DNA of 60,706 bases from a virus (taxonomy: Duplodnaviria > Caudoviricetes): the IMG/VR virus record IMGVR_UViG_3300031451_000004, positions 1 through 60,706 of that record; one strand, given 5' to 3'. The position numbers and the translations under genes were made by a program. Every line of letters begins with the position of its first letter. The stretch's first letter is position 1. Of this stretch, positions 1 through 60,706 are shown piece after piece. The notes under the pieces were generated by a model. It made no database searches. It saw nothing but the letters and a program-made list of their open reading frames with translations, and was not told the origin of the DNA.

Positions 1-703
1 CCGCTATCTGATGCGGCACCGGCACAGCACGCCGTTCGAGATGTGCGAGATCAAGTATCACGTGAAGCTGCCGATCTTCGTCGCGCGGCAGTGGATCCGG
101 CACCGCATGGCGAACGTGAACGAGTATTCCGCCCGCTACAGCATCCTCGACCGCGAGTTCTACATCCCGGAGCCGGAGCACCTCGCCGCCCAGAGCAGCA
201 GCAACCGCCAGGGCCGCGGCGCGGTGCTGGAGGGCGAGGAGGCCGCCGCCGTTCTCGACATGCTCAGGCGCGATGCGACGCTCACCTATGACCACTACGC
301 TTATATGCTGAACGAAGGCGCGGACGGGACACCGGTCGATCCGGCGCGCCAGGGGTTGGCGCGGGAACTCGCCCGCATGAACCTGACGCTCAACACCTAT
401 ACACAGTGGTATTGGAAGGCGGACCTGCACAACCTGCTAGGTTTCCTATCGTTGCGCGCCGACGCCCATGCACAGTTCGAGATACGCGCCTATGCCGACG
501 CGATGCTGGAAACGGTGTGTGCCTGGGTGCCGGAAACGTTCCAGGCGTTCCAGGACTACCGGATGGGCGCCGCCACCCTGTCGGCGCAAATGCTCGCGGT
601 CGTCCGCCGCAAGCTGGCCGGGGAGGCTGTCGACCAACCCGGCAGCGGCCTTTCCAAGCGCGAATGGGCCGAGCTGATGGAGCTATTGGAGCACGCATGT
701 TGA
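1..703 (+). CDS. thyX: FAD-dependent thymidylate synthase ThyX, 3' part (5'-truncated at the window edge)
   Basis: RHRHSTPFE, ARQWIRHR-x7-SARYS ThyX signature, ELARMNL and HAQFEIR. The frame is open to base 2 (RYLM). Confidence 0.96.
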   Translation, partial: RYLMRHRHSTPFEMCEIKYHVKLPIFVARQWIRHRMANVNEYSARYSILDREFYIPEPEHLAAQSSSNRQGRGAVLEGEEAAAVLDMLRRDATLTYDHYAYMLNEGADGTPVDPARQGLARELARMNLTLNTYTQWYWKADLHNLLGFLSLRADAHAQFEIRAYADAMLETVCAWVPETFQAFQDYRMGAATLSAQMLAVVRRKLAGEAVDQPGSGLSKREWAELMELLEHAC

Positions 704-759
704 CCAGCACAGAAACCCCTGGTTTGCTCATTAATCGCGAGCCGAAAGGAAATCCGAAC

Positions 760-1494
760 ATGCGACACATAAGTCGCCAGACACTTACTAACCTCCTCAC
801 CTTGCACCAAAAATGGCTGCAAGGTGAGGAAGACGGCACGTACGCCGATCTCAGGGGTGCTGACTTCAAGGAAACTGACCTCAAGGAAACTGACCTCATG
901 CGCGCCAACCTCATGGGCGCCAACCTCATGGGCGCCAACCTCATGGGCGCTAACCTCATGGGCGCCAACCTCAGCAACACTAACCTCAGGAATACTAACC
1001 TCATAGGCGCTAACCTCAGGAACGCTAATCTCGGGGGTGCCGACTTCATGGACGCTAACCTCAGGAACACTGACCTCACGGGCGCTGACCTCAAAGACGC
1101 TGACTTCACGCGCGCCGACCTCACGGGTGCTGTTTTCAGAGGCGCTGAAATCCCCATCATTCCTCAGATCGACGCAGCGATCCTCGCAGCTATAGGAGAA
1201 AAACCGAACACCCTAAGGATGAACACGTGGCACACATGCCACACAACCCATTGCCGCGCCGGATGGGCCATCACGCTGGCTGGCGAGGCCGGTGCGGCGC
1301 TAGAGGCCGCGGTAGGCCCGGCGGCTGCGGGTGCGCTGATCTATGCGGTATCAAGACCCGATATGCCGGTGCCGAATTTCTATACAACCAACAAAAAGGC
1401 GTTCGCCGATATCGCCGCCTGCGCGGCTGCTGCCTCCATAAAATGCACTACGCGCGATAAGGGCGATTATCGCGCTTCATCGCTTATTATCTGA
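760..1494 (+). CDS. Pentapeptide repeat protein
   Basis: Tandem A(N/D)LxG pentapeptides. ATG760 follows AAAGGA. LHQKWL N-terminus and WHTCHTTHCRAGW C-terminal domain are typical of phage pentapeptide proteins. Confidence 0.85.
   Translation: MRHISRQTLTNLLTLHQKWLQGEEDGTYADLRGADFKETDLKETDLMRANLMGANLMGANLMGANLMGANLSNTNLRNTNLIGANLRNANLGGADFMDANLRNTDLTGADLKDADFTRADLTGAVFRGAEIPIIPQIDAAILAAIGEKPNTLRMNTWHTCHTTHCRAGWAITLAGEAGAALEAAVGPAAAGALIYAVSRPDMPVPNFYTTNKKAFADIAACAAAASIKCTTRDKGDYRASSLII
847..1150 (+). repeat. 15-bp coding tandem repeats (e.g. GCCAACCTCATGGGC)
   Basis: Directly visible periodicity encoding the pentapeptides. Confidence 0.85.
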
Positions 1495-1509
1495 CAAAGC
1501 AACGCAAAG

Positions 1510-1540
1510 AACCGGCAAGGGGCCACACCTCCTGCCGGTT
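1510..1540. terminator. Hairpin between convergent genes
   Basis: AACCGGCA...TGCCGGTT inverted repeat. Confidence 0.5.
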
Positions 1541-2163
1541 CACCGCACCACAATATGCAGCGCCGGATACTCAACCGAGCGTTCCTTTTTTGTGATCCAT
1601 TTTCCTGGAAAATTCAGCGTATAAACCCGCTCGGCACTCACCAGATTGCCAAATCGTCCCTTAACCGCCCTAGCGGCATCATCAAACAAACCAGGCGGCA
1701 CGCTATAGGTTAACTTGCGCGTGCCAATTAACTGAACGTCAACTTTCCGAGCGTAGGGTTGATTATTGTAAATATACAGTTCCGCATCCGGCGGTATACT
1801 TTCTGCAACAATCATTGTGGCTGGGATAGGACGTCCATTCACCGCAACAACAAAAGAGTCTCGATATTTTCCATTTTTTACCGGAGATCGAGCCCGCAAA
1901 AACTCCACCGCAAACGTCACCACCTCTCCCAAATAGCCAAATTGATAGGCGATCACGCCATTAGGGCGCACGATATCCTCCGACGCGCCTTCTTGGCCGT
2001 CGACAAAACGTTTGTATTGCCCGCTAGCCTGACCAGAAGCAATCAGCTCTGCCATCCCTTCACGCGCATAATCTGCCAAAAACTTACTCTGTGCAGATGG
2101 CGACAAACCTTGATCGACCATAACCGTGATGAGCTGAGTATTAAACTTCGTCGCCATCATCAA
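1540..2163 (-). CDS. Putative tail completion/neck protein (HK97 gp10-like)
   Basis: RSPVKNGKYRDS and NNQPYARKV motifs, located in the tail operon. Confidence 0.6.
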   Translation of the reverse strand: MMMATKFNTQLITVMVDQGLSPSAQSKFLADYAREGMAELIASGQASGQYKRFVDGQEGASEDIVRPNGVIAYQFGYLGEVVTFAVEFLRARSPVKNGKYRDSFVVAVNGRPIPATMIVAESIPPDAELYIYNNQPYARKVDVQLIGTRKLTYSVPPGLFDDAARAVKGRFGNLVSAERVYTLNFPGKWITKKERSVEYPALHIVVR

Positions 2164-2569
2164 CCTCCCATCTAGCTAGCTTGCTGGCCATATGGTCCGG
2201 CGATGCTGTCATACCGCGGCGCTGCTGTGCGTGCCATTGTGTAATCATCTCGCGATCGAGCGCCATAACAAGCGGAATGATGAAATCCCGGTCTATCTGA
2301 TGGCACCCAGCCCGATCGCACCATTCATGCATTTTAGACCATGGGATGGGCCCTGGACGGGCCTGAATGATCGTAGCGCCCATTGGCACCGCATGGCCTA
2401 CTGTGACGTGCTGACGCTCACTGGATAGTTCATTCCAGGCTCGCCACGGCGGCTCTGCCCAAAATGGCAGACTTGGCTCAACAGGTCTATCTTCGTCTGA
2501 AAACGAGTCTAAGAGTTCTCGGTATTCGGCCCATTGGATATGGAACCGGAGTCGCTCAATAAGTTTCCC
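2141..2569 (-). CDS. Tail assembly chaperone GT extension reached by -1 frameshift
   Basis: The -1 frame from G GGA AAC (2569-2563) is open: KLIERLRFHIQW...AWNELSSER...GPIPWSKM, running into ORF 2141-2389. Confidence 0.8.
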   Translation of the reverse strand, partial: GKLIERLRFHIQWAEYRELLDSFSDEDRPVEPSLPFWAEPPWRAWNELSSERQHVTVGHAVPMGATIIQARPGPIPWSKMHEWCDRAGCHQIDRDFIIPLVMALDREMITQWHAQQRRGMTASPDHMASKLARWEVDDGDEV

Positions 2570-2967
2570 TCCGCTTCCTCAACCAGCACAGCATTGTTCT
2601 GACCCACACGCATGGCGCACGCGAATGACACAATTGCCAACTCACCATACTCCGGTAACAAGATCAGCTCTTTAAATTCTTTAATAGTCACTGTCTTACC
2701 ATCGGCATGGTCAAGCCCACGAACGTCCACCAGGCACGTCTCATTCAAAGACTCAATGTCGATTTGGTTCCGCTCCTTCGAGCCTACCTTATCCTCGCCG
2801 CCAACCAAGCGTGCCGCACGCCGCATCTTGCTTGCGCGCATGTCAGCATAAGCCGAGCCCATGGCCTTTGATTTAATTTCTATGCCGTTATATTCTGGAC
2901 CAGGATTAATCCACTCCCCCTCACGCATGGCAACAGGATTGCGGGCGAACGTAGACAGCTTAGCCAT
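2509..2967 (-). CDS. Tail assembly chaperone (gpG-like)
   Basis: Follows the tail tube gene; REGEWI motif; EEAEGN slippery site near the end. Confidence 0.8.
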   Translation of the reverse strand: MAKLSTFARNPVAMREGEWINPGPEYNGIEIKSKAMGSAYADMRASKMRRAARLVGGEDKVGSKERNQIDIESLNETCLVDVRGLDHADGKTVTIKEFKELILLPEYGELAIVSFACAMRVGQNNAVLVEEAEGNLLSDSGSISNGPNTENS

Positions 2968-3066
2968 TAGAAATTCCTAACGAGGGACGGGAACGGGATG
3001 GCGGCGGCACCCCCGCGAATGCCGCCGTCAAGTATCGCGCGATACAGCTTTGCAGCCAAAATCGTT

Positions 3067-4293
3067 TTACGCGCCTGCCGGGAAACGGTCAATGTTGATC
3101 GTGCAGCCAGACGCAGTATCCGGTGCCGCTTCAATGGTAATCGGCGCGGTCAGCATTTTGTTCGGTCCCGTCATAGCAATACCGCTATCAAACAACGGCA
3201 GTGCCTGCGGAATCGTGAAAACATAACGATTACCAGCCTGATCGCCAAAGTGTGCCGAGAACACGCCCTTGGTTTCCGCACGGAATGCGTCATACATCAC
3301 GAAGTCACGGAATGCGATGTCCAGCTTGGCAGCCGCCATGAACGTGCCGCCAAGCATCCCCGCCGCAATCGGACTGCCAAGGAAGTATTCCCCCGCAGCG
3401 CCGGTGTTGGTCAGATCGATTGCGCACGAATTGACTCCGGTTCCGATCGGAGCATCGTTGAAATAAACGCCCTTAAACCCGGCAACCGGATCGAGGTCCC
3501 GAGTGTTCGGCGCCGGAACAATGCCACCCGTCGAGGCGTCCGTTGTGCCCTTTAGCTCCTGCTGCGACGCCATGTTGAACGTCGCCTGCATGAACTGGCC
3601 AAGACTCAAAGTAATGGCGCAGCTTGCCGGATATGAGCCAGGATAGCGAAACCATTTGGTTCCTGCGGGGTCCAAACGCTGCTGCATAAAAATAGATTTG
3701 AAAAACACGCCATTCTGAACGCAGCTGAAGCTGATCGTCGCAGCAGTGCCAGCCGGCGTTTCGGCTACCGGAACAAAACCAAGCGGAGCCAGGGCCAGGC
3801 TGGTCAAGCTATTGACCGCAACAACACGGTAAAAACCGTTGTTGATCGTGTTCGTAAAGCCTTTGAGCTTCAGATACTGACCAACCTTGATGCCGGTGAA
3901 CTTGCCTGCAGTCGGGCTTGTCAACGTGCCATCCGCAGCCAAAACAATATCGCCACCAACGCCGAAAATTGCAGTCGGAACCTGCCAATCACCGCCAACA
4001 GTCGCGCTCAAGAAATCATCGAACGCGCTGGCCCGGCCAGTCTCGGCGTAGAATGCCGGCATGACGATGGCGCCGGATGCCGTCTCTTGCGTGGTTAGCC
4101 CAGCCGGCGTCTGACGGTCGCCACGCACCTCGCCAGGCATCGTCCGCGTCTTTTTATGCGCCATGCTTTCGGACAGCAGCCGCATAGCCTGAAAAGTCGT
4201 AGCAGGAGCCGCCGCCCACGTGCTTTCCGGCGCGTAAGACATCTGCGTTGTGGTGGTCTCAAATGCAGCCTGATAGGCGGCGACGCTGGGCAT
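3067..4293 (-). CDS. Major tail tube protein
   Basis: ESTWAAAP and EVRGDRQ N-terminal motifs; lies between the tail terminator and the chaperone. Confidence 0.8.
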   Translation of the reverse strand: MPSVAAYQAAFETTTTQMSYAPESTWAAAPATTFQAMRLLSESMAHKKTRTMPGEVRGDRQTPAGLTTQETASGAIVMPAFYAETGRASAFDDFLSATVGGDWQVPTAIFGVGGDIVLAADGTLTSPTAGKFTGIKVGQYLKLKGFTNTINNGFYRVVAVNSLTSLALAPLGFVPVAETPAGTAATISFSCVQNGVFFKSIFMQQRLDPAGTKWFRYPGSYPASCAITLSLGQFMQATFNMASQQELKGTTDASTGGIVPAPNTRDLDPVAGFKGVYFNDAPIGTGVNSCAIDLTNTGAAGEYFLGSPIAAGMLGGTFMAAAKLDIAFRDFVMYDAFRAETKGVFSAHFGDQAGNRYVFTIPQALPLFDSGIAMTGPNKMLTAPITIEAAPDTASGCTINIDRFPAGA

Positions 4294-4320
4294 TTTATGC
4301 TATCCTTTCGACTAACGGCG

Positions 4321-4482
4321 TTATTCTTGCGCTACAAGCGCAGCATTTTCCTTCGGAACTACGGGATCGATCACCTTGAGCCTGGCGGTCTGCCCAGACA
4401 ATAGAGCAGGAGCCAAACTATCAGGCATCTCCTGATGACCAACAACATTGCCATTAGCATCCAAAATCTCATAAACCCGCAT
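4321..4482 (-). CDS. Small hypothetical protein (53 aa, MRVYEILDANGNVVG...), not in the ORF track
   Basis: Manually translated; it fills the gap between the tail terminator and tube genes. Confidence 0.6.
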   Translation of the reverse strand: MRVYEILDANGNVVGHQEMPDSLAPALLSGQTARLKVIDPVVPKENAALVAQE

Positions 4483-4483
4483 A

Positions 4484-4912
4484 TCACTGCCCCTCTACAA
4501 TCGTTTGAACGTGCCAATCGGCCCGCATGGACGCCACCCAATACAAACCGTCATCCGTGCCGGAACCGCTAGGATCGGCTGCAATGCCCGTGTATGTCAC
4601 AGGTAAGTACGGTGGTCCACGAAAAGCTGTTTTAAGTTGATCTATTATGGCAATAGAGTCATCTAGCCCGGTGCCAGTCATTACCATGACATCAATCATG
4701 GTCTGACCTTGTTCGAGCCACATGCCGCCTTCGCCCAACTCAGTTTTCAGGCTAGCGCCCTGGCTCAAATCAACCCGCATCCATGGTCCTGATTGCGTCG
4801 GCAAATTAAAGTCGGTATTGGGGTAAGCAATGGGCAAAAGCACGCCGTTAACGCTAATCTGAGCGCTTTCTAGCCTGGTGCGGATGTCGGCCCATGCGAT
4901 AGCGCCCGCCAT
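4484..4912 (-). CDS. Tail terminator-like protein
   Basis: IAYPN-x-F...PWMRV...G-x-G pattern and position. Confidence 0.7.
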   Translation of the reverse strand: MAGAIAWADIRTRLESAQISVNGVLLPIAYPNTDFNLPTQSGPWMRVDLSQGASLKTELGEGGMWLEQGQTMIDVMVMTGTGLDDSIAIIDQLKTAFRGPPYLPVTYTGIAADPSGSGTDDGLYWVASMRADWHVQTIVEGQ

Positions 4913-4915
4913 CGA

Positions 4916-5245
4916 TCAGCCGCCCCTAATCTGCATGATGTAGAGGCACGGCTTGCCACGTAAATATAACAGCTCAACGCTTTGCACAACGGCAGTATTT
5001 TCCCCGATATCAACACGATCCGGATTGCGCGGCTGGGCTGGCCAACCCTGAAAGCGCAAGTCATCCGGGACCACGTGCATTATTCGGTCTCCTTGGATGA
5101 TGCCGTCACCCAACTGATTTGGCTGATAGCCACGAACGAAAGCTTGCACGGTCGCGCTGATGGCTTGCGGACCAGAGCCGCGCCGAAACGTCACGGGCTG
5201 GCCCTCTTTCTGGATTTTGGCAGCAACGCTTTCTATGCTTGGCAT
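4916..5245 (-). CDS. Head closure/stopper protein
   Basis: GQPVTFRR...GIIQGDR motifs and synteny. Confidence 0.65.
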   Translation of the reverse strand: MPSIESVAAKIQKEGQPVTFRRGSGPQAISATVQAFVRGYQPNQLGDGIIQGDRIMHVVPDDLRFQGWPAQPRNPDRVDIGENTAVVQSVELLYLRGKPCLYIMQIRGG

Positions 5246-5874
5246 TATACAAGCCGATACGTGGCCAAGGCGTCTTGCGCTGTGGACGGCAAAATGCCCG
5301 TTAATCCAGCAAGAGTTGGGTCATAGTAATCAGTCTGTCCAATTCCCTGCACCATGTCGCGTTTAATCAACGGATCGACCCTTTTGGCCTTATACCAAAA
5401 GTTCGACACGGTATCGATGCAAGCACGCTCAACAGCAGCCGGAAGGGTGCGCCCGTCCTGACCGGGCAACAGATAACCACCAACATAAACGATTTCAGCA
5501 TTTATCGTGCCATGCGGCAGCTTAAGAACACCACTTTCCTCGTCATAATTGAAAAAAGCGGTTGTGAGCGGCATCGACTCGGTAATTCTTACGATGCTGA
5601 CAATGGGAAGTCGGGTCAAAATGACGGTTGTAGGGAGAAAATTTTCTCGATAACTGTCAACCCAGCCATAAGCAGTATAAATCGTCTCGGATATAGTCGC
5701 TTGGGCAAATTGACGCGCGCAATAGTCGCAAATCGCGCTCGATGCCTGATCAATAAGGCTCGCGATGCGCTCGATGGCCTCACCATCCGGCAAATTCAAC
5801 TCGGCCTGGACAGCCACAACCGTTGTCAGTCTGGTTGCAGCTGGTTGGACAACAGTTTTGACCTTCTTTTGCAT
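5245..5874 (-). CDS. Head-tail connector (gp6-like)
   Basis: LIDQASSAICDYCARQF...YVGGY...LPAAVERAC. Confidence 0.75.
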   Translation of the reverse strand: MQKKVKTVVQPAATRLTTVVAVQAELNLPDGEAIERIASLIDQASSAICDYCARQFAQATISETIYTAYGWVDSYRENFLPTTVILTRLPIVSIVRITESMPLTTAFFNYDEESGVLKLPHGTINAEIVYVGGYLLPGQDGRTLPAAVERACIDTVSNFWYKAKRVDPLIKRDMVQGIGQTDYYDPTLAGLTGILPSTAQDALATYRLV

Positions 5875-6092
5875 TACTTCTTTTTGTTCACTTGGGGAAC
5901 AGAGGCCACAACCGGTTTGATCGTCGGGGCAACAGGAACGTCCACCACTGCCGGAAGCGCAAGGCCATTACGCACAAGCTGGATGCCGTGAAACTGGTCA
6001 AGTTCAAACACCTCCCCAGCAAAAACAAGCCCCTGTTTACCATTCTTAACAGCCGGGTCGTGAAAGATCGTCATAGCTTGATAAGCAGGCAT
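5874..6092 (-). CDS. Small hypothetical protein after the capsid gene
   Basis: ORF with RBS in the head operon. Confidence 0.6.
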   Translation of the reverse strand: MPAYQAMTIFHDPAVKNGKQGLVFAGEVFELDQFHGIQLVRNGLALPAVVDVPVAPTIKPVVASVPQVNKKK

Positions 6093-6112
6093 AAATGGCT
6101 CCGTATAAGGGT

Positions 6113-6136
6113 AAGGGCCGCTCCTTAGCGGCCCTT
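6113..6136 (-). terminator. Hairpin downstream of the capsid gene
   Basis: AAGGGCCGCT-CCTT-AGCGGCCCTT, a 10-bp stem. Confidence 0.6.
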
Positions 6137-6144
6137 GTTAGCCA

Positions 6145-7350
6145 TTAGGGCTCGGAGAACAACCCCTTGATCAAAGCCTGCGGACGATATACCGCCAAAG
6201 CCAGACGCTCTTCGCAAAGGATCGTAACCATGTTCTTGCGGAAGTTGTCTACATCCTCGCTCGAGATCGCAACCGTAGCGTCCTCACGGTCGAAAATCTG
6301 CGCAGCAAGCATCAACGACCCGGTCAGGAAGTTGTTTTGCGGCATCGCAATCGACTCTGCAACCGGTAGCCCCCATAGACGCGGTGTGCCGATATTCTGC
6401 GGATCAGAGAAGATATAACGGTTCTGCGTATCCTTAATGAGCTGGATATTCACCCAGTCAATCGGGTTTAAAACGAAGCTAGTGGGCGGATACAGCGACA
6501 AAGTCGTCTGCAACATCGCTAGGCGCAGCTTGTCGATCGGCGTTGCACCTTGAACCGTCACGCCAGGCGGCGGTGCATAGGGCGTGGCCTGCGGCAAGAG
6601 GCCAAGCATGTTGGCGCCAGCACCAGAGCCAAGCAGCAAAGATAGGTCCTCTGCGAACGCCAGGCCGTAGCGCAAACGCCCATCGATGGTCGATTGCAAC
6701 TGAGGCGCGTCCGCCAAAATCTGGCGAGAGGCCATAATGAAATGCGCGATCGTGCGAACAGGCAAGTTGACGATTTCCGACGCCCACGCGGACTCCGGCT
6801 TCAACGCACCTTCCGCAACATACGCAGCATTGTTCGTGAACAGCGTCTCACGCACGAAGTCGATGCTGCCGCTATCGGTGCGCCCTGGCATAAGCAGGTC
6901 GCGAACCACCAAAGGGCGCTGCGGCAACGTGATCACGCCAGGTACACGCATGGCAGGCACAAGAGCCGTGCTGCCAGAGGTGCCCGAAGTGGTGGCGCTG
7001 GTGATTGCTTTCACCTCGACGCTCATGCGACGCCCTGCCGCAATACCGTTACCGGCAAACGACTTGTAGGAATCAGATTCGATGACCGAATAGCCCATGC
7101 TCTTCGCTTCAGTAACATCTCCAGGCTCGCCACGACGCGAAAGCTTGCGCTCAATGTCGGCCAAACGAGTAACGATGTCGCCCTGCACAGCAAGAGCCTT
7201 GTCAGAGTCGGCCTTTGTTTCACGCGTTACGTCGCCAAGGTTCTTAATCTCGGCATTCGCCTTCGTGGCAAACGACTTTACTTCATCAGTTGCTTTCTTG
7301 AAATCAACAACCGCCTGCTGCATCTGCTTCTCAAAGGACAACTCAGTCAT
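6145..7350 (-). CDS. HK97-family major capsid protein
   Basis: Coiled-coil delta domain, VAEGALKPES, VRTIAH, RLWGLPV, FRKNMVTILCEERLAL. Confidence 0.95.
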   Translation of the reverse strand: MTELSFEKQMQQAVVDFKKATDEVKSFATKANAEIKNLGDVTRETKADSDKALAVQGDIVTRLADIERKLSRRGEPGDVTEAKSMGYSVIESDSYKSFAGNGIAAGRRMSVEVKAITSATTSGTSGSTALVPAMRVPGVITLPQRPLVVRDLLMPGRTDSGSIDFVRETLFTNNAAYVAEGALKPESAWASEIVNLPVRTIAHFIMASRQILADAPQLQSTIDGRLRYGLAFAEDLSLLLGSGAGANMLGLLPQATPYAPPPGVTVQGATPIDKLRLAMLQTTLSLYPPTSFVLNPIDWVNIQLIKDTQNRYIFSDPQNIGTPRLWGLPVAESIAMPQNNFLTGSLMLAAQIFDREDATVAISSEDVDNFRKNMVTILCEERLALAVYRPQALIKGLFSEP

Positions 7351-7361
7351 TTGCTATCTCC

Positions 7362-8255
7362 TTAAACGGACAGTAGAGAAAAATTCGACAAGAAACCGAA
7401 ATCAACGGATTCGATAGTCGATTTAATCTCGGCAGGTTCGCTTGGCTCTGTCCGAGTCAATAGCGATTTGAAACCGCACTCTGCCACCTGTGCAATTTGC
7501 GAATCGGTAAACCCCTTTGCCTTCAAAGCAGTTTCCAACTCTCGGTAGGCTTCCATCGCCTTCCATCCCGTCAAACCATCTGGCACTGCATTCCCCGTCA
7601 AAGCGGAATGCGCAGACATCAAATGGTTCATCATAACGGCTTTGTCCTTAGCGGACGGGTAAGCCGTGTCTGCCATATGCGCGTCATGCATTTTCATGAC
7701 CGCGGCAATCGAAGTGGCTGCTGCTTCCGGGTCTACGGCATGATCAGCCATGGCCTTCATGGCCTTGACCTCTGCCACGCGGGCCAGGGCATTGCTTGGC
7801 TCGTCCACAAGGCTGATTTCGCCCAAATGGACATTGGTAATCAGCCGCTTGGGCTCGCCAGCCTTCTTGCCCAATTTGGAACCGCCCGGCTTCACCCTGT
7901 AGCCAATCGAGATACCGCCCAACGCACCATCCTTAACGCGCTCATAGATTAGACGCCCGGCATCGGTGTTCATGCCGCTGATCTTGCCTTCGGCAATCAG
8001 CCCCTTCTCATCCTCGGAAACGTTGTTCCAGCGCCCAACCGCCATGCTATCGCCGCCGAAAAGGCCGTGCATGACGTGCATAGGAATACCGCGCCCGGCC
8101 GCCTTGCGCTCCGCAAGCGTCTCGGTAAACGCGCCAGGCGCGATCACGTCACCATGCGAGTCAGTATTGCCAAAGACGGACGCGTAGCCGGAAAACTCCC
8201 CGGTTGCACCGTCGCCAGCAAACTTGAATTCAAAGTCTGAGAATACTGCGTCCAT
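7362..8255 (-). CDS. HK97-family prohead protease
   Basis: FSGYASVFGNTDSHGDVIAPGAF, GISIGY, EISLVDEPSN. Confidence 0.93.
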   Translation of the reverse strand: MDAVFSDFEFKFAGDGATGEFSGYASVFGNTDSHGDVIAPGAFTETLAERKAAGRGIPMHVMHGLFGGDSMAVGRWNNVSEDEKGLIAEGKISGMNTDAGRLIYERVKDGALGGISIGYRVKPGGSKLGKKAGEPKRLITNVHLGEISLVDEPSNALARVAEVKAMKAMADHAVDPEAAATSIAAVMKMHDAHMADTAYPSAKDKAVMMNHLMSAHSALTGNAVPDGLTGWKAMEAYRELETALKAKGFTDSQIAQVAECGFKSLLTRTEPSEPAEIKSTIESVDFGFLSNFSLLSV

Positions 8256-8257
8256 AT

Positions 8258-9565
8258 CTACTGCCTTACGACTGGTTGCGCATCAATTGCAACAGGTTTG
8301 TTGTTTTTGTCCAAACTTGTTTGTAACGGCGCGGCTTCTCCGACCTTATCAAGCGTGGTCAAATTGATTTGGACAGTCGACTTATCCCCACCTTCAACAG
8401 GCGGGTTATCCTCTAGCCCGCGCACCTCGTTGCGCGTCATCCAACCATTCTGGACAGCAGAGGCATAAAGCGCAGAGCGGCTTGCACTGTCCGCACGCAA
8501 CAAACCATCAACGTTGAACTTGGCGTAAATTACTCCCTTGTCTCTTGGCAAGACGAGAGAATGCAAAATCCTCTTTTCAATACGCTGTATCCATGGAGCC
8601 AGCGTGAAAGTGAGAAAGCCCATCATCTGCTGCTCAAGACCCGTGCCCCAAGATGTACTGTTGGCCGTATGCCCGACCATGTGCGGGGGAACCTTGAACC
8701 AACGACAGATTTCCTCAATGGCAAACTGGCGACTTGCCAAAAGCTGGGCATCATCAGGCGTCATGCTGAGGCTGTTATATGTAAACGGCCCTTCCAACAG
8801 CATCGTTGAGCCGGATTGACGCGAGCCACGCAGATCATCGAGTCGCGCTTTAAAGCGCTCTCGTTGTGCATCGGTCAGCACTTCACCACCCGTAGACACA
8901 AACCCGGATAAATTCAAACCGTTTGCGAAAAACTTACCCGCTGATTCATCGGCCGCAATAGCGATGCCGAATGACTGGCGAGCATAAGCGATAGGAGACA
9001 ACCCCAACAATCCGTTTAGAGACCATCCTTTGATGTGGAAAACCTCATCTTCGGTCAGCTCTTCTGCCCGGCCACCGCTGAACCCCTGTCTCCAAGGCGA
9101 AAAGATATACAGCAATGAACCGTCTGGATTGCGACGCACGTTCATGCGATCTGGCGCCAGCGGCGTAAGCGCGATTACCTGACCTAAACCGTTCACTTCC
9201 TTCTTGGCATAAGCGTTTCCCATAAGGAGAACGCAAGAAATCATTGCTTCCCAAAATTCCACACTTGTCATGTCTGCATTGGGCTGATCATGCAGCAGGG
9301 AATAAAGAGGATGATTGAAAGCGACTTGTTTGCCAGCAACGGTTTCCCGGTAAACGATCAATGGCAGGCTCGCAATCGCTTGACTGATCAAATGCACGCA
9401 TGCCCACACGGCAGACAGGTTGAGAGACGTATCAACGGTAACAATCTTACCGGATGACGTATCACGTCCACCCTCGACAATACGAGCAAGCGACGGGTCA
9501 GTTAGGTGAAAGGTGCGAGGTAGGAAGTCAAAGACTGCCTTTGTCGCTTTGCCAAACCAGCTCAT
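8258..9565 (-). CDS. HK97-family portal protein
   Basis: SAVWACVHLISQAIASLP, GLSPIAYA, EEICRWFKVPPHMVG, GWMTRNEVR. Confidence 0.95.
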   Translation of the reverse strand: MSWFGKATKAVFDFLPRTFHLTDPSLARIVEGGRDTSSGKIVTVDTSLNLSAVWACVHLISQAIASLPLIVYRETVAGKQVAFNHPLYSLLHDQPNADMTSVEFWEAMISCVLLMGNAYAKKEVNGLGQVIALTPLAPDRMNVRRNPDGSLLYIFSPWRQGFSGGRAEELTEDEVFHIKGWSLNGLLGLSPIAYARQSFGIAIAADESAGKFFANGLNLSGFVSTGGEVLTDAQRERFKARLDDLRGSRQSGSTMLLEGPFTYNSLSMTPDDAQLLASRQFAIEEICRWFKVPPHMVGHTANSTSWGTGLEQQMMGFLTFTLAPWIQRIEKRILHSLVLPRDKGVIYAKFNVDGLLRADSASRSALYASAVQNGWMTRNEVRGLEDNPPVEGGDKSTVQINLTTLDKVGEAAPLQTSLDKNNKPVAIDAQPVVRQ

Positions 9566-11253
9566 TACCAGATCATCGGATTCTCAAGATACTTTTCCAT
9601 GGAACCCTTCTCCTCTGGCACGGGTGGGTCGCCCGACATAAGGCACGCTGCATCCAACAAAGCAAATAGCGGGTCTACCTTCGCACTTCCACTATTTTGT
9701 TTGGTGATATACAAATTACTTCCCTTTAGCTCAACCTTGGCGTTTCCAGCGGCCCAGGCCAACATTTCTTGCCCGCAATGCCAAAAGGTTCCTTCTGCCA
9801 GTTTTCTTTCTACCGTTTTTATGTGTTTAGAAAACGAATGGCCCTGCGAAACACCAATGACTCGATCTTTTCCTACAATACCACGCTCTGCCAAAGCATC
9901 TATGATCGCTCCAATGCCAATAGGATCAAGCCCAACACCATAGAGCAGTCCAGTTGCGTCAAGCTCTGCAATCTGATCCGCAATTTCTTTGGTATCGGTT
10001 CCGGCTTTATCGACAATGCGCAACTGGCCCATCGCTTCAAAGTCGCGCAACCGCCCCTCAATCTGTTTATGGCGACGAAGCAAAACAGGTTGCGCCCACG
10101 CTTTGCCCCAGTGGAGATAATCGCGAGTTATTTTATCCCGACCAATTACAGCAAGCGCTAGAAGGTCATCCAGACCACCCCCGTCCACCCCCGCTACTAT
10201 CACCTCGGAACGCTCGATAAGGCTTTCTAGCGTCAGCGTAGGGTCTATCTGATCCATCCAGAAGTCTGCCCCCGCCCAACGATCAGAGGCTAAAGATATA
10301 CCAGCTTCAATGTTAAGATGCTGCGTTGCCCAACGAATGATTTCCGCATCGCCGCGCTCTTGAGCATTAACGAACTCTTCTTTAAGGCGGTCAACTGTAA
10401 TTGAACGTCCGCGATTCGGTGTCACCATGAACCAGTTGCGCGCATCTTTCCAAGCCTCTTTATCCTTCGCAATATCGGGAGGAAATTCATAGAGGATCGG
10501 AAGCGTCCGACCTTTCGACTTACCGTCTCGAATGCTGCGGGCTACGTCCAATTCACTTTTAAACACCCCAGTTGGCGGTTTCTCGCTTTGCGTCGTGATG
10601 AATATACCAAACGCTTCCGGTTGCGCGATCATACCACCGCGTAGCTGGCCGACTGCGGAATTTGCCTTGGCGCTGCTCGATACAACGTGCAGCTCATCTA
10701 CCAGAAAACCAGTCGGCTTTTGCCCAGTCAAAACGTTTGGGTCAAAGCTCATCACTTCAAGCGTAGAACCATTAGTAGTGTCAGTAATAGTTTTAAGATG
10801 CTGTTGAACTTTCATGCGCTTGGAAAGATATGGATCGAGTTGCACCATTCCCTGACATTGATCAAACGCTAGGACGGTAATATCCTGCGTCGGAGCCACA
10901 AGAAGAAACTTACCTTTGGGCCGTTCATTGAGAATGAGACTGGTCAACATCAGGCCAGCCGAGTAACTTGTTTTGCTATTCTTCTTCGCCACAAGCGCGA
11001 ATATCTCACGAATATAGCGCTCTTTTGCGGCCGCGTCCCAAGAACCGTGCAACGCCCGCACGATGTCACGGAACCAGTCGCCAGCCGCGTCTGCAAGCGT
11101 TGGATTGCCTGGTACATCCGTTAGACGGAGACGATTAAATACTGCAACGGCCTGATCGGCCAAACCTTTATTCAACTTAGGCAACTCAGGTAATAGACTG
11201 CGCCCAGTTCGAATGCGATCTTCCCAGTCAGGACAAGAGAGATCCCAAGTCAT
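9565..11253 (-). CDS. terL: Terminase large subunit
   Basis: Walker A-like VAKKNSKT, Walker B LVDELH, GVDGGGLDDL nuclease motif, KVDP. Confidence 0.95.
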   Translation of the reverse strand: MTWDLSCPDWEDRIRTGRSLLPELPKLNKGLADQAVAVFNRLRLTDVPGNPTLADAAGDWFRDIVRALHGSWDAAAKERYIREIFALVAKKNSKTSYSAGLMLTSLILNERPKGKFLLVAPTQDITVLAFDQCQGMVQLDPYLSKRMKVQQHLKTITDTTNGSTLEVMSFDPNVLTGQKPTGFLVDELHVVSSSAKANSAVGQLRGGMIAQPEAFGIFITTQSEKPPTGVFKSELDVARSIRDGKSKGRTLPILYEFPPDIAKDKEAWKDARNWFMVTPNRGRSITVDRLKEEFVNAQERGDAEIIRWATQHLNIEAGISLASDRWAGADFWMDQIDPTLTLESLIERSEVIVAGVDGGGLDDLLALAVIGRDKITRDYLHWGKAWAQPVLLRRHKQIEGRLRDFEAMGQLRIVDKAGTDTKEIADQIAELDATGLLYGVGLDPIGIGAIIDALAERGIVGKDRVIGVSQGHSFSKHIKTVERKLAEGTFWHCGQEMLAWAAGNAKVELKGSNLYITKQNSGSAKVDPLFALLDAACLMSGDPPVPEEKGSMEKYLENPMIW

Positions 11254-11657
11254 TAGTTGCGGTGCTTATCTTCCAAATCGTTTTTGGGCTTCTTAAGAAT
11301 GGCGGCCCACGGGTCCACGGGGTCGTCCTTCTCGGTTTCCTTTTCCTTAGAAGGGCGGCCAACTTTAGTCGAACCGTAAGCAATTGCATACAAAGCTTTA
11401 GCCGCAGAAACGCGCGCCGCTTCATTTGTGCCATCTGTAACGATCAACGCTAACGCATCAATGCCGTCGCGCATACGCTGCTGAGCGTATTCCGCTGCAG
11501 TTTCCATATCTTCCATAGTCACACGCCTACTAGGAATAGGAGGTGCAGGCGCCCGACCGTGCCTCTTCTCGACTTCAGGCTCAAGAATGGGAGCAGTTTC
11601 CTTCCGCTTGCGACCGGCACCAGGACGCCAACCGCCTTGGGGAAACTTCTCGCTCAT
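11253..11657 (-). CDS. terS: Terminase small subunit
   Basis: GGWRPGAGRK N-terminal motif; coupled to terL. Confidence 0.8.
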   Translation of the reverse strand: MSEKFPQGGWRPGAGRKRKETAPILEPEVEKRHGRAPAPPIPSRRVTMEDMETAAEYAQQRMRDGIDALALIVTDGTNEAARVSAAKALYAIAYGSTKVGRPSKEKETEKDDPVDPWAAILKKPKNDLEDKHRN

Positions 11658-11683
11658 AATGTTTATTCCTCTTACTTGATTAC

Positions 11684-11780
11684 TAAGTTATTGATAAGGC
11701 CGAAAAATCTGCGGCAGGGACCAAAGGCGGTGTAGAAAGGTAATGATATCAGGAACTTATGACCCCCCTTACCCCAATAC
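11684..11780 (-). promoter_or_regulatory. Candidate cos/packaging region with an IHF-like site
   Basis: Intergenic region just upstream of terS. TATCAATAACTTA (minus, 11684-11696) matches WATCAANNNNTTR. GGGGTAAGGGGGGTC...ACCGCC...CGCAGATTTTT resembles HK97-type cos regions. Confidence 0.5.
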
Positions 11781-11800
11781 CACATCACTGCTTCACTTCA

Positions 11801-11998
11801 TCATACAACCCACTCGCTGAACGGCTTTACGCCTGGAGCAAACGACTTTGCCACTGACACAGCGTCGCTCAGTTGGACCAACAGCTTTTCTGCCTCTGCT
11901 ACATGCAACTCGATCATCGCATTGTTCTTGGCGTCAAACAGCCGCAACAGCACGGTATCGGCAAACGCCTCGATCTTAATCCTGGGATCAACGATCAT
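11801..11998 (-). CDS. Hypothetical protein
   Basis: Coupled to the HNH gene. Confidence 0.6.
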   Translation of the reverse strand: MIVDPRIKIEAFADTVLLRLFDAKNNAMIELHVAEAEKLLVQLSDAVSVAKSFAPGVKPFSEWVV

Positions 11999-12312
11999 CA
12001 GTAGCGCTCTGTCATCCGCTGCTTACGAACCGCAAACGTCTTTTTAGAATGGCATGAACTGCACAGCACTTGCAGGTTGCTGCGCAACAGGGGTGCGCCA
12101 CCATCCTTTAGCTCTTGAATATGGTCAAGGAACATGCGCCCGCTACGATCACCACACTGCTCACACGTCCTGCCACGCTCACGCAGCACATCAGCAACCA
12201 GCTTACGCCATGGCTTTGACAGATAGAACGGATCGGCAGTCTTAGCTGGCACATGCGCCGTGCGCACATCCATGACAGCCAAGGACGGTTTAATCATAGT
12301 AAGTCTAGGCAT
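11998..12312 (-). CDS. HNH endonuclease (terminase-associated)
   Basis: CEQC...LDHI...NLQVLCSSCHSKKT. Confidence 0.92.
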   Translation of the reverse strand: MPRLTMIKPSLAVMDVRTAHVPAKTADPFYLSKPWRKLVADVLRERGRTCEQCGDRSGRMFLDHIQELKDGGAPLLRSNLQVLCSSCHSKKTFAVRKQRMTERY

Positions 12313-12472
12313 TATACCACCTAGCAGAGAACCCGCGCCACCATGGACGCCCCTTAAGGTTAGGTCTCATTTTGTTATATCGTATTACGACTTCAGTGCG
12401 CACTAACCGCTCCTTGTAAATCCACCATCCTTTATAAACGATTTGCATAGGTGGAGGCTTTATCTTTGCCAC
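12305..12472 (-). CDS. Small basic hypothetical protein (55 aa), not in the ORF track
   Basis: GTG start after AAGGA; fills the gap. Confidence 0.45.
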   Translation of the reverse strand: MAKIKPPPMQIVYKGWWIYKERLVRTEVVIRYNKMRPNLKGRPWWRGFSARWYNA

Positions 12473-12480
12473 AGCTATCC

Positions 12481-12873
12481 TTACACCAGCTCAAGGCGTG
12501 GCTGCTGAGCCTGCACACCAAGCCCAATCAAATCGATTTTGAGCGCACGTGCATAACGTTGCACAGCAAGCACTGCCTCCTCTTCTAGCTGCAGCAGCCC
12601 ACAAGGGTCATGCTGCCATGTGCCAAATGCTACGGCCCGCATTACTGGCGACTCTACCAGACCAAGCGCATCTGCTAAGAGGTGGTGAGTAAGCTCATGA
12701 TCACGGTTCATGGCGGCTAGATCGCCACCGTAGCCAACCCTAGCTGCGGTCGCCGCATACTCCGCAGTGTCGTGCGGCATCGCCTCAACCACCTTGCCAT
12801 CCATCAGAGTGGACGTAACGTAATCATGCCCGATCTCAATTGACGTGCAGCCTATCCGAACGCGCTTCATCAC
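12481..12873 (-). CDS. Hypothetical protein with HExxH motif
   Basis: DHELTHH...EEEAV, zincin-like. Confidence 0.55.
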   Translation of the reverse strand: MMKRVRIGCTSIEIGHDYVTSTLMDGKVVEAMPHDTAEYAATAARVGYGGDLAAMNRDHELTHHLLADALGLVESPVMRAVAFGTWQHDPCGLLQLEEEAVLAVQRYARALKIDLIGLGVQAQQPRLELV

Positions 12874-13061
12874 ATCGCCTTCATTTCGTTGATCTGTTTA
12901 CGGAAGCAGAGCGCGATACGCTGCCAAGAGCGCCCCTGGTTACGCATCGAGACTATGACATCAACTGTGCTGATGTCGCGTTCCATCAGCATTGCAACAT
13001 CGATACGCGAACCTTCGTCCTCATTGCTAGGCTGCAAGGTCACGTCGAGATAATCACGCAA
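12870..13061 (-). CDS. Hypothetical protein (possible HTH)
   Basis: MRNQGRSWQRIA; overlaps its neighbours. Confidence 0.45.
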   Translation of the reverse strand: MRDYLDVTLQPSNEDEGSRIDVAMLMERDISTVDVIVSMRNQGRSWQRIALCFRKQINEMKAM

Positions 13062-15880
13062 GATTTGGCAGGAACCCTTATGTCCTGGGTCACACCGTTG
13101 GTAACGCTGATGGTCGAGAAAACGCCGGGAGTATTGGCCGTGGGATTGTTCAAATTAGTTGTGGGATAAGTCCACAAAGTAGCCGAGCCGTTTCCAGTCG
13201 AATTAGCGGGCCAGTGGCTAAGGGCTACGGGTCCGTTAACATCGTTTCCATTAGAATTGACGATAGCGACGCCAAAACCGTCTGCATTCTGCGTTGCCCA
13301 CGCCTTCACGCCGCCCCAACCAGATGTCGTATTCACCAGGTTGCCAGGCATCGTAGCTATCAAGCGCTGCAAAGTATAATACTGAGGATAAAGGTTCATC
13401 CCGCCATCAATAAGATTGTATGCGGCCCCCCCATCGTCCATCAGGTCCCATATCGCTCCGTAAATCGGACGTAATGTGGCATCCTGCATTCCAAGCAAAG
13501 AGCTAATCAGGAAACACGCGCCAATGCTGGTCCCGGCTCGCTTGTCACCATCCCATGCGCCGCACTCGATATTGTATTCGCCCATCAAAAACGGAAGCGT
13601 ACTTCCGTATCCTGAATTAATCGTAGAGTCGAGCGATTGGATAAAACCTCGATATTTTCCATCGGCCAAGCAAATGGCATCGTCACCAGGGTATGGATCG
13701 GCGCCGTTACAATAATGGTATTGGTGCTGATCCAACAGTCCCAAAGTCGAATCAGACATGGAATTCACCATGCTCTGCAATTGGCCAGCGTTAAGCCCAG
13801 CGTTGACATCACCAGCGATGCGGTTCGCTGAGCTATCCCACTGCAAGCTCTGAATAAGCGTGTTGATCCCATTCTGATCGAGCCCGTGCTCATTGCCGTA
13901 TTCCCATAAAGTGCAAGGATTTGGACTGCCCGTACGCCACTTGTTCGATATGGTCTGGCCAGTGTTAGCATCATTAATACCGATGACCATGGTGCAGCTC
14001 GCAGGCACCATGCTTCCGATATTGGAAATTAGCGTATCAATGTTGTTGCCCTTGGCTTGCCATTGGCTATGCACACGGAACAAGGGAAGGTTGAGATCCC
14101 GCATCTTCGAGCGGAACGTCCCGTTGTTGACCCACTGCCAGTTATTGTTGTCGAAACCGCCGCTGGAAACTCCGAATAGCTGCGGAAGAACTTTGACGCC
14201 ATACTTACCAGCACCAGAGGTGAAATTCGTAAAATCAACGGTGATAAAGCCACTCGAAGATGCCGGACCCGATCCACCAGTCGGAGGCGTAATAGTGCCG
14301 CTCGCAACAGGCTGAGTTGGCGTAACAGGCTGAGTTGGCGCAAAAACTGTAGCAAGCGGAGCTGGCGCAGTCGTTGGTATCGGACTGGGCTCTGGGCCAG
14401 TATATGCTGCACTGATGCTTACGCGCGTATACCAATTGCCCTGGTAGTTCCTCTGCCAAAGCTGATGGTTATGGTAGTAAAGCTGCACCACGCCAGAGCT
14501 GGTAAGCCGGTCCTCTTGACCATCTTGGACAATATAGCGCGCAGGACTAATCGAATAAACGTGGCCTTGCGCGTCTCTCAGCGTCGGCCCAACCGTTGTA
14601 ACGCTCGCACCCTCTGCTGATTCGTTAGCAACGGCAGTAAGGGTTACAGGACGGTTTTTGAGAACCGAGACACTCTCGATTTGGTAGGTCTGCGGATACG
14701 CCAAACCATCAGGCGGATAACCCTGCCATGATCCGGCCGCTCCGACGCTCATAGACACAATCAAATGCATGGGCACACGCATACTGTCCGGCGTGACCAT
14801 CTGAGCAAACTGAATGCCGTCTATAAACCAGGTTATGAAATCAGCCTGCCAATCACAGCTATAATCGTGAAAAGTAGTTGAGAGGTCATCGGTATAGTAG
14901 TGCTGACTGTTCGTAGTCGGTGCATTGGCCGCGCCCCAGAATGCATCGGTTGAGACCGTGCCTGGCTGCCTGCCAATCACCTCCATGATATCCAGCTCGG
15001 GCGGCCACGTTCCATCATTCGGCATGAGCCAAAACTGACAGGTCATACCACTGCCGTTGCTGATTTTGGCTCGAATGCTGAAGTAACCGTAAATCGTGCT
15101 GAACTTGCCTTGCGTGTTCAACAAACCAGAGGTGAAGGGTAGGTTATTCACCTCCGCAAGATGCGCGGACGGCGTTGGATTGGTGCTGATGGTCAGCATG
15201 CCGTTGGCTAGGCTGAACGGATTTGCCCCAACATAAGGCGGCGAACGTGGATCAATACGGAACGCGGCCCCGTCTATGCTTCCCTCTGACGCTGAGCTGT
15301 AGAGGTATTCCGGGTTCCACTTATTCCAGTCAATCGATGGGGCCTTAAAGTCATCATAAAACAGCGCCATGCTCGAAGGACTGGGCGGAAGTGAATTGGT
15401 GCCAGTGCCAGGAGCCGGTGTGGTGCTACCTCCAGTGCTGACCGGGCTACGCGGATCACCAGTTGTTTGCAAAATAAAGGAATCGCCGGAAATCAGAAAC
15501 CAATTACCAGACACGCCCTCAAAATAAACAGTGTGATTGTAGTAAAGCGCAGCTTTGCCATTTACGTTGGCCGGGCTAGGTATTAGAGCTACGCCACGGT
15601 AAAGCTGCAAACCACTCGCCGCTGGTTGCCGCAACGTGTAAAGCGCGAGCCCAGAGTCCACAATCAAGCCAGATGTGGAATTGATCACCACACCAGACGC
15701 AGACTCGGTTTGCGCCGGTGGCGCGGTGCCGCTTCCAGATGTCAGCAAAGCTGCAAACGTATTTAAATCGACCTTCACAACCGTCGAGCCATCTTTGCTA
15801 AGCTGCAAGATTTCATTGCCCGTAAACGGCAGGTTTGCCACGGGCAAGAGCGCTATTGGCGTCGTGGGAGCAAGGGCCAT
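13040..15880 (-). CDS. Multi-domain fibre/depolymerase: GH16 domain plus clan GH-A (GH39-like) TIM barrel
   Basis: FYDDF...YGYFSIRAK...WPPELDIME (GH16 ExDxxE). C-terminal WEYGNE and MGEYN acid/base and nucleophile motifs. Pro/Thr linkers. Confidence 0.8.
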   Translation of the reverse strand: MALAPTTPIALLPVANLPFTGNEILQLSKDGSTVVKVDLNTFAALLTSGSGTAPPAQTESASGVVINSTSGLIVDSGLALYTLRQPAASGLQLYRGVALIPSPANVNGKAALYYNHTVYFEGVSGNWFLISGDSFILQTTGDPRSPVSTGGSTTPAPGTGTNSLPPSPSSMALFYDDFKAPSIDWNKWNPEYLYSSASEGSIDGAAFRIDPRSPPYVGANPFSLANGMLTISTNPTPSAHLAEVNNLPFTSGLLNTQGKFSTIYGYFSIRAKISNGSGMTCQFWLMPNDGTWPPELDIMEVIGRQPGTVSTDAFWGAANAPTTNSQHYYTDDLSTTFHDYSCDWQADFITWFIDGIQFAQMVTPDSMRVPMHLIVSMSVGAAGSWQGYPPDGLAYPQTYQIESVSVLKNRPVTLTAVANESAEGASVTTVGPTLRDAQGHVYSISPARYIVQDGQEDRLTSSGVVQLYYHNHQLWQRNYQGNWYTRVSISAAYTGPEPSPIPTTAPAPLATVFAPTQPVTPTQPVASGTITPPTGGSGPASSSGFITVDFTNFTSGAGKYGVKVLPQLFGVSSGGFDNNNWQWVNNGTFRSKMRDLNLPLFRVHSQWQAKGNNIDTLISNIGSMVPASCTMVIGINDANTGQTISNKWRTGSPNPCTLWEYGNEHGLDQNGINTLIQSLQWDSSANRIAGDVNAGLNAGQLQSMVNSMSDSTLGLLDQHQYHYCNGADPYPGDDAICLADGKYRGFIQSLDSTINSGYGSTLPFLMGEYNIECGAWDGDKRAGTSIGACFLISSLLGMQDATLRPIYGAIWDLMDDGGAAYNLIDGGMNLYPQYYTLQRLIATMPGNLVNTTSGWGGVKAWATQNADGFGVAIVNSNGNDVNGPVALSHWPANSTGNGSATLWTYPTTNLNNPTANTPGVFSTISVTNGVTQDIRVPAKSCVIIST

Positions 15881-15895
15881 AAGTCTATGCCTACC

Positions 15896-18415
15896 TTAAG
15901 CGACGGGCAATGGATAGGGATCATCGACCATGTCTACAAACAAACCAATATCGGTGATCGTATAGGCATTGTCTGTTCCGGTTCCATTGTGGAAGCCGAA
16001 AAGCAACTGGTTTTGGTGAACTGGAATGGAGAATTTGAGCACGATGCGCTTGGGAACGTTAAGCGGAAGTTGCTGCAAAGTGTAATTGGCATCCACGTAT
16101 GGGCTATCATACTGCCATACAGTAAGCGGCCCGGAGCCTTGTGTGCGCGTAACTGTCGCCGCAAAAACAAAGCTTTCAGCCGGAATACCTAAGTTATGTG
16201 GATACTCTCCAACAAAGCCACATTGCACACTCTGGTTAGAGCCGCCGTTCCCAACAAACGCAATGGAGTTTGGTGCCCTGTTGATCGATCCCGTATCAGT
16301 GTAGGTATACCAAGCACCACCCGATAGGTCCTGGGCATAATCCAAATAGTTATGGATTGGCGGCGCCGGATACGACGGGAACTTATTTATAGAACCGAAG
16401 TAATGACCATAAGCAGCAGATGTGTTTGGAATATTATTGCTGTTGTCAGAAAGCTTACCAGAATAGGCACCATTGGATTCCCAATAGCAGGCATATGAAA
16501 CATTATTATCAATGCACATTTGCCGGAAACGCTTTAGATACGGACCAAAGTTTTCAGTCGAGACGCCCCACTCTGGGAAACAAATTGGTTTGCCGTGCTG
16601 CTTTCCGAAACCGATCAACCAATTAACGCCGGTCGCACGCACGCTATGATAATCCCAGGCAAAGACGGGAGTGAAGGGCGTTCCATAAACGGTATCGTTG
16701 TAGACATCAAGACCGATAAAATCGACCACATCATCACCGGGATACGACAGAGCTGGATCATCGTTGCCAGCTTCTGGACAAAAGACGATTTTAACACGGT
16801 TCAACGTATCAACACTACGAATGATGCCGACAAACCGGCGCCATGCCGCGATGAAGTTAGCCTCTACGTTACCAGACGCCCAAGGAAACTGCCCAAACGC
16901 ATTATGTTCCCAATCGATGCGCCAAAGAATACGTGTCGGACGCGGTTTACCCGCCCGGTCGCAAATAACATCGATTTTACCAACATTCGGATCTGCATCG
17001 CTTTTGGTCAGAATGCGTTCAATGGCATCTCGCCAAATCGCGTCATAGACCCCATTGGCGGCATCTGTAAAATTGGCGCCCGACCAAAAGTTAGGCGTCG
17101 AGATGCACTGCCTACCCTCATCTCCGCCTCTAATCCCAATCGCGTAATAAATGGAATTGGTATAATCGTTTTGAGAAGCGTTGCCCGTAAAAACGCTGGA
17201 TAGCGGACTGGGCTGACCAAGCCAAGCATCATACGCCTGAACAGTGCCCGTATAGCCGTCGACGTTTGCACCAAAGAGCGTGTTCACTGCTGAGAGAGGG
17301 TCAGAGATCATTCCGTTTACGGGCAATGGTGTAGGTGTGGGACTGGGGGTCGTGCCCGCATTCGGCATCGATCCATACGGGGCCTGCTGCTGCACCGAAG
17401 TGTTGGTTTCAAGCAACGCCATCGACATGGCGGACGATCCTGATCCGACAGCAGCTTTCGGATCAACAAATAAACCAACATGCGAAACTGGGCCGACAGT
17501 CGTAACAGGCACTTGCGAAATTAAAGTCCATACACCCAGCGCAGCATTCGCTGTAGTTGCTGCTAAATAGGTCCAGTTATTTGCATCCCTGACCAGCTTT
17601 ACGAGATACTCCGTCCCATTGGAACCGAACGCTTGATTGCCCGCATGCGCACCGTCAATCCCAACCCCAGAACCTTGAGGAGCGGAGAAATCGACACCAA
17701 GGAAGTACTGACTTCCTGTTTGAAACAAGGTCGAAATCGGCATAGACCCAGAGTTTACAAGCACCAGCCCGCCACCCGAAGCCGCAGACAGACTCGGCGT
17801 AATCCGCGCAATAATACTGCCAGTAGTGATCTTGAGCGGCGTCACTAACCCGTGGACGCTATCAATTCCATCATTGGGTGCAGTAATGACCAATGGCGAA
17901 CTGCCACCGCCACTAACAGTAGCGTTGCCCTTGTTCAACCAGTAGAAGCTCAAGCCAGCCAATGTGGCCGCAACCGTGGTGTCCAAGAAGGTATTGCTCC
18001 ATGGCGCGGTGGTGCCTGGAGCTGGCGTCGTGGTACCTGGAGCCGGCGTGGTGGTACCGGGGGCGGGCGTGGTAGTGCCTGGAGCGGGCGTAGTGGTGCC
18101 TGGAGCTGGTGCAGTAATGCTCACAGCCTGAAAAGAGAGAATATCACCTAAAGTCGTTTGTTTCCATGTGCCGTCCTGATAGATCGGCATTACATTAGTA
18201 ACGGCCAATCCAGAGGCATCTGGTATCTGGCTAATCGCCACGACAGAGGCCGTGCCACTGGTCGGAATTCCAGCCGCATCTAAGGTAGCCGTGCCAAAAA
18301 TACGTTTTGTCGGATCGACGGGCGACGGTTGCGATATGACCAAATGCGAGCCATCAGGAAATGACTGCATGGGAACAAGACTGTCGAGAGTAACGGGTGG
18401 AACAGAACCAGACAT
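15896..18415 (-). CDS. Multi-domain fibre/depolymerase with a GH26 domain
   Basis: RIDWEHN, FIAAWRRFV, YPGDDVVDFIGLDVYN, FGKQHGKPICFPEWGV; TPAPGTT linker repeats. Confidence 0.82.
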   Translation of the reverse strand: MSGSVPPVTLDSLVPMQSFPDGSHLVISQPSPVDPTKRIFGTATLDAAGIPTSGTASVVAISQIPDASGLAVTNVMPIYQDGTWKQTTLGDILSFQAVSITAPAPGTTTPAPGTTTPAPGTTTPAPGTTTPAPGTTAPWSNTFLDTTVAATLAGLSFYWLNKGNATVSGGGSSPLVITAPNDGIDSVHGLVTPLKITTGSIIARITPSLSAASGGGLVLVNSGSMPISTLFQTGSQYFLGVDFSAPQGSGVGIDGAHAGNQAFGSNGTEYLVKLVRDANNWTYLAATTANAALGVWTLISQVPVTTVGPVSHVGLFVDPKAAVGSGSSAMSMALLETNTSVQQQAPYGSMPNAGTTPSPTPTPLPVNGMISDPLSAVNTLFGANVDGYTGTVQAYDAWLGQPSPLSSVFTGNASQNDYTNSIYYAIGIRGGDEGRQCISTPNFWSGANFTDAANGVYDAIWRDAIERILTKSDADPNVGKIDVICDRAGKPRPTRILWRIDWEHNAFGQFPWASGNVEANFIAAWRRFVGIIRSVDTLNRVKIVFCPEAGNDDPALSYPGDDVVDFIGLDVYNDTVYGTPFTPVFAWDYHSVRATGVNWLIGFGKQHGKPICFPEWGVSTENFGPYLKRFRQMCIDNNVSYACYWESNGAYSGKLSDNSNNIPNTSAAYGHYFGSINKFPSYPAPPIHNYLDYAQDLSGGAWYTYTDTGSINRAPNSIAFVGNGGSNQSVQCGFVGEYPHNLGIPAESFVFAATVTRTQGSGPLTVWQYDSPYVDANYTLQQLPLNVPKRIVLKFSIPVHQNQLLFGFHNGTGTDNAYTITDIGLFVDMVDDPYPLPVA
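18005..18118 (-). repeat. 21-bp coding tandem repeat (TPAPGTT x~5)
   Basis: Visible repeats that differ at synonymous positions. Confidence 0.85.
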
Positions 18416-18483
18416 ACCTTAACTCTCCAATTGACTCTGATTCCGCCTTAAAGTTTAGGCCACAAAAATAATTTGTGTTAGCG

Positions 18484-20907
18484 CTATGGCACGGGAGTCA
18501 CCACACCGGCATTCACCCGCAAGCTATCCGCATTGGCAATGTTCCCATGCCATGCAGAGATTTCCTGCACCACAATTGTCCAACCATCGGTGATCCCGTC
18601 ATTCTCGGGCACGTTAACGGGATTGGGAGAGAAACTCGGAATTGCCTGGTTACCGATCAGCAGATGCAGAGGCATCTTCCGCGTCACGCCATCAAGATCG
18701 ACGTAGTCGTCTGCCAGCGAAAAGTCTATCCAGTGCTGAAGGACCACCTTCCCATCAATGATGACGTTCATATAATTGTTGTTAAACCAGTCTAACACCA
18801 AATCATGGAAGTCCGTGGCGAAATTTACCGGCTGATCGAGCACCGCGGCATCGCCAGGATAGAAGGTATAGCCGCCTCCATTAGCATAATAGGTATTTTG
18901 CGGCGGCTTGGTCCAAGCATTGCCGTAAATGTTGGGCGTGCCAAAGTCTACCTGACAACCACGCGTGACGTTGTGATCATCTCGAATGTAGTTGTCGTTA
19001 ATGTCGATTTCATAAAGATGATTGTTACTCGGTTGCTTGTAAAGACTCTGTTGGGTGCCATAGCCCTGATAGGGATTACCGCCTGGTCCAGGCGTATACT
19101 GAAGCCCAGAGAAAAGCCAAATTGGGCACCAAGAATGCGCCCCTGCAGGACCCTTATAGCGGACCTTGATCACCATCCCCGGGCGGAACTGGGCGTTCGC
19201 ACGCAACAGACCGGCAAACACACGGCCAGGACCGGTATCTGTGCCATTCTGGCTGGCCCGCGCAAGCAAGGCTACGCCATCTGCTCGCATCATATGCACC
19301 CGGTTCGGGTCATCAGCCGCATATGTCCGGGCCACAGCCGCAAACGTGTTGTTGTTTCCCTGCCCGGTGTCCATCGGCGAGCCGAGCGCACTGGACAGAT
19401 CACCTTCCATATAGGTCGTAAAGAAGTTGTCCAAAATGCCTTGATCAGTCGTAATGTTCGCGTCAGCAGTCGCGGTCCCAAACACCATCGAAAAGTAAGG
19501 CGTTGCACCAGCACCTAGCGTCAAACCATGGCCAGGATCTGCGCCAGCTCGCGTCAGCAGCGGTCCAGTCTTAGGAAAGTTCACGCTCTGCAAGAAAGTC
19601 GCCCGCAAATCTCTCGCAACAGGCTGAGTTGCCGTCGTCGAGCCAACAGTGATTGCCGGCAACGTTCCAAGCCCACACAACGTCGCCACTTGCTGACATT
19701 GAGTCGTGAGGTCTGCATTAGAGGGCAAACCGTTGATAAGCTCTATATAGGTGCAATCGCCATTAAATTGGTTAAGCAACCGTCCGTTTCCACCGGTCGG
19801 AATGCCGCCAATGATCCCGGCAGGAGTGACAAGCGTATTGACGTTGTTGCGGTAAATTGCGCCCTTTGATCCATCGCAAGTAATCAGGACAACCTGCCAC
19901 TGGTTCAAAGCAGTCGCCGACCCCGAGGTCTCGTTCCCAAGTGCGCTGCCCGAGTTTTGCTCCCAACGCATTGCACCGTCAGTTGCACCACCCACTCCAA
20001 TCACATTAACGGAAATACCTCCGCCCGTGTATGCAATGAGCCCAAGGTTTCCCGGCGCAGTCTGCCGGACCACCGCGATCATCGCCCATGGATTGTTCGG
20101 CGGTCCGAACATCAAATTGCTCGAAGCATCAGGAATGTGAATCGAGTCATAACCGCTGTTTACGCAGCTCGCATCACAGTGGACATACGGTCGTCCGCCA
20201 GGTCCGCCGCTCGCATGATACTGGACTTTGCCAAAACCATTTTGAAACAATTGACCCGACACCGCGTCCTCAATGCTGTCCACATCCAACCCAACGCCGG
20301 TGTAATGGATGCCAGAGGTCCCAACCACTAGCGGGGCGCTACTAACCGGAGCCGCAAAGTCCAAAATGTGCAACACGTTTGGCAAAGCACTCGTCGGCTT
20401 TACATAATTGCTTGCAGGCGGCGGTATGGTCGCCGGAGGCGGTGTAGTGCTGGGGAGTGGTGTAGTAGTGCTCGGCGGCGCGGTAGTGCTAGGAGGCGGT
20501 GTAGTGGTGCTGGGTGGCGAGGTAGTGGTGCTAGAGGGCGGCGCGGTGCCGCTGGAAGGCGTTGTTGGAGTTGTCACGGGCGGGGGAGTATTGGCTCTTA
20601 CCGAAACGCCAAGCGCCAGAATGCTAGCCAAGTCCGTCTTTTTGAGCGTCCCATCTTGCGAAACCGCAAATAGATCGGGGCTATTCAAAGAAGGAGCAAA
20701 CGTGATTGCAGACACGGGAACGTCGGTCGAGCCGCTACCAGATGCAGCGTTGGCCTTCGCCTTGGCAATCGCGTCTGTTGCCACAGCACCAAAAATCCGC
20801 TTTGTCGGATCAACTGGGTCTGGATAAGAGATTAAAACGACCCCTCCCGCCGGAAAATCGTTAAGGGGCGTAATGCTGCGAAGCGGAACAGGAGCTGGAC
20901 CAGCCAT
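18484..20907 (-). CDS. Multi-domain fibre: LamG-like domain plus divergent GH16-like domain
   Basis: WQVVLITCDG...IYRNN LamG-like; SWCPIWLF...YEIDINDNY...FHDLVLDW GH16-like; PPSTTT linker. Confidence 0.7.
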   Translation of the reverse strand: MAGPAPVPLRSITPLNDFPAGGVVLISYPDPVDPTKRIFGAVATDAIAKAKANAASGSGSTDVPVSAITFAPSLNSPDLFAVSQDGTLKKTDLASILALGVSVRANTPPPVTTPTTPSSGTAPPSSTTTSPPSTTTPPPSTTAPPSTTTPLPSTTPPPATIPPPASNYVKPTSALPNVLHILDFAAPVSSAPLVVGTSGIHYTGVGLDVDSIEDAVSGQLFQNGFGKVQYHASGGPGGRPYVHCDASCVNSGYDSIHIPDASSNLMFGPPNNPWAMIAVVRQTAPGNLGLIAYTGGGISVNVIGVGGATDGAMRWEQNSGSALGNETSGSATALNQWQVVLITCDGSKGAIYRNNVNTLVTPAGIIGGIPTGGNGRLLNQFNGDCTYIELINGLPSNADLTTQCQQVATLCGLGTLPAITVGSTTATQPVARDLRATFLQSVNFPKTGPLLTRAGADPGHGLTLGAGATPYFSMVFGTATADANITTDQGILDNFFTTYMEGDLSSALGSPMDTGQGNNNTFAAVARTYAADDPNRVHMMRADGVALLARASQNGTDTGPGRVFAGLLRANAQFRPGMVIKVRYKGPAGAHSWCPIWLFSGLQYTPGPGGNPYQGYGTQQSLYKQPSNNHLYEIDINDNYIRDDHNVTRGCQVDFGTPNIYGNAWTKPPQNTYYANGGGYTFYPGDAAVLDQPVNFATDFHDLVLDWFNNNYMNVIIDGKVVLQHWIDFSLADDYVDLDGVTRKMPLHLLIGNQAIPSFSPNPVNVPENDGITDGWTIVVQEISAWHGNIANADSLRVNAGVVTPVP
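20420..20585 (-). repeat. Pro/Ser/Thr linker repeats (PPSTTT, ~21-bp period)
   Basis: Visible in both DNA and protein. Confidence 0.75.
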
Positions 20908-20909
20908 GG

Positions 20910-21692
20910 TTAAAGCCTCTCAGTGATAACGGCTTTCCAGCCGCGTGCCTCAATAACGCGATTAGGATACGTCACATCGCTTGACGTTTCAAACTCTCCC
21001 AAAATCGCTTGCTGATTTGCATCCGGCGAGTCTGGATCAGGCACAAAAAACACGTTGTTGCCACGCTTGGCCCATAAGTCCAGGTCCATGACGTTTGGCT
21101 GCACTTCGCTTGCGCGGATGCCGGATAGCGAAAGGGTAAAGGTCCGCTTAACCCAATCGGAACGAATAATGATGCCTCCAGCACGCGTAAGGGTCTTTGT
21201 GCTTTGCATTGTTCGCCCCGCACTCGAACCGGCGTCGAAATTACGAGCTGGTTGCCACAATGGACCAGCATAAGCCAGCGGAATGTTTAAAAAACCATCT
21301 GGGTTTGTCGGATCGAAAATGTCGACCTGTATAACTCTGCCAACCACGGCGGCTGGCAAAATTAAAATCGTTTGGCTGTAACCAGGCACAATGCCAGCCG
21401 GTATTGTTCCGCTATCATAAACTGGGCTCGACCCTGAAACATCTGCCAGCACCTGCCAACGCACGGCTGCTTTTGTCGTGAGATTAGTACGAAACAAACC
21501 AAATCCACGCCAAAGCATTGCCTCTGGCACCGTCAAACGGATCGAACCAGAGGTATAAGGCGATTGCCAGGCCTGCTCAGGACTACCCTGGTCGTTGGCA
21601 AGCTTCGATCCGTCTAGCGCCGCCTCGGACGCGCTGGTCGAGATTACGCCATACACAAAACGATTTGGCCAACCGAGCACAAAGTTAGCCAT
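20910..21692 (-). CDS. Tail tip (distal-tail-like) protein
   Basis: FRTNLT...DPTNPDGFLNI pattern seen in GTA-like alphaproteobacterial tails; position. Confidence 0.6.
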   Translation of the reverse strand: MANFVLGWPNRFVYGVISTSASEAALDGSKLANDQGSPEQAWQSPYTSGSIRLTVPEAMLWRGFGLFRTNLTTKAAVRWQVLADVSGSSPVYDSGTIPAGIVPGYSQTILILPAAVVGRVIQVDIFDPTNPDGFLNIPLAYAGPLWQPARNFDAGSSAGRTMQSTKTLTRAGGIIIRSDWVKRTFTLSLSGIRASEVQPNVMDLDLWAKRGNNVFFVPDPDSPDANQQAILGEFETSSDVTYPNRVIEARGWKAVITERL

Positions 21693-21701
21693 AATGTAAC
21701 T

Positions 21702-22181
21702 TTAGGCCTGAGACATGTTGTAATATCCGGTCAACGTAATGTTCGCCGAATCGGTCATATCGGTATTGCCCACATACCGAGATACTGTTTCAGCATGTTG
21801 GCTTTTCAGCAAAAAGATTGTTGCAGATGAATTCTGCAAATAAGCTGTTAAAGGCACGCGGTTTAAAAACCCCGACACGCCAGGGACACCGATCATCTGA
21901 TTTGGCCCAGCATTTGCTGCATTCAAACCAGTTCCGGCAAATTCAACACTCAAGCCACCGATGCTCGGGCCAATGGAGGTGAACACCAAACGCATTTGCA
22001 AAAATGCTACCGCGCCGAAGAGAACAACATAGTTGCCGGTAAAGCTTCCCGCTATACCAGCCGCGCTGCCGTTGATCTTTGGAATGACGTTAAGGGCACC
22101 GAGCGCTTGCTGTCCATTGATCGCAGCATTTAAACCAGAGGCCAAAAGCTTAGTATTCGGCTGAAAATTAGCCTTTGCCAT
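21702..22181 (-). CDS. Minor tail protein
   Basis: F-x-P-x3-L-x-A-x2-LN N-terminus with a beta-rich C-terminal domain. Confidence 0.5.
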   Translation of the reverse strand: MAKANFQPNTKLLASGLNAAINGQQALGALNVIPKINGSAAGIAGSFTGNYVVLFGAVAFLQMRLVFTSIGPSIGGLSVEFAGTGLNAANAGPNQMIGVPGVSGFLNRVPLTAYLQNSSATIFLLKSQHAETVSRYVGNTDMTDSANITLTGYYNMSQA

Positions 22182-22194
22182 TTTCTGTTTTCCT

Positions 22195-24531
22195 CTAGGG
22201 AACTATACTGTCTGTTGCTAATTCACCAACGTCTAGCAGAGACTGGTCAAGAATAAACGTCAAATCTACAGTGGCAGGCGGAGTGGTCGTGGCAGGCGGG
22301 ACAACGACGGGGTTGGACGGATTGCTTGTCGTTGGGTCGGGCGTAATACCAGGATCGGTCGGAGCAGTAGGCAAGGCCGTTCCATCATCGTTGGCCAACA
22401 AGGCGGCATTAAGCAAAGACTCATCCAAAACAAATACGGCATCTGCCGCAGCTCCAAAAGGCAAAGGAATGGAGGAAATGCTGCCAGTGCCTGGATCGAT
22501 AAACAAAATGGAGCCAAACCCATCAGGTGAACCGAATCCTGTTCCATCAACAAGGCTAATCGATCCGCCAATGTCAGCCGCATTTCGCGGATTGATCGGC
22601 GGAATGACGACTTCCAAGTCTGCCGGGAATACATCTACGTCCAGCAAAGACGCATCAAGAATGAAATCTTCGCCCTGGATTTCACCTAAGCTGCCAACAT
22701 CCAAATAACTGACATCCAGGGTAAATGATCCGTCGATAGGATCGCCAGTGAGCGACGCGGTATTAACCAACACCTCGAATGTCGAGAAGGTGTCAACTGA
22801 ACGAATTTGCTCACCAACAATCAAGGCGAGCACACCACCCTTGAGCAATCCCAAAGGCCAATCGATCCAAACAAACTTGCCGATGTCGAGCCCGGCAGCA
22901 AAACCGATAGGCACTGTGATCTGATAATAACCAGGTCGAGTGCGCCACTGATCGCCAAGAGAGTCAGCTAAGACCTGCGCGTCTTTAAGTCGAAGCAAAT
23001 AGGTGCTGATGGGCGGCGGATCATTCGGTTTGACCCAATTAGCTTTGATCTCTGGGCTATACCACTCTGCGTAGCGGAATTGGTTGGCGATAAATTGTTT
23101 CCGGCCATCTCCAATCGTTGGATTGAACCCCGTCGCTTGCACGGTGTAGTTGGTGATATAAGCCACCTGCCAGCGGTAGGGTGGCGGATCAAGCGTTGTT
23201 GGTAATGCAATCGGCGTCACCGATACGATGTTGCTCTTATCTAGGCGCACCGATGGACGGGCGCCTAGATCAGTGCGCGGCAAAACAAAGACACCGATAG
23301 AGCCGCCGCGTGAAGTCAACAGCCGCCCGCCAATCGAGGCTAGCAACTGCGCTATGATCTGCAGCCCGGTTGTGGACGCAGCGTTAGATGAGTCCAGAAA
23401 GAACCCTGCCACGTAGGGATACGCGATATCGGCATACATGAAGGATGCGATATTCAGTGTGGCGGCAGGGACCTGGATGTCATTCAGCAAAACGCTTTGC
23501 GCCAAGGCCGCCGCAGTCGGCAAGAATACGCCATTGCTAGCTCCGCACACGTCCCCCGTGATTACGCCAACCGAAGTCGACCCAAGCTGGATCAAGCCCT
23601 TTGCGTTGCAGGTGCGGTAATAGCCGGGCGGGGTGATACCAAGATACAGATTGCCTGTGTCACTATGCCGGTTGAAAACAGGCGCATTGTTTTCGTACAG
23701 AGCGACAACCGTTCCCAGGCCGTCTGTCCATTGCCAGATATTGTTGATCGTATCGACCAGCTTGAATGGCACGTTACGGATAGGATCAGCCGTCGTGCCG
23801 CCACGGGTCATCGGCTTGGGTTGGCCCGTCAGCTCCGGACCACCCTCGTCGGCCCCGGTGCCTTTATAAAAACGAGTTTGGATCGGCTTGTCAAGCAGAT
23901 AGGTCGCATCCTTTAACGGGACCTCGACGGCATCCTCGCTCAACAACCATGATTGAGCCGAGCCGGAAAACACCGGCTGCAAATCCTTATAAGACGGATC
24001 GACGTAAATCCCTCTTGTGGCATCATAAAGCTTTTGCCCGATCTTGATCTTCACCGGACGGCTATCGCTGTTGCGAGCCAGGGTGAAGACGTCATAGGTG
24101 CTATTCAGGTTAATAATTCTGATCGAACCATAGGACGCCGTGCCGTTGCCGTTCAGCTCGAGCGATACTCGACGATCAAGCTCAAAGGCCGTATCGAGCA
24201 AACTGGGATAGATGGTAACGCCGCCAACATCGGTCGGCCTGGTGCGGTATCCCAGATCAGAGACATGCAGAACGTCAGTGCTACCACCATCCGGCGCAAA
24301 CGTGCTGACCTCCGACGCAAAGAACGTGGTATTCCTGGCGTCATGGATTGCTGGCTCGTAAGCCGGGCCATCGGTGATTGGGCGCCCATAACTGTCAAGC
24401 AAGGTCGGGCCGTCTGGGCTCGGCTGATCCGTAAGCGCCCTGCCATGGTCGGTTGTGAGCGCCAGCCCGTTATCATCGATCAAAACTAGATCGTGGATCG
24501 ACTTTGCATAGATCGATACGGCTTCGCTCAT
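22195..24531 (-). CDS. Tail tip/hub protein with a repeat-rich acidic C-terminus
   Basis: YKGTGADEGGPELTGQPKP motif; four FxLDxSxL(D/N) repeats. Confidence 0.7.
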   Translation of the reverse strand: MSEAVSIYAKSIHDLVLIDDNGLALTTDHGRALTDQPSPDGPTLLDSYGRPITDGPAYEPAIHDARNTTFFASEVSTFAPDGGSTDVLHVSDLGYRTRPTDVGGVTIYPSLLDTAFELDRRVSLELNGNGTASYGSIRIINLNSTYDVFTLARNSDSRPVKIKIGQKLYDATRGIYVDPSYKDLQPVFSGSAQSWLLSEDAVEVPLKDATYLLDKPIQTRFYKGTGADEGGPELTGQPKPMTRGGTTADPIRNVPFKLVDTINNIWQWTDGLGTVVALYENNAPVFNRHSDTGNLYLGITPPGYYRTCNAKGLIQLGSTSVGVITGDVCGASNGVFLPTAAALAQSVLLNDIQVPAATLNIASFMYADIAYPYVAGFFLDSSNAASTTGLQIIAQLLASIGGRLLTSRGGSIGVFVLPRTDLGARPSVRLDKSNIVSVTPIALPTTLDPPPYRWQVAYITNYTVQATGFNPTIGDGRKQFIANQFRYAEWYSPEIKANWVKPNDPPPISTYLLRLKDAQVLADSLGDQWRTRPGYYQITVPIGFAAGLDIGKFVWIDWPLGLLKGGVLALIVGEQIRSVDTFSTFEVLVNTASLTGDPIDGSFTLDVSYLDVGSLGEIQGEDFILDASLLDVDVFPADLEVVIPPINPRNAADIGGSISLVDGTGFGSPDGFGSILFIDPGTGSISSIPLPFGAAADAVFVLDESLLNAALLANDDGTALPTAPTDPGITPDPTTSNPSNPVVVPPATTTPPATVDLTFILDQSLLDVGELATDSIVP

Positions 24532-24537
24532 TCTGAG

Positions 24538-24915
24538 CTAACCCAGAAACCGGTCAATGCGCATTGCGAGCCGTTTTAAGAGGGATCCAGGCCGTTCATC
24601 CCTTTGCCCTATGGCGTGCACCGGGACTGGAGCTAGAGCGGCCTGTACAGTTGTCTGGATGGGCCTAGCATCCGTCTTACGCGCCCATGCCTTGAAGCCA
24701 CCCGATGAAATGCCGCGGCTGGTTCCATTTGGCATACTGAACAAAACAACCCAAGGATTCCCGGAGTCGGAAATCGTGCGCGGCGTGATGTGCGGATTAG
24801 GCGAGACCCACAGCTGCCCTGGCATGGGATCAGGTATCGTCTCGGATGGCTCGAACGGCGGGAAAACGATAAAGCCATTTTCCTTTAGCAACGCTACGGC
24901 TTGCTCTATTGTCAT
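24538..24915 (-). CDS. Hypothetical protein
   Basis: Coupled to the RuvC-like gene. Confidence 0.6.
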   Translation of the reverse strand: MTIEQAVALLKENGFIVFPPFEPSETIPDPMPGQLWVSPNPHITPRTISDSGNPWVVLFSMPNGTSRGISSGGFKAWARKTDARPIQTTVQAALAPVPVHAIGQRDERPGSLLKRLAMRIDRFLG

Positions 24916-25394
24916 GCCGTCTTATCTTTACCACGGTTCTGGATTCCACAGTAGCCGATCAAGCATGCCTCGGCACGATCTGCATGTTTCACTAATGCAA
25001 ATCGTTTTGCATGAAAAGGCCACAAACGTTGAGCCATCATCCGAGATGCGCCCTTGTCGTTGGTCAATCCTAGCACTCGTTTCCAAGTGGCAGGCTCGAC
25101 AAAGCGAACTGAAAACTGACGAGCTGCGCAGATACCTTCAATCAATCCGGCCGAATAGCCAAAAGTGAAGGAGCTTGCACTGCCATTTCCGGGCATTGAA
25201 TGCACGCGCTCGACAATGACCAGCTTTGGCTGAACGGGAAACATCGCTGCAAGCAATGCAGCACTGACACGAGTCTTGGTGCCCACCTTGACGGTCGGCA
25301 TATCGTGGACTTCGATCAGTTCACCGGTATCATCGAACCAAGCCAGGGCTCCTGTCACGCCAGGGTCTATGCCAACGATCAAGTGATACGCCAA
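24912..25394 (-). CDS. RuvC-like Holliday junction resolvase
   Basis: IVGIDPGVTGA, VIVERV, PATWK, DRAEACLI. Confidence 0.88.
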   Translation of the reverse strand: MAYHLIVGIDPGVTGALAWFDDTGELIEVHDMPTVKVGTKTRVSAALLAAMFPVQPKLVIVERVHSMPGNGSASSFTFGYSAGLIEGICAARQFSVRFVEPATWKRVLGLTNDKGASRMMAQRLWPFHAKRFALVKHADRAEACLIGYCGIQNRGKDKTA

Positions 25395-25624
25395 ACGCGA
25401 ACGGCGCCCTCTTCATCTGTCCGCGTAATGAACGTCTGGTTGGGGTGTTTGCGCTTCCAAGTGTTAAGGCTAGACCGAGCACTCGTTTTCAACTCGGCCT
25501 TTATGCGCACGCTGGTGCCGGGGTTCATGTCATCCCAGCGATAGACCGGTTTACGTCCCAAATTCGGGGATGGGCATTCAATGCCACTCTCAATCTGAAA
25601 CAACACGCACCCCTGCAAAGCCAA
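25379..25624 (-). CDS. Small putative DNA-binding protein (start uncertain)
   Basis: GRKPVYRWDDMNPGTS...VRVWRI; paralog of 25696-25971. Confidence 0.55.
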   Translation of the reverse strand: MALQGCVLFQIESGIECPSPNLGRKPVYRWDDMNPGTSVRIKAELKTSARSSLNTWKRKHPNQTFITRTDEEGAVRVWRIT

Positions 25625-25695
25625 GATTACATCATGATAATCTTAACCGATGAATGCGACGTATACAACACAAATTAACAAACTATTAATGAAAC

Positions 25696-25971
25696 TCACT
25701 TTATGCGCCATACCATGACCCATCCATTATTTTGGCGCTGCGAAGGCCAAGCTTGGCTAGGATGCCGCCGCTTCCATTGCGTGAGGCTGGCCCGCCACGC
25801 TTCAGAACCCGGCTCGAACAAAACTGAGTCGCCGGGCTGCATCTGTCGCCACGGGTATTTCCAGGGCCTGCCAACAGAGCGCTTGCCATCTTTCTGGGCG
25901 TCTTTGGGATAAGGAATGTTCTTCAGGATCTTGTAAACCACGGTCAATCTCATCCGAATAAGTTCAGCCAT
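25696..25971 (-). CDS. Small putative DNA-binding protein
   Basis: GRPWKYPWRQMQPGDS...VMVWRI. Confidence 0.6.
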   Translation of the reverse strand: MAELIRMRLTVVYKILKNIPYPKDAQKDGKRSVGRPWKYPWRQMQPGDSVLFEPGSEAWRASLTQWKRRHPSQAWPSQRQNNGWVMVWRIK

Positions 25972-26158
25972 TTATTAATACATTAATTTATGGCGGAATA
26001 AAGACCTGACCGAAATTTCCGTGATTGCGCATCCGTGATGTTTTTAGGGAACAGATCGTTGGTGGTCCCTTTTATGACTTGTGCCTGGATTTGGTTTGTG
26101 GGGTACGGGTGATCTGGTTGGCATAGGTCGCGTTTTCGTGATATTTGCCGGACTAGTG

Positions 26159-26462
26159 TCTCATTTTTTCAAAAACTCATTCACACAACTTATGTGAATG
26201 AAATGTGATTGAAACTTGAAACGACTTTGCTGTAAGTAACTAATATATATATATAATATTATATAGATATTTCATTCACTCATTCACATGGCGCTACCCA
26301 CGTACCCCCCAAGCTGCCCCCTGTTCATGGCGCTACGTGCGGGTCGTGTGAATGAGTTTTTGAAAAATTGAGACGCGTTTTAATAAACCAAATCAATCAC
26401 TTAGCTGGTAATTTCATTCACATAAAGTCGTGTGAATGAAATGTGATTGTGTGAATGAAATG
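26159..26462. promoter_or_regulatory. Putative replication origin
   Basis: Eight CATTCAC/GTGAATG boxes, a near-pure A/T tract (26241-26270), a ~28-bp imperfect inverted repeat and an IHF-like site (26391-26403), directly downstream of the primase-helicase gene. Confidence 0.7.
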
Positions 26463-26474
26463 CGCTTTTTGGCC

Positions 26475-28691
26475 CTAATCCGTGTCTTTATCAGGCATGG
26501 CATAGCGGATCGTGGCTCGTCCAGACCCTTCTGGCTGGCATTGGATGGCTAGCAGCTTCCCTGAGCCGACAAGCGTAGTCAGCAGGTCGGCGCGCTCCCG
26601 TGCAGAAATCTTGAGACCCTTTCGGGCGATCTCATAATCGCTCAGAGGCTTGCCTTCGCGCCGGACGATATCGAGGCACTTGTTCCAATGCCGTCCGTAG
26701 TCATTATCCGCAATGTTGCGTTCCGCCTCGCGTAGAAGGGTGTCGCCGCAGTGCTTGGCGAAGAACCGGCCCCACTCGACATCTTGAGCCTCGATCACCG
26801 GCTGGGCTGGATTGCGGCTAATAGCTCGGATCAGAGCGAGCTTGATGGCGCTTTCCGCCCAACGAGCCAAGATAGCTCGCTCTTCGCTTTTCTGGCTTCT
26901 GCGTAGCGCCGCCGTTTGATCGATCATCAACTGCATGATGGCCAGGTCAGCGGCAGTGGTATTTGGAACAAGGTATGGTTGCGGTTCTACGGTTGCCTGC
27001 ATGACGGGGGCTAGGTTGCCCGCTTCCGGATCGTCCGCGCCTTTGGCAATGGCTTGCAGGCCTTCTATGATGGCGTCTGGAATTGGCATCTGTGCTGGGA
27101 TTTGGTTGTCAGGGTAGCTATCAGGTGAAACGCAGATCAGGAACCGAGCCAGGAACCCATCATTTAGCGACGCGCCAGCTAATGCTGACCAGAACTGACC
27201 TGGCGTTGTGGTGCCATACAGGCACACGTGCGGCTGTATGATGTCTTGCCGTGGCTTGCCTTCTTTGGTCTGATCGGCATATTCCGTTCCGATCATCGTG
27301 GCGTTGGCGCTGCTAAAGATCGTCTTTAGCCGTTCGGCTATTTGCCGTTTGTGCTGACTGGCGTTCTTGCCCGCTATCCCCTCGACCCAATTTCCATATT
27401 CATCTATTTGAAACAACCGACATGGAAAAAGATGCAGGGCGGTCAGGATTGCCGCGCCGCTCGCGATATCTTCACCGCCTAGATAGTCGCCAAGGCCAGC
27501 CGCCATGAATGCCGCTTTGATTCGACTCCGCGCATGGTCCTTGCCGCCGCCGCTGTCCGCGATGCCAACGACATAAAGATTGCTTCGCAAATTGGTCGAG
27601 GTGCGATATCGCCGCCCGGCAACTGCACCGACTGCTGCAAGGCTCGCCGCCAAGGCTAGGAGCGGTTGTGGACGAATTGAGGTTGCGTCGATCCAGGCCA
27701 TAAGTCTGCCTAGCAGGCCGTCGAGGTCTAAAAGATCATTGGGTAAGAGTGATGGAATGACAGGCTTCGTCGTAGCTTTGCTTGAGACTGATGGCGCGAA
27801 CTCAAACGCGCTCGACTCTGCTAACGCTGTGAGTTGCGCCGCATCCCCGCTCATGTTGAGCCAGTCAACCACATCGCCCTTGAGCGGCAATTCTGGCAGC
27901 TCAAGAATGCGCACCCGTCTTGCAACGCCCTGGAGGCTCTTGGCCACATCCATGGCGTGGTCCTGCCCTGGCAACACTGGACTGCCATCAGGGTGCCATA
28001 GAAGGCTGCCATCGGCACGGGTCTTTTGCGGATCGTTATCCGGCAGTATGACGATATCCGCACCCGCTAGCGATGGTGCGTATTCCGGTTTCCAGGCGCC
28101 AGCCCCGCGCGGGCTGCAGGTTGCCGTCAATCCTAACAAGGCAAGTCGATCGGCGGACTTCTCGCCCTCGACCACATAGACCGTCCGCTCATTTGCGACT
28201 GCCGCTAGGACTTCCGGCAATCGATAGAGCACCATCTGAATGTCAGATGTTTTCCATATCCATCCGCCACGTCCGTCTGGACGCCGCTGCATGAAATGTT
28301 TGGGTTCATATCGTACAACCTGAAAAACAAGCTCGCCGTTCGCGTCGAAGTAGTCATACGTAGCCACCTCTCGGCGCGGCTGCGTTTGTGATGGCGGCTC
28401 TGGTTTATCGAGGAAGTCACGCGCTTCAAGCCAGGCCATTGCGTCGGCAACCTCAAGTCCTAGCTGGCTGTGCAGGAAATCGAGAACTCCGCCGCCGCGT
28501 TCAATTTCAAAATCGAAGTATGTTCCTTTGTCGAGGTTCACGGACAGGCTTCCGCGGGTCCTGAACCGCAATTCGTGCCGGGTTTCTTTTGTCGGTTTGC
28601 CCAACACCTCGCGAGCAACGGGTCCCATGACTTTTGTAAATACGTTAGCATTGCCACTGCTGTTCGCAGTGAACATATTGATGACAGCCAT
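26475..28691 (-). CDS. TOPRIM primase fused to a DUF3987-like helicase
   Basis: VVEGEKSAD and ILPDND TOPRIM motifs; ADSGGGKD Walker A; QIDEYG; GFLARF. Confidence 0.88.
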   Translation of the reverse strand: MAVINMFTANSSGNANVFTKVMGPVAREVLGKPTKETRHELRFRTRGSLSVNLDKGTYFDFEIERGGGVLDFLHSQLGLEVADAMAWLEARDFLDKPEPPSQTQPRREVATYDYFDANGELVFQVVRYEPKHFMQRRPDGRGGWIWKTSDIQMVLYRLPEVLAAVANERTVYVVEGEKSADRLALLGLTATCSPRGAGAWKPEYAPSLAGADIVILPDNDPQKTRADGSLLWHPDGSPVLPGQDHAMDVAKSLQGVARRVRILELPELPLKGDVVDWLNMSGDAAQLTALAESSAFEFAPSVSSKATTKPVIPSLLPNDLLDLDGLLGRLMAWIDATSIRPQPLLALAASLAAVGAVAGRRYRTSTNLRSNLYVVGIADSGGGKDHARSRIKAAFMAAGLGDYLGGEDIASGAAILTALHLFPCRLFQIDEYGNWVEGIAGKNASQHKRQIAERLKTIFSSANATMIGTEYADQTKEGKPRQDIIQPHVCLYGTTTPGQFWSALAGASLNDGFLARFLICVSPDSYPDNQIPAQMPIPDAIIEGLQAIAKGADDPEAGNLAPVMQATVEPQPYLVPNTTAADLAIMQLMIDQTAALRRSQKSEERAILARWAESAIKLALIRAISRNPAQPVIEAQDVEWGRFFAKHCGDTLLREAERNIADNDYGRHWNKCLDIVRREGKPLSDYEIARKGLKISARERADLLTTLVGSGKLLAIQCQPEGSGRATIRYAMPDKDTD

Positions 28692-28802
28692 ATCAACCTG
28701 ATTCCTTTGGTCGGCAGGTTAGAAGGTTAGACGCCGCGCGATGGGGGAAACACCGCGCGGCGTTGGCACCCTTACGAATTTATTGCGCCGGCGCAAGCGG
28801 TA

Positions 28803-29435
28803 TCAGGAGCGCTTGCTTTTGTGCCATTGCACGGCGTTTGCGGCTTGGTTCCAGATGTGTTCGGCTTGTTCGCGTTCTAAAGAACGCGGATGCCCGCTTC
28901 TTTCTAAACCAGACGAAGTCAATCTTCCATCATAGCTGATCAAATCGTGGCAAAAATCGATCTGTTCTAAATATCCATTAGATGATTGATAGAATAGGGT
29001 TGCTAAACCTGGAGCCCACACATAATAATTTTCTACTTTCATTCGTTCGCCAAGCCATCCTAACGCTGCAGAGCCAATAAGGCATTTTTGGTTTAATGCT
29101 AACGATGATCCAAGCAGCAATAAGTCTTTATCCCAACCAGCCGTTCGTGCCGCCCGTTCCATCTTGTTGCAAACATTTTGATCACGTTGAGTGATTGGTT
29201 TGACTTCAACTAGAACATCGCACTTGCCACCGTTAGTTTTAAGCAAAAAGTCAGGCGACCACTCACCTAAGTCGAACGGCTCATACTCATATGCCCAGCC
29301 AACGGTATCGAAAAACGACGCCCATTTAGCTTCAAGGCGGCTGCGGTATTGCCTGCCTTTGTAAAGCGTCGGAATGGCCTGGATTTTATACATTGCGCGC
29401 GCGTCCTTGGTCAGAGCGGGCTTTCGCCCGCCCAT
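28803..29435 (-). CDS. PD-(D/E)xK nuclease-like protein
   Basis: YRSRLEAKWA, YEYEP, PDF...VEVKP. Confidence 0.75.
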   Translation of the reverse strand: MGGRKPALTKDARAMYKIQAIPTLYKGRQYRSRLEAKWASFFDTVGWAYEYEPFDLGEWSPDFLLKTNGGKCDVLVEVKPITQRDQNVCNKMERAARTAGWDKDLLLLGSSLALNQKCLIGSAALGWLGERMKVENYYVWAPGLATLFYQSSNGYLEQIDFCHDLISYDGRLTSSGLERSGHPRSLEREQAEHIWNQAANAVQWHKSKRS

Positions 29436-29438
29436 CGG

Positions 29439-31058
29439 TCAATTATGCAAAAACATTACGCTCGTCGCCGGAAACGTAACGCTATCCGCAACGCCCATGT
29501 TCGAAGTCACCCCACCCATTGCACCGGGTGAAATCTCATGGCGTGCAACTCGACTTGGACCGCCCGGCAAATTGAGCAGCGCAACTGGTGTCGTGATCGC
29601 GCCGCCTGAACGGTTGGTCACCATCACGCCGAACCGCCCGCCATTCATAACGGCCATGACTTTTAGCGCCCCGTTGCTCGATGTGGCAGCGACTTCCCTG
29701 CCACCCATCACCTGTCCACCGCGGGCGACCAGGCGCCCGTTGGGACAGATGTTGCCACCCTGGACAAGCCCGTAATCACCATCGCGCCCAGCTTCCCAGA
29801 TTGCAGCGCCTGCCATTGGCACGCCGGTTTGGACCATCGCCATGATCCAGTTCGCCCAGAACACCGCACCGATGCAATTTTGCTGGCGACCGTCACCTTG
29901 CGCCGCGCACTCTACGTTGCCTTCACCCATGAAGATCGGCGCTGATGCATTCTTCGTGCCGGCTAGTGCAGAAGCGCACGTTTTTACATCGTTTGCCGCA
30001 CGGCCATTCTGCATGAGCTGATCGTCGTTCGGTGTCGGATCGCTGCCGCCTTTGCAGTAGGCGTAGGCGTGGAAGTTGGGCCAGAACAAACCGTTTGCAG
30101 AATTGGCCAGCGCTCGGATGCGGTCATAATGCACGTAGCTATCCACGGTTCCGGTTAGGGCTATGTTTGGATCGATGGCATGGACCGCCGACTCTGCCGC
30201 CTGATACAACGCAACGTATTGGTTGATGTCGAGTTGGTCATCTTCATTGCCTACCTCGATCGCCGAGAGTGGCGTGAGCTGGCCCGTCTTGCCGCGTGCC
30301 GACTTGAACTGACGTACCATGGCTGAGCACATCTTGCCGTAGTCGTCTGGCGAGCGTCCGTTGAGTCGGATGCCGCAGACGAGTTGGGCATCTGGTGCGA
30401 TGAACCGATAGGAGTTATCAAAGAAACGCTGCATGGAACTGAAGTCAGGCGCAGACGGATTGCGAAAAATATTGTCTGACCAGTAGCCGGCGCCGCCACC
30501 GGAGTTGCAATTGATGCGGTAGAGCCGCGGCATGATCTGCGCCATGGCAGATAGAAACTGTTCATCGCCCATGGCGGAGAAGTTGTCATCATTCGGCCAA
30601 GCCGCGGCGACGCCGAACATGCCGGCTGGCACGCTATTCCCTGTCAGTCGACTGAAATCGACCGTGATAGCTGCGGGTCCGGTTGGAGCAGCTGCGGCGA
30701 CGGCTGGGGCGCGTGGGTCCTTTTGCTGTGAGCTCCATTTGCCAGGCGTTCCATACCACCATCCCCCCGCCTTATTGGTCTGCCACATCGTAAGTTTGCC
30801 AGGAGTGCCCCATGCCAAAAGGCCAACAACGTTCGCCGTCGTCTTATCTAGCGTGTCATTGACGGTCACAAGGCCAGCTGTCGAGATTGTCCAGCGATTG
30901 CCGGCGCTATCTACCAAGATGCCTTTGGTGTCTCCGACGTAGGTGCCAGGTATGCTTTCAACTGGTTTAGCTAGTGCTGCAGCGATCTGTGCGTCCAGAG
31001 CGCTTAGAGCGCTCGCCATCGCTGCCCGTTGAACCTGTAGCTCTGCAAGTGTGGCCAT
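29439..31058 (-). CDS. Clan GH-A (GH39-like) glycoside hydrolase with an N-terminal coiled coil
   Basis: IEVGNE and FMGEGN motifs; paralogous to the C-terminal half of 13040-15880. Confidence 0.75.
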   Translation of the reverse strand: MATLAELQVQRAAMASALSALDAQIAAALAKPVESIPGTYVGDTKGILVDSAGNRWTISTAGLVTVNDTLDKTTANVVGLLAWGTPGKLTMWQTNKAGGWWYGTPGKWSSQQKDPRAPAVAAAAPTGPAAITVDFSRLTGNSVPAGMFGVAAAWPNDDNFSAMGDEQFLSAMAQIMPRLYRINCNSGGGAGYWSDNIFRNPSAPDFSSMQRFFDNSYRFIAPDAQLVCGIRLNGRSPDDYGKMCSAMVRQFKSARGKTGQLTPLSAIEVGNEDDQLDINQYVALYQAAESAVHAIDPNIALTGTVDSYVHYDRIRALANSANGLFWPNFHAYAYCKGGSDPTPNDDQLMQNGRAANDVKTCASALAGTKNASAPIFMGEGNVECAAQGDGRQQNCIGAVFWANWIMAMVQTGVPMAGAAIWEAGRDGDYGLVQGGNICPNGRLVARGGQVMGGREVAATSSNGALKVMAVMNGGRFGVMVTNRSGGAITTPVALLNLPGGPSRVARHEISPGAMGGVTSNMGVADSVTFPATSVMFLHN

Positions 31059-31072
31059 GTCGTTAACTCCTA

Positions 31073-31384
31073 TTAATAAGGTATTTCATCAGCTGAAATT
31101 GGGTCGTCCTTAGATCGCAGGACAGCAAACGGTTTGTGCAGCTTCGCCATTGCATCGGCATAGCCCATGACTACGACCTCGATAAAACCGAACCATTCAT
31201 CTCGGCTCAAGGTTGCCAGGTCGGTTTTGTCGAGTTTATCCATATACTCGCCCGCCACATCGCTTGTGGCCATGATGGCGTTGACTTCGTTGCTGCTAAT
31301 CTCTGTCACGACAGCTCCTGGCCAGGCTTTGAGGATTGCTTGCACAAGCGGATGGTCGGAAGGGGACGTCATGCATACTTGCAT
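31073..31384 (-). CDS. Hypothetical protein (DUF6511-like)
   Basis: AGEYMDKLDKTDLATLSRDEW...EIPY. Confidence 0.65.
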   Translation of the reverse strand: MQVCMTSPSDHPLVQAILKAWPGAVVTEISSNEVNAIMATSDVAGEYMDKLDKTDLATLSRDEWFGFIEVVVMGYADAMAKLHKPFAVLRSKDDPISADEIPY

Positions 31385-31578
31385 CCCTCAAAAGTAAGGT
31401 CTGTTACGGCGTTGCCGCGAAGGTCGCGCCGAACAAGGGCAAGATCTTCGCCACTGCGGAAAATGTGAATAACGTCTTCCATTTTCTTTTGCACACAACG
31501 TCGCGCATCGCGATCGGCGTCTGCAAACGTTTCAAACAATTTTCCACTGCCATCATGACGAAATGGTATATTATTCAT
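31369..31578 (-). CDS. Hypothetical protein
   Basis: Coupled to the helicase gene. Confidence 0.5.
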   Translation of the reverse strand: MNNIPFRHDGSGKLFETFADADRDARRCVQKKMEDVIHIFRSGEDLALVRRDLRGNAVTDLTFEGCKYA

Positions 31579-33230
31579 CAGAACTTTACTCCCACGATCT
31601 CTGTGTATTTCCCTACCGGGCGGACCTGAATAGCTATAGGCGTAGGCAGGCTAGGAGCGAGCTCTAGGGCCTCTTCCACGTTGGCAGGCACATGCTGACC
31701 GGGAACGCGACGTTGCCACCACGAGCACGCTTTTTGACGTGCGTAGCCCCCATGTTCGAGTGCCACCCATTCTCGGTGCTGTGCCAGGCCGCAGGCGTAT
31801 GTGACAACAAGGCTATCTGGCTTGCCTTCTTTCTTGTGTCGGCCATAGAGCGTCTTGGAAACATTGATCCACTGTGGCTCGGCAAAACGCGCGACGATGG
31901 CGAGCTTGCTTGAGGCTATAGAGACTTTTGCGATTGGCGCCGGAAACGGATGTCCGCAGTTGAAGCACGTTCGAGCGGCGGCAGCGCACCGAGTTTCGCA
32001 GTCAGGACACACGCGGAACGGAGCGGCGCCGGGTTCGTCGCTTTCGTCCTTTCGATGCTTGCGACCGTCGATTCTATCAATAGGACCGTGACGGGCGATA
32101 TTCCCTCCAAAATCTAATATAGCGCAATCGTCTTTTCCGGGAGCAAGTCGAGTGCCGCGGCCAACAATCTGACAATATAAGCCTTTGCTCTTGGTAGGTC
32201 GGACTAATGCAACCAGGTCAGTTCCCGGCGCATCAAAGCCCGTGGTAAAAACTGCCATATTGGTAATGCACCGAATACGTCCGGCTTGAAACTCGGCAAC
32301 GATGCGGTCCCGCTCGGCTTCCGGTGTTTCGCCCGTCACCGTCTCGGCCGTGATGCCGTAGCTCCTAATCATGTCCCGTAGCGTGTATGCATGACGAATG
32401 CCGCAGGCGAATACGAGCCATGAACCCCGATCAATACCTTTTGCCACGATTTCACGAGCGATAAGTCGGTTTACTTCATCATCCTCTACGGCAGCTTCCA
32501 ACTCGGATGCGATGAACTCGCCGCCGCGTGTGCCAACACCGGACGTGTCAATTTGCGTGGTTCCGGTTTCGCTAACCAGGTGCGATAGGTATCCTGCCTC
32601 AATCATTTCTCCTATGTCGGCTTCGTAGCAAATTCGTTGGAACATCGCATCCGGCCCTTCGTCGAGCCGTCCGCTGTCCATTCTAAAAGGCGTAGCTGTA
32701 AGACCGACGATCTTGAGCATGCCGGCATTGATCTCGTTTAGCTCCTTTAGGAACCGGCGATACATGCCCTGCTCTTTTGCGCCGATCAGGTGCGCCTCGT
32801 CCACAAGCACCAGGTCAACCCGTTGCAGCTTCGCCGCCTTCCTATGGATTGATTGGATACCAGCCACAAGGATCCGCGCGTCGAGGTCGCGTTGGTTCAG
32901 CCCGGCGCTATAGATGCCCACCGGCGCATCCGGCCATACCTGTAATATGGCCTTGTGATCCTGGCGTAGTAGCTCGCGGACATGCGCCAGGATCAGCACC
33001 CGCACCGGCTCTTGTGGCCAGCCCTGGATAGCTTGCGAGGCTATGGCTGCAAGAACTAAGGACTTGCCTGTTCCGGTAGGCAAAACCAGAAGAGGATTGC
33101 CGGTTTTCGTCTCAAAATGTTTCCAGACTGAATTTACGGCTGTGCTTTGATAAGGACGCAGTTGGATCAATGGTGTATCCAGCTCAGGTCGATGCAGCCA
33201 ACCATGCGGCATCAATGGGGGCTTGTTCAT
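31578..33230 (-). CDS. SF2 DEAH helicase (RadD/YejH-like) with a Zn finger
   Basis: LRPYQ, PTGTGKS, DEAH, TATP, QIVGRGTR, CPDC...CFNC. Confidence 0.95.
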   Translation of the reverse strand: MNKPPLMPHGWLHRPELDTPLIQLRPYQSTAVNSVWKHFETKTGNPLLVLPTGTGKSLVLAAIASQAIQGWPQEPVRVLILAHVRELLRQDHKAILQVWPDAPVGIYSAGLNQRDLDARILVAGIQSIHRKAAKLQRVDLVLVDEAHLIGAKEQGMYRRFLKELNEINAGMLKIVGLTATPFRMDSGRLDEGPDAMFQRICYEADIGEMIEAGYLSHLVSETGTTQIDTSGVGTRGGEFIASELEAAVEDDEVNRLIAREIVAKGIDRGSWLVFACGIRHAYTLRDMIRSYGITAETVTGETPEAERDRIVAEFQAGRIRCITNMAVFTTGFDAPGTDLVALVRPTKSKGLYCQIVGRGTRLAPGKDDCAILDFGGNIARHGPIDRIDGRKHRKDESDEPGAAPFRVCPDCETRCAAAARTCFNCGHPFPAPIAKVSIASSKLAIVARFAEPQWINVSKTLYGRHKKEGKPDSLVVTYACGLAQHREWVALEHGGYARQKACSWWQRRVPGQHVPANVEEALELAPSLPTPIAIQVRPVGKYTEIVGVKF

Positions 33231-33703
33231 CGGGCTTCTTTCACCTCGACCAGACGAGCCTCAACGCCACTGACCAGCGCATTCAGATTCAGGACGGCAA
33301 CAGCCTCAGCGTCCATAAGGACGCGCAGCAACATGGCTGCGTCCGTGCCTGTGACATTGATTAGCGTGGCCGCTTCGTCGCCTGCCCACCGGCCGCCGCG
33401 CGCGACCAAAAATGATTGCACATCTGAAGTCGGAACAAAGTGTTTTACGGCCTCTAAAAAAGTTGTTGCCTTTGGCGGCTGCCAGCCCAAGGCAACAAGC
33501 CGTGCCGTGATAGCGATCTGCACCACCCGGTCTCGGCTATAGAGAATTGGATGGCCGCGGCCGAACTGATCGCGCTCCTCCTCAGTCATCAAAATGACTT
33601 GCGGCTTGCGCGACGCCCAATTCTTCAGCGTGGCCAAACTCACACCGGCCGCAGAAGCAGCCTCGGGCGATGTATAATAAGGTATATGATTAGGCTTATT
33701 CAT
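33227..33703 (-). CDS. HTH (MerR/excisionase-like) DNA-binding protein
   Basis: YTSPEAASAAGVSLATLKNWASR. Confidence 0.65.
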   Translation of the reverse strand: MNKPNHIPYYTSPEAASAAGVSLATLKNWASRKPQVILMTEEERDQFGRGHPILYSRDRVVQIAITARLVALGWQPPKATTFLEAVKHFVPTSDVQSFLVARGGRWAGDEAATLINVTGTDAAMLLRVLMDAEAVAVLNLNALVSGVEARLVEVKEAR

Positions 33704-34223
33704 CGTATTCCTCCACATTTCGAACCCCGAACCGCTTTCGGCTTCGTTCCCCGGGAAACCGCACCGCCTTATGTTGCGGCGCGCGCGGAGCCTGATACTC
33801 ATACGCCGTGATCAGCTCGTTACGTGAACGATTGAACACTACTATGAATGTCTTGCCGCGCCATTGCACCTCGCAATGTAAAATGGTTTGCAGTTGTGTT
33901 CTAAGGATGCGCACATCTGATCCGCCAAGCCGCACCAGTTGCGCCAGTTCGCCAAGCTCTGCCGGGCCGACGGTGATCCCAAGCCGTTCATCCATGCGCT
34001 CGCTAAAATGCGCACCCATAGGCGACGATGTGCCGACATCGTTCAATGTCGCTTCTATTCGAGCTGCCAAAAACGGCTTGTCAATGCGCTGTTCCTTGCG
34101 CACTGAGATACGCTTGATCGGAGACGGTCCGGCGATCTCTTCGGCTGCAGCAAGTATTCTGGCAAAGGCGTCCGGTGCAAGATACTTAGTTGCCGCATCA
34201 AAGAACGCTTGTAGGAGCGTCAT
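33696..34223 (-). CDS. Hypothetical protein
   Basis: HFSERMDERLG...LITAY, loosely RelE/DUF4258-like. Confidence 0.55.
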   Translation of the reverse strand: MTLLQAFFDAATKYLAPDAFARILAAAEEIAGPSPIKRISVRKEQRIDKPFLAARIEATLNDVGTSSPMGAHFSERMDERLGITVGPAELGELAQLVRLGGSDVRILRTQLQTILHCEVQWRGKTFIVVFNRSRNELITAYEYQAPRAPQHKAVRFPGERSRKRFGVRNVEEYDE

Positions 34224-34402
34224 GGTGCGTCTCTGTTAAGCACTTCAACAAAGTATGCCCTAAGATGCTTGGTTAGAATTCTGGTACTTTCATGCTCTTT
34301 GGGCGCTATTCTCCAAGATAAAACTAACACTTTTTCGGACAAAAGTCCGCGTAAAGCTGCATATATCTTTTGCATGATAATTATTCCTTCAAATTGTGGC
34401 AC
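34220..34402 (-). CDS. Small hypothetical protein (start uncertain)
   Basis: Fills an operon gap with an ATGA overlap. Confidence 0.4.
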   Translation of the reverse strand: MPQFEGIIIMQKIYAALRGLLSEKVLVLSWRIAPKEHESTRILTKHLRAYFVEVLNRDAP

Positions 34403-35121
34403 TCTACTCTATGGTGACACCAACTACACTGCCACCACGACGGTGTATTGCTGATCCGGGCCAAAGGCACCTTCGCATCAAGAATGCGCCTGGCCTTGTC
34501 TTTGATCGCTTCAAACGCTAACGGATCAAACTCAGTCCGCACGCTATCCCATTCGCGAACACCGGGCGTGCAGACGGTCATGTAGCTGCGTGTGAGCTTG
34601 CTGTAGCCCATGTATGACTGCGCTTGATGCCAATAAACGCCATTCCATTCCTTGAGCGCGTTCTTTTCGCCCAAGGTCCGCTTCAAGCTCTTGAATTTCT
34701 CAAACGATTTTTCGTTGACGGCTTTTCCCTCCCAGACGTGAAGGGTTCTAGGCGCCTGTTTCAGACCAATGATCTTTCCGTCCATGTGGCCAGCAAAACG
34801 CCCGTCAAAGTCGGTCAGCTCCCATTGCCTCCCCGTGGCTGGATCGACCGTCATCAGAGTAACGCCGTCCACCAGACGCAGCCGATCAGCCATTACATTT
34901 TCCGAAGCATGTCCATCGGCAAACCGCTTTAGCGTTTCCGCCGTGAACACCTCGCGATGCGTAGTATGATAGCCATACCACAACTTCCGCGAACACGGAT
35001 CACCGATGGATGACATGCCGAGATAGCTACGCCGCCGCTCACGTTTGCTGATTAAGACCATGGCGGCATCTGCCGCTTCGAGCGTAGGATCAATGGCAAT
35101 CGTGATTGGCAACGCAACCAT
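34381..35121 (-). CDS. Cas4-like PD-(D/E)xK exonuclease
   Basis: CSRKLWY, GHMDG, WEGK, QAQSYM, CSWC-x5-C (four Fe-S cysteines). Confidence 0.85.
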   Translation of the reverse strand: MVALPITIAIDPTLEAADAAMVLISKRERRRSYLGMSSIGDPCSRKLWYGYHTTHREVFTAETLKRFADGHASENVMADRLRLVDGVTLMTVDPATGRQWELTDFDGRFAGHMDGKIIGLKQAPRTLHVWEGKAVNEKSFEKFKSLKRTLGEKNALKEWNGVYWHQAQSYMGYSKLTRSYMTVCTPGVREWDSVRTEFDPLAFEAIKDKARRILDAKVPLARISNTPSWWQCSWCHHRVECHNLKE

Positions 35122-35327
35122 TATGCAGGCCGGTCGACTTCGCCAGTCTTCACGATATAGCCGTCAATGGATTTATATGTTGCCCATTCGCTGCCGTTTC
35201 GATTGCTGATCCGGATTTCATACGGACTAAGCATATCTTCATGGCAATAGTCGCGACGGATGCTATGCGTGGTGCAGAAATCTGTCATGGCAAGGCTTCG
35301 GTGCAGCTCGTCAAACGGATTATCCAT
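35121..35327 (-). CDS. Hypothetical protein
   Basis: ATG 35327 (MDNPFDEL...) overlaps the upstream gene. Confidence 0.5.
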   Translation of the reverse strand: MDNPFDELHRSLAMTDFCTTHSIRRDYCHEDMLSPYEIRISNRNGSEWATYKSIDGYIVKTGEVDRPA

Positions 35328-35832
35328 GATCGTTAGTCCGCCTCCGCCAGAATGGGGTTTCTTCGCTCGCTGCAGGGGTGCCAGAACCCGCCGGTGCTTT
35401 TTTGACACCCGATGTCCCGCCAATAGCGAAGTAGCCCTTAACCTTGTTCTGAGCGTCCCGCATGACACCATTCTTGTCTGGTCCGGCAGGCTGCACCGCC
35501 ACCTTGATCATCATTGGCTTGAAGTGCAGCTCGTCGCTGTCCGATACCTGCATCTGTCCGGTAGCGTGGCAAATGGCGGATAGTGTCTTTGCCGCGATCT
35601 CCGCTGCCGTGGCGTTGCTGTTGATTAGGTTCAGCAGATCGAAAACACGTTGATTTTTGTAAGGACCTTCGAGGATGGCCAGCTCGAGATTGAGGTATTG
35701 GTTGGAAGAATTCTTAACATCCTTCATTTCGGATTTGACGATTTCCGCCTTGTAGTCGCCAGGCGATATCACATTTCGAGGCGATGACGGCTCGACGACG
35801 TTGGCATCGAATGCTTGTCCTAGGGCGGCCAT
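35320..35832 (-). CDS. DUF669-like single-stranded DNA-binding protein
   Basis: ISPGDYKAEI...LSAICHATG...NKVKGY with a TPFW tail; adjacent to Sak4. Confidence 0.85.
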   Translation of the reverse strand: MAALGQAFDANVVEPSSPRNVISPGDYKAEIVKSEMKDVKNSSNQYLNLELAILEGPYKNQRVFDLLNLINSNATAAEIAAKTLSAICHATGQMQVSDSDELHFKPMMIKVAVQPAGPDKNGVMRDAQNKVKGYFAIGGTSGVKKAPAGSGTPAASEETPFWRRRTNDHG

Positions 35833-35835
35833 AGT

Positions 35836-36588
35836 TTAGCTTCCTTTCGTGTAATATGGAATGTGCTTGGCAACGCTGTCCCATGATAGCGGAATCATGG
35901 GTGGCATTCCAAAACGGTTTTTAGCTTTATGCGAGGGACGTTCTTCGGTGTAGATTACCCGATCCTCGCCACCAACGCCGCGTGTGACCTTCTTCCCGTG
36001 CCCCGCTTTAGTCTCAACCGTCGAGACCCGGTAGTTAGCAAAGAGCACGCAATCCATTTTTTCTTGCAGGTATTCCGAGGCCGCTTTGTGCAGCTTTGGC
36101 ACGTAGCGATCATAGGATGCACTCTCTGGCGCGTCGAACTTCTGGATTGCAGAATGTGCGAGAAGAATGATGCCCATGCCGCGATCATTGCGGAGGTCGC
36201 TCATTCCTTGTTGAAACAGTTTCCAGTGATCGAAAGCGGCCGCATACCCTTTGCCGTAGTCCGGCGCCGCGATGTTTGCCCAACCGTTATCGATGCAAGC
36301 TTGTGTCCAAATCAGTTGCTCAAGGTCATCCAGCGTATCGAGCACCAGAGTCTTGTAGTCGTGCGGATCGTTGTAAAGCGAGCCGATTGACTCAAGCACC
36401 TGATCGAACGTCGTATGCATCCCCATGGTCGGCGGATCGAGCAGCCCGAAACCGTCCTCCGTTTGGATGAATACTGAGCCCGGCGCTTCCGAACCCAACG
36501 TTGTCTTGCCGATGCCGTGCACCGCATACAGCATGGTCATAGGCGGCCGCGGAGGACTGCCCCTCTTTACGTCGTTAATTGATGGCAA
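35836..36588 (-). CDS. Sak4-like (AAA_24) recombinase ATPase
   Basis: HGIGKTT, QTEDG, LVLDTLD, LLAHS, AKNRF. Confidence 0.9.
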   Translation of the reverse strand: MPSINDVKRGSPPRPPMTMLYAVHGIGKTTLGSEAPGSVFIQTEDGFGLLDPPTMGMHTTFDQVLESIGSLYNDPHDYKTLVLDTLDDLEQLIWTQACIDNGWANIAAPDYGKGYAAAFDHWKLFQQGMSDLRNDRGMGIILLAHSAIQKFDAPESASYDRYVPKLHKAASEYLQEKMDCVLFANYRVSTVETKAGHGKKVTRGVGGEDRVIYTEERPSHKAKNRFGMPPMIPLSWDSVAKHIPYYTKGS

Positions 36589-36739
36589 TGCCTTTGCTCC
36601 CTTGTCTTTTCACATTTTGCAGCTTCTTGACCAATTCGCCAAGCCTACCTGCAGCTTCTGGATTACTTTCGCTTAGCGCTTCAATTTCACCTTGCACTAA
36701 TTCAGCAAGATATGCAGCTTCAACCTGTGTTAGAAACAC
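36575..36739 (-). CDS. Small hypothetical protein (54 aa), not in the ORF track
   Basis: Manual translation MFLTQVEAAYLAELVQGEI...; overlaps both neighbours. Confidence 0.45.
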   Translation of the reverse strand: MFLTQVEAAYLAELVQGEIEALSESNPEAAGRLGELVKKLQNVKRQGSKGIAIN

Positions 36740-36912
36740 TTTTGATTGGCATGTAGCGTGTCCTCGACTGCTGTATTGAGCCGGGCTGCGATGCGCAGTA
36801 TTCCCTGCTTAAGCTTGCCGTCATCGAGTTCGTCTGCTTTTTGTTCTGCAATTACCGCGAGCAACAAGGCATCATTCATATGCATATCGATTAGCATTTT
36901 TCCCCCTTGCAT
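36730..36912 (-). CDS. Hypothetical protein
   Basis: First gene of the leftward early operon. Confidence 0.5.
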   Translation of the reverse strand: MQGGKMLIDMHMNDALLLAVIAEQKADELDDGKLKQGILRIAARLNTAVEDTLHANQKCF

Positions 36913-36924
36913 TAGCTGTGAACA

Positions 36925-36959
36925 GATGCAATGTGCATCGGATTGATGGGTAAATCAAT
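36925..36959. promoter_or_regulatory. Operator-like inverted repeats in the divergent switch region
   Basis: GATGCA-ATG-TGCATC and ATTGAT-N6-ATCAAT. Confidence 0.45.
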
Positions 36960-36976
36960 AGGAAAGAATGAAATAA

Positions 36977-37171
36977 ATGGGCATAAAGTCAGAGGTCGTT
37001 TCTGTCCACATGGACGCGCAACTGAAGGAAGCCATTTCTACTTTGGCCAAGTTCGATGGGCGTTCTGTGTCGCAATACATCGAGCGTGCACTAGTCGAGC
37101 ACGCTAGCCGGGCTGATCGTCGCGCGGCTCTGAATTTAATGCGGCGCCAGGGCGCTGTTCTGGCAGATTAA
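36977..37171 (+). CDS. Ribbon-helix-helix transcriptional regulator
   Basis: VVSVHMDAQLKEAI...DGRSVSQYIERAL. Confidence 0.8.
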   Translation: MGIKSEVVSVHMDAQLKEAISTLAKFDGRSVSQYIERALVEHASRADRRAALNLMRRQGAVLAD

Positions 37172-37796
37172 ACTGTTTGAGATCAAACACCCCAGTTTGT
37201 GCACCCCAATTGTCCCAACCAGGCCGATTAGTTCGCGAAAATAATTCGAGATACGGACCGTCGACAAGAGCTTCAATATAACTGTGCATTTCATCTGGCT
37301 TTCGGCTGTGTTCTCGGCGCGGGGCTATTACCAGCTTACGAACCGCCTTACTCTTTCGAGCCGGTTTACCGCGCGTTGCCAACACGCATTGTTCCACGTT
37401 GGCTCGCGTCCAGTATCCCATTCCAGTAAAAAAGTCATTTGATGATATGAAGTGTTTTGGCGCATTCTTGTTTGTCTTGGCCCAATAAAAGCCGATTGTT
37501 TTAAAATCAAATCCCCAAGCTTTAATCATATCGAATGCTGCCGGCAACAGTGGATCGGTTGCCCACAACAAAAGAACGCAGTCTTTTGCAGCTAATTCAG
37601 AAACTGGCAGCGCTTTAATACTATCTATATTCATGCAATTATAATGCGCTTCTGCGCTTCGGCCCAACCCTTTTGTGCTAAAAGTTTTGAATGCCCATGG
37701 TGGATCTGCATAAATAACGCCGTATTTTTTAGTTCCGATAAAATCCCCAAATACTTTAGTAGCCGCCTCGGCTACTGAACCTATTATGGCCGACAT
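37104..37796 (-). CDS. MT-A70 family adenine methyltransferase
   Basis: IYADPPW, GMGYWTRANVE, HSRKP, YLELFSR. Confidence 0.93.
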   Translation of the reverse strand: MSAIIGSVAEAATKVFGDFIGTKKYGVIYADPPWAFKTFSTKGLGRSAEAHYNCMNIDSIKALPVSELAAKDCVLLLWATDPLLPAAFDMIKAWGFDFKTIGFYWAKTNKNAPKHFISSNDFFTGMGYWTRANVEQCVLATRGKPARKSKAVRKLVIAPRREHSRKPDEMHSYIEALVDGPYLELFSRTNRPGWDNWGAQTGVFDLKQFNLPEQRPGAALNSEPRDDQPG

Positions 37797-37798
37797 GC

Positions 37799-38155
37799 CT
37801 AATTCACTCCGCTCGCCACCGGAGCGTTAACAAGCGCGCATTCAACTTTCATGGTATGTGCTGCTGTATCCTTAGCGAAATCTAAAGTCGATTGTGGATC
37901 GATGGATTGCGCGGCAATCGAGCCGATGATGCCAGAGAGCGCTAGAATGATCGTGCCCCGTTCGTTTTCAAGTCCCTGCGTTGCCATCAAATCGAGTATT
38001 CCAAAAATAGCTCGATTTACCTTATCCTTTATTGTAACATCTGCATCTATATTATCATTCACTATATCACCGCTTTGAACATAGCTACTGCACTTGATAT
38101 GATAACCGCCCAAACCGCGCAGCCGCCAAGGTACAACAGTCCAATCGTCGCCCAA
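37799..38155 (-). CDS. Hypothetical protein (start uncertain)
   Basis: ORF upstream of the methyltransferase. Confidence 0.5.
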   Translation of the reverse strand: MGDDWTVVPWRLRGLGGYHIKCSSYVQSGDIVNDNIDADVTIKDKVNRAIFGILDLMATQGLENERGTIILALSGIIGSIAAQSIDPQSTLDFAKDTAAHTMKVECALVNAPVASGVN

Positions 38156-38312
38156 TCTCTTGTCGTTGCTTTCTTGCGCATAGATGCGTCCTAAAAGTCA
38201 CACTGCGGCATTATCTTAGCTCTCCTGTGACGTACGTTATAGCAAAATCTAAAAATTTGTGTGTCGTGCGTCAAGTAATTTCTTTATCGAAAATCTTATT
38301 AATTCCTATTGA

Positions 38313-38327
38313 TTTAATTTATCGGTT
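38313..38327 (+). promoter_or_regulatory. TTTAATTTATCGGTT box, copy 1
   Basis: Identical to 40166-40180; lies in the promoter region upstream of 38372. Confidence 0.55.
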
Positions 38328-38371
38328 CGTTAGCATGATTTCTGCCGAATGGTCGGCCTAGGAATGCACAG

Positions 38372-38566
38372 ATGAACGATATGACACGTCTTCCCGCCCC
38401 TGCGGTGAACGACACGCCAGCCGCATTGATCCGAGCCTTGCGCCAGATCGCCCACTTCCCGTCGAGCGTCGCGCGCATGGGTTTGTCGGGCAACGACGCC
38501 CTGGCGCACGTTCAGGGTCTGGCGCAACAGGTTCTAGCAACTGTTGAAAAAGGAGCAATTCAGTGA
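38372..38566 (+). CDS. Hypothetical protein
   Basis: Coupled (GTGA) to the next gene. Confidence 0.55.
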   Translation: MNDMTRLPAPAVNDTPAALIRALRQIAHFPSSVARMGLSGNDALAHVQGLAQQVLATVEKGAIQ

Positions 38567-39498
38567 ATTCAATCGATTTAACTCGTTTGTCTGCTATTCC
38601 CGTTCTTGATGGAGGTGCGCACGACGATTTATCAAAAGGTGCCTGCGTTATGGAAGCGGTTGCTTATGTAGCAGGCGAACCATGGTCCGATCATCCCCAA
38701 TGCGTTTGTCCTGTCATAGGTGACTTTCTTCGCTTGTGGAACGATGGACTTTCGGATGATGAGCGAGACACTTTACTGCGCCCGCTGATTTCACTGGTAA
38801 TTGGAACGCGCGGGAATCCCGCTCTGGAGCGGCGACGTGCGATAATGGCGGTTGACTGGCTGGTTCGTTCGTATACGCCGGCGTGGTTGCGTTTGGCTAG
38901 ATTGAACACGCAAGCGAGCGCTCTAGAAAACTTACCCGAGATAACGGATTTTGTTCAGTGTCCGTCCTTGGTATCGACATTGGAAGCGGCGCAATTAGAT
39001 GCAGCCGCTGCCTGGAGCGCTGCCAGGGATGCTGCCTGGGATGCTGCCAAGGATGCTGCCAGGGATTCTGTCTGGGATGCTGCCTGGAGCGCTGCCTGGA
39101 GCGCTGCTAGGAATGCTGCCTGGGATGCTGCCAGGGATGCTGCCAGGGATGCTGCCAAGGATGCTGCCGCGGATGCTGCCTGGAGCGCTGTCAGGGATGC
39201 TGCCTGGAACGCTGCCTGGGATGCTGCCAGGGATGCTGCCAAGGATGCTGCCGGGGATTCTGCCGGGGCCGCTGCCTGGGGCGCTGCCTGGAGCGCTGCC
39301 TGGAGCGCTGCCAGGGATGCTGCCAAGGGTGCTGCCAGGGATGCTGCCGGGGATGCTGCCGCGACCGCTGCCTGGGATGCTGCCTGGAGCGCTGCCTGGA
39401 GCGCTGCCAGGGACAGTCTTAACGTAACTCGCCTTGAGCTTCAGCAATCGGCGCTGAAACTTGTGCATCGTATGATCGCCGCTGGAGATGGCACATGA
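38563..39498 (+). CDS. Phage Ala-rich AAWxAA repeat protein
   Basis: ACVMEAVAYVAGEPWSDHP-C-CP N-terminus, tetrapeptide repeats, AAGGAG RBS. Confidence 0.8.
   Translation: MNSIDLTRLSAIPVLDGGAHDDLSKGACVMEAVAYVAGEPWSDHPQCVCPVIGDFLRLWNDGLSDDERDTLLRPLISLVIGTRGNPALERRRAIMAVDWLVRSYTPAWLRLARLNTQASALENLPEITDFVQCPSLVSTLEAAQLDAAAAWSAARDAAWDAAKDAARDSVWDAAWSAAWSAARNAAWDAARDAARDAAKDAAADAAWSAVRDAAWNAAWDAARDAAKDAAGDSAGAAAWGAAWSAAWSAARDAAKGAARDAAGDAAATAAWDAAWSAAWSAARDSLNVTRLELQQSALKLVHRMIAAGDGT
38999..39412 (+). repeat. 12-bp coding tandem repeat GCTGCC(T/A)GG(GAT/AGC)
   Basis: About 34 units directly visible. Confidence 0.9.
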
Positions 39499-39623
39499 AT
39501 GCTTTTGACATAATGCAAATGTATAAACTCATATACGAGTTGGATGCTCGTGGTATGCGGTCTCTAGCTAATCGGTGCCGAATTCTAGCTTACAAGTCAG
39601 AAGCAGAAGTCATGTGGGTGTAG
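39495..39623 (+). CDS. Small hypothetical protein (42 aa, MNAFDIMQMY...)
   Basis: ATGA overlap with the upstream gene; GGAG RBS. Confidence 0.45.
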   Translation: MNAFDIMQMYKLIYELDARGMRSLANRCRILAYKSEAEVMWV

Positions 39624-39641
39624 AGGCAAAAGATATTATCA

Positions 39642-39974
39642 ATGAACAATCCGGTTAATCATCCTGACCATTACACTTCCCATCCATCAGGTGTTGAATG
39701 TATCCAAATTACCGAGCATATGGGATTTAATTTAGGTAACGCCTTCAAATACATATGGCGTGCCGATATGAAAGCTGGCCTTGAGGATTTGCGCAAAGCC
39801 ACTTGGTATCTTCAACGTGAGATTGCGAAACGCGAAAAGGAAGCCTCACCGGACCAGCACCAATGTCCTGTTCGGGTATATCCAGCTCCCAGAGGTGAAC
39901 AGCAGCTAAATGAGACCTTGCATCCATATCACCCAGAAGGCGAGCCAGAATGGGTAACTCATTGGGGATGCTAA
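39642..39974 (+). CDS. DUF3310 (T7 gp1.7-like nucleotide kinase family) protein
   Basis: VNHPDHY, ECI, GNAFKYIWRA, EDLRKATWYL. Confidence 0.88.
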   Translation: MNNPVNHPDHYTSHPSGVECIQITEHMGFNLGNAFKYIWRADMKAGLEDLRKATWYLQREIAKREKEASPDQHQCPVRVYPAPRGEQQLNETLHPYHPEGEPEWVTHWGC

Positions 39975-39975
39975 T

Positions 39976-40170
39976 TTGACTAACTCTAGGGTAAACAAAG
40001 CCAAGCTCCGCGCCGAACTAACCAGGATTCGACAATCCGTTTTGCCGCGGGTGCCCAAGCTACGGGCCGACATGATCAGGAAGCGGTTGGCAAAAGCCGA
40101 CCGTGCTCTTGAGTTTAATGATGCCGAGGCTATCCGGATAAATTATTTGCTGCTAACCACAATCGTTTAA
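39976..40170 (+). CDS. Hypothetical protein
   Basis: Short ORF within the operon. Confidence 0.45.
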   Translation: MTNSRVNKAKLRAELTRIRQSVLPRVPKLRADMIRKRLAKADRALEFNDAEAIRINYLLLTTIV

Positions 40171-40207
40171 TTTATCGGTTGACAGCCGGCCAGCGCAGTT
40201 TCATGTT
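40166..40207 (+). promoter_or_regulatory. TTTAATTTATCGGTT box, copy 2, overlapping a TTGACA -35
   Basis: TTGACA at 40179-40184, upstream of the ParB-like gene. Confidence 0.55.
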
Positions 40208-40257
40208 CTTGAAGCCGGCGAGGGTGCCGGTCTTTAACCCCGTAAGGACATGCCCCG

Positions 40258-41172
40258 ATGAGTCTCAAGGACGTGGCTTCTGGCCGTAGTGATTTGCTGT
40301 CTATCAACCCGGCTATTATCATGGTCGATCCTTCCTACAACGTTCGCAAGTTTGATCCCGTCAATGATGAAGATGACAAGGGCCTAATTGAAAGCATTCG
40401 CCATAATGGCGTTCGGACCCCGCTAACCATTCGTTTGCTCCAAAATGAAGTTGTCGTGGTGGCAGGCCATCGCCGGCTTGCTGCCGTAAAGCTGCTTTTG
40501 GATGCTGGCGTCGAGATCAAGACACTTCCTTGTATGCCAGAACTGCGCAACACCAGTGATGCAGATCGAGACCTTGACCTCATCACTAGCAACAGCGGCA
40601 AGCCGCTAACTGGTATTGAAAAAGCCATGGTCTACGCTCGGCTGACTAAATACGGTTGGTCAGAGGAACAGATTGCCAAGCGTGTTGGTGTATCGTGGCA
40701 GCATGTGCGCGACATGTTGGCCTTGCATGTCGTGCCAGAGCCGATCAAGGAAATGATCGAAGCTGGTGCGGTGTCTGCTAGCTTGGCAGTCAAGACGGTT
40801 CGCAGCGAAGGCGAAGATGCAACCGAAGTGTTGGAAAAGGCCGTCACAACTGCTAAGGCTGATGGCAAAGCCAAAGTAACACCAAAGGAGCTGGCCAAGG
40901 TCGAGGGCACCAAGGCGGCGGCAAAGAAGGTCGCTAGCGCGAATCCTCAGCCTGTCGCCAAAGAGCCAGAGCCATCTATCCCAGGTGTCACCGCCATTGT
41001 GTCACCAGTCACTACCGACGCCAAAAGCGACGCTCTGACCGCGCTCGACCTCATGGTTAAGAGCCTTGAGAAGATGGAAGTCGACACGCGCATCAATGCC
41101 CGTGCCCGGCTCGCCATTGAGAAGGCACGCATTGCAGTTGGCGATGCGTTCGACATCACCGATCAAAACTGA
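40258..41172 (+). CDS. ParB/RepB/Spo0J-like protein
   Basis: YNVR, SIRHNGVRTPL, VAGHRRL, then HTH GWSEEQIAKRVGVS. Confidence 0.88.
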   Translation: MSLKDVASGRSDLLSINPAIIMVDPSYNVRKFDPVNDEDDKGLIESIRHNGVRTPLTIRLLQNEVVVVAGHRRLAAVKLLLDAGVEIKTLPCMPELRNTSDADRDLDLITSNSGKPLTGIEKAMVYARLTKYGWSEEQIAKRVGVSWQHVRDMLALHVVPEPIKEMIEAGAVSASLAVKTVRSEGEDATEVLEKAVTTAKADGKAKVTPKELAKVEGTKAAAKKVASANPQPVAKEPEPSIPGVTAIVSPVTTDAKSDALTALDLMVKSLEKMEVDTRINARARLAIEKARIAVGDAFDITDQN

Positions 41173-41178
41173 TTTTGA

Positions 41179-41224
41179 GGTGGCCTGCAATTTATGGTTG
41201 CAGGCCACCAACCTTCTTTTTTTT
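41179..41224 (+). terminator. Rho-independent terminator
   Basis: GGTGGCCTGCAA/TTGCAGGCCACC 12-bp stem followed by a T run. Confidence 0.8.
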
Positions 41225-41348
41225 GTGATGGTGTATAGATTAGAACACAAAAACAACTAAGAATTTATCACTTGATTTATGATATACTTTATACCATACC
41301 TGTTGCGTCCAACAGCTTTGTGCCGGATGCAAAAAGAGGTAGGTTTTT

Positions 41349-41894
41349 ATGGATAAAAGTAAATTTACCAGGAATGGTGACACGTTCACACCGAACGACC
41401 TGTTTGTCATTGCCAAAGGCTTGACACAACTTGCAGACCATTTTAGGGAACGTAATGCCCTAGGTAGCAGCACGGAGTATCTGCGGCTGGCGCAGCGGGT
41501 TTACACCGAATATGGCGATTATCATTCGGCGACTGAGTGTCGGAAGAAGATGTTTGAGCAGAACAAAGAAGCTCGGCACAGCGAGGCTGCCAGGATCACC
41601 ACTGCAGTCATGTCATTCGCTGATCAGATGCAGCCCGATACTCTGCAGTTCAAGCGGAAAAACCCAGGCGCCTGGGTTGCTACAGCAGCAGCAACGGCAA
41701 ATAGGCCGACCTTACGCTTTGTGCTCGACAAACAGGGCGACAACTGGATTGCGAAAACCAGCAAGGCTGTGGCAGGCCATGGATTTGTGCCTTACTCGTT
41801 TGACAGCGCATCTACTCTCAAGGGTGCAAAGCTGGCTTGCGAGCGCCGGCTGATCGCGGCCAATGATGAGGCGGCAGATAGGAAGAGAGCCTAG
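41349..41894 (+). CDS. Hypothetical protein
   Basis: GAGGT RBS and its own AT-rich promoter region. Confidence 0.65.
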   Translation: MDKSKFTRNGDTFTPNDLFVIAKGLTQLADHFRERNALGSSTEYLRLAQRVYTEYGDYHSATECRKKMFEQNKEARHSEAARITTAVMSFADQMQPDTLQFKRKNPGAWVATAAATANRPTLRFVLDKQGDNWIAKTSKAVAGHGFVPYSFDSASTLKGAKLACERRLIAANDEAADRKRA

Positions 41895-42619
41895 CGCAAT
41901 CCACCATCTGTTTCGGCATCCTGCTGCGCAGTGGATGGTTTGGCATCTTCAGCTGGAACCAGTGGCACGGGCAGCAGGTGCGCTGGAACGCTATTGTATT
42001 GCATCTCCGTCTTACGTGCCGAGCCAGCGCTTGAACCCAGCCAAAACGCCAGGACGGTCGTATATCCAGTGCCAAGTCCGCCGATCAAAATATTGACCAT
42101 GGCGGTCCGGTTGGCATCCATTTCGCCGTGCGTTAAAATCAGTACGGCAAAGGCAAAAAAGAAACCGACCGTCGCCACGATACTAACTACAGGCGCCACC
42201 CATTGTAGCTTACTCCCCATCTGAGCGTATTGCGCAGAGGTCGCTCGAGCGTTCGCCGTGTCGGCAGTGGCAGTTTGAAAGTCTTTGACTGCAGCTTGAA
42301 TTTCAGCCCGTCGTGTCAGCTCTTTCTGCTCATCAATGTTCTGAGCGATCTTGAGCGCTTCCACATGGAATTTTTGTGCCATGTCTGGACTCGTGACGAT
42401 GGCGGCAGCTTGTGCATCCTCTGTGACTTGACCCGTGATAGCCGCGGCGGCGGCTTGTAGCATAGGCTTAGCGGCTTCTGGCAGCACGACGGATAGGAGA
42501 GACGAGGCAATGCCAATCAAGCCCCCCACGCCCGCTCCTATCGGTCCTAATGCCATTCCTGCGGCAGCACCCTTCACGCCCGCAATTGCCGCCGCCTCCG
42601 CACCCTGTAGAATTGTCAT
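41891..42619 (-). CDS. Holin-like membrane protein (GTA 3TM type)
   Basis: DTANAR, two hydrophobic helices, FWLGSSAGS; follows the endolysin. Confidence 0.7.
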   Translation of the reverse strand: MTILQGAEAAAIAGVKGAAAGMALGPIGAGVGGLIGIASSLLSVVLPEAAKPMLQAAAAAITGQVTEDAQAAAIVTSPDMAQKFHVEALKIAQNIDEQKELTRRAEIQAAVKDFQTATADTANARATSAQYAQMGSKLQWVAPVVSIVATVGFFFAFAVLILTHGEMDANRTAMVNILIGGLGTGYTTVLAFWLGSSAGSARKTEMQYNSVPAHLLPVPLVPAEDAKPSTAQQDAETDGGLR

Positions 42620-43311
42620 TGTGCCCGCGCTTTCGCTAAGCTGGCCTGGTTAAGCGATTCGGTCGGCGTCTCGACAGTCGGGACCATACTCATGTTGCCG
42701 AAAATGTTCTGGAAAAAGAGTCGGACGATTGGTAGGCCGATCAATCCGCCGTTTATCAAGCGTCGCACGCCGGCAATATCGCCGTGATCGGCATACAAAT
42801 TGCAATTGCGTGATTGCCAGTATAGCACTGCTGAGGTGCAGGCGCCGGTTGGGGTCTCAAGAAAAGTCGGCAGCGCTTCTATGCTATCGCGCCAACCGAT
42901 CGATTTGGCGAGCTCGAGGTAATTAGCTTTGAATGTGGTGTTGAATAGCCCGTGTCCCCGGTATCGCCAGCCATCGCCAGTTCCACGGTTGCCGTTTCCA
43001 TAGCGCCCGCCATAGGCGTATTCGGCTATCCTGAACTGATCTGCCGGATGATCGATCGTTCGTCCAACAGCTTGCGCGACATTATTTGGAAAGTGATTTG
43101 GCCACTGAGCTAGCAACGCTGATGGTGTGTAGTTCAGGTTCTCGACCACTTTGGTCAGCATTTGAGTTTCGCAAAGCCCGTTGGCTAAGAACGCAGCAAT
43201 GCGCGGCCCGGTCGTAATGCCCTGGGCCGCGCATGACGCAGAAAGCGGGCCAGCCCATTGCTCGGGCCCCCGCACTCCAATCTTTTTTAAGAAATCGACT
43301 GAGATTAGCAC
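42616..43311 (-). CDS. GH19 endolysin
   Basis: IAAFLA, ENLNY, YGGRYGN, GDGWRYRGHG, INGGLIG. Confidence 0.88.
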   Translation of the reverse strand: MLISVDFLKKIGVRGPEQWAGPLSASCAAQGITTGPRIAAFLANGLCETQMLTKVVENLNYTPSALLAQWPNHFPNNVAQAVGRTIDHPADQFRIAEYAYGGRYGNGNRGTGDGWRYRGHGLFNTTFKANYLELAKSIGWRDSIEALPTFLETPTGACTSAVLYWQSRNCNLYADHGDIAGVRRLINGGLIGLPIVRLFFQNIFGNMSMVPTVETPTESLNQASLAKARAQ

Positions 43312-43808
43312 ACGTTCAACAGGAACGTAATTGCTAGCACCATAGACGTAATCTTGGCCACGTCGCCCTTGGACGGCGGCACATCGCTTACTGTGGCCGT
43401 TGCTTCCCGCCCTGGAGCGGCGATTGCCATAACTGAACTTGTATTGCTAACCGAGACAGACGGATCAGCCGCAAATAGTTTGCCAAGCTCGGCAGAAACG
43501 ATCTGTTGCAGCCCAGCCGCTGTCACACCGCGCTTAGCGATCTGTTCCGCCATTTGATCCTGCAGATACTGCGCACCGGATATGGCAGCAGCAGCGAGGG
43601 CGGACTTGTCGCTGATCACCTTGCCAGCTACTACGAACGATTGGTAGGCCACCCCGCCGGCGCGGGTAATGGCTGCATACCAGCGAACGTCGAGAAGATG
43701 CTCACGGATCAGGAACGCGGCAACTCCCGCAAATGCTGCCAGCACCAAAGGCAAGAAAATCCATCCGAACACTGCAAAACTGAGCATATCAAATTCCTTT
43801 ATCCACAA
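43305..43808 (-). CDS. Membrane-anchored lysis-cassette protein (possible holin)
   Basis: N-terminal transmembrane segment; upstream of the endolysin. Confidence 0.5.
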   Translation of the reverse strand: MWIKEFDMLSFAVFGWIFLPLVLAAFAGVAAFLIREHLLDVRWYAAITRAGGVAYQSFVVAGKVISDKSALAAAAISGAQYLQDQMAEQIAKRGVTAAGLQQIVSAELGKLFAADPSVSVSNTSSVMAIAAPGREATATVSDVPPSKGDVAKITSMVLAITFLLNVC

Positions 43809-44214
43809 CGTCCAATATACTTAATTTCCGCCTTATTACCATTGACATCGCATGTAGGTTGGCGCAGCCCCAACCAAGGAAGAGAATAGAACCTGGCGCC
43901 GTCGAGCCGCTCAAAAAGAAGGAATAGCCAAGTGTAATCCAGAACCATCCGGCTACTCCACATGCAGTTATGCGAGCCCATTTCAATCCAAATGTTACCG
44001 CAGCGATTTGCGTCAATCCAGTAAGGACGGCTGCTAGCTCCCAACGGTTTTCATTTAATACCTTGATTGTTACGGCATAGCTGATACTCCCATAGAGAGC
44101 GTTGTTATGCCAGAAAAGCCAATTGGACCACGCCAGAGCCGTTAGAGCTGACCATAATTCAACCTTGGCGTCCTCCCAACGCAGCAAACGAGATTTCCAG
44201 GAGCATATTCTCAT
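43789..44214 (-). CDS. Multi-pass membrane protein
   Basis: About four hydrophobic segments; ATGA overlap at 44211-44214. Confidence 0.6.
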   Translation of the reverse strand: MRICSWKSRLLRWEDAKVELWSALTALAWSNWLFWHNNALYGSISYAVTIKVLNENRWELAAVLTGLTQIAAVTFGLKWARITACGVAGWFWITLGYSFFLSGSTAPGSILFLGWGCANLHAMSMVIRRKLSILDVVDKGI

Positions 44215-44672
44215 TCTGGCGTATCCAGCCTGGATGGCAGTTTTACAGGTTCTTCCCATGAGAGTTCAGACAAACCGCCTTTGAAACGCAACCCATTCAA
44301 GTCTTGGCGGGCGTTGAATAACGCATATTGCAGAGTGAAAGCCCTGGTTTGCCAGCCACGAGCAATAGTTATCCAGGCATTGACCTCTTTTTCTAAAACA
44401 TCAATTCTGGTGTCCTTGCGAGCCGCTTCTGCGTCGCGCCTGGCAAGCTCAAGTTTCACACGCTCGAATAGCTCTGCAGCTTCCTTGGAAGCTGCAGCGC
44501 GCTGCAAGTCGAGCTCGTGCATTAGCGATTGTTCGCGGACCGTCCCTTCGGTTTTGTTTTTGTCTTTGCGTTCGCGTATTTGCGTCCAGGCAATCCACAA
44601 GCCGCTCGCGGCAGTTGGAATGAATGCCAGAATTGGCACCCACCATGCGCTAGAAGATGCGTTCTCAGACAT
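44211..44672 (-). CDS. Membrane-anchored coiled-coil protein
   Basis: N-terminal TM segment followed by a charged helix. Confidence 0.6.
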   Translation of the reverse strand: MSENASSSAWWVPILAFIPTAASGLWIAWTQIRERKDKNKTEGTVREQSLMHELDLQRAAASKEAAELFERVKLELARRDAEAARKDTRIDVLEKEVNAWITIARGWQTRAFTLQYALFNARQDLNGLRFKGGLSELSWEEPVKLPSRLDTPE

Positions 44673-44710
44673 AAACTAAATTTAGCTTATTCTGGGTAAG
44701 GCCGCGAGCC

Positions 44711-45139
44711 TTAAAACCATTCAACCGTGCGTCGCCACGCGAGATAATAGCCGAGCCCAGCGATAGCAATATACGTTATAGTGCCCGGCACAAAAACCGG
44801 AGCAAGTGCAAAGCACAACCCAATGGCACCATGTGCACTTGCCAGCACTAGGACGGAAATGAATTTTATAACCCGAAATGACGTAAATAGACCAATGAGG
44901 CCGATCGACGTCACAAACAAAAAAGCCATAGCCCAAAAGTTTTCAGATGCAATGTTCGTCATTACAGAAAAATATGGTCGGACAGCAGACGTGTCGGATG
45001 ATAAAGCCAAAACAGCCCCAAACCCACCCATGATCACCGTCAATGTGAAATGGATGGCGTTCTTGGCATCGCACCATCTTTTGGGAACCAGAGATATTGC
45101 GTAATCGACCATGAAATTTGTGGGCGGCGCTGTTAACAC
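44711..45139 (-). CDS. Multi-pass membrane protein
   Basis: About four hydrophobic segments. Confidence 0.6.
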   Translation of the reverse strand: MLTAPPTNFMVDYAISLVPKRWCDAKNAIHFTLTVIMGGFGAVLALSSDTSAVRPYFSVMTNIASENFWAMAFLFVTSIGLIGLFTSFRVIKFISVLVLASAHGAIGLCFALAPVFVPGTITYIAIAGLGYYLAWRRTVEWF

Positions 45140-45154
45140 CGCCCTTCAAATGCT

Positions 45155-45811
45155 TTAGGCGTTCGGGGCAGCCGGAGTGGACGGGTCCACCGAGACTAGC
45201 GCGGACGGAGCATCAGGCGTAGTCGCCTGAACCGGAGTGGGCGCACCCGGAACCGCCGGGTCAACCGCAATTGGAGCAGATGGGCTGACTGGAACAACCG
45301 GAACGGCCGGATCGACAAGCGGCGCTGGCGCACTGGTATCGGGCGGCGGCGGCGATGCCGGATCAACCGGAACCGGAGGAACCATCGGAGCCTGCTCAAC
45401 AGGCGGGGCCTGCACGACAACCGGAGACGGCGCGGTCACCGGAGGCGGAATGTCCAGTGCTTCGATCTTGGCTTCCGCCGCAGTCATCTTGGCAATAACG
45501 CCATCGATAGCTGTTTCCGCCGCAGTGGTATCGACAGGCAGATTGGCAACGGTGCCCTTTACGGCGTCGAGCTGCGCTCGCACATCCGCAAGAGCTTGCA
45601 TCTGCACGGCGTCGCGCTGTGCAGCGCTATCGAGCTTCGCGCTCATCTCATCAGCCTTAGCGGACAGCTCCGCAATCTTCGGGTCGAGTGCCATAAACAT
45701 TTCCTTCATATGTTGAACGTGTTGGTGAAGTCCCCGAACATCGTCGGCGGTCGCAAGGCTAGCTGCATGATCCTTGAAAGCGTGCAACACAGCTAGCAAC
45801 AGATTTTCCAT
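45155..45811 (-). CDS. Coiled-coil protein with a Pro-rich tail
   Basis: Heptad-like N-terminal half; PVDP-rich C-terminal half. Confidence 0.6.
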   Translation of the reverse strand: MENLLLAVLHAFKDHAASLATADDVRGLHQHVQHMKEMFMALDPKIAELSAKADEMSAKLDSAAQRDAVQMQALADVRAQLDAVKGTVANLPVDTTAAETAIDGVIAKMTAAEAKIEALDIPPPVTAPSPVVVQAPPVEQAPMVPPVPVDPASPPPPDTSAPAPLVDPAVPVVPVSPSAPIAVDPAVPGAPTPVQATTPDAPSALVSVDPSTPAAPNA

Positions 45812-45886
45812 GCTTGCCCATCCTTTGCCACAACTAATTACACTCTTGCAGCCTAAAACACAAGGCTGGTAAAGCCTTTGCGCCGA

Positions 45887-46897
45887 TCAGCACGAATAAT
45901 ACTGTGTCGCACTGGTTTGCACAAATCGTTTTGTAGCGCCGGCTGCCAGAACATATGCGGCATTTATCGCTAAAGCGTCAACTCTCGCATTGGAAATTGG
46001 AAATATGTTTGCAGGGTTTGCACCCTGGTTAACCACAAGAATTTCAACACTTTGCCCAGCAGCCGGATTAGTATTTAGCAAACTTGCACCCGAACCAGAT
46101 GCAACTGTTGTTAGTACGTTAACGAGATTAGTAAGAACTAAAGCGGTGGCCTGGGTTGTGCCGGCGGTTGTTAAACCCGTCCCTGTTAGTCTTGCCAACG
46201 AGTTGGCAAGAAGGTTAGTAATGGTGGTCTGTCCAGACGCACGATTAGTTGCCCATGGTTTGTCGATAAACGCGCCTGCGTCGTTAAATCGAGCAAGATC
46301 AATATTTGCGCCAGCGTTACCGCCCGTCTCTGCTGTGCTGTCCACTTCGATAGCCCAGCGCATAATGCCGGCAGTTTGATATAAAAGACCTCGAAATTGC
46401 GCCGTCGCAGTGTTGAGTGTGATGGCTGCCGTCGCCGCCTGCGTGTTTGATCCAACTGTAAAGGATGGATTAGCGGTCGAGCTAAGGTCACTTCCCGCAA
46501 CTACAACATTTGTTCCATCGGCTATGAGATAGGCAGTCAAGCCACTTGCGCAAACAATCCCAGTGCCGGCAGACGTTTTGGCTGTAACAGAGAAGGCACC
46601 CGTGCATCGGTTTACAATGATCCAATTGCCGGTATTCGGCAGCACGACCACCGCAGCGCTGGTGAGCGTGCCCGTAACGATTATGGTATTGTTGCCATAC
46701 TGAGCAGCCGTTAAAGTCGTAGTGCCTCCCGTGGTGTTAACCGTAGTCACGCCACCCTTAACCGTGCTTACAAATGACGTGGTGGCGACTGCGTTGCTGC
46801 TATCTCCTGTCGGCACCGTCGACGTAACGAGAGTGTCGCCCGCAGCGATCTCCTGAACCGCGCGAGCGTCTAGAACAAGTGGTTTGCGATTAGCCAT
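45887..46897 (-). CDS. Tail fibre-like protein
   Basis: GDSSNAVATTSFV, VTGTLT, ADGTNVV and ETGGNAGAN fibre motifs. Confidence 0.7.
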   Translation of the reverse strand: MANRKPLVLDARAVQEIAAGDTLVTSTVPTGDSSNAVATTSFVSTVKGGVTTVNTTGGTTTLTAAQYGNNTIIVTGTLTSAAVVVLPNTGNWIIVNRCTGAFSVTAKTSAGTGIVCASGLTAYLIADGTNVVVAGSDLSSTANPSFTVGSNTQAATAAITLNTATAQFRGLLYQTAGIMRWAIEVDSTAETGGNAGANIDLARFNDAGAFIDKPWATNRASGQTTITNLLANSLARLTGTGLTTAGTTQATALVLTNLVNVLTTVASGSGASLLNTNPAAGQSVEILVVNQGANPANIFPISNARVDALAINAAYVLAAGATKRFVQTSATQYYSC

Positions 46898-46903
46898 CGT
46901 GGC

Positions 46904-47416
46904 TTATGCACGGAGTATCGCAGGCTCCGGATCAAACTGTATGGTGGTTGCGGTCAAAGCCAGTCCGATTTGCTGGAAAGTATGACCAGCAATGGTCGCG
47001 CCCATCGTCGCAGCAGCACCTACAGCGGTATCCGAAAGGAACACGAGTCCTGGCACTTGTCCAGTGACAGCGGTATTGATGCCTTGGAAATACACCAAGC
47101 CAGACGCACCGCTGGCAATCGCACTCAGCACGAAGCCATCGGCTTGCTTGTTCGCGACCGCCCCATCCGCATTGCGGACAGCGAAGGCTCCAGCGTTGCT
47201 CCATATATTCACGAATGCACCGGCCGAAATGGCTTCCGATGCCGTCATGGTAGCGACATCCGCACCGAGCCCGGTTGGCATGAAGCTGATATCAAACCGG
47301 CCCGATCCGTCCAAGGCGGCAACACTACCAGAGCTGCTAACGCCAGCGCTCAACAAGATAGGAACGTACTCTGCCAGCTTGTTGGCAACCAAAGCAATCA
47401 ACCGCTGAGTAGCCAT
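46904..47416 (-). CDS. Virion fibre/decoration-like protein
   Basis: ASEAISAGAFVN...ADGFVL...QQIG pattern. Confidence 0.55.
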   Translation of the reverse strand: MATQRLIALVANKLAEYVPILLSAGVSSSGSVAALDGSGRFDISFMPTGLGADVATMTASEAISAGAFVNIWSNAGAFAVRNADGAVANKQADGFVLSAIASGASGLVYFQGINTAVTGQVPGLVFLSDTAVGAAATMGATIAGHTFQQIGLALTATTIQFDPEPAILRA

Positions 47417-47426
47417 AATTGTTTCC

Positions 47427-48290
47427 TTAATTCAGAAGGATGGAAGGGTTCGGCTGTATTAATAACGCAGTTGGACCGGCGGAAACAGCAATTTGTTGAA
47501 CAATCCCTGCTAACGGGGGTTGCGTCGAGAGGACACCATTCAGACCAACAAAGATCGTGTCATGCGCCTGCCAGGACCAGGACGGCTCAACCAGCAATCC
47601 GGTAACCGCTACCAGGACTGACGTGCCAGCAGACGCGGCTTGCGTCGAAATGCCAGCAAAGGAATAGTATTGGCTTGGATCGGCATGAACCACCGCGCCA
47701 GTGTCATCGAACATAAGCGCTCGGTGCCCGTTGATGTTCGCGCCAGCCAGCATCGGAACGTTCGCACCATTCGCCCTGGAGAACAGGCTAGCAAAGCTTG
47801 TAGAGCCGACAACAGCGTCCTGGCCAGGGCGCACTAGCAATAGAAGGTCATTGGCCTCTGCACCACCTTCTATCGGCGGCATTTGGGTAATTTCGATGGG
47901 GCGGAATGCCGCCGTCACAGCCTGCCCGCCGACCGTCACCGCATCATCAGGGATGACGGGATGCAGGTTGATGATCGGGGCGATGACATTGACGTTTTCG
48001 CGGTTGCCATCTGCCAGGACAAGCCGAAATGAAACAACCGGATAGGTGTTGGGCGTGCCACCTTGAATGGTCAGCCAAACTGTTTTGCTATCAAAGCCAA
48101 ATCCGCCAGTCTGAATTGTAGCATCGGCCAGAACGGATGCGCTGGCGATCGTAGTGCCAGCATCTTTAAGCCATGCGGAGCAATCAAGTCGGCACGTCCG
48201 GATGGTCGTCGGGTCCTGCGACTGCCATGACAGAGCCTGCCCAGCGTAGCGCCGAAGCGGTAAAGCTACTGTATGGAAGATGCCTGCCAT
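47427..48290 (-). CDS. Fibre-tail adaptor fused to a decoration-like domain
   Basis: DP...LDCSAWL...QGGTP adaptor pattern; AGANINGHRAL...WSW C-terminal domain. Confidence 0.55.
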   Translation of the reverse strand: MAGIFHTVALPLRRYAGQALSWQSQDPTTIRTCRLDCSAWLKDAGTTIASASVLADATIQTGGFGFDSKTVWLTIQGGTPNTYPVVSFRLVLADGNRENVNVIAPIINLHPVIPDDAVTVGGQAVTAAFRPIEITQMPPIEGGAEANDLLLLVRPGQDAVVGSTSFASLFSRANGANVPMLAGANINGHRALMFDDTGAVVHADPSQYYSFAGISTQAASAGTSVLVAVTGLLVEPSWSWQAHDTIFVGLNGVLSTQPPLAGIVQQIAVSAGPTALLIQPNPSILLN

Positions 48291-48332
48291 TTCTAGGCTA
48301 CATACGCCAGGAAAACCGTTTGGCGCAACACA

Positions 48333-51300
48333 TTATGCCCGTTTCTGCTGCGCATACTCACGCCGAAGCGCTACGATCTCTACTTTCAATTCGTCAAATT
48401 TAGTGGACAGCGCCGCCGTCTGCGTCTTTGTGCTCTCGATGAGCGCCGAGTTAGTCAATGCATCTGAGCCAGCGTTCGCTACGCCCTGCAAAGCCGTCAA
48501 AACTGCGCTGTAATCGCTCGCATACCCCGTACCAGAGCCGTTCACAGTGCGGCTCGCACTGAGCAAGGTTTGCGCATAGCTCTGCAGCTTTTGCGCGCTA
48601 TTGAAATCGCCGGCTCCGGCTGCGCTGCTGACAGCTTGGAACTGATTTTTCGCCAAGCTGTATTGCGATTGAGCTGATAGTGGGCTGGCCGCGCCAGTCT
48701 GGATTGATTGGGCATAAGCGGTAAGCGAAGTGATCACGCCACCCACCTGCTGTTGTGCGTTGCTAAGAGCTTGCGCCTGCGCAGCACTCGCCTGCGCCGC
48801 AGCCTGCACTTGCGCCGCATTCGCCTGGTCGGCATACTTTTTGATAATTGCCAACCGCTCTTCGCCCTGGACAGTCTCAAGTTCAGAAATCCGGTTGTTG
48901 TAGTCCTGCGTTTTGTAGAACGCATCGCCATAAGTATCGACCAACTGGCGCGCGTAAGCAGTCGCCTCTTTTTGCGCCGAGCTGTCAAAGTTGAGCAGGT
49001 CCGCGTCTTTTGAATCACCCATGACAGCAGACTGTCGCGCACGGATTGAGTTAAACTTCTCCAAAGAATTGAAAATGTTATCGAACGACGTCCGCTCAGC
49101 TTGCACCGCAGCTTGGCGAGCCGCCGCAATCTGCTGTTCAGTTTGAACGACGCCACCCGCCGTCGTCCGTGCGATCTTAAGCCGTTCCGCCGATAGCGTC
49201 TGATCCAGCGTGATCGATGCCGCACCATACTCTTTTGCCGGAGGGATCAACGACCCATAGATGTCAATATACTGTTGCTTCAAAGCATCTTTCTGTTGCT
49301 GCGCCTGGATATCGAAGCTTTGCAAATCAGTTTGAGTGGTACTTTCACCTCGAGCTGTTTCACCGCGCTTGGTTATCGCGAGGTTGCTTAAAGTAAGCTT
49401 TTGCACATCCGGCGCCTGTAGTATGGCGATGGCTTTAGCTTGTGCTGCGGTCAGTCCATCGGTGGCTAGGCCGTAGCTTTGTGCTAGGGCAATCGCATCC
49501 GTGTAGGTCTTCACCAGCCCTTGAATTTGCGTCTGCAACTGGCTTGACGTGTTCGCGACCGGGTCGAGCAATGCCGGGATCGTGCCGTTTACAAACTGAT
49601 TTACCTTATTGATCTCAGCGAGGAAAGCGTCGGTATCTTTGAACGTCTGCCCTGGCAAATCGTGTGACAACGCCGTTCGGAAATCGCTGCCGGTAGGGTT
49701 ATCCACACTGGCGATTTGGATACCGTTGACGTGCTGGCCAACGCTTAACAGTTGGACGCCCAGTGCATCGAGGTTAGCCGTCAACGTCGCGATCTTCACC
49801 AAGTCTGCCTGCAGCTCTTCAGGCTTCATGTATTTGGTGCCACCGGAGTCAACGCCTAATGCCCCTGCCTCCACACGTCCGAGGTTGCTGTTCGGATTGA
49901 CCGTGCTGTCGCTTTTGAACGTCAGCGTCTGGAACAATTCTGTAACGTCTTTGGTCATGTTTTTCAAGTCGCCGACCATGCCGATACGCGAATTGTCGTT
50001 GGCGATCATGATGTGCGCAGTATCGAGGAACTTGTTGATCGAGTCGTTATAAGTTCTAACGTTGTTGAGCGTCCCCGTCACATCTTCGAGCTGTGAGGCG
50101 TGGCTCAAATCGGCCAGGTGACCGTCTCTTACGCCTTCGTCAACCTGCATGAACGGGTTCTTCGGGTGGTTAGGCAGCATCGACCCGATAAGACCTCCGA
50201 CAGCAGCACCGATAGCAGTACCAACACCGGGGATGATCGAGCCGACCAATGCGCCAGCACCAATCAAACCAGCGCCGCGATAGTCGCCTTTGGCAACGCT
50301 GCTAATGACACCGATTGCCGTGCCGATGTAGGGTAGTGCCGACGATATGCTGCTGACGGCTGTGCCGATCGTTCCCGCAGTGTCGGCGCCAATACCCAAT
50401 CCTTGGGAAATGCTTTGCGTGGCGACTTCGCCAGCGGTTGCCGGCCCGAATGCACCACCCATACCGTTTAGTGCTGCAGTCGTCGCGCTGCCTGCGTTGC
50501 CGAACATCCCTGTAGCACCGGCGGCCAAGCCACCGCTCGTTGCCAAGCCACCAATCAGCAGCTTGCCAACGTCCATCATGGCGCCAGCTCCGCTGAAACC
50601 AGAAGCCTCTGTTGCAGACGCACCCCCAAGTGATGCTGCGCCACCGGCGCCAACCGCTCCCATTACACTGTCCAGCGTTCCTCGAGTGCCGCCAAACAAG
50701 CTGTTAAGAACCGGATTGATAACAGCCAACTGCATGAGCTGTTTTATGATGCTGGCGAGCACGCCCTTGAAGACATCGCCAAAGTTGATCGTCTTGTTCG
50801 TGCCCTGGGTAAGCGCCTGGACGATGGCGTCGCCCACCGAATTGAAGGCATTGACGCCGATATTTTGGAAGTCGGTAAAGCTGTTTTGCACTTGGGTCAG
50901 TCGGTTTTGCGCCTCGACCGTAGACGCTGCCAAATTGATATAATCTTGCGCTTCTTGCGGCAGGACGTCACCGAACCGGCGATGCATCTCCTGTTCGGCT
51001 TTCATCGTCGCAATGAGCTTGTCGCGCGCATCCGAGTTCATGCCGATGCTTTGGGTTTCACCCGCGATCAAAGCGAGGTTGTCTCGGCTTCCCGCATTCT
51101 GTTGCGCGGTAGCCGCCTCTGCCGCTGTGCGCGCCTGGTCCCTATAAGCCTTAGTCAGAGTGCCCACAGCTTCCGCTTGCTGGGCCACGCTGGCTGGGAA
51201 AGCCTTCTCCGCTTCAGTCCACGCCTTTTGGCTGGCTGTAGCATTCAAGACGGCTTCGCTGCCCTTATTATAGGCCGCCGCCATTTGTGCATTATTGTTT

Positions 51301-53894
51301 TGAGTTTCGCCCATCTGGTAGGCGACGCGTTCAAGCGATTGGCTTTGCTTCGCCAAGTAATCAAGCGTTGCCTGCTGCTCTTGCACCGGACCAAAGGGCG
51401 AACCAGTCGTAAGAGCTATTTGTCGGCGCTTTTCAAGCTCTGCATTCAATCCCTGTTCGCCAGCCGTCAAGCCGGCGCTGGCAGCAAGTGCGCTTTCCTC
51501 AGCCCTGGTTGCTGCCGTCTGCGCATCAACATTCTTGTATCTCTCGGCGGTTAGCGTGCGCTGGTGCTCTTCAAGCCCTCGATACATAGCACTGGTCGTG
51601 CCGCCGCTTGCAGCCTCGGCAACCATAGCCTTGCCAGTCTTGTCGATTTCTTCGTCTAGCCTGTTATTCTTGATCTCGATGCCGTTTTTAGCCAAATCCC
51701 GCATTTCATCGTTTAGGGCTCTAGCCTCGTTGACCATGCCAGACGGAATTTTTAGACTTGCTGCAGCACTTGCGATCTTATCCGGGGCCCCTGCATCTTC
51801 CATGTATCCGCCACGCCGCAATCCGCCGCCGTATGCCAAGGCGTTATCGTTCGTGTTCAATGCGCCAGCATAGCGCGGATTATTTTGAATGAAATCGGCA
51901 TACGCCTGTCCACCTTCTGACGGTGAACTGTAAGCGCGGAACTGTGTTTTGTATGCCGAGCCGTCGGCGTGCGTGTCGCCTCGAACCGTTGTCGCGCCAG
52001 TATACCCAGCGCCAGCTTGTATGTTGCCGGGGTTGTTATCGTAAAGCGACTTACCCCAATTCGACTCAACGCCCCAGTGACCCAAAATCGTTTGGGGACT
52101 GACCCCAAGCTGTTGCCCAGCCTTGGTCGCAGCATCCAACCAATTTGCAACGAATGCCTCCTTGGATGCGGATGTAGTTGCTTGCGCCTGCCCGCCTTGC
52201 TGACCAGTATGCATCGGTCCGAGTCCAACAAGATCGCGGGCACCATTCTGCAAATTGGTTTGAAAGTCGTTTAGACCCTGCATCGCGTTTTTAAGAAGAA
52301 GTATTCCTTCCGTAATGCCTTTGATCGCATTAGCCAAATCGTTTGCAAGCCACTCAGAAAAGCTATGTCCCTTCGTAGAGCTGCTTGTAAACTGTTGCCC
52401 CAACTCTTCCCACGCCTTGGCCAGCGGAGAGACATCTTGCGCTGCACCCTTGGTTGCAGCCTCAACGGCGCCCAATAGAACAGCAAAAGCTTTGCTACGA
52501 TCGCCTGCAGTCTGGAATGCCTCGATTTGCTCCAATGTCGAAGCGTTCAGCGTCCGCATACCATTCGCAGCTAGGCTCTGCGCCGTCTTGAGCGTGTCGC
52601 TCATGCCCTCTGATAGCTTTTTGGCACCAGCGGTAGCGTCGCCGCCTAGCACCCGCCCAAGGTCCGCAGAATCGCGCGTCAAGCGTTCGAGATCGTCGGA
52701 TGTGCCAGAGAAATACTTGCTCGATTGTATGGTTTCAGCCGCCTTAGTTGCCGCTGCAACCGTTAGATTTGAGGTCGAGGCGACCTTCTGGCCTGTCGCT
52801 TCCACTACGTTGGCCAAATTGGCATAGTCGCTTTGGGTTTCGCGCAATGTAGTCCGTAGATCAGCCAGCCTGCCCTGTTGCGAATTGGCCACGACCTCCA
52901 CAGCAGCGAAAGCGGCAATAGCTGCAACTGAAAAAATGCCGAAAATGCCGCTCATTGAGGTGACGGTCGACGTAATAGTTTGGAAGATCGGCACCAGCCC
53001 ACCGCTACGCTCGGCAAGCACGAACAACGAACCACCGAACCGGGAGAAGTTGCCCTGGCTCATCTCATGGCCCAATACGAGCAATTCACGAAGCGAGCCG
53101 GCAGTGGCCAGGCTGAATTTATGGTGGCCTTCTGTCGCCTCGTTTAATGTGCCAGTCGCGGCGGAATAAACGTTTTTGCCTTGTGCGAATGCATCGTTGA
53201 CGCGGCCCGTTGCAGATGCAGCCGCAGCCGAGCTGATCGCGCCGACTTTTTGTGCCTTATCGATATCGCCTAGTGCAGTCTCATAGTCCTTCGATACACG
53301 GAAAAGCGGGTCATACTTGGCCCGTAGCTTGTCCATCTCGACGCCATAGGTAGCGATATCGGCAGCCGCCTGCTCGTAACTACGGCCTGACTTTTGAACG
53401 CCTGTAGCAGCGTTGAATGCGGCCTGTGCCTGCGTGGCTCGATCGGTTGCCGTGCCCATTGCCACCATTCGGGCGGCGGCTTGCTCTGCTGCCGTGCCAG
53501 CACCCGTCGTAGCTGCGTTGGATATGTCAGTCGAAACCTTGAGCGCGTCTAGCTTGGATCGAGCTGTATCTACAGCTGCAGATAGGTTAGCAATGGCTCG
53601 CGCGTAGTTTTCTTGTTTTGATCCGCCCGTTGCGGCGTCCGCGGCCTGGCCAGCCTGGGCAGCCGATAGATTGGTAATGAGCCGCTGTAGGTTCGCGGCA
53701 GCCTTCCCCTGGTCATCCCATTGTTTCAGGACAGCATTAGACCGGGACGCAGCGCGGGTAACAACCGTTTCGCCAGCATCTATCGCGGTGTTGTATTTCT
53801 CGACGGCAGCGGTCGCGGCAGCAGCGCCAGCGCTGGCTTGATCTTCAAACCGGGCCCGATAAACAGCCTCGCTAACTTGCTGAACCGTTGCCAT
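48333..53894 (-). CDS. Tape measure protein with an internal GH73/FlgJ-like domain
   Basis: 1853 aa and Ala-rich; LRAKYDPL; ESNWGKS...FRAYSS...NPRY...GY. Confidence 0.9.
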   Translation of the reverse strand: MATVQQVSEAVYRARFEDQASAGAAAATAAVEKYNTAIDAGETVVTRAASRSNAVLKQWDDQGKAAANLQRLITNLSAAQAGQAADAATGGSKQENYARAIANLSAAVDTARSKLDALKVSTDISNAATTGAGTAAEQAAARMVAMGTATDRATQAQAAFNAATGVQKSGRSYEQAAADIATYGVEMDKLRAKYDPLFRVSKDYETALGDIDKAQKVGAISSAAAASATGRVNDAFAQGKNVYSAATGTLNEATEGHHKFSLATAGSLRELLVLGHEMSQGNFSRFGGSLFVLAERSGGLVPIFQTITSTVTSMSGIFGIFSVAAIAAFAAVEVVANSQQGRLADLRTTLRETQSDYANLANVVEATGQKVASTSNLTVAAATKAAETIQSSKYFSGTSDDLERLTRDSADLGRVLGGDATAGAKKLSEGMSDTLKTAQSLAANGMRTLNASTLEQIEAFQTAGDRSKAFAVLLGAVEAATKGAAQDVSPLAKAWEELGQQFTSSSTKGHSFSEWLANDLANAIKGITEGILLLKNAMQGLNDFQTNLQNGARDLVGLGPMHTGQQGGQAQATTSASKEAFVANWLDAATKAGQQLGVSPQTILGHWGVESNWGKSLYDNNPGNIQAGAGYTGATTVRGDTHADGSAYKTQFRAYSSPSEGGQAYADFIQNNPRYAGALNTNDNALAYGGGLRRGGYMEDAGAPDKIASAAASLKIPSGMVNEARALNDEMRDLAKNGIEIKNNRLDEEIDKTGKAMVAEAASGGTTSAMYRGLEEHQRTLTAERYKNVDAQTAATRAEESALAASAGLTAGEQGLNAELEKRRQIALTTGSPFGPVQEQQATLDYLAKQSQSLERVAYQMGETQNNNAQMAAAYNKGSEAVLNATASQKAWTEAEKAFPASVAQQAEAVGTLTKAYRDQARTAAEAATAQQNAGSRDNLALIAGETQSIGMNSDARDKLIATMKAEQEMHRRFGDVLPQEAQDYINLAASTVEAQNRLTQVQNSFTDFQNIGVNAFNSVGDAIVQALTQGTNKTINFGDVFKGVLASIIKQLMQLAVINPVLNSLFGGTRGTLDSVMGAVGAGGAASLGGASATEASGFSGAGAMMDVGKLLIGGLATSGGLAAGATGMFGNAGSATTAALNGMGGAFGPATAGEVATQSISQGLGIGADTAGTIGTAVSSISSALPYIGTAIGVISSVAKGDYRGAGLIGAGALVGSIIPGVGTAIGAAVGGLIGSMLPNHPKNPFMQVDEGVRDGHLADLSHASQLEDVTGTLNNVRTYNDSINKFLDTAHIMIANDNSRIGMVGDLKNMTKDVTELFQTLTFKSDSTVNPNSNLGRVEAGALGVDSGGTKYMKPEELQADLVKIATLTANLDALGVQLLSVGQHVNGIQIASVDNPTGSDFRTALSHDLPGQTFKDTDAFLAEINKVNQFVNGTIPALLDPVANTSSQLQTQIQGLVKTYTDAIALAQSYGLATDGLTAAQAKAIAILQAPDVQKLTLSNLAITKRGETARGESTTQTDLQSFDIQAQQQKDALKQQYIDIYGSLIPPAKEYGAASITLDQTLSAERLKIARTTAGGVVQTEQQIAAARQAAVQAERTSFDNIFNSLEKFNSIRARQSAVMGDSKDADLLNFDSSAQKEATAYARQLVDTYGDAFYKTQDYNNRISELETVQGEERLAIIKKYADQANAAQVQAAAQASAAQAQALSNAQQQVGGVITSLTAYAQSIQTGAASPLSAQSQYSLAKNQFQAVSSAAGAGDFNSAQKLQSYAQTLLSASRTVNGSGTGYASDYSAVLTALQGVANAGSDALTNSALIESTKTQTAALSTKFDELKVEIVALRREYAQQKRA

Positions 53895-54040
53895 CCAAGC
53901 CCCTCAAAACCCGCGCGCACTTCAACATAGTCGTATGTTGTTTTTGAGGCTAGGATTTATCCAACATCGCACAAAAGCCACTTGATAAATTTTCTGATTA
54001 ATATATTGAGGTTGTGCCAAACGATTTTAAGGAGAGTGTC

Positions 54041-54358
54041 ATGCTTCGTATTATAACAGTTTTGTCGGTTGCGGCAGCAGTCGGATGCACAAAGCCCGGC
54101 CCGCGTCTCGAAACTTTCCAGGATGCGGAAAGGCTCTATTGGTCATCTGGTATGGGAGCAACCCAACGCACCAACAGCGAGCATGTGGAGGATATGATGA
54201 ATAAAAAGTTTGAAGCGCAGCGCAACGTTCAAACCACTCTTAACGGGCTCGCAAAAAGTGCCGGCAACACCGATCTGGATATAGTACAATGTCGGGCATA
54301 TGCCCTCGATACCGGCAGTTGTCTGGCAGCGAAGCGGATGCAGCGCGGGTTGAAGTAG
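54041..54358 (+). CDS. Putative lipoprotein
   Basis: AGGAG RBS; MLRIITVLSVAAAVGC lipobox. Confidence 0.7.
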   Translation: MLRIITVLSVAAAVGCTKPGPRLETFQDAERLYWSSGMGATQRTNSEHVEDMMNKKFEAQRNVQTTLNGLAKSAGNTDLDIVQCRAYALDTGSCLAAKRMQRGLK

Positions 54359-54362
54359 TTCA

Positions 54363-55235
54363 ATGCGCCAGCTCGAAAACGATTTGCGCTGGCGCATCTT
54401 CCGCAATGCAAGCGTTGCACCTTCAGTAACAGTCAGCTTGGCCTTCTTACACCCGTCCAAAGGCGTGGCGCTGGTTGATGTCATGCCAAAGGGGGCCGCT
54501 GGCGCAGCGAACATGCTACGCAATAGTTTGATCACCAGCGTTCAAGATTGGCATCCTGGCTTCTTGCCAATTCTTTATCACTGCATTGCTTCTTTCGATT
54601 TGGATGCAATCGACACATTGATCGAGCGCTCTTTTGCAGAGGAACCACCCATAATACTGGACCCGCATTGGATTGATGCTGTGGAACGAATTATCGGTGG
54701 CGAACGCATAATCTTCGAGAAAGAATTCGCGTCGTCATCTCCATCGTCACCGCGACGCGCCAGGGCGGCGATCTTGAGTGGTCTCGTGTTGTTCGCTTGC
54801 ATGATCACGGCAAAGTCTTCGGTGCCGCCTTTTGTCACGCCTGACGTTGCGCCGGTTGTGACGGCTGCACCGGAGGTCGCCACAGCAGCGCCAGAGGCTA
54901 CGCCAGAGGCCGCGCCTGTGGTGGTTCAGGCGCCGCCCGCAGCGCCGATGATGCTACCACCCAGGGCGCGCCAGGCACCAGTTCCTGAGATAGGTATTTT
55001 ACTGTTGCGCGGTAACGACATGCTGGAACAGCACGACGTTTCGGCTGCTCGACTATATTTTACGCGAGCTGCTGCGCTTGGTAGCCATCTCGCAATGACC
55101 GCGATGGGCATGACGTTCGATTTAAGGACGCTCGCGCCAATCGACGCACGATATGCAAATGCCGCCGCGGCTGCTTCTTGGTATGCCAAGGCACGAGCCG
55201 CGGACGGAGGATTTGCCGAGTCTAGCGCCAGGTGA
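54363..55235 (+). CDS. Membrane protein with a Pro/Ala linker and Sel1-like C-terminus
   Basis: TM segment ILSGLVLFACMI; DVSAARLYFTRAA...AASWYAKA. Confidence 0.65.
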   Translation: MRQLENDLRWRIFRNASVAPSVTVSLAFLHPSKGVALVDVMPKGAAGAANMLRNSLITSVQDWHPGFLPILYHCIASFDLDAIDTLIERSFAEEPPIILDPHWIDAVERIIGGERIIFEKEFASSSPSSPRRARAAILSGLVLFACMITAKSSVPPFVTPDVAPVVTAAPEVATAAPEATPEAAPVVVQAPPAAPMMLPPRARQAPVPEIGILLLRGNDMLEQHDVSAARLYFTRAAALGSHLAMTAMGMTFDLRTLAPIDARYANAAAAASWYAKARAADGGFAESSAR

Positions 55236-55596
55236 TCTCGACGCGACGGGCTCTTTCACCTTCTTTAGCCGCTTCAGTTTGCCCTTTGGCCAGCACCTGG
55301 AACAGGTCAACCGGAATGCCCCGAACCACAAGCTCTTGAAGCACGACGTTCGCTCGACGCTGCGATAACACCAGATTGCCTGCTGCTGAACCAGTGGCAT
55401 CTGCGCCGCCGCTGATAACCATTATAACAGGGTGCCCGGTGCGGAATGCCGTCGTCGCCTGGTCCAAAACCGCAATGTCTTCGACGCGAATTGACACGCT
55501 GCCAGATGCGAAATGCAAAGCCAATGGTGCAGGTCCCTGAGCTTGGCTTGTCGAAAAACTAAGAATCAACATAATTGGAATAAGGTATTTGTTCAT
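55222..55596 (-). CDS. Secreted OmpA-family (peptidoglycan-binding) protein
   Basis: Signal peptide; HFASGS, GGADATGS, NLVLSQRRA, RRVEI. Confidence 0.88.
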   Translation of the reverse strand: MNKYLIPIMLILSFSTSQAQGPAPLALHFASGSVSIRVEDIAVLDQATTAFRTGHPVIMVISGGADATGSAAGNLVLSQRRANVVLQELVVRGIPVDLFQVLAKGQTEAAKEGERARRVEITWR

Positions 55597-55667
55597 TTAA
55601 ATAATCCTAGTTGTTTAGTAGGAGCACTTGGGCTTTAGGTATGGTTGGTGTAAGCACGTCGTGCTTG

Positions 55668-55865
55668 CTAGTCATTAGAAGTGTCTACAATTGCAAGATG
55701 TTTAAGACTAAGGTCGCTCAATATGTGAGCAGTCTGCCTAATAGCAGACTCGTAACGATCCGCTCGTTCTCGCTCTTCCTGAAAACAGGATTTCATGATC
55801 GCGAAGTTGCGGCGATGGAGTTCCTGCTCAGTAATCTCGCCTGGTGTAGTCTTTGAATCACTCAT
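55668..55865 (-). CDS. Hypothetical protein
   Basis: ATG 55865 (MSDSKTTP...). Confidence 0.5.
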   Translation of the reverse strand: MSDSKTTPGEITEQELHRRNFAIMKSCFQEERERADRYESAIRQTAHILSDLSLKHLAIVDTSND

Positions 55866-55869
55866 ACTG

Positions 55870-56061
55870 CTAACACTTCCTCTTCTTGATCTTTTTTGCT
55901 TCAGTTCGCACCTTGGCGATGTACCAACCCATAATCCAAGCCGTTCTCTGAGGGCCGGGTTTATAGGGGCACGTCTCCACCGGAAAACCCTGCTCCTTTG
56001 CGCGCATGCCATCATTGCCGGGATTTATGTAGGTGATTGATGTAATGCGCTCATCGCTCAT
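55870..56061 (-). CDS. Ribosome modulation factor (Rmf)-like protein
   Basis: GMRAKEQG...CPY...RTAWIMGW. Confidence 0.65.
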   Translation of the reverse strand: MSDERITSITYINPGNDGMRAKEQGFPVETCPYKPGPQRTAWIMGWYIAKVRTEAKKIKKRKC

Positions 56062-56249
56062 AGCAGACTCCCGATCAAGGCAAGGTGTTCTATCACCGCA
56101 AGGCGTTTTCGAAGCCGATCAATCTCGGCCACTAATTGATGAACATCGAAATCCGCAATGGTTCGACCGTTCGCGAGACGCTGCCTTACGATCTCGACAG
56201 TATCGTAGGTTTCGAACCGGGTCGTTTTTGATCCGGTGCCGTCGTTCAT
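56058..56249 (-). CDS. Hypothetical protein
   Basis: LVAEIDRLR; ATGA overlaps on both sides. Confidence 0.55.
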   Translation of the reverse strand: MNDGTGSKTTRFETYDTVEIVRQRLANGRTIADFDVHQLVAEIDRLRKRLAVIEHLALIGSLL

Positions 56250-56542
56250 TTTGCCGCTCCCGTAATGGGCGGGCCCGGCAGGCGGCGCCAATGAGTTGGT
56301 TGCCAGTAAAGGCGCTGCGGGTCCATGCCGCCCTCCGATGTCCAGTAGCCGTCACGCCAGAAGCGCATGGAATACGGGACCATCCAGGAGCCAGCGGCAT
56401 TTTTCTGGATGCCCTGAATCCACTCGTCTGCACCCCGAGGAGCAGTGCTAATCGGTTGCCACCCCGGCTCAGGCTCGACAGTTCGCCATGAACCTTCACC
56501 AAAAACGTATAGCTTCGCGGTCGTTCGTGATCTGTTATCCAT
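56246..56542 (-). CDS. DUF551-like protein
   Basis: WQPISTAPR...PTHWRRLPGPP. Confidence 0.8.
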   Translation of the reverse strand: MDNRSRTTAKLYVFGEGSWRTVEPEPGWQPISTAPRGADEWIQGIQKNAAGSWMVPYSMRFWRDGYWTSEGGMDPQRLYWQPTHWRRLPGPPITGAAK

Positions 56543-57008
56543 GGCTGACAGCCTCCCAAGCGATGCGGTTCCAGCGCGCGTCGGCCAGGGCATCATGTTC
56601 GCCCTCGCCCTGCTCTGGCAGCTTCGGGTTGCCGATCACATGGGCCGTCTGTTTGATGTCCAGGCAGAACATCGGCCATCCCTTCGGTAGCTCCATCATC
56701 GTGCCATAAAGCTGGCAGAGAGCCACCCAATCGTAGTCAGCATAATAAGCCCAGAACTCGGGCTTGCTGCCGACAAAGGCTGCGACCTCCTGTGCAATGA
56801 CAGCGCGAGGTTTGACCGGCCCGCAAAGATGCGTCAGCACGTTAACCTTCACCCAGTCACTGGCCCGAGTGTGGTCGCACTCGGCGCACTCGGCGTAGTA
56901 TTCCTGCCCGTCCTGTCGCACGAGACCGATCGAGATAAGGTCAATAGTCCGGCCATCCTCGATAAACTCCGTATCGAACCATACGCGGGTCGTTTTTGGA
57001 TTGCTCAT
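56535..57008 (-). CDS. DEDD 3'-5' exoribonuclease (Rv2179c-like)
   Basis: FDTEF, LISIGLV, YDWV, HDALADA. Confidence 0.9.
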   Translation of the reverse strand: MSNPKTTRVWFDTEFIEDGRTIDLISIGLVRQDGQEYYAECAECDHTRASDWVKVNVLTHLCGPVKPRAVIAQEVAAFVGSKPEFWAYYADYDWVALCQLYGTMMELPKGWPMFCLDIKQTAHVIGNPKLPEQGEGEHDALADARWNRIAWEAVSHG

Positions 57009-57496
57009 GTGCTTGATACCTTCCTAGTTCGGCGTTTCAACGCAGCTTGGTATCGTGCTTGGTATTCCTCTCTGGTGAAACCAAGCACAGCCTTAATGGT
57101 ATTTCGGCTCACACCAGCTTCAACCAATAGCGACTTAGTCGGATGCTCTTTGGTCGACAGTTTCCACCGATCTTTAATGCGATCTACGCCAGCCTGAGAC
57201 TTTGCTTTACGCCGATTTGCCGATACCTTCGCACCACGTAGAGCAGCCCTTTCCAGGCGACTGCGCCTCCATGCCTCTTTCCAGGCTTCAAGACCGATCT
57301 CTGGCAGCACGCTGCCGCGTGCTGCCAGAGCATCTAGGACTGCCGTGAGCTGGCTATCTCGTTCAGCCAACACAGCAAGGCTTGCCACATAGACAGTCTC
57401 GTTCTGCTCTTCGCGCAACACGTCAGAAAGAGCTTCCCGCTGGCGCGCAAGGTTCCACCACTTGGATGCTTCGGAAAGGTAAGCTCGCTTGCTCAT
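57005..57496 (-). CDS. Hypothetical protein with a C-terminal HTH (resolvase-like layout)
   Basis: AGVSRNTIKAVL HTH; the N-terminus loosely echoes serine resolvases. Confidence 0.5.
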   Translation of the reverse strand: MSKRAYLSEASKWWNLARQREALSDVLREEQNETVYVASLAVLAERDSQLTAVLDALAARGSVLPEIGLEAWKEAWRRSRLERAALRGAKVSANRRKAKSQAGVDRIKDRWKLSTKEHPTKSLLVEAGVSRNTIKAVLGFTREEYQARYQAALKRRTRKVSST

Positions 57497-57503
57497 GTGA
57501 TCC

Positions 57504-57568
57504 TATATATTAAATTGCGGACATCGTGTCAAGGGTGTTGACACGTGTCATTAAGCATGACATATAAA
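57504..57568. promoter_or_regulatory. Back-to-back divergent sigma70-type promoters with TGTCA/TGACA palindromes
   Basis: TTGACA on both strands (57527-57532 minus, 57538-57543 plus), each 17 nt from a TATATA or CATATA hexamer. Confidence 0.65.
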
Positions 57569-57599
57569 GGTCATCGACACGAACCCCCAGGAGGCGAGC

Positions 57600-57818
57600 A
57601 TGACATGAGTTTCAACTGAGGACTTGGCGACCGCTGCCGAGTGGCTTGATGTGAACGAAGGCGACAATGGTGAGATGCTGTCGTGTCAGCTCGTTGCCGA
57701 TTAGCTTCATTCTGAAATCGGGCGGCGCAACAAAAATGCTGTGGTTAGGGCGGGAGCAAGGCTGCATCGCTTGCCGAAGTCTACCGTCCGCCGCGCCCCA
57801 GCCCGAGCCAGCACATAA
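57600..57818 (+). pseudogene. Small gene with two in-frame stops
   Basis: AGGAGG RBS and ATG57600; TGA at 57606 and TAG at 57702 interrupt MT*VSTEDLATAAEWL...VAD*LHSEI. Confidence 0.6.
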
Positions 57819-57837
57819 CCCCAACAGAAAGTAAGAT

Positions 57838-58086
57838 ATGGCAGACATTCGTGATCAAAAAATCGCGGCCTTGGAAAGGGTAATTGTGACTTTCAGCACT
57901 ACGGAGCAAAGTGTTCGCAATGCCGACTTGGCAGCTAAAACCTTAGCTGACTTGCTAGATCCTACAATGAACGAAGTAGAGCAAGATGCAGTATGGCTTT
58001 TGCTGCGATACGCAAAGCGTAAAAAGGCAGAGGCTACGCAAAAACTCGCTGCTGCTTCTGCGAATTTGCCGGAAACAGATCAGTAA
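57838..58086 (+). CDS. Hypothetical protein
   Basis: Helical 82-aa ORF. Confidence 0.55.
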   Translation: MADIRDQKIAALERVIVTFSTTEQSVRNADLAAKTLADLLDPTMNEVEQDAVWLLLRYAKRKKAEATQKLAAASANLPETDQ

Positions 58087-58265
58087 TCCCCGATTGGAAA
58101 AGGCAAGAATATGCACACTGACATCTATTCCCCGTATCGCTTTGTAAGCCGCCAAACTTCACGTAATCGTGAAAAGACAGTTTAAAACAATAGTGTATAG
58201 ATGTGCGACCGAAAACGGCGCTGGAACGCCGCTTCCGGTCTAAACCTAACAATTGGAGCAACCCA

Positions 58266-58871
58266 ATGGCTAAATCTGCGAGTAGTTCTAGCACAATTCG
58301 GCTTCCCCGGTTTGATCTTCGTGATATGTCGATCAAACTTATCGGTGATTCCCAACTCGTTTGCCATGCCTGGTCCCAGAAGGCCAAAATGGAAATGCTG
58401 GGCAAGCAAATGAAGCGAGCCAAGGAAGCCAAGGCCGCCAAGGACCCACATCAAGACTTCATGGATAGCCTCTATCCCATGCCGGACGGTAACGGCTACG
58501 GCTTCCCTGCCATTGCTTTTAAAGCAGCAGCAGTTGATGCCTGCAGCTCCGTCGAAGGAATAACCAAGGTTGAAGCGCGCATGGCGTTTCATATTGACCG
58601 GGACCTGCTACTGATCGAAGCCAGCCCGCCTACAATGCGAGAAGATATGGTTCGTGTCGGTATGGGAACGGCAGATATCCGCTATCGCGGATCATTCGAC
58701 CCTTGGTCGGTTACGGTGCCATTGCGTTATAACGCAAACGCTTTGTCGGCTGAACAAATCGTGCATCTTTTTAATACTGCGGGTTTTGGTATCGGCATTG
58801 GCGAGCACCGTCCACAACGGGACGGCTCATGGGGTCGGTTCCATGTCGCATCTGTGCAGGAGGCTGGCTAA
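58266..58871 (+). CDS. Solitary Cas7/RAMP-like protein (candidate Vipr-type RNA-guided effector)
   Basis: IKLIGDSQLVCH first strand, FPAIAFKAA helix, IRYRGSF-x-PW, Gly-rich loop AGFGIGIGEHRP-x3-GSWGRF; GGAG RBS at 58255. Confidence 0.8.
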   Translation: MAKSASSSSTIRLPRFDLRDMSIKLIGDSQLVCHAWSQKAKMEMLGKQMKRAKEAKAAKDPHQDFMDSLYPMPDGNGYGFPAIAFKAAAVDACSSVEGITKVEARMAFHIDRDLLLIEASPPTMREDMVRVGMGTADIRYRGSFDPWSVTVPLRYNANALSAEQIVHLFNTAGFGIGIGEHRPQRDGSWGRFHVASVQEAG

Positions 58872-59434
58872 TGATTAGCAAAACCGTTTTTGAAAACATG
58901 AATTCATCAACCTATGCTTGGAAGGCAGGGAGCCGCTCGCCCGTGCCAGCGCAAGTCGCAGGAGAGGAGTTGACTGATATTCAGGAAGCAAATGGAGACT
59001 TTTTTACTCCAGCTTCTGTCGTGTTTGCGGCACGTCCCAAGAATGCGCCCTTGCATCCTGCTTTTGAATGGAATGACAAGAAAGCTGCGGCAGCACATCG
59101 AGAAGATCAAGCTCGCTATCTAATTCGCAACATCGTTATGGTGAACCCAGAAAAGCCGAAAAACACGGCTGTTCGGGCTTTTGTGTCAATCTCTCACACC
59201 AGCGCAGAAGATGATATCTGCGCCAAACGCTATACATCCACGATACACGCGATGACAGACAAAGACTTACGCGAACAGGTCCTGGCCCAGGCGCAGTCAG
59301 ACTGGCGCGCGTTTGCGCGGAAATATGCGCAGTTCCTCGATCTAGCCGAAATGGCCGCGGCTTTCGATACGGCTAATATTCGTGCGCAAAAAGCACAAAG
59401 CGTTTTGCAGGATCAGCAAAACGCGGCTGCGTAA
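58871..59434 (+). CDS. Accessory protein of the RAMP locus
   Basis: TAATG coupling; TPASVVFAAR...PLHPAFEWND...QARYLIR. Confidence 0.75.
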   Translation: MISKTVFENMNSSTYAWKAGSRSPVPAQVAGEELTDIQEANGDFFTPASVVFAARPKNAPLHPAFEWNDKKAAAAHREDQARYLIRNIVMVNPEKPKNTAVRAFVSISHTSAEDDICAKRYTSTIHAMTDKDLREQVLAQAQSDWRAFARKYAQFLDLAEMAAAFDTANIRAQKAQSVLQDQQNAAA

Positions 59435-59438
59435 TCAA

Positions 59439-60265
59439 GGCAGACAGGGCGAGGCAGGCAAGGCCTGGCGCGGCGTGGCCTGGCGTGGCAGGGCAGGGCA
59501 CGGCGAGGCATGGCAGGGCAGGCAAGGCAAGGCACGGCTCGGCGTGGCTCGGCAGGGCGGGGTAAGGCAGGCAAGGCAGGGCGTGGCTAGCTATGGCGAG
59601 GCAGGCATGGCACGGCCCGGCGAGACTGGGCACGGCGCAGCGCGGCACGGCACGGCAGGCGTGGTCGGGCGCGGTGCGGCTTGGCTAGGCAAGCCTGGGC
59701 AAGGCATGGCAGGCAAGGCAGGGCACGGCGCGGTCGGGCTTGGCATGGCTCGGCAGGGCAAGACAGGGCAGGCGAGGCAAGGCGCGGCCAGGCTCGGCAT
59801 GGCCGGGCGCGGCTCGGCGAGGCAGGCATGGCATGGCAGGGCAAGACAGGGCAGGCGAGGCAAGGCGCGGCCAGGCTCGGCATGGCCGGGCGCGGCTCGG
59901 CGAGGCAGGCATGGCATGGCAGGCAAGGCCCGGCGCGGCGCGGCGCGGCAAGGCTCGGCATGGCGCGGCATGGCAGGCAAGGCAGGGCGTGGCTAGCTAT
60001 GGCGAGGCAGGCAGAGCAAGGCGCGGCAAGGCGCGGCGCGGCGGGGCAGGCCATGGCAGGCTCGGCATGGCATGGCGGGGCTCGGCGCGGCATGTCTCGG
60101 CAGGGCAGGCGGGGCGCGGCGTGGCCTGGCAAGGCATGGCGTGGCGAGGCATGGCAGGCATGGCACGGCCCGGCGCGGCACGGCTTGGCGTGGCAAGTCT
60201 GGGCATGTCAGGGCAGGGCAGGCTCGGCAAGGCGCGGCATGGCGGGGCGCGGCTCGGCATGTCAA
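59439..60265 (+). repeat. Non-coding GGY-NN pentamer array (candidate guide-RNA array)
   Basis: Manual parse gives 151 pentamers (133 GGC, 4 GGT, 14 variant triplets) plus 18 GGCA tetramers, totalling 827 bp. All 16 NN dinucleotides occur. Confidence 0.9.
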
Positions 60266-60272
60266 CGCAAGG

Positions 60273-60304
60273 AACCAGCAAGAGGCAAAACCTCTTGCTG
60301 GTTT
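60273..60304 (+). terminator. Hairpin closing the array
   Basis: AACCAGCAAGAGG-CAAAA-CCTCTTGCTGGTT, a perfect 13-bp stem. Confidence 0.8.
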
Positions 60305-60339
60305 ACCGCACCGTCACATGCAGAGCTGGATACTCAGAA

Positions 60340-60550
60340 GCAGGAAAGGTGGTGGGAGGCTCCCAAGTGTGAGGGTCACGAGGGTTACTGTCGGGTTACT
60401 GAGGCGAGCGTGTTGGCTGGTTCCGGGTAAGGACGCTCCAGCATTCCACGACGCATTCAGTCCGGTCATACTGTCGTGGCGAACCGGAGTAGGGGATGCG
60501 GCTGCGCCTCACTGCTGAAGGCCGCCATCGCCTCCCACCACCTTTTCTGC
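60340..60550 (+). ncRNA. Candidate structured RNA of unknown class
   Basis: A 21-bp terminal stem (60340-60360 with 60530-60550, one G-U) encloses several internal helices. Confidence 0.4.
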
Positions 60551-60579
60551 AAGCAGATCACTAGAAACCGGAGTTCGTG

Positions 60580-60706
60580 ATGCGATTGACCCCCGAACAG
60601 CAGACCGAGATCGACGCCCAGCGAGAGGCCGCAGCCTCCACCCGGCGCGCCACTGTGCCCGCACTGGAAGAAATGCTGTATCGCGCGCTGCCCGTGCTCG
60701 ACCACG
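60580..60706 (+). CDS. thyX: ThyX N-terminal part (3'-truncated at the window edge)
   Basis: GGAG RBS; MRLTPEQQTEID...TRRATVPALEEMLY...VLDH is the alphaproteobacterial ThyX N-terminus. Confidence 0.85.
   Translation, partial: MRLTPEQQTEIDAQREAAASTRRATVPALEEMLYRALPVLDH

What the first reader, a model, noticed from the sequence alone, without database searches (positions are those of the whole stretch)
59439..60265. GGCA tetramers punctuate the array into discrete guide-sized segments
The 5-nt register is broken only by 4-nt GGCA units (18 of them). Segment sizes are 2,12,9,6,10,10,11,10,5,10,2,10,6,9,9,9,12,9 pentamers. Most are 9-12 units, i.e. 18-24 informative nt, similar to a spacer. Example NN strings: 59457 AA-CT-GC-GT-CT-GT-AG-AG-AC-GA-AT-AG; 59658 GT-CG-GC-GC-TT-TA-AA-TG-AA-AT; 59771 GA-AA-GC-CA-TC-AT-CG-GC-TC-GA; 60157 AT-AC-CC-GC-AC-TT-GT-AA-TG-AT-AG-AG. 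Inference: GGCA marks processing sites or filament boundaries of a multi-guide transcript. The dinucleotide TG occurs only after non-GGC triplets (GACTG, GCCTG, GTCTG).
Basis: partly seen in the sequence, partly recalled or inferred. Interest (0 to 1): 0.82.

Follow-up and report, generated by a model that had tools for sequence, protein, structure and literature searches.

The report
Phage VIPR guide-RNA array, GGCA-delimited
The GGCNN array is the multi-guide RNA array of a phage VIPR system, a recently described RNA-guided gene-silencing system related to CRISPR, and the GGCA four-letter units mark where one guide ends and the next begins.

Summary
Window 59439-60265 is about 150 GGCNN pentamers broken only by GGCA tetramers (17 by my parser, 18 by raw spacing).

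It is a VIPR locus (Viral Interference Programmable Repeat; bioRxiv 2026). The gene at 58266-58871 is a Vipr RAMP protein: its profile matches PDB 36pp 'SUSP1 Vipr protein' at E 5e-19, and its fold resembles Csm3/Cas7. A second, accessory gene follows, then the array on the same strand, then a terminator-like hairpin.

Unlike the characterised SUSP1 type, the guides have no tails. They abut at GGCA|GGC, which fits the paper's 'staggered arrays' with 1-nt overlap (legend only seen).

Across 116 related loci, GGCA is the dominant 4-nt unit and segments peak at 9-11 units. Junction-delimited segments find near-perfect targets only under the published 1-nt-skip rule: 12 one-mismatch hits against 0 for shuffled guides. 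Complementarity stops at the junctions.

This is a new member of a known kind.

The parts
58266..58871 (+). vipr gene (Vipr, a minimal RAMP protein, 201 aa; an upstream GTG at 58203 is an alternative start)
   Evidence: A profile of 64 homologues matches PDB 36pp_D 'SUSP1 Vipr protein' at E 5.2e-19, and the single sequence matches at E 0.0016 over the thumb and G-loop. The AlphaFold model has pLDDT 93. Top Foldseek matches are Csm3/Cas7-type RAMPs, E 3.7e-6. It falls in phrog_4652, function unknown. Pfam gives nothing at E<=1.
58871..59434 (+). vipr-accessory gene (Vap-like, 187 aa); its ATG overlaps the vipr stop codon (TAATG)
   Evidence: It falls in phrog_15946, function unknown, and has no Pfam match. 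It lies next to vipr in 75 of 80 viral loci by HMM. The model has pLDDT 90. The N-terminal domain gives only middling winged-helix-like matches (Z 6-7), and the C-terminus is a helical hairpin. Its HMM does not match the gene beside SUSP1 vipr at E<=10.
59400..59424 (+). RNA hairpin at the 3' end of the accessory gene, just before the array
   Evidence: Nine-pair stem; the folded stretch 59392-59440 has -16.2 kcal/mol, z -3.5 against shuffles. The scan also flags it on the minus strand. Role unknown.
59439..60265 (+). vrRNA array: about 150 GGC-NN pentamers in 18 segments separated by GGCA. Thirteen segments of 9-12 units are guide-sized: 59457-59516, 59521-59565, 59604-59653, 59658-59707, 59712-59766, 59771-59820, 59854-59903 (a duplicate of the one before), 59922-59971, 60010-60054, 60059-60103, 60108-60152, 60157-60216, 60221-60265.
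   Evidence: No Rfam family matches at E<=1. The tract is open in several frames on both strands, as expected from composition alone.
59517..59520 (+). First clear GGCA junction. The others lie at 59453, 59566, 59600, 59654, 59708, 59767, 59821, 59850, 59904, 59918, 59972, 60006, 60055, 60104, 60153 and 60217, each 4 nt long.
   Evidence: Parser output and arithmetic from the segment starts. In relatives the junction is followed by GGC more strictly than body units are: C at the third position in 82% against 56-63%.
59712..59964 (+). Tandem duplication inside the array (period 83, 3.1 copies) that repeats one 10-unit guide and a short segment
   Evidence: Tandem Repeats Finder, 88% matches. 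The NN strings at 59771 and 59854 are identical.
60272..60304 (+). Terminator-like hairpin closing the unit (14-pair stem, then UUU)
   Evidence: The folded stretch 60255-60312 has -26.6 kcal/mol, z -5.2, and 0 of 200 shuffles fold as well. The consensus scan missed it because the T-run is short.

Best explanation
This is a VIPR locus of an uncultured phage: vipr, an accessory gene, and then a tail-less 'staggered' vrRNA array, all on one strand and closed by a hairpin. By the published mechanism, Vipr protomers bind one GGY triplet each and form a helical filament on the RNA. The two variable bases of each pentamer then pair with double-stranded DNA, skipping every third target base, and this silences genes of rival phages, satellites or prophages. 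In this array the guides are not separated by 40-nt pseudoknot tails or ribozymes. Each guide of about 9-12 pentamers abuts the next at GGCA|GGC, a one-base slip of the 5-nt register. A filament built on 5-nt steps cannot run through that slip in register, so it ends one guide and starts the next. What is shown here: the homology and fold of Vipr, the architecture of the locus, conservation of the junction and of segment length across relatives, the 1-nt-skip matches of junction-delimited segments in relatives, and the independence of neighbouring segments. What is inferred: transcription of this array, cleavage or filament phasing at GGCA, silencing activity, and the targets of this phage.
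For: Protein side. The Vipr profile matches solved SUSP1 Vipr at E 5.2e-19. Alignment to SUSP1 pairs the thumb arginine and the G-loop stretch that the cryo-EM paper describes as contacting G1, G2 and Y3; I matched these by motif, not by numbering (paper section 5). The fold is RAMP-like. The same profile finds SUSP1's own Vipr at E 1.4e-22.

Association with the array. Seventy-six of 80 viral loci found through the protein carry a GGY-NN array, and 94 of 96 arrays are on the gene's strand. Three of the 4 loci without an array end within 500 nt downstream of the gene. All 36 of 36 loci from bacterial genome contigs carry one. Conversely, 82 of 120 loci found blind by a GGCNN motif encode a Vipr by HMM. 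Mycobacterium phage Donkeykong has the same module with the array upstream of the genes.

Junction. GGCA makes up 408 of 600 four-nt units in the viral loci and 111 of the roughly 165 in genome loci, although A is the fourth base in only 31% of pentamers. Internal segment lengths peak at 9, 10 and 11 units (75, 79 and 73 of 508).

Guides. I scanned 772 distinct junction-delimited segments of 9 or more units against 2.2 Mb of held DNA. At 1-nt skip there were 12 one-mismatch and 37 two-mismatch hits, against 0 and 9 for shuffled guides. At skips of 0, 2 and 3 the real and shuffled counts were alike.

Boundary. For 45 distinct guide-target pairs, the neighbouring segment across the junction matched the adjoining target at 17-35% at every offset from 0 to 8, which is chance level. 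The first unit after a junction mismatched at only 3 of 90 positions. Two adjacent segments of one array (L016) hit two different loci at 20/22 and 22/24.

Variability. A relative in another study has flanks about 96% identical, but only about 283 nt separate them where the window has about 753 nt of array.

Literature. [quoted passage not shown] S18 legend).
Against: No RNA data exist for this locus, so neither expression nor RNA ends at GGCA are shown. The paper says that only the ribozyme and single-vrRNA architectures were confirmed by small-RNA sequencing, which implies the staggered one was not. I could not see Fig. S18 or the supplementary tables, so equating GGCA|GGC with the authors' '1-nt overlap' is my own reading.

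The window's own 13 long guides have no match above shuffled guides in about 3.2 Mb, including the window itself.

Five of the 18 segments are too short to be guides (1, 2, 5, 6 and 6 units), and relatives also show a minor peak at 1-3 units that the model does not explain.

This Vipr has His where SUSP1 and most relatives have the G-loop Trp. About 9 of the 49 family-level hits are expected by chance, and many hits come from one guide against homologous vipr genes, so they are not independent. The accessory protein is not the SUSP1 vap1 family, and the VIPR type (I-VII) could not be assigned.
Confidence: 0.82

Rival explanations
1. It is a VIPR array, but the GGCA units are only tolerated one-base slips (replication slippage scars). 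Guides would then be defined by something else, such as transcript ends or host RNase sites, and could span the junctions.
For: No RNA ends are available. Short segments of 1-6 units exist. Thirty-two percent of 4-nt units in relatives are not GGCA.
Against: All 17 four-nt units here are GGCA (P about 2e-6). Segment length is quantised at 9-11 units across 116 loci. Target matches do not continue across junctions at any offset from 0 to 8. Adjacent segments hit unrelated targets.
Confidence: 0.1
2. The tract encodes a low-complexity Gly/Ala/Arg-rich protein, as the equivalent stretch is annotated in Mycobacterium phage Donkeykong (gp48, hypothetical protein).
For: Open frames of 204, 249 and 210 aa on the plus strand. 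A CDS is annotated over the Donkeykong array.
Against: The period is 5 nt with 4-nt interruptions, so no frame is kept. Frames are also open on the minus strand, as composition alone predicts. The conserved letters are GGY at a 5-nt period, not codon positions. Arrays of relatives differ freely in NN and in length. The published systems show these tracts to be RNAs bound by Vipr.
Confidence: 0.01
3. It is a DNA-level element (a protein-binding iteron or centromere-like array, or an R-loop-forming G-rich tract used in replication) rather than an RNA guide array.
For: The array is G-rich on the transcribed strand with a regular 5-bp period. In one clade a ParB-N/methylase gene lies beside the VIPR locus.
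Against: Co-orientation with vipr is strict, 94 of 96 arrays. The neighbouring protein is an RNA-binding RAMP. The NN content finds gapped matches in other phages only at 1-nt skip. None of these is expected of a DNA-binding array.
Confidence: 0.02

Closest known systems
VIPR 'staggered' vrRNA arrays (10.64898/2026.04.26.720920, main text and the Fig. S18 legend)
   Same: Guides are contiguous and tail-less. [quoted passage not shown] Reading GGCA|GGC as GGCAG overlapping GGCNN by one G gives exactly that.
   Different: I cannot compare in detail because the figure and supplementary data were not available to me. The paper does not state in the text I read that the junction is GGCA, how long the segments are, or that this architecture was confirmed by RNA sequencing.
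Type II VIPR of Escherichia phage SUSP1 and the Pseudomonas fulva prophage (experimentally characterised; PDB 36pp)
   Same: Homologous Vipr RAMP, GGY/NN pentamer guides of 9-16 units, a two-gene operon flanked by guide arrays, and phage-borne.
   Different: In SUSP1 I found four separate tracts (11, 17, 16 and 6 units) with no 4-nt units and with spacers between them. The papers describe a roughly 40-nt pseudoknot tail on each vrRNA. Here 18 segments abut directly in one 827-nt tract. The accessory gene is a different family. The Vipr proteins are distant: E 0.0016 as single sequences.
Class 1 CRISPR-Cas effector backbones (Cas7/Csm3/Cmr4 on crRNA)
   Same: A RAMP protomer filament on a guide RNA, with a thumb that takes bases out of pairing at a fixed period. 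The locus is a multi-guide array. The closest solved folds are Csm3.
   Different: There are no repeat-spacer units, no Cas6 or other cas genes, and no Cas1/Cas2. The period is 5 nt with only 2 of 5 bases used, against 6 nt with 5 of 6 used. The target is double-stranded DNA bound as a gapped triplex, according to the papers. It is not a CRISPR-Cas member.
TRAP (trp RNA-binding attenuation protein) binding sites; this comparison is recalled, not tested here
   Same: A protein oligomer reads a conserved triplet repeated about every 5 nt, with spacer bases free.
   Different: The protein fold is unrelated (a ring, not a RAMP filament). The spacers carry no guide information. TRAP works through cis-regulation, not DNA targeting.

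Membership tests
VIPR system | Vipr protein: a minimal RAMP (RRM core, glycine-rich loop, thumb) homologous to characterised Vipr | tested here: met
   Profile against PDB 36pp_D, E 5.2e-19. The same profile finds SUSP1 Vipr in its genome at E 1.4e-22. Model pLDDT 93, with Csm3/Cas7 as top folds.
VIPR system | RNA-contact residues described for SUSP1 Vipr (thumb Arg; G-loop Asp-Trp-Arg) | tested here: inconclusive
   In the alignment, the thumb Arg and the G-loop Arg-Pro are kept. Asp is replaced by Glu and Trp by His in this protein. Most relatives have Glu-Trp-Arg. I matched residues by motif, not by the paper's numbering.
VIPR system | Adjacent array of GGY/NN pentamers on the strand of vipr | tested here: met
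   for the window. In relatives, 76 of 80 and 36 of 36 loci carry an array, and 94 of 96 arrays are co-oriented.
VIPR system | GGY conserved while NN is hypervariable between relatives | tested here: met
   880 distinct NN strings of 6 or more units, only 49 shared between loci. In a near relative the array is replaced between flanks about 96% identical.
VIPR system | Guides match targets under the 1-nt-skip rule, with skipped bases at the wobble position | tested here: met
   Family level: an excess only at skip 1. In 36 listed hits the skipped base fell on codon position 3 in 24, on position 1 of an antisense shadow frame in 12, and on position 2 in 0. The window's own guides gave no hit above shuffles.
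VIPR system | Accessory vap gene next to vipr | tested here: met
   A conserved second gene is found in 75 of 80 viral loci by HMM. It is not the SUSP1 neighbour family. Which of vap1-6 it is cannot be told without the supplements.
VIPR system | vrRNAs expressed and co-purifying with Vipr | not testable with these tools
   No RNA run is listed for this DNA.
VIPR staggered array | Consecutive vrRNAs share a 1-nt overlap, with no tail or ribozyme between them | tested here: met
   There are 17-18 GGCA|GGC junctions and no spacer longer than a unit. Rfam finds no ribozyme or other family. The correspondence to Fig. S18 rests on its legend only.
CRISPR-Cas | Repeat-spacer array with cas genes (Cas1/Cas2 adaptation module, Cas6 or equivalent) | tested here: not met
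   The only repeat is the 5-nt unit. The two neighbouring genes are Vipr and an accessory protein with no Pfam match. It works like a Cas7 backbone but is not a member.

The most novel reading that the evidence does not exclude
The one-base register slip GGCA|GGC may be the entire punctuation system. It would stop one Vipr filament and nucleate the next, so that a single tail-less, ribozyme-less transcript carries a dozen or more independent guide filaments. These might be released by trimming of the unprotected junction, or might stay joined as 'beads on a string' for multivalent silencing. That would be the simplest known way of making a multi-guide array, with phasing by protein geometry rather than by a dedicated nuclease, and a plausible precursor of repeat-spacer organisation. 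A hint of polarity is that the first unit after a junction is the best matched to targets (3 of 90 mismatches against 13 of 90 for the last unit).
Probability: 0.3. Interest if true: 0.6.

Novelty: new member of a known kind. Interest (0 to 1): 0.4.

Why it matters
VIPR was described only in 2026 and is proposed as an ancestor of CRISPR effectors. Only the tailed (type II), ribozyme and single-guide architectures have RNA-level support in the text I read.

This locus is a large, clean example of the tail-less staggered architecture: 18 segments, 13 of guide length. The comparative data here give sequence-level rules for it: a GGCA|GGC junction, 9-11 units per guide, and no read-through. They also replicate the 1-nt-skip rule independently on a different clade.

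The same module sits in cultured actinobacteriophages. Thirty-four phage records have a Vipr homologue, 27 from Mycobacterium and 5 from Gordonia, all annotated 'hypothetical', and in Donkeykong the array itself is annotated as a gene. This offers a tractable laboratory system and flags a recurrent mis-annotation.

The Vipr profile finds 6,237 cluster representatives at E<=1e-10, far more than the 667 representative systems classified in the paper.

Tried and rejected
- Rfam: no family at E<=1 in 58000-60706.
- Pfam: nothing for either protein at E<=1.
- A remembered lead, the 'tetrapeptide repeat' gene gp54 of mycobacteriophage Tweety, is a different 12-bp coding repeat (passages of PMC2884959). 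A search for 'pentanucleotide repeat' + phage + GGC gave nothing relevant.
- RNA evidence: no RNA holder is listed for this DNA. The three runs laid are DNA contigs and cannot show RNA ends.
- Targets of the window's own 13 long guides: best matches equal those of shuffled guides. The DNA scanned was 1.73 Mb of VIPR-bearing viral loci plus the window itself (best self match 15/18, within the shuffle range), 0.47 Mb of bacterial contigs, and 1.04 Mb around terminase relatives (one 16/18 against a shuffle maximum of 15, marginal).
- Relatives of the window's primase: none found in the viral collection.
- A collection-wide gapped search of the guides was not run, because it would need typed patterns joined from window letters. 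It is listed under next steps.
- One guide of a gut-bacterium prophage (L224) matches window 38750 at 18/20. I take this as chance, since 9 such hits occur with shuffled guides.
- Whether the A of GGCA pairs with the target: base counts beside 46 targets show no A or AG enrichment, but the hits are not independent, so this is left open.
- The fold of the accessory protein gives only middling winged-helix-like matches.
- The VIPR type (I-VII) could not be assigned without the supplements.
I recomputed the segmentation from the stored window file instead.

Full report
**What is in the sequence.** Window 59439-60265 is an unbroken run of GGC-NN pentamers.
- GGC-to-GGC spacings in 59400-60300 are 5 nt (116 times), 4 nt (18), 10 nt (15, a degenerate unit in between), and 6, 9, 14 and 28 nt once each.
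- Every 4-nt token is GGCA.
- A parser that may freely choose 4-, 5- or 6-nt units gives 150 pentamers and 17 GGCA.
- With A as the fourth base in 70 of 150 pentamers, 17 of 17 four-nt units ending in A has P about 2.4e-6.
- Thirteen of 18 segments have 9-12 units, against a mean of 2.7 and a maximum of 11 in 100,000 random placements.
- An 83-nt tandem duplication (59712-59964) explains one duplicated guide. A 6-unit segment also occurs twice.
- The remark about TG is true here (3 of 3) but does not hold in relatives.

**Context.** The window is a whole viral contig of 60,706 bases, linear, estimated 74% complete. It carries terminase, portal, primase and helicase genes.
- Directly upstream of the array, on the same strand, lie two genes: 58266-58871 (phrog_4652) and 58871-59434 (phrog_15946). 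Both are 'unknown function' and neither has a Pfam match. The start of the second overlaps the stop of the first.
- A hairpin sits at the end of the second gene (59400-59424).
- A strong terminator-like hairpin closes the array at 60272-60304 (the folded stretch has -26.6 kcal/mol, z -5.2).
- Rfam finds nothing.
- The tract is open in several frames on both strands, which composition alone explains.

**Identification.** A blastn search of cultured phages matched the array to Mycobacterium phage Donkeykong. There a 350-nt GGCNN array, annotated as CDS gp48, lies directly upstream of homologues of both genes. The three parts therefore travel together in very distant phages.
- A profile of 64 homologues of the first protein matches PDB 36pp 'SUSP1 Vipr protein' at E 5.2e-19.
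- Its AlphaFold model (pLDDT 93) resembles Csm3/Cas7 RAMPs.
- The literature search then found three 2026 preprints on VIPR systems.

What I read of the papers:
- 10.64898/2026.04.26.720920: the Results, the type-classification method, and legends found by term.
- 10.64898/2026.04.26.720927: the abstract, section 5 and passages found by term.
- 10.64898/2026.10.15.759431: the listed abstract and passages found by term.

According to these papers:
- Vipr protomers bind the GGY of each pentamer and form a helical filament.
- The NN bases pair with double-stranded DNA while skipping every third target base.
- Natural targets are rival phages, satellites, prophages and other VIPR loci.
- A vap accessory gene accompanies vipr.

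**How this locus differs from the characterised type.** In the SUSP1 genome my profile finds Vipr at 28477-29079 on the minus strand. My parser finds four separate tracts of 11, 17, 16 and 6 units there, with no 4-nt unit and with spacers between them. This fits the published tailed vrRNAs.
- The window instead has 18 segments abutting directly at GGCA|GGC.
- Read as GGCAG overlapping GGCNN by one G, this is the 'staggered' architecture.
- That equation rests on the Fig. S18 legend only. The figure and supplements were not available to me.
- The main text says only the ribozyme and single-guide architectures were confirmed by RNA sequencing.
- The accessory protein here is not the family next to SUSP1 vipr. 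Its model shows a weakly winged-helix-like N-terminal domain and a helical hairpin.
- The VIPR type could not be assigned.

**Is the junction a family feature?**
- Of 80 viral loci found through the protein, 76 carry an array. Ninety-four of 96 arrays are on the gene's strand. Three of the 4 loci without an array end within 500 nt downstream of the gene.
- All 36 loci from bacterial genome contigs carry one. These come from many phyla, so no host can be named.
- Of 120 loci found blind with a GGCNN motif, 82 encode a Vipr by HMM, and 38 do so by single-sequence tblastn.
- GGCA accounts for 408 of 600 four-nt units in the viral loci and is the dominant one in the genome loci (111). A is the fourth base in only 31% of pentamers.
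- Internal segment lengths peak at 9, 10 and 11 units (75, 79 and 73 of 508), with a minor, unexplained peak at 1-3 units.
- Even in low-GC arrays whose body units decay to GGT, GTC or GTT, the unit after the junction is GGC in 82% of cases, against 56-63% in the body.

**Are the segments guides, and do guides end at the junction?** I took all 772 distinct complex segments of 9 or more units from the held arrays. I scanned them, inside scripts, against 2.2 Mb of held DNA with the arrays masked.
- With one skipped base there were 12 hits with one mismatch and 37 with two. Shuffled guides gave 0 and 9.
- With 0, 2 or 3 skipped bases, real and shuffled counts were alike. This replicates the published rule on another clade.
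- Targets include the conserved thumb motif of other phages' vipr genes: one guide hit more than ten loci.
- Targets also include a ParB-N/DNA-methylase gene beside the VIPR locus of close relatives.
- In 36 listed hits the skipped base fell on codon position 3 in 24, on position 1 of an antisense shadow frame in 12, and never on position 2.
- For 45 distinct guide-target pairs, the neighbouring segment across the junction matched the adjoining target at 17-35% at every offset from 0 to 8, which is chance level. The first unit after the junction mismatched at 3 of 90 positions and the last unit at 13 of 90.
- Two adjacent segments of one array hit different loci at 20/22 and 22/24.
- Caveats: about 9 hits are expected by chance, and hits on homologous genes are not independent.

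**This phage's own guides.** None of the 13 long guides matched anything better than shuffled guides did. The DNA scanned was 1.73 Mb including the window itself, then 0.47 Mb, then 1.04 Mb. There is therefore no self-targeting, and its targets remain unknown. A collection-wide search was not run. No RNA run holds this DNA. Contigs of a related phage from another study keep the flanks at about 96% identity, but only about 283 nt separate them where the window has about 753 nt of array. This fits rapid guide turnover.

**Verdict.** This is a VIPR locus with a tail-less, GGCA-punctuated multi-guide array. The kind is already in print, as 2026 preprints, so this is a new member of a known kind. 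Three questions remain open and testable: whether RNA is cut or merely phased at GGCA, what the short segments are, and what this phage targets. The Vipr profile finds 9,594 cluster representatives at E<=0.001 and 6,237 at E<=1e-10, so the family is much larger than the 667 systems classified so far.

Noticed in passing
L002:4001-4350 (Mycobacterium phage Donkeykong, record 36885-37234): The vrRNA-like array (62 pentamers, 6 GGCA; internal segments of 2, 10, 11, 11 and 11 units) is annotated as a protein gene, gp48. Thirty-four cultured-phage records (27 Mycobacterium, 5 Gordonia, 1 cyanophage, 1 Pseudomonas) have a Vipr homologue annotated only as 'hypothetical protein'. The VIPR paper's main text does not contain the word stem 'mycobacter'.
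   Followed up: partly
L225 first array segment, against L224, L229, L237, L238, L035, L078, L079 and others: One 10-unit guide of a Lachnospiraceae-MAG prophage matches, at 18-19 of 20 positions, the conserved thumb-motif codons of the vipr gene in more than ten other loci. This looks like VIPR aimed at rival VIPR systems.
   Followed up: partly
L016, L018 and L034 arrays, against L014:5767-5890 and L038:5697-5735: Guides from several related phages converge on a ParB-N/N6_N4 DNA-methylase gene that lies just downstream of the VIPR locus in their close relatives, with matches of 22/24 and 24/26.
   Followed up: partly
window 59570-59599 and 59976-60005: An identical 6-unit segment occurs twice in otherwise different surroundings. 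It contains two degenerate units and a short palindrome. It is too short to be a specific guide, and its role is unknown.
   Followed up: no
window 59456-60209, compared with a contig of run X3: A relative from another study shares the vipr and accessory genes (47 differences in 1,256 nt) and the downstream flank. It has a different, much shorter array between them.
   Followed up: partly
L083-L202 (loci found by motif): Thirty-eight of 120 loci with GGCNN runs show no Vipr in the DNA held. Several carry only one short tract of 9-15 units. They could be solo vrRNAs of the kind described in 10.64898/2026.10.15.759431, or truncated loci, or chance or simple repeats. A few are plain tandem repeats with a single NN.
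   Followed up: no
window 38750: A guide from a gut-bacterium prophage (L224) matches here at 18 of 20 positions. This is most likely chance, given 9 such hits with shuffled guides.
   Followed up: no
related arrays (L003-L082): Besides the main 9-11-unit mode, segments of 1-3 units are common (85 of 508 internal segments). Some are conserved among relatives, for example a 3-unit segment shared by L014, L017, L022, L023 and L032. They may be parser artefacts in degenerate stretches, or a second kind of punctuation.
   Followed up: no
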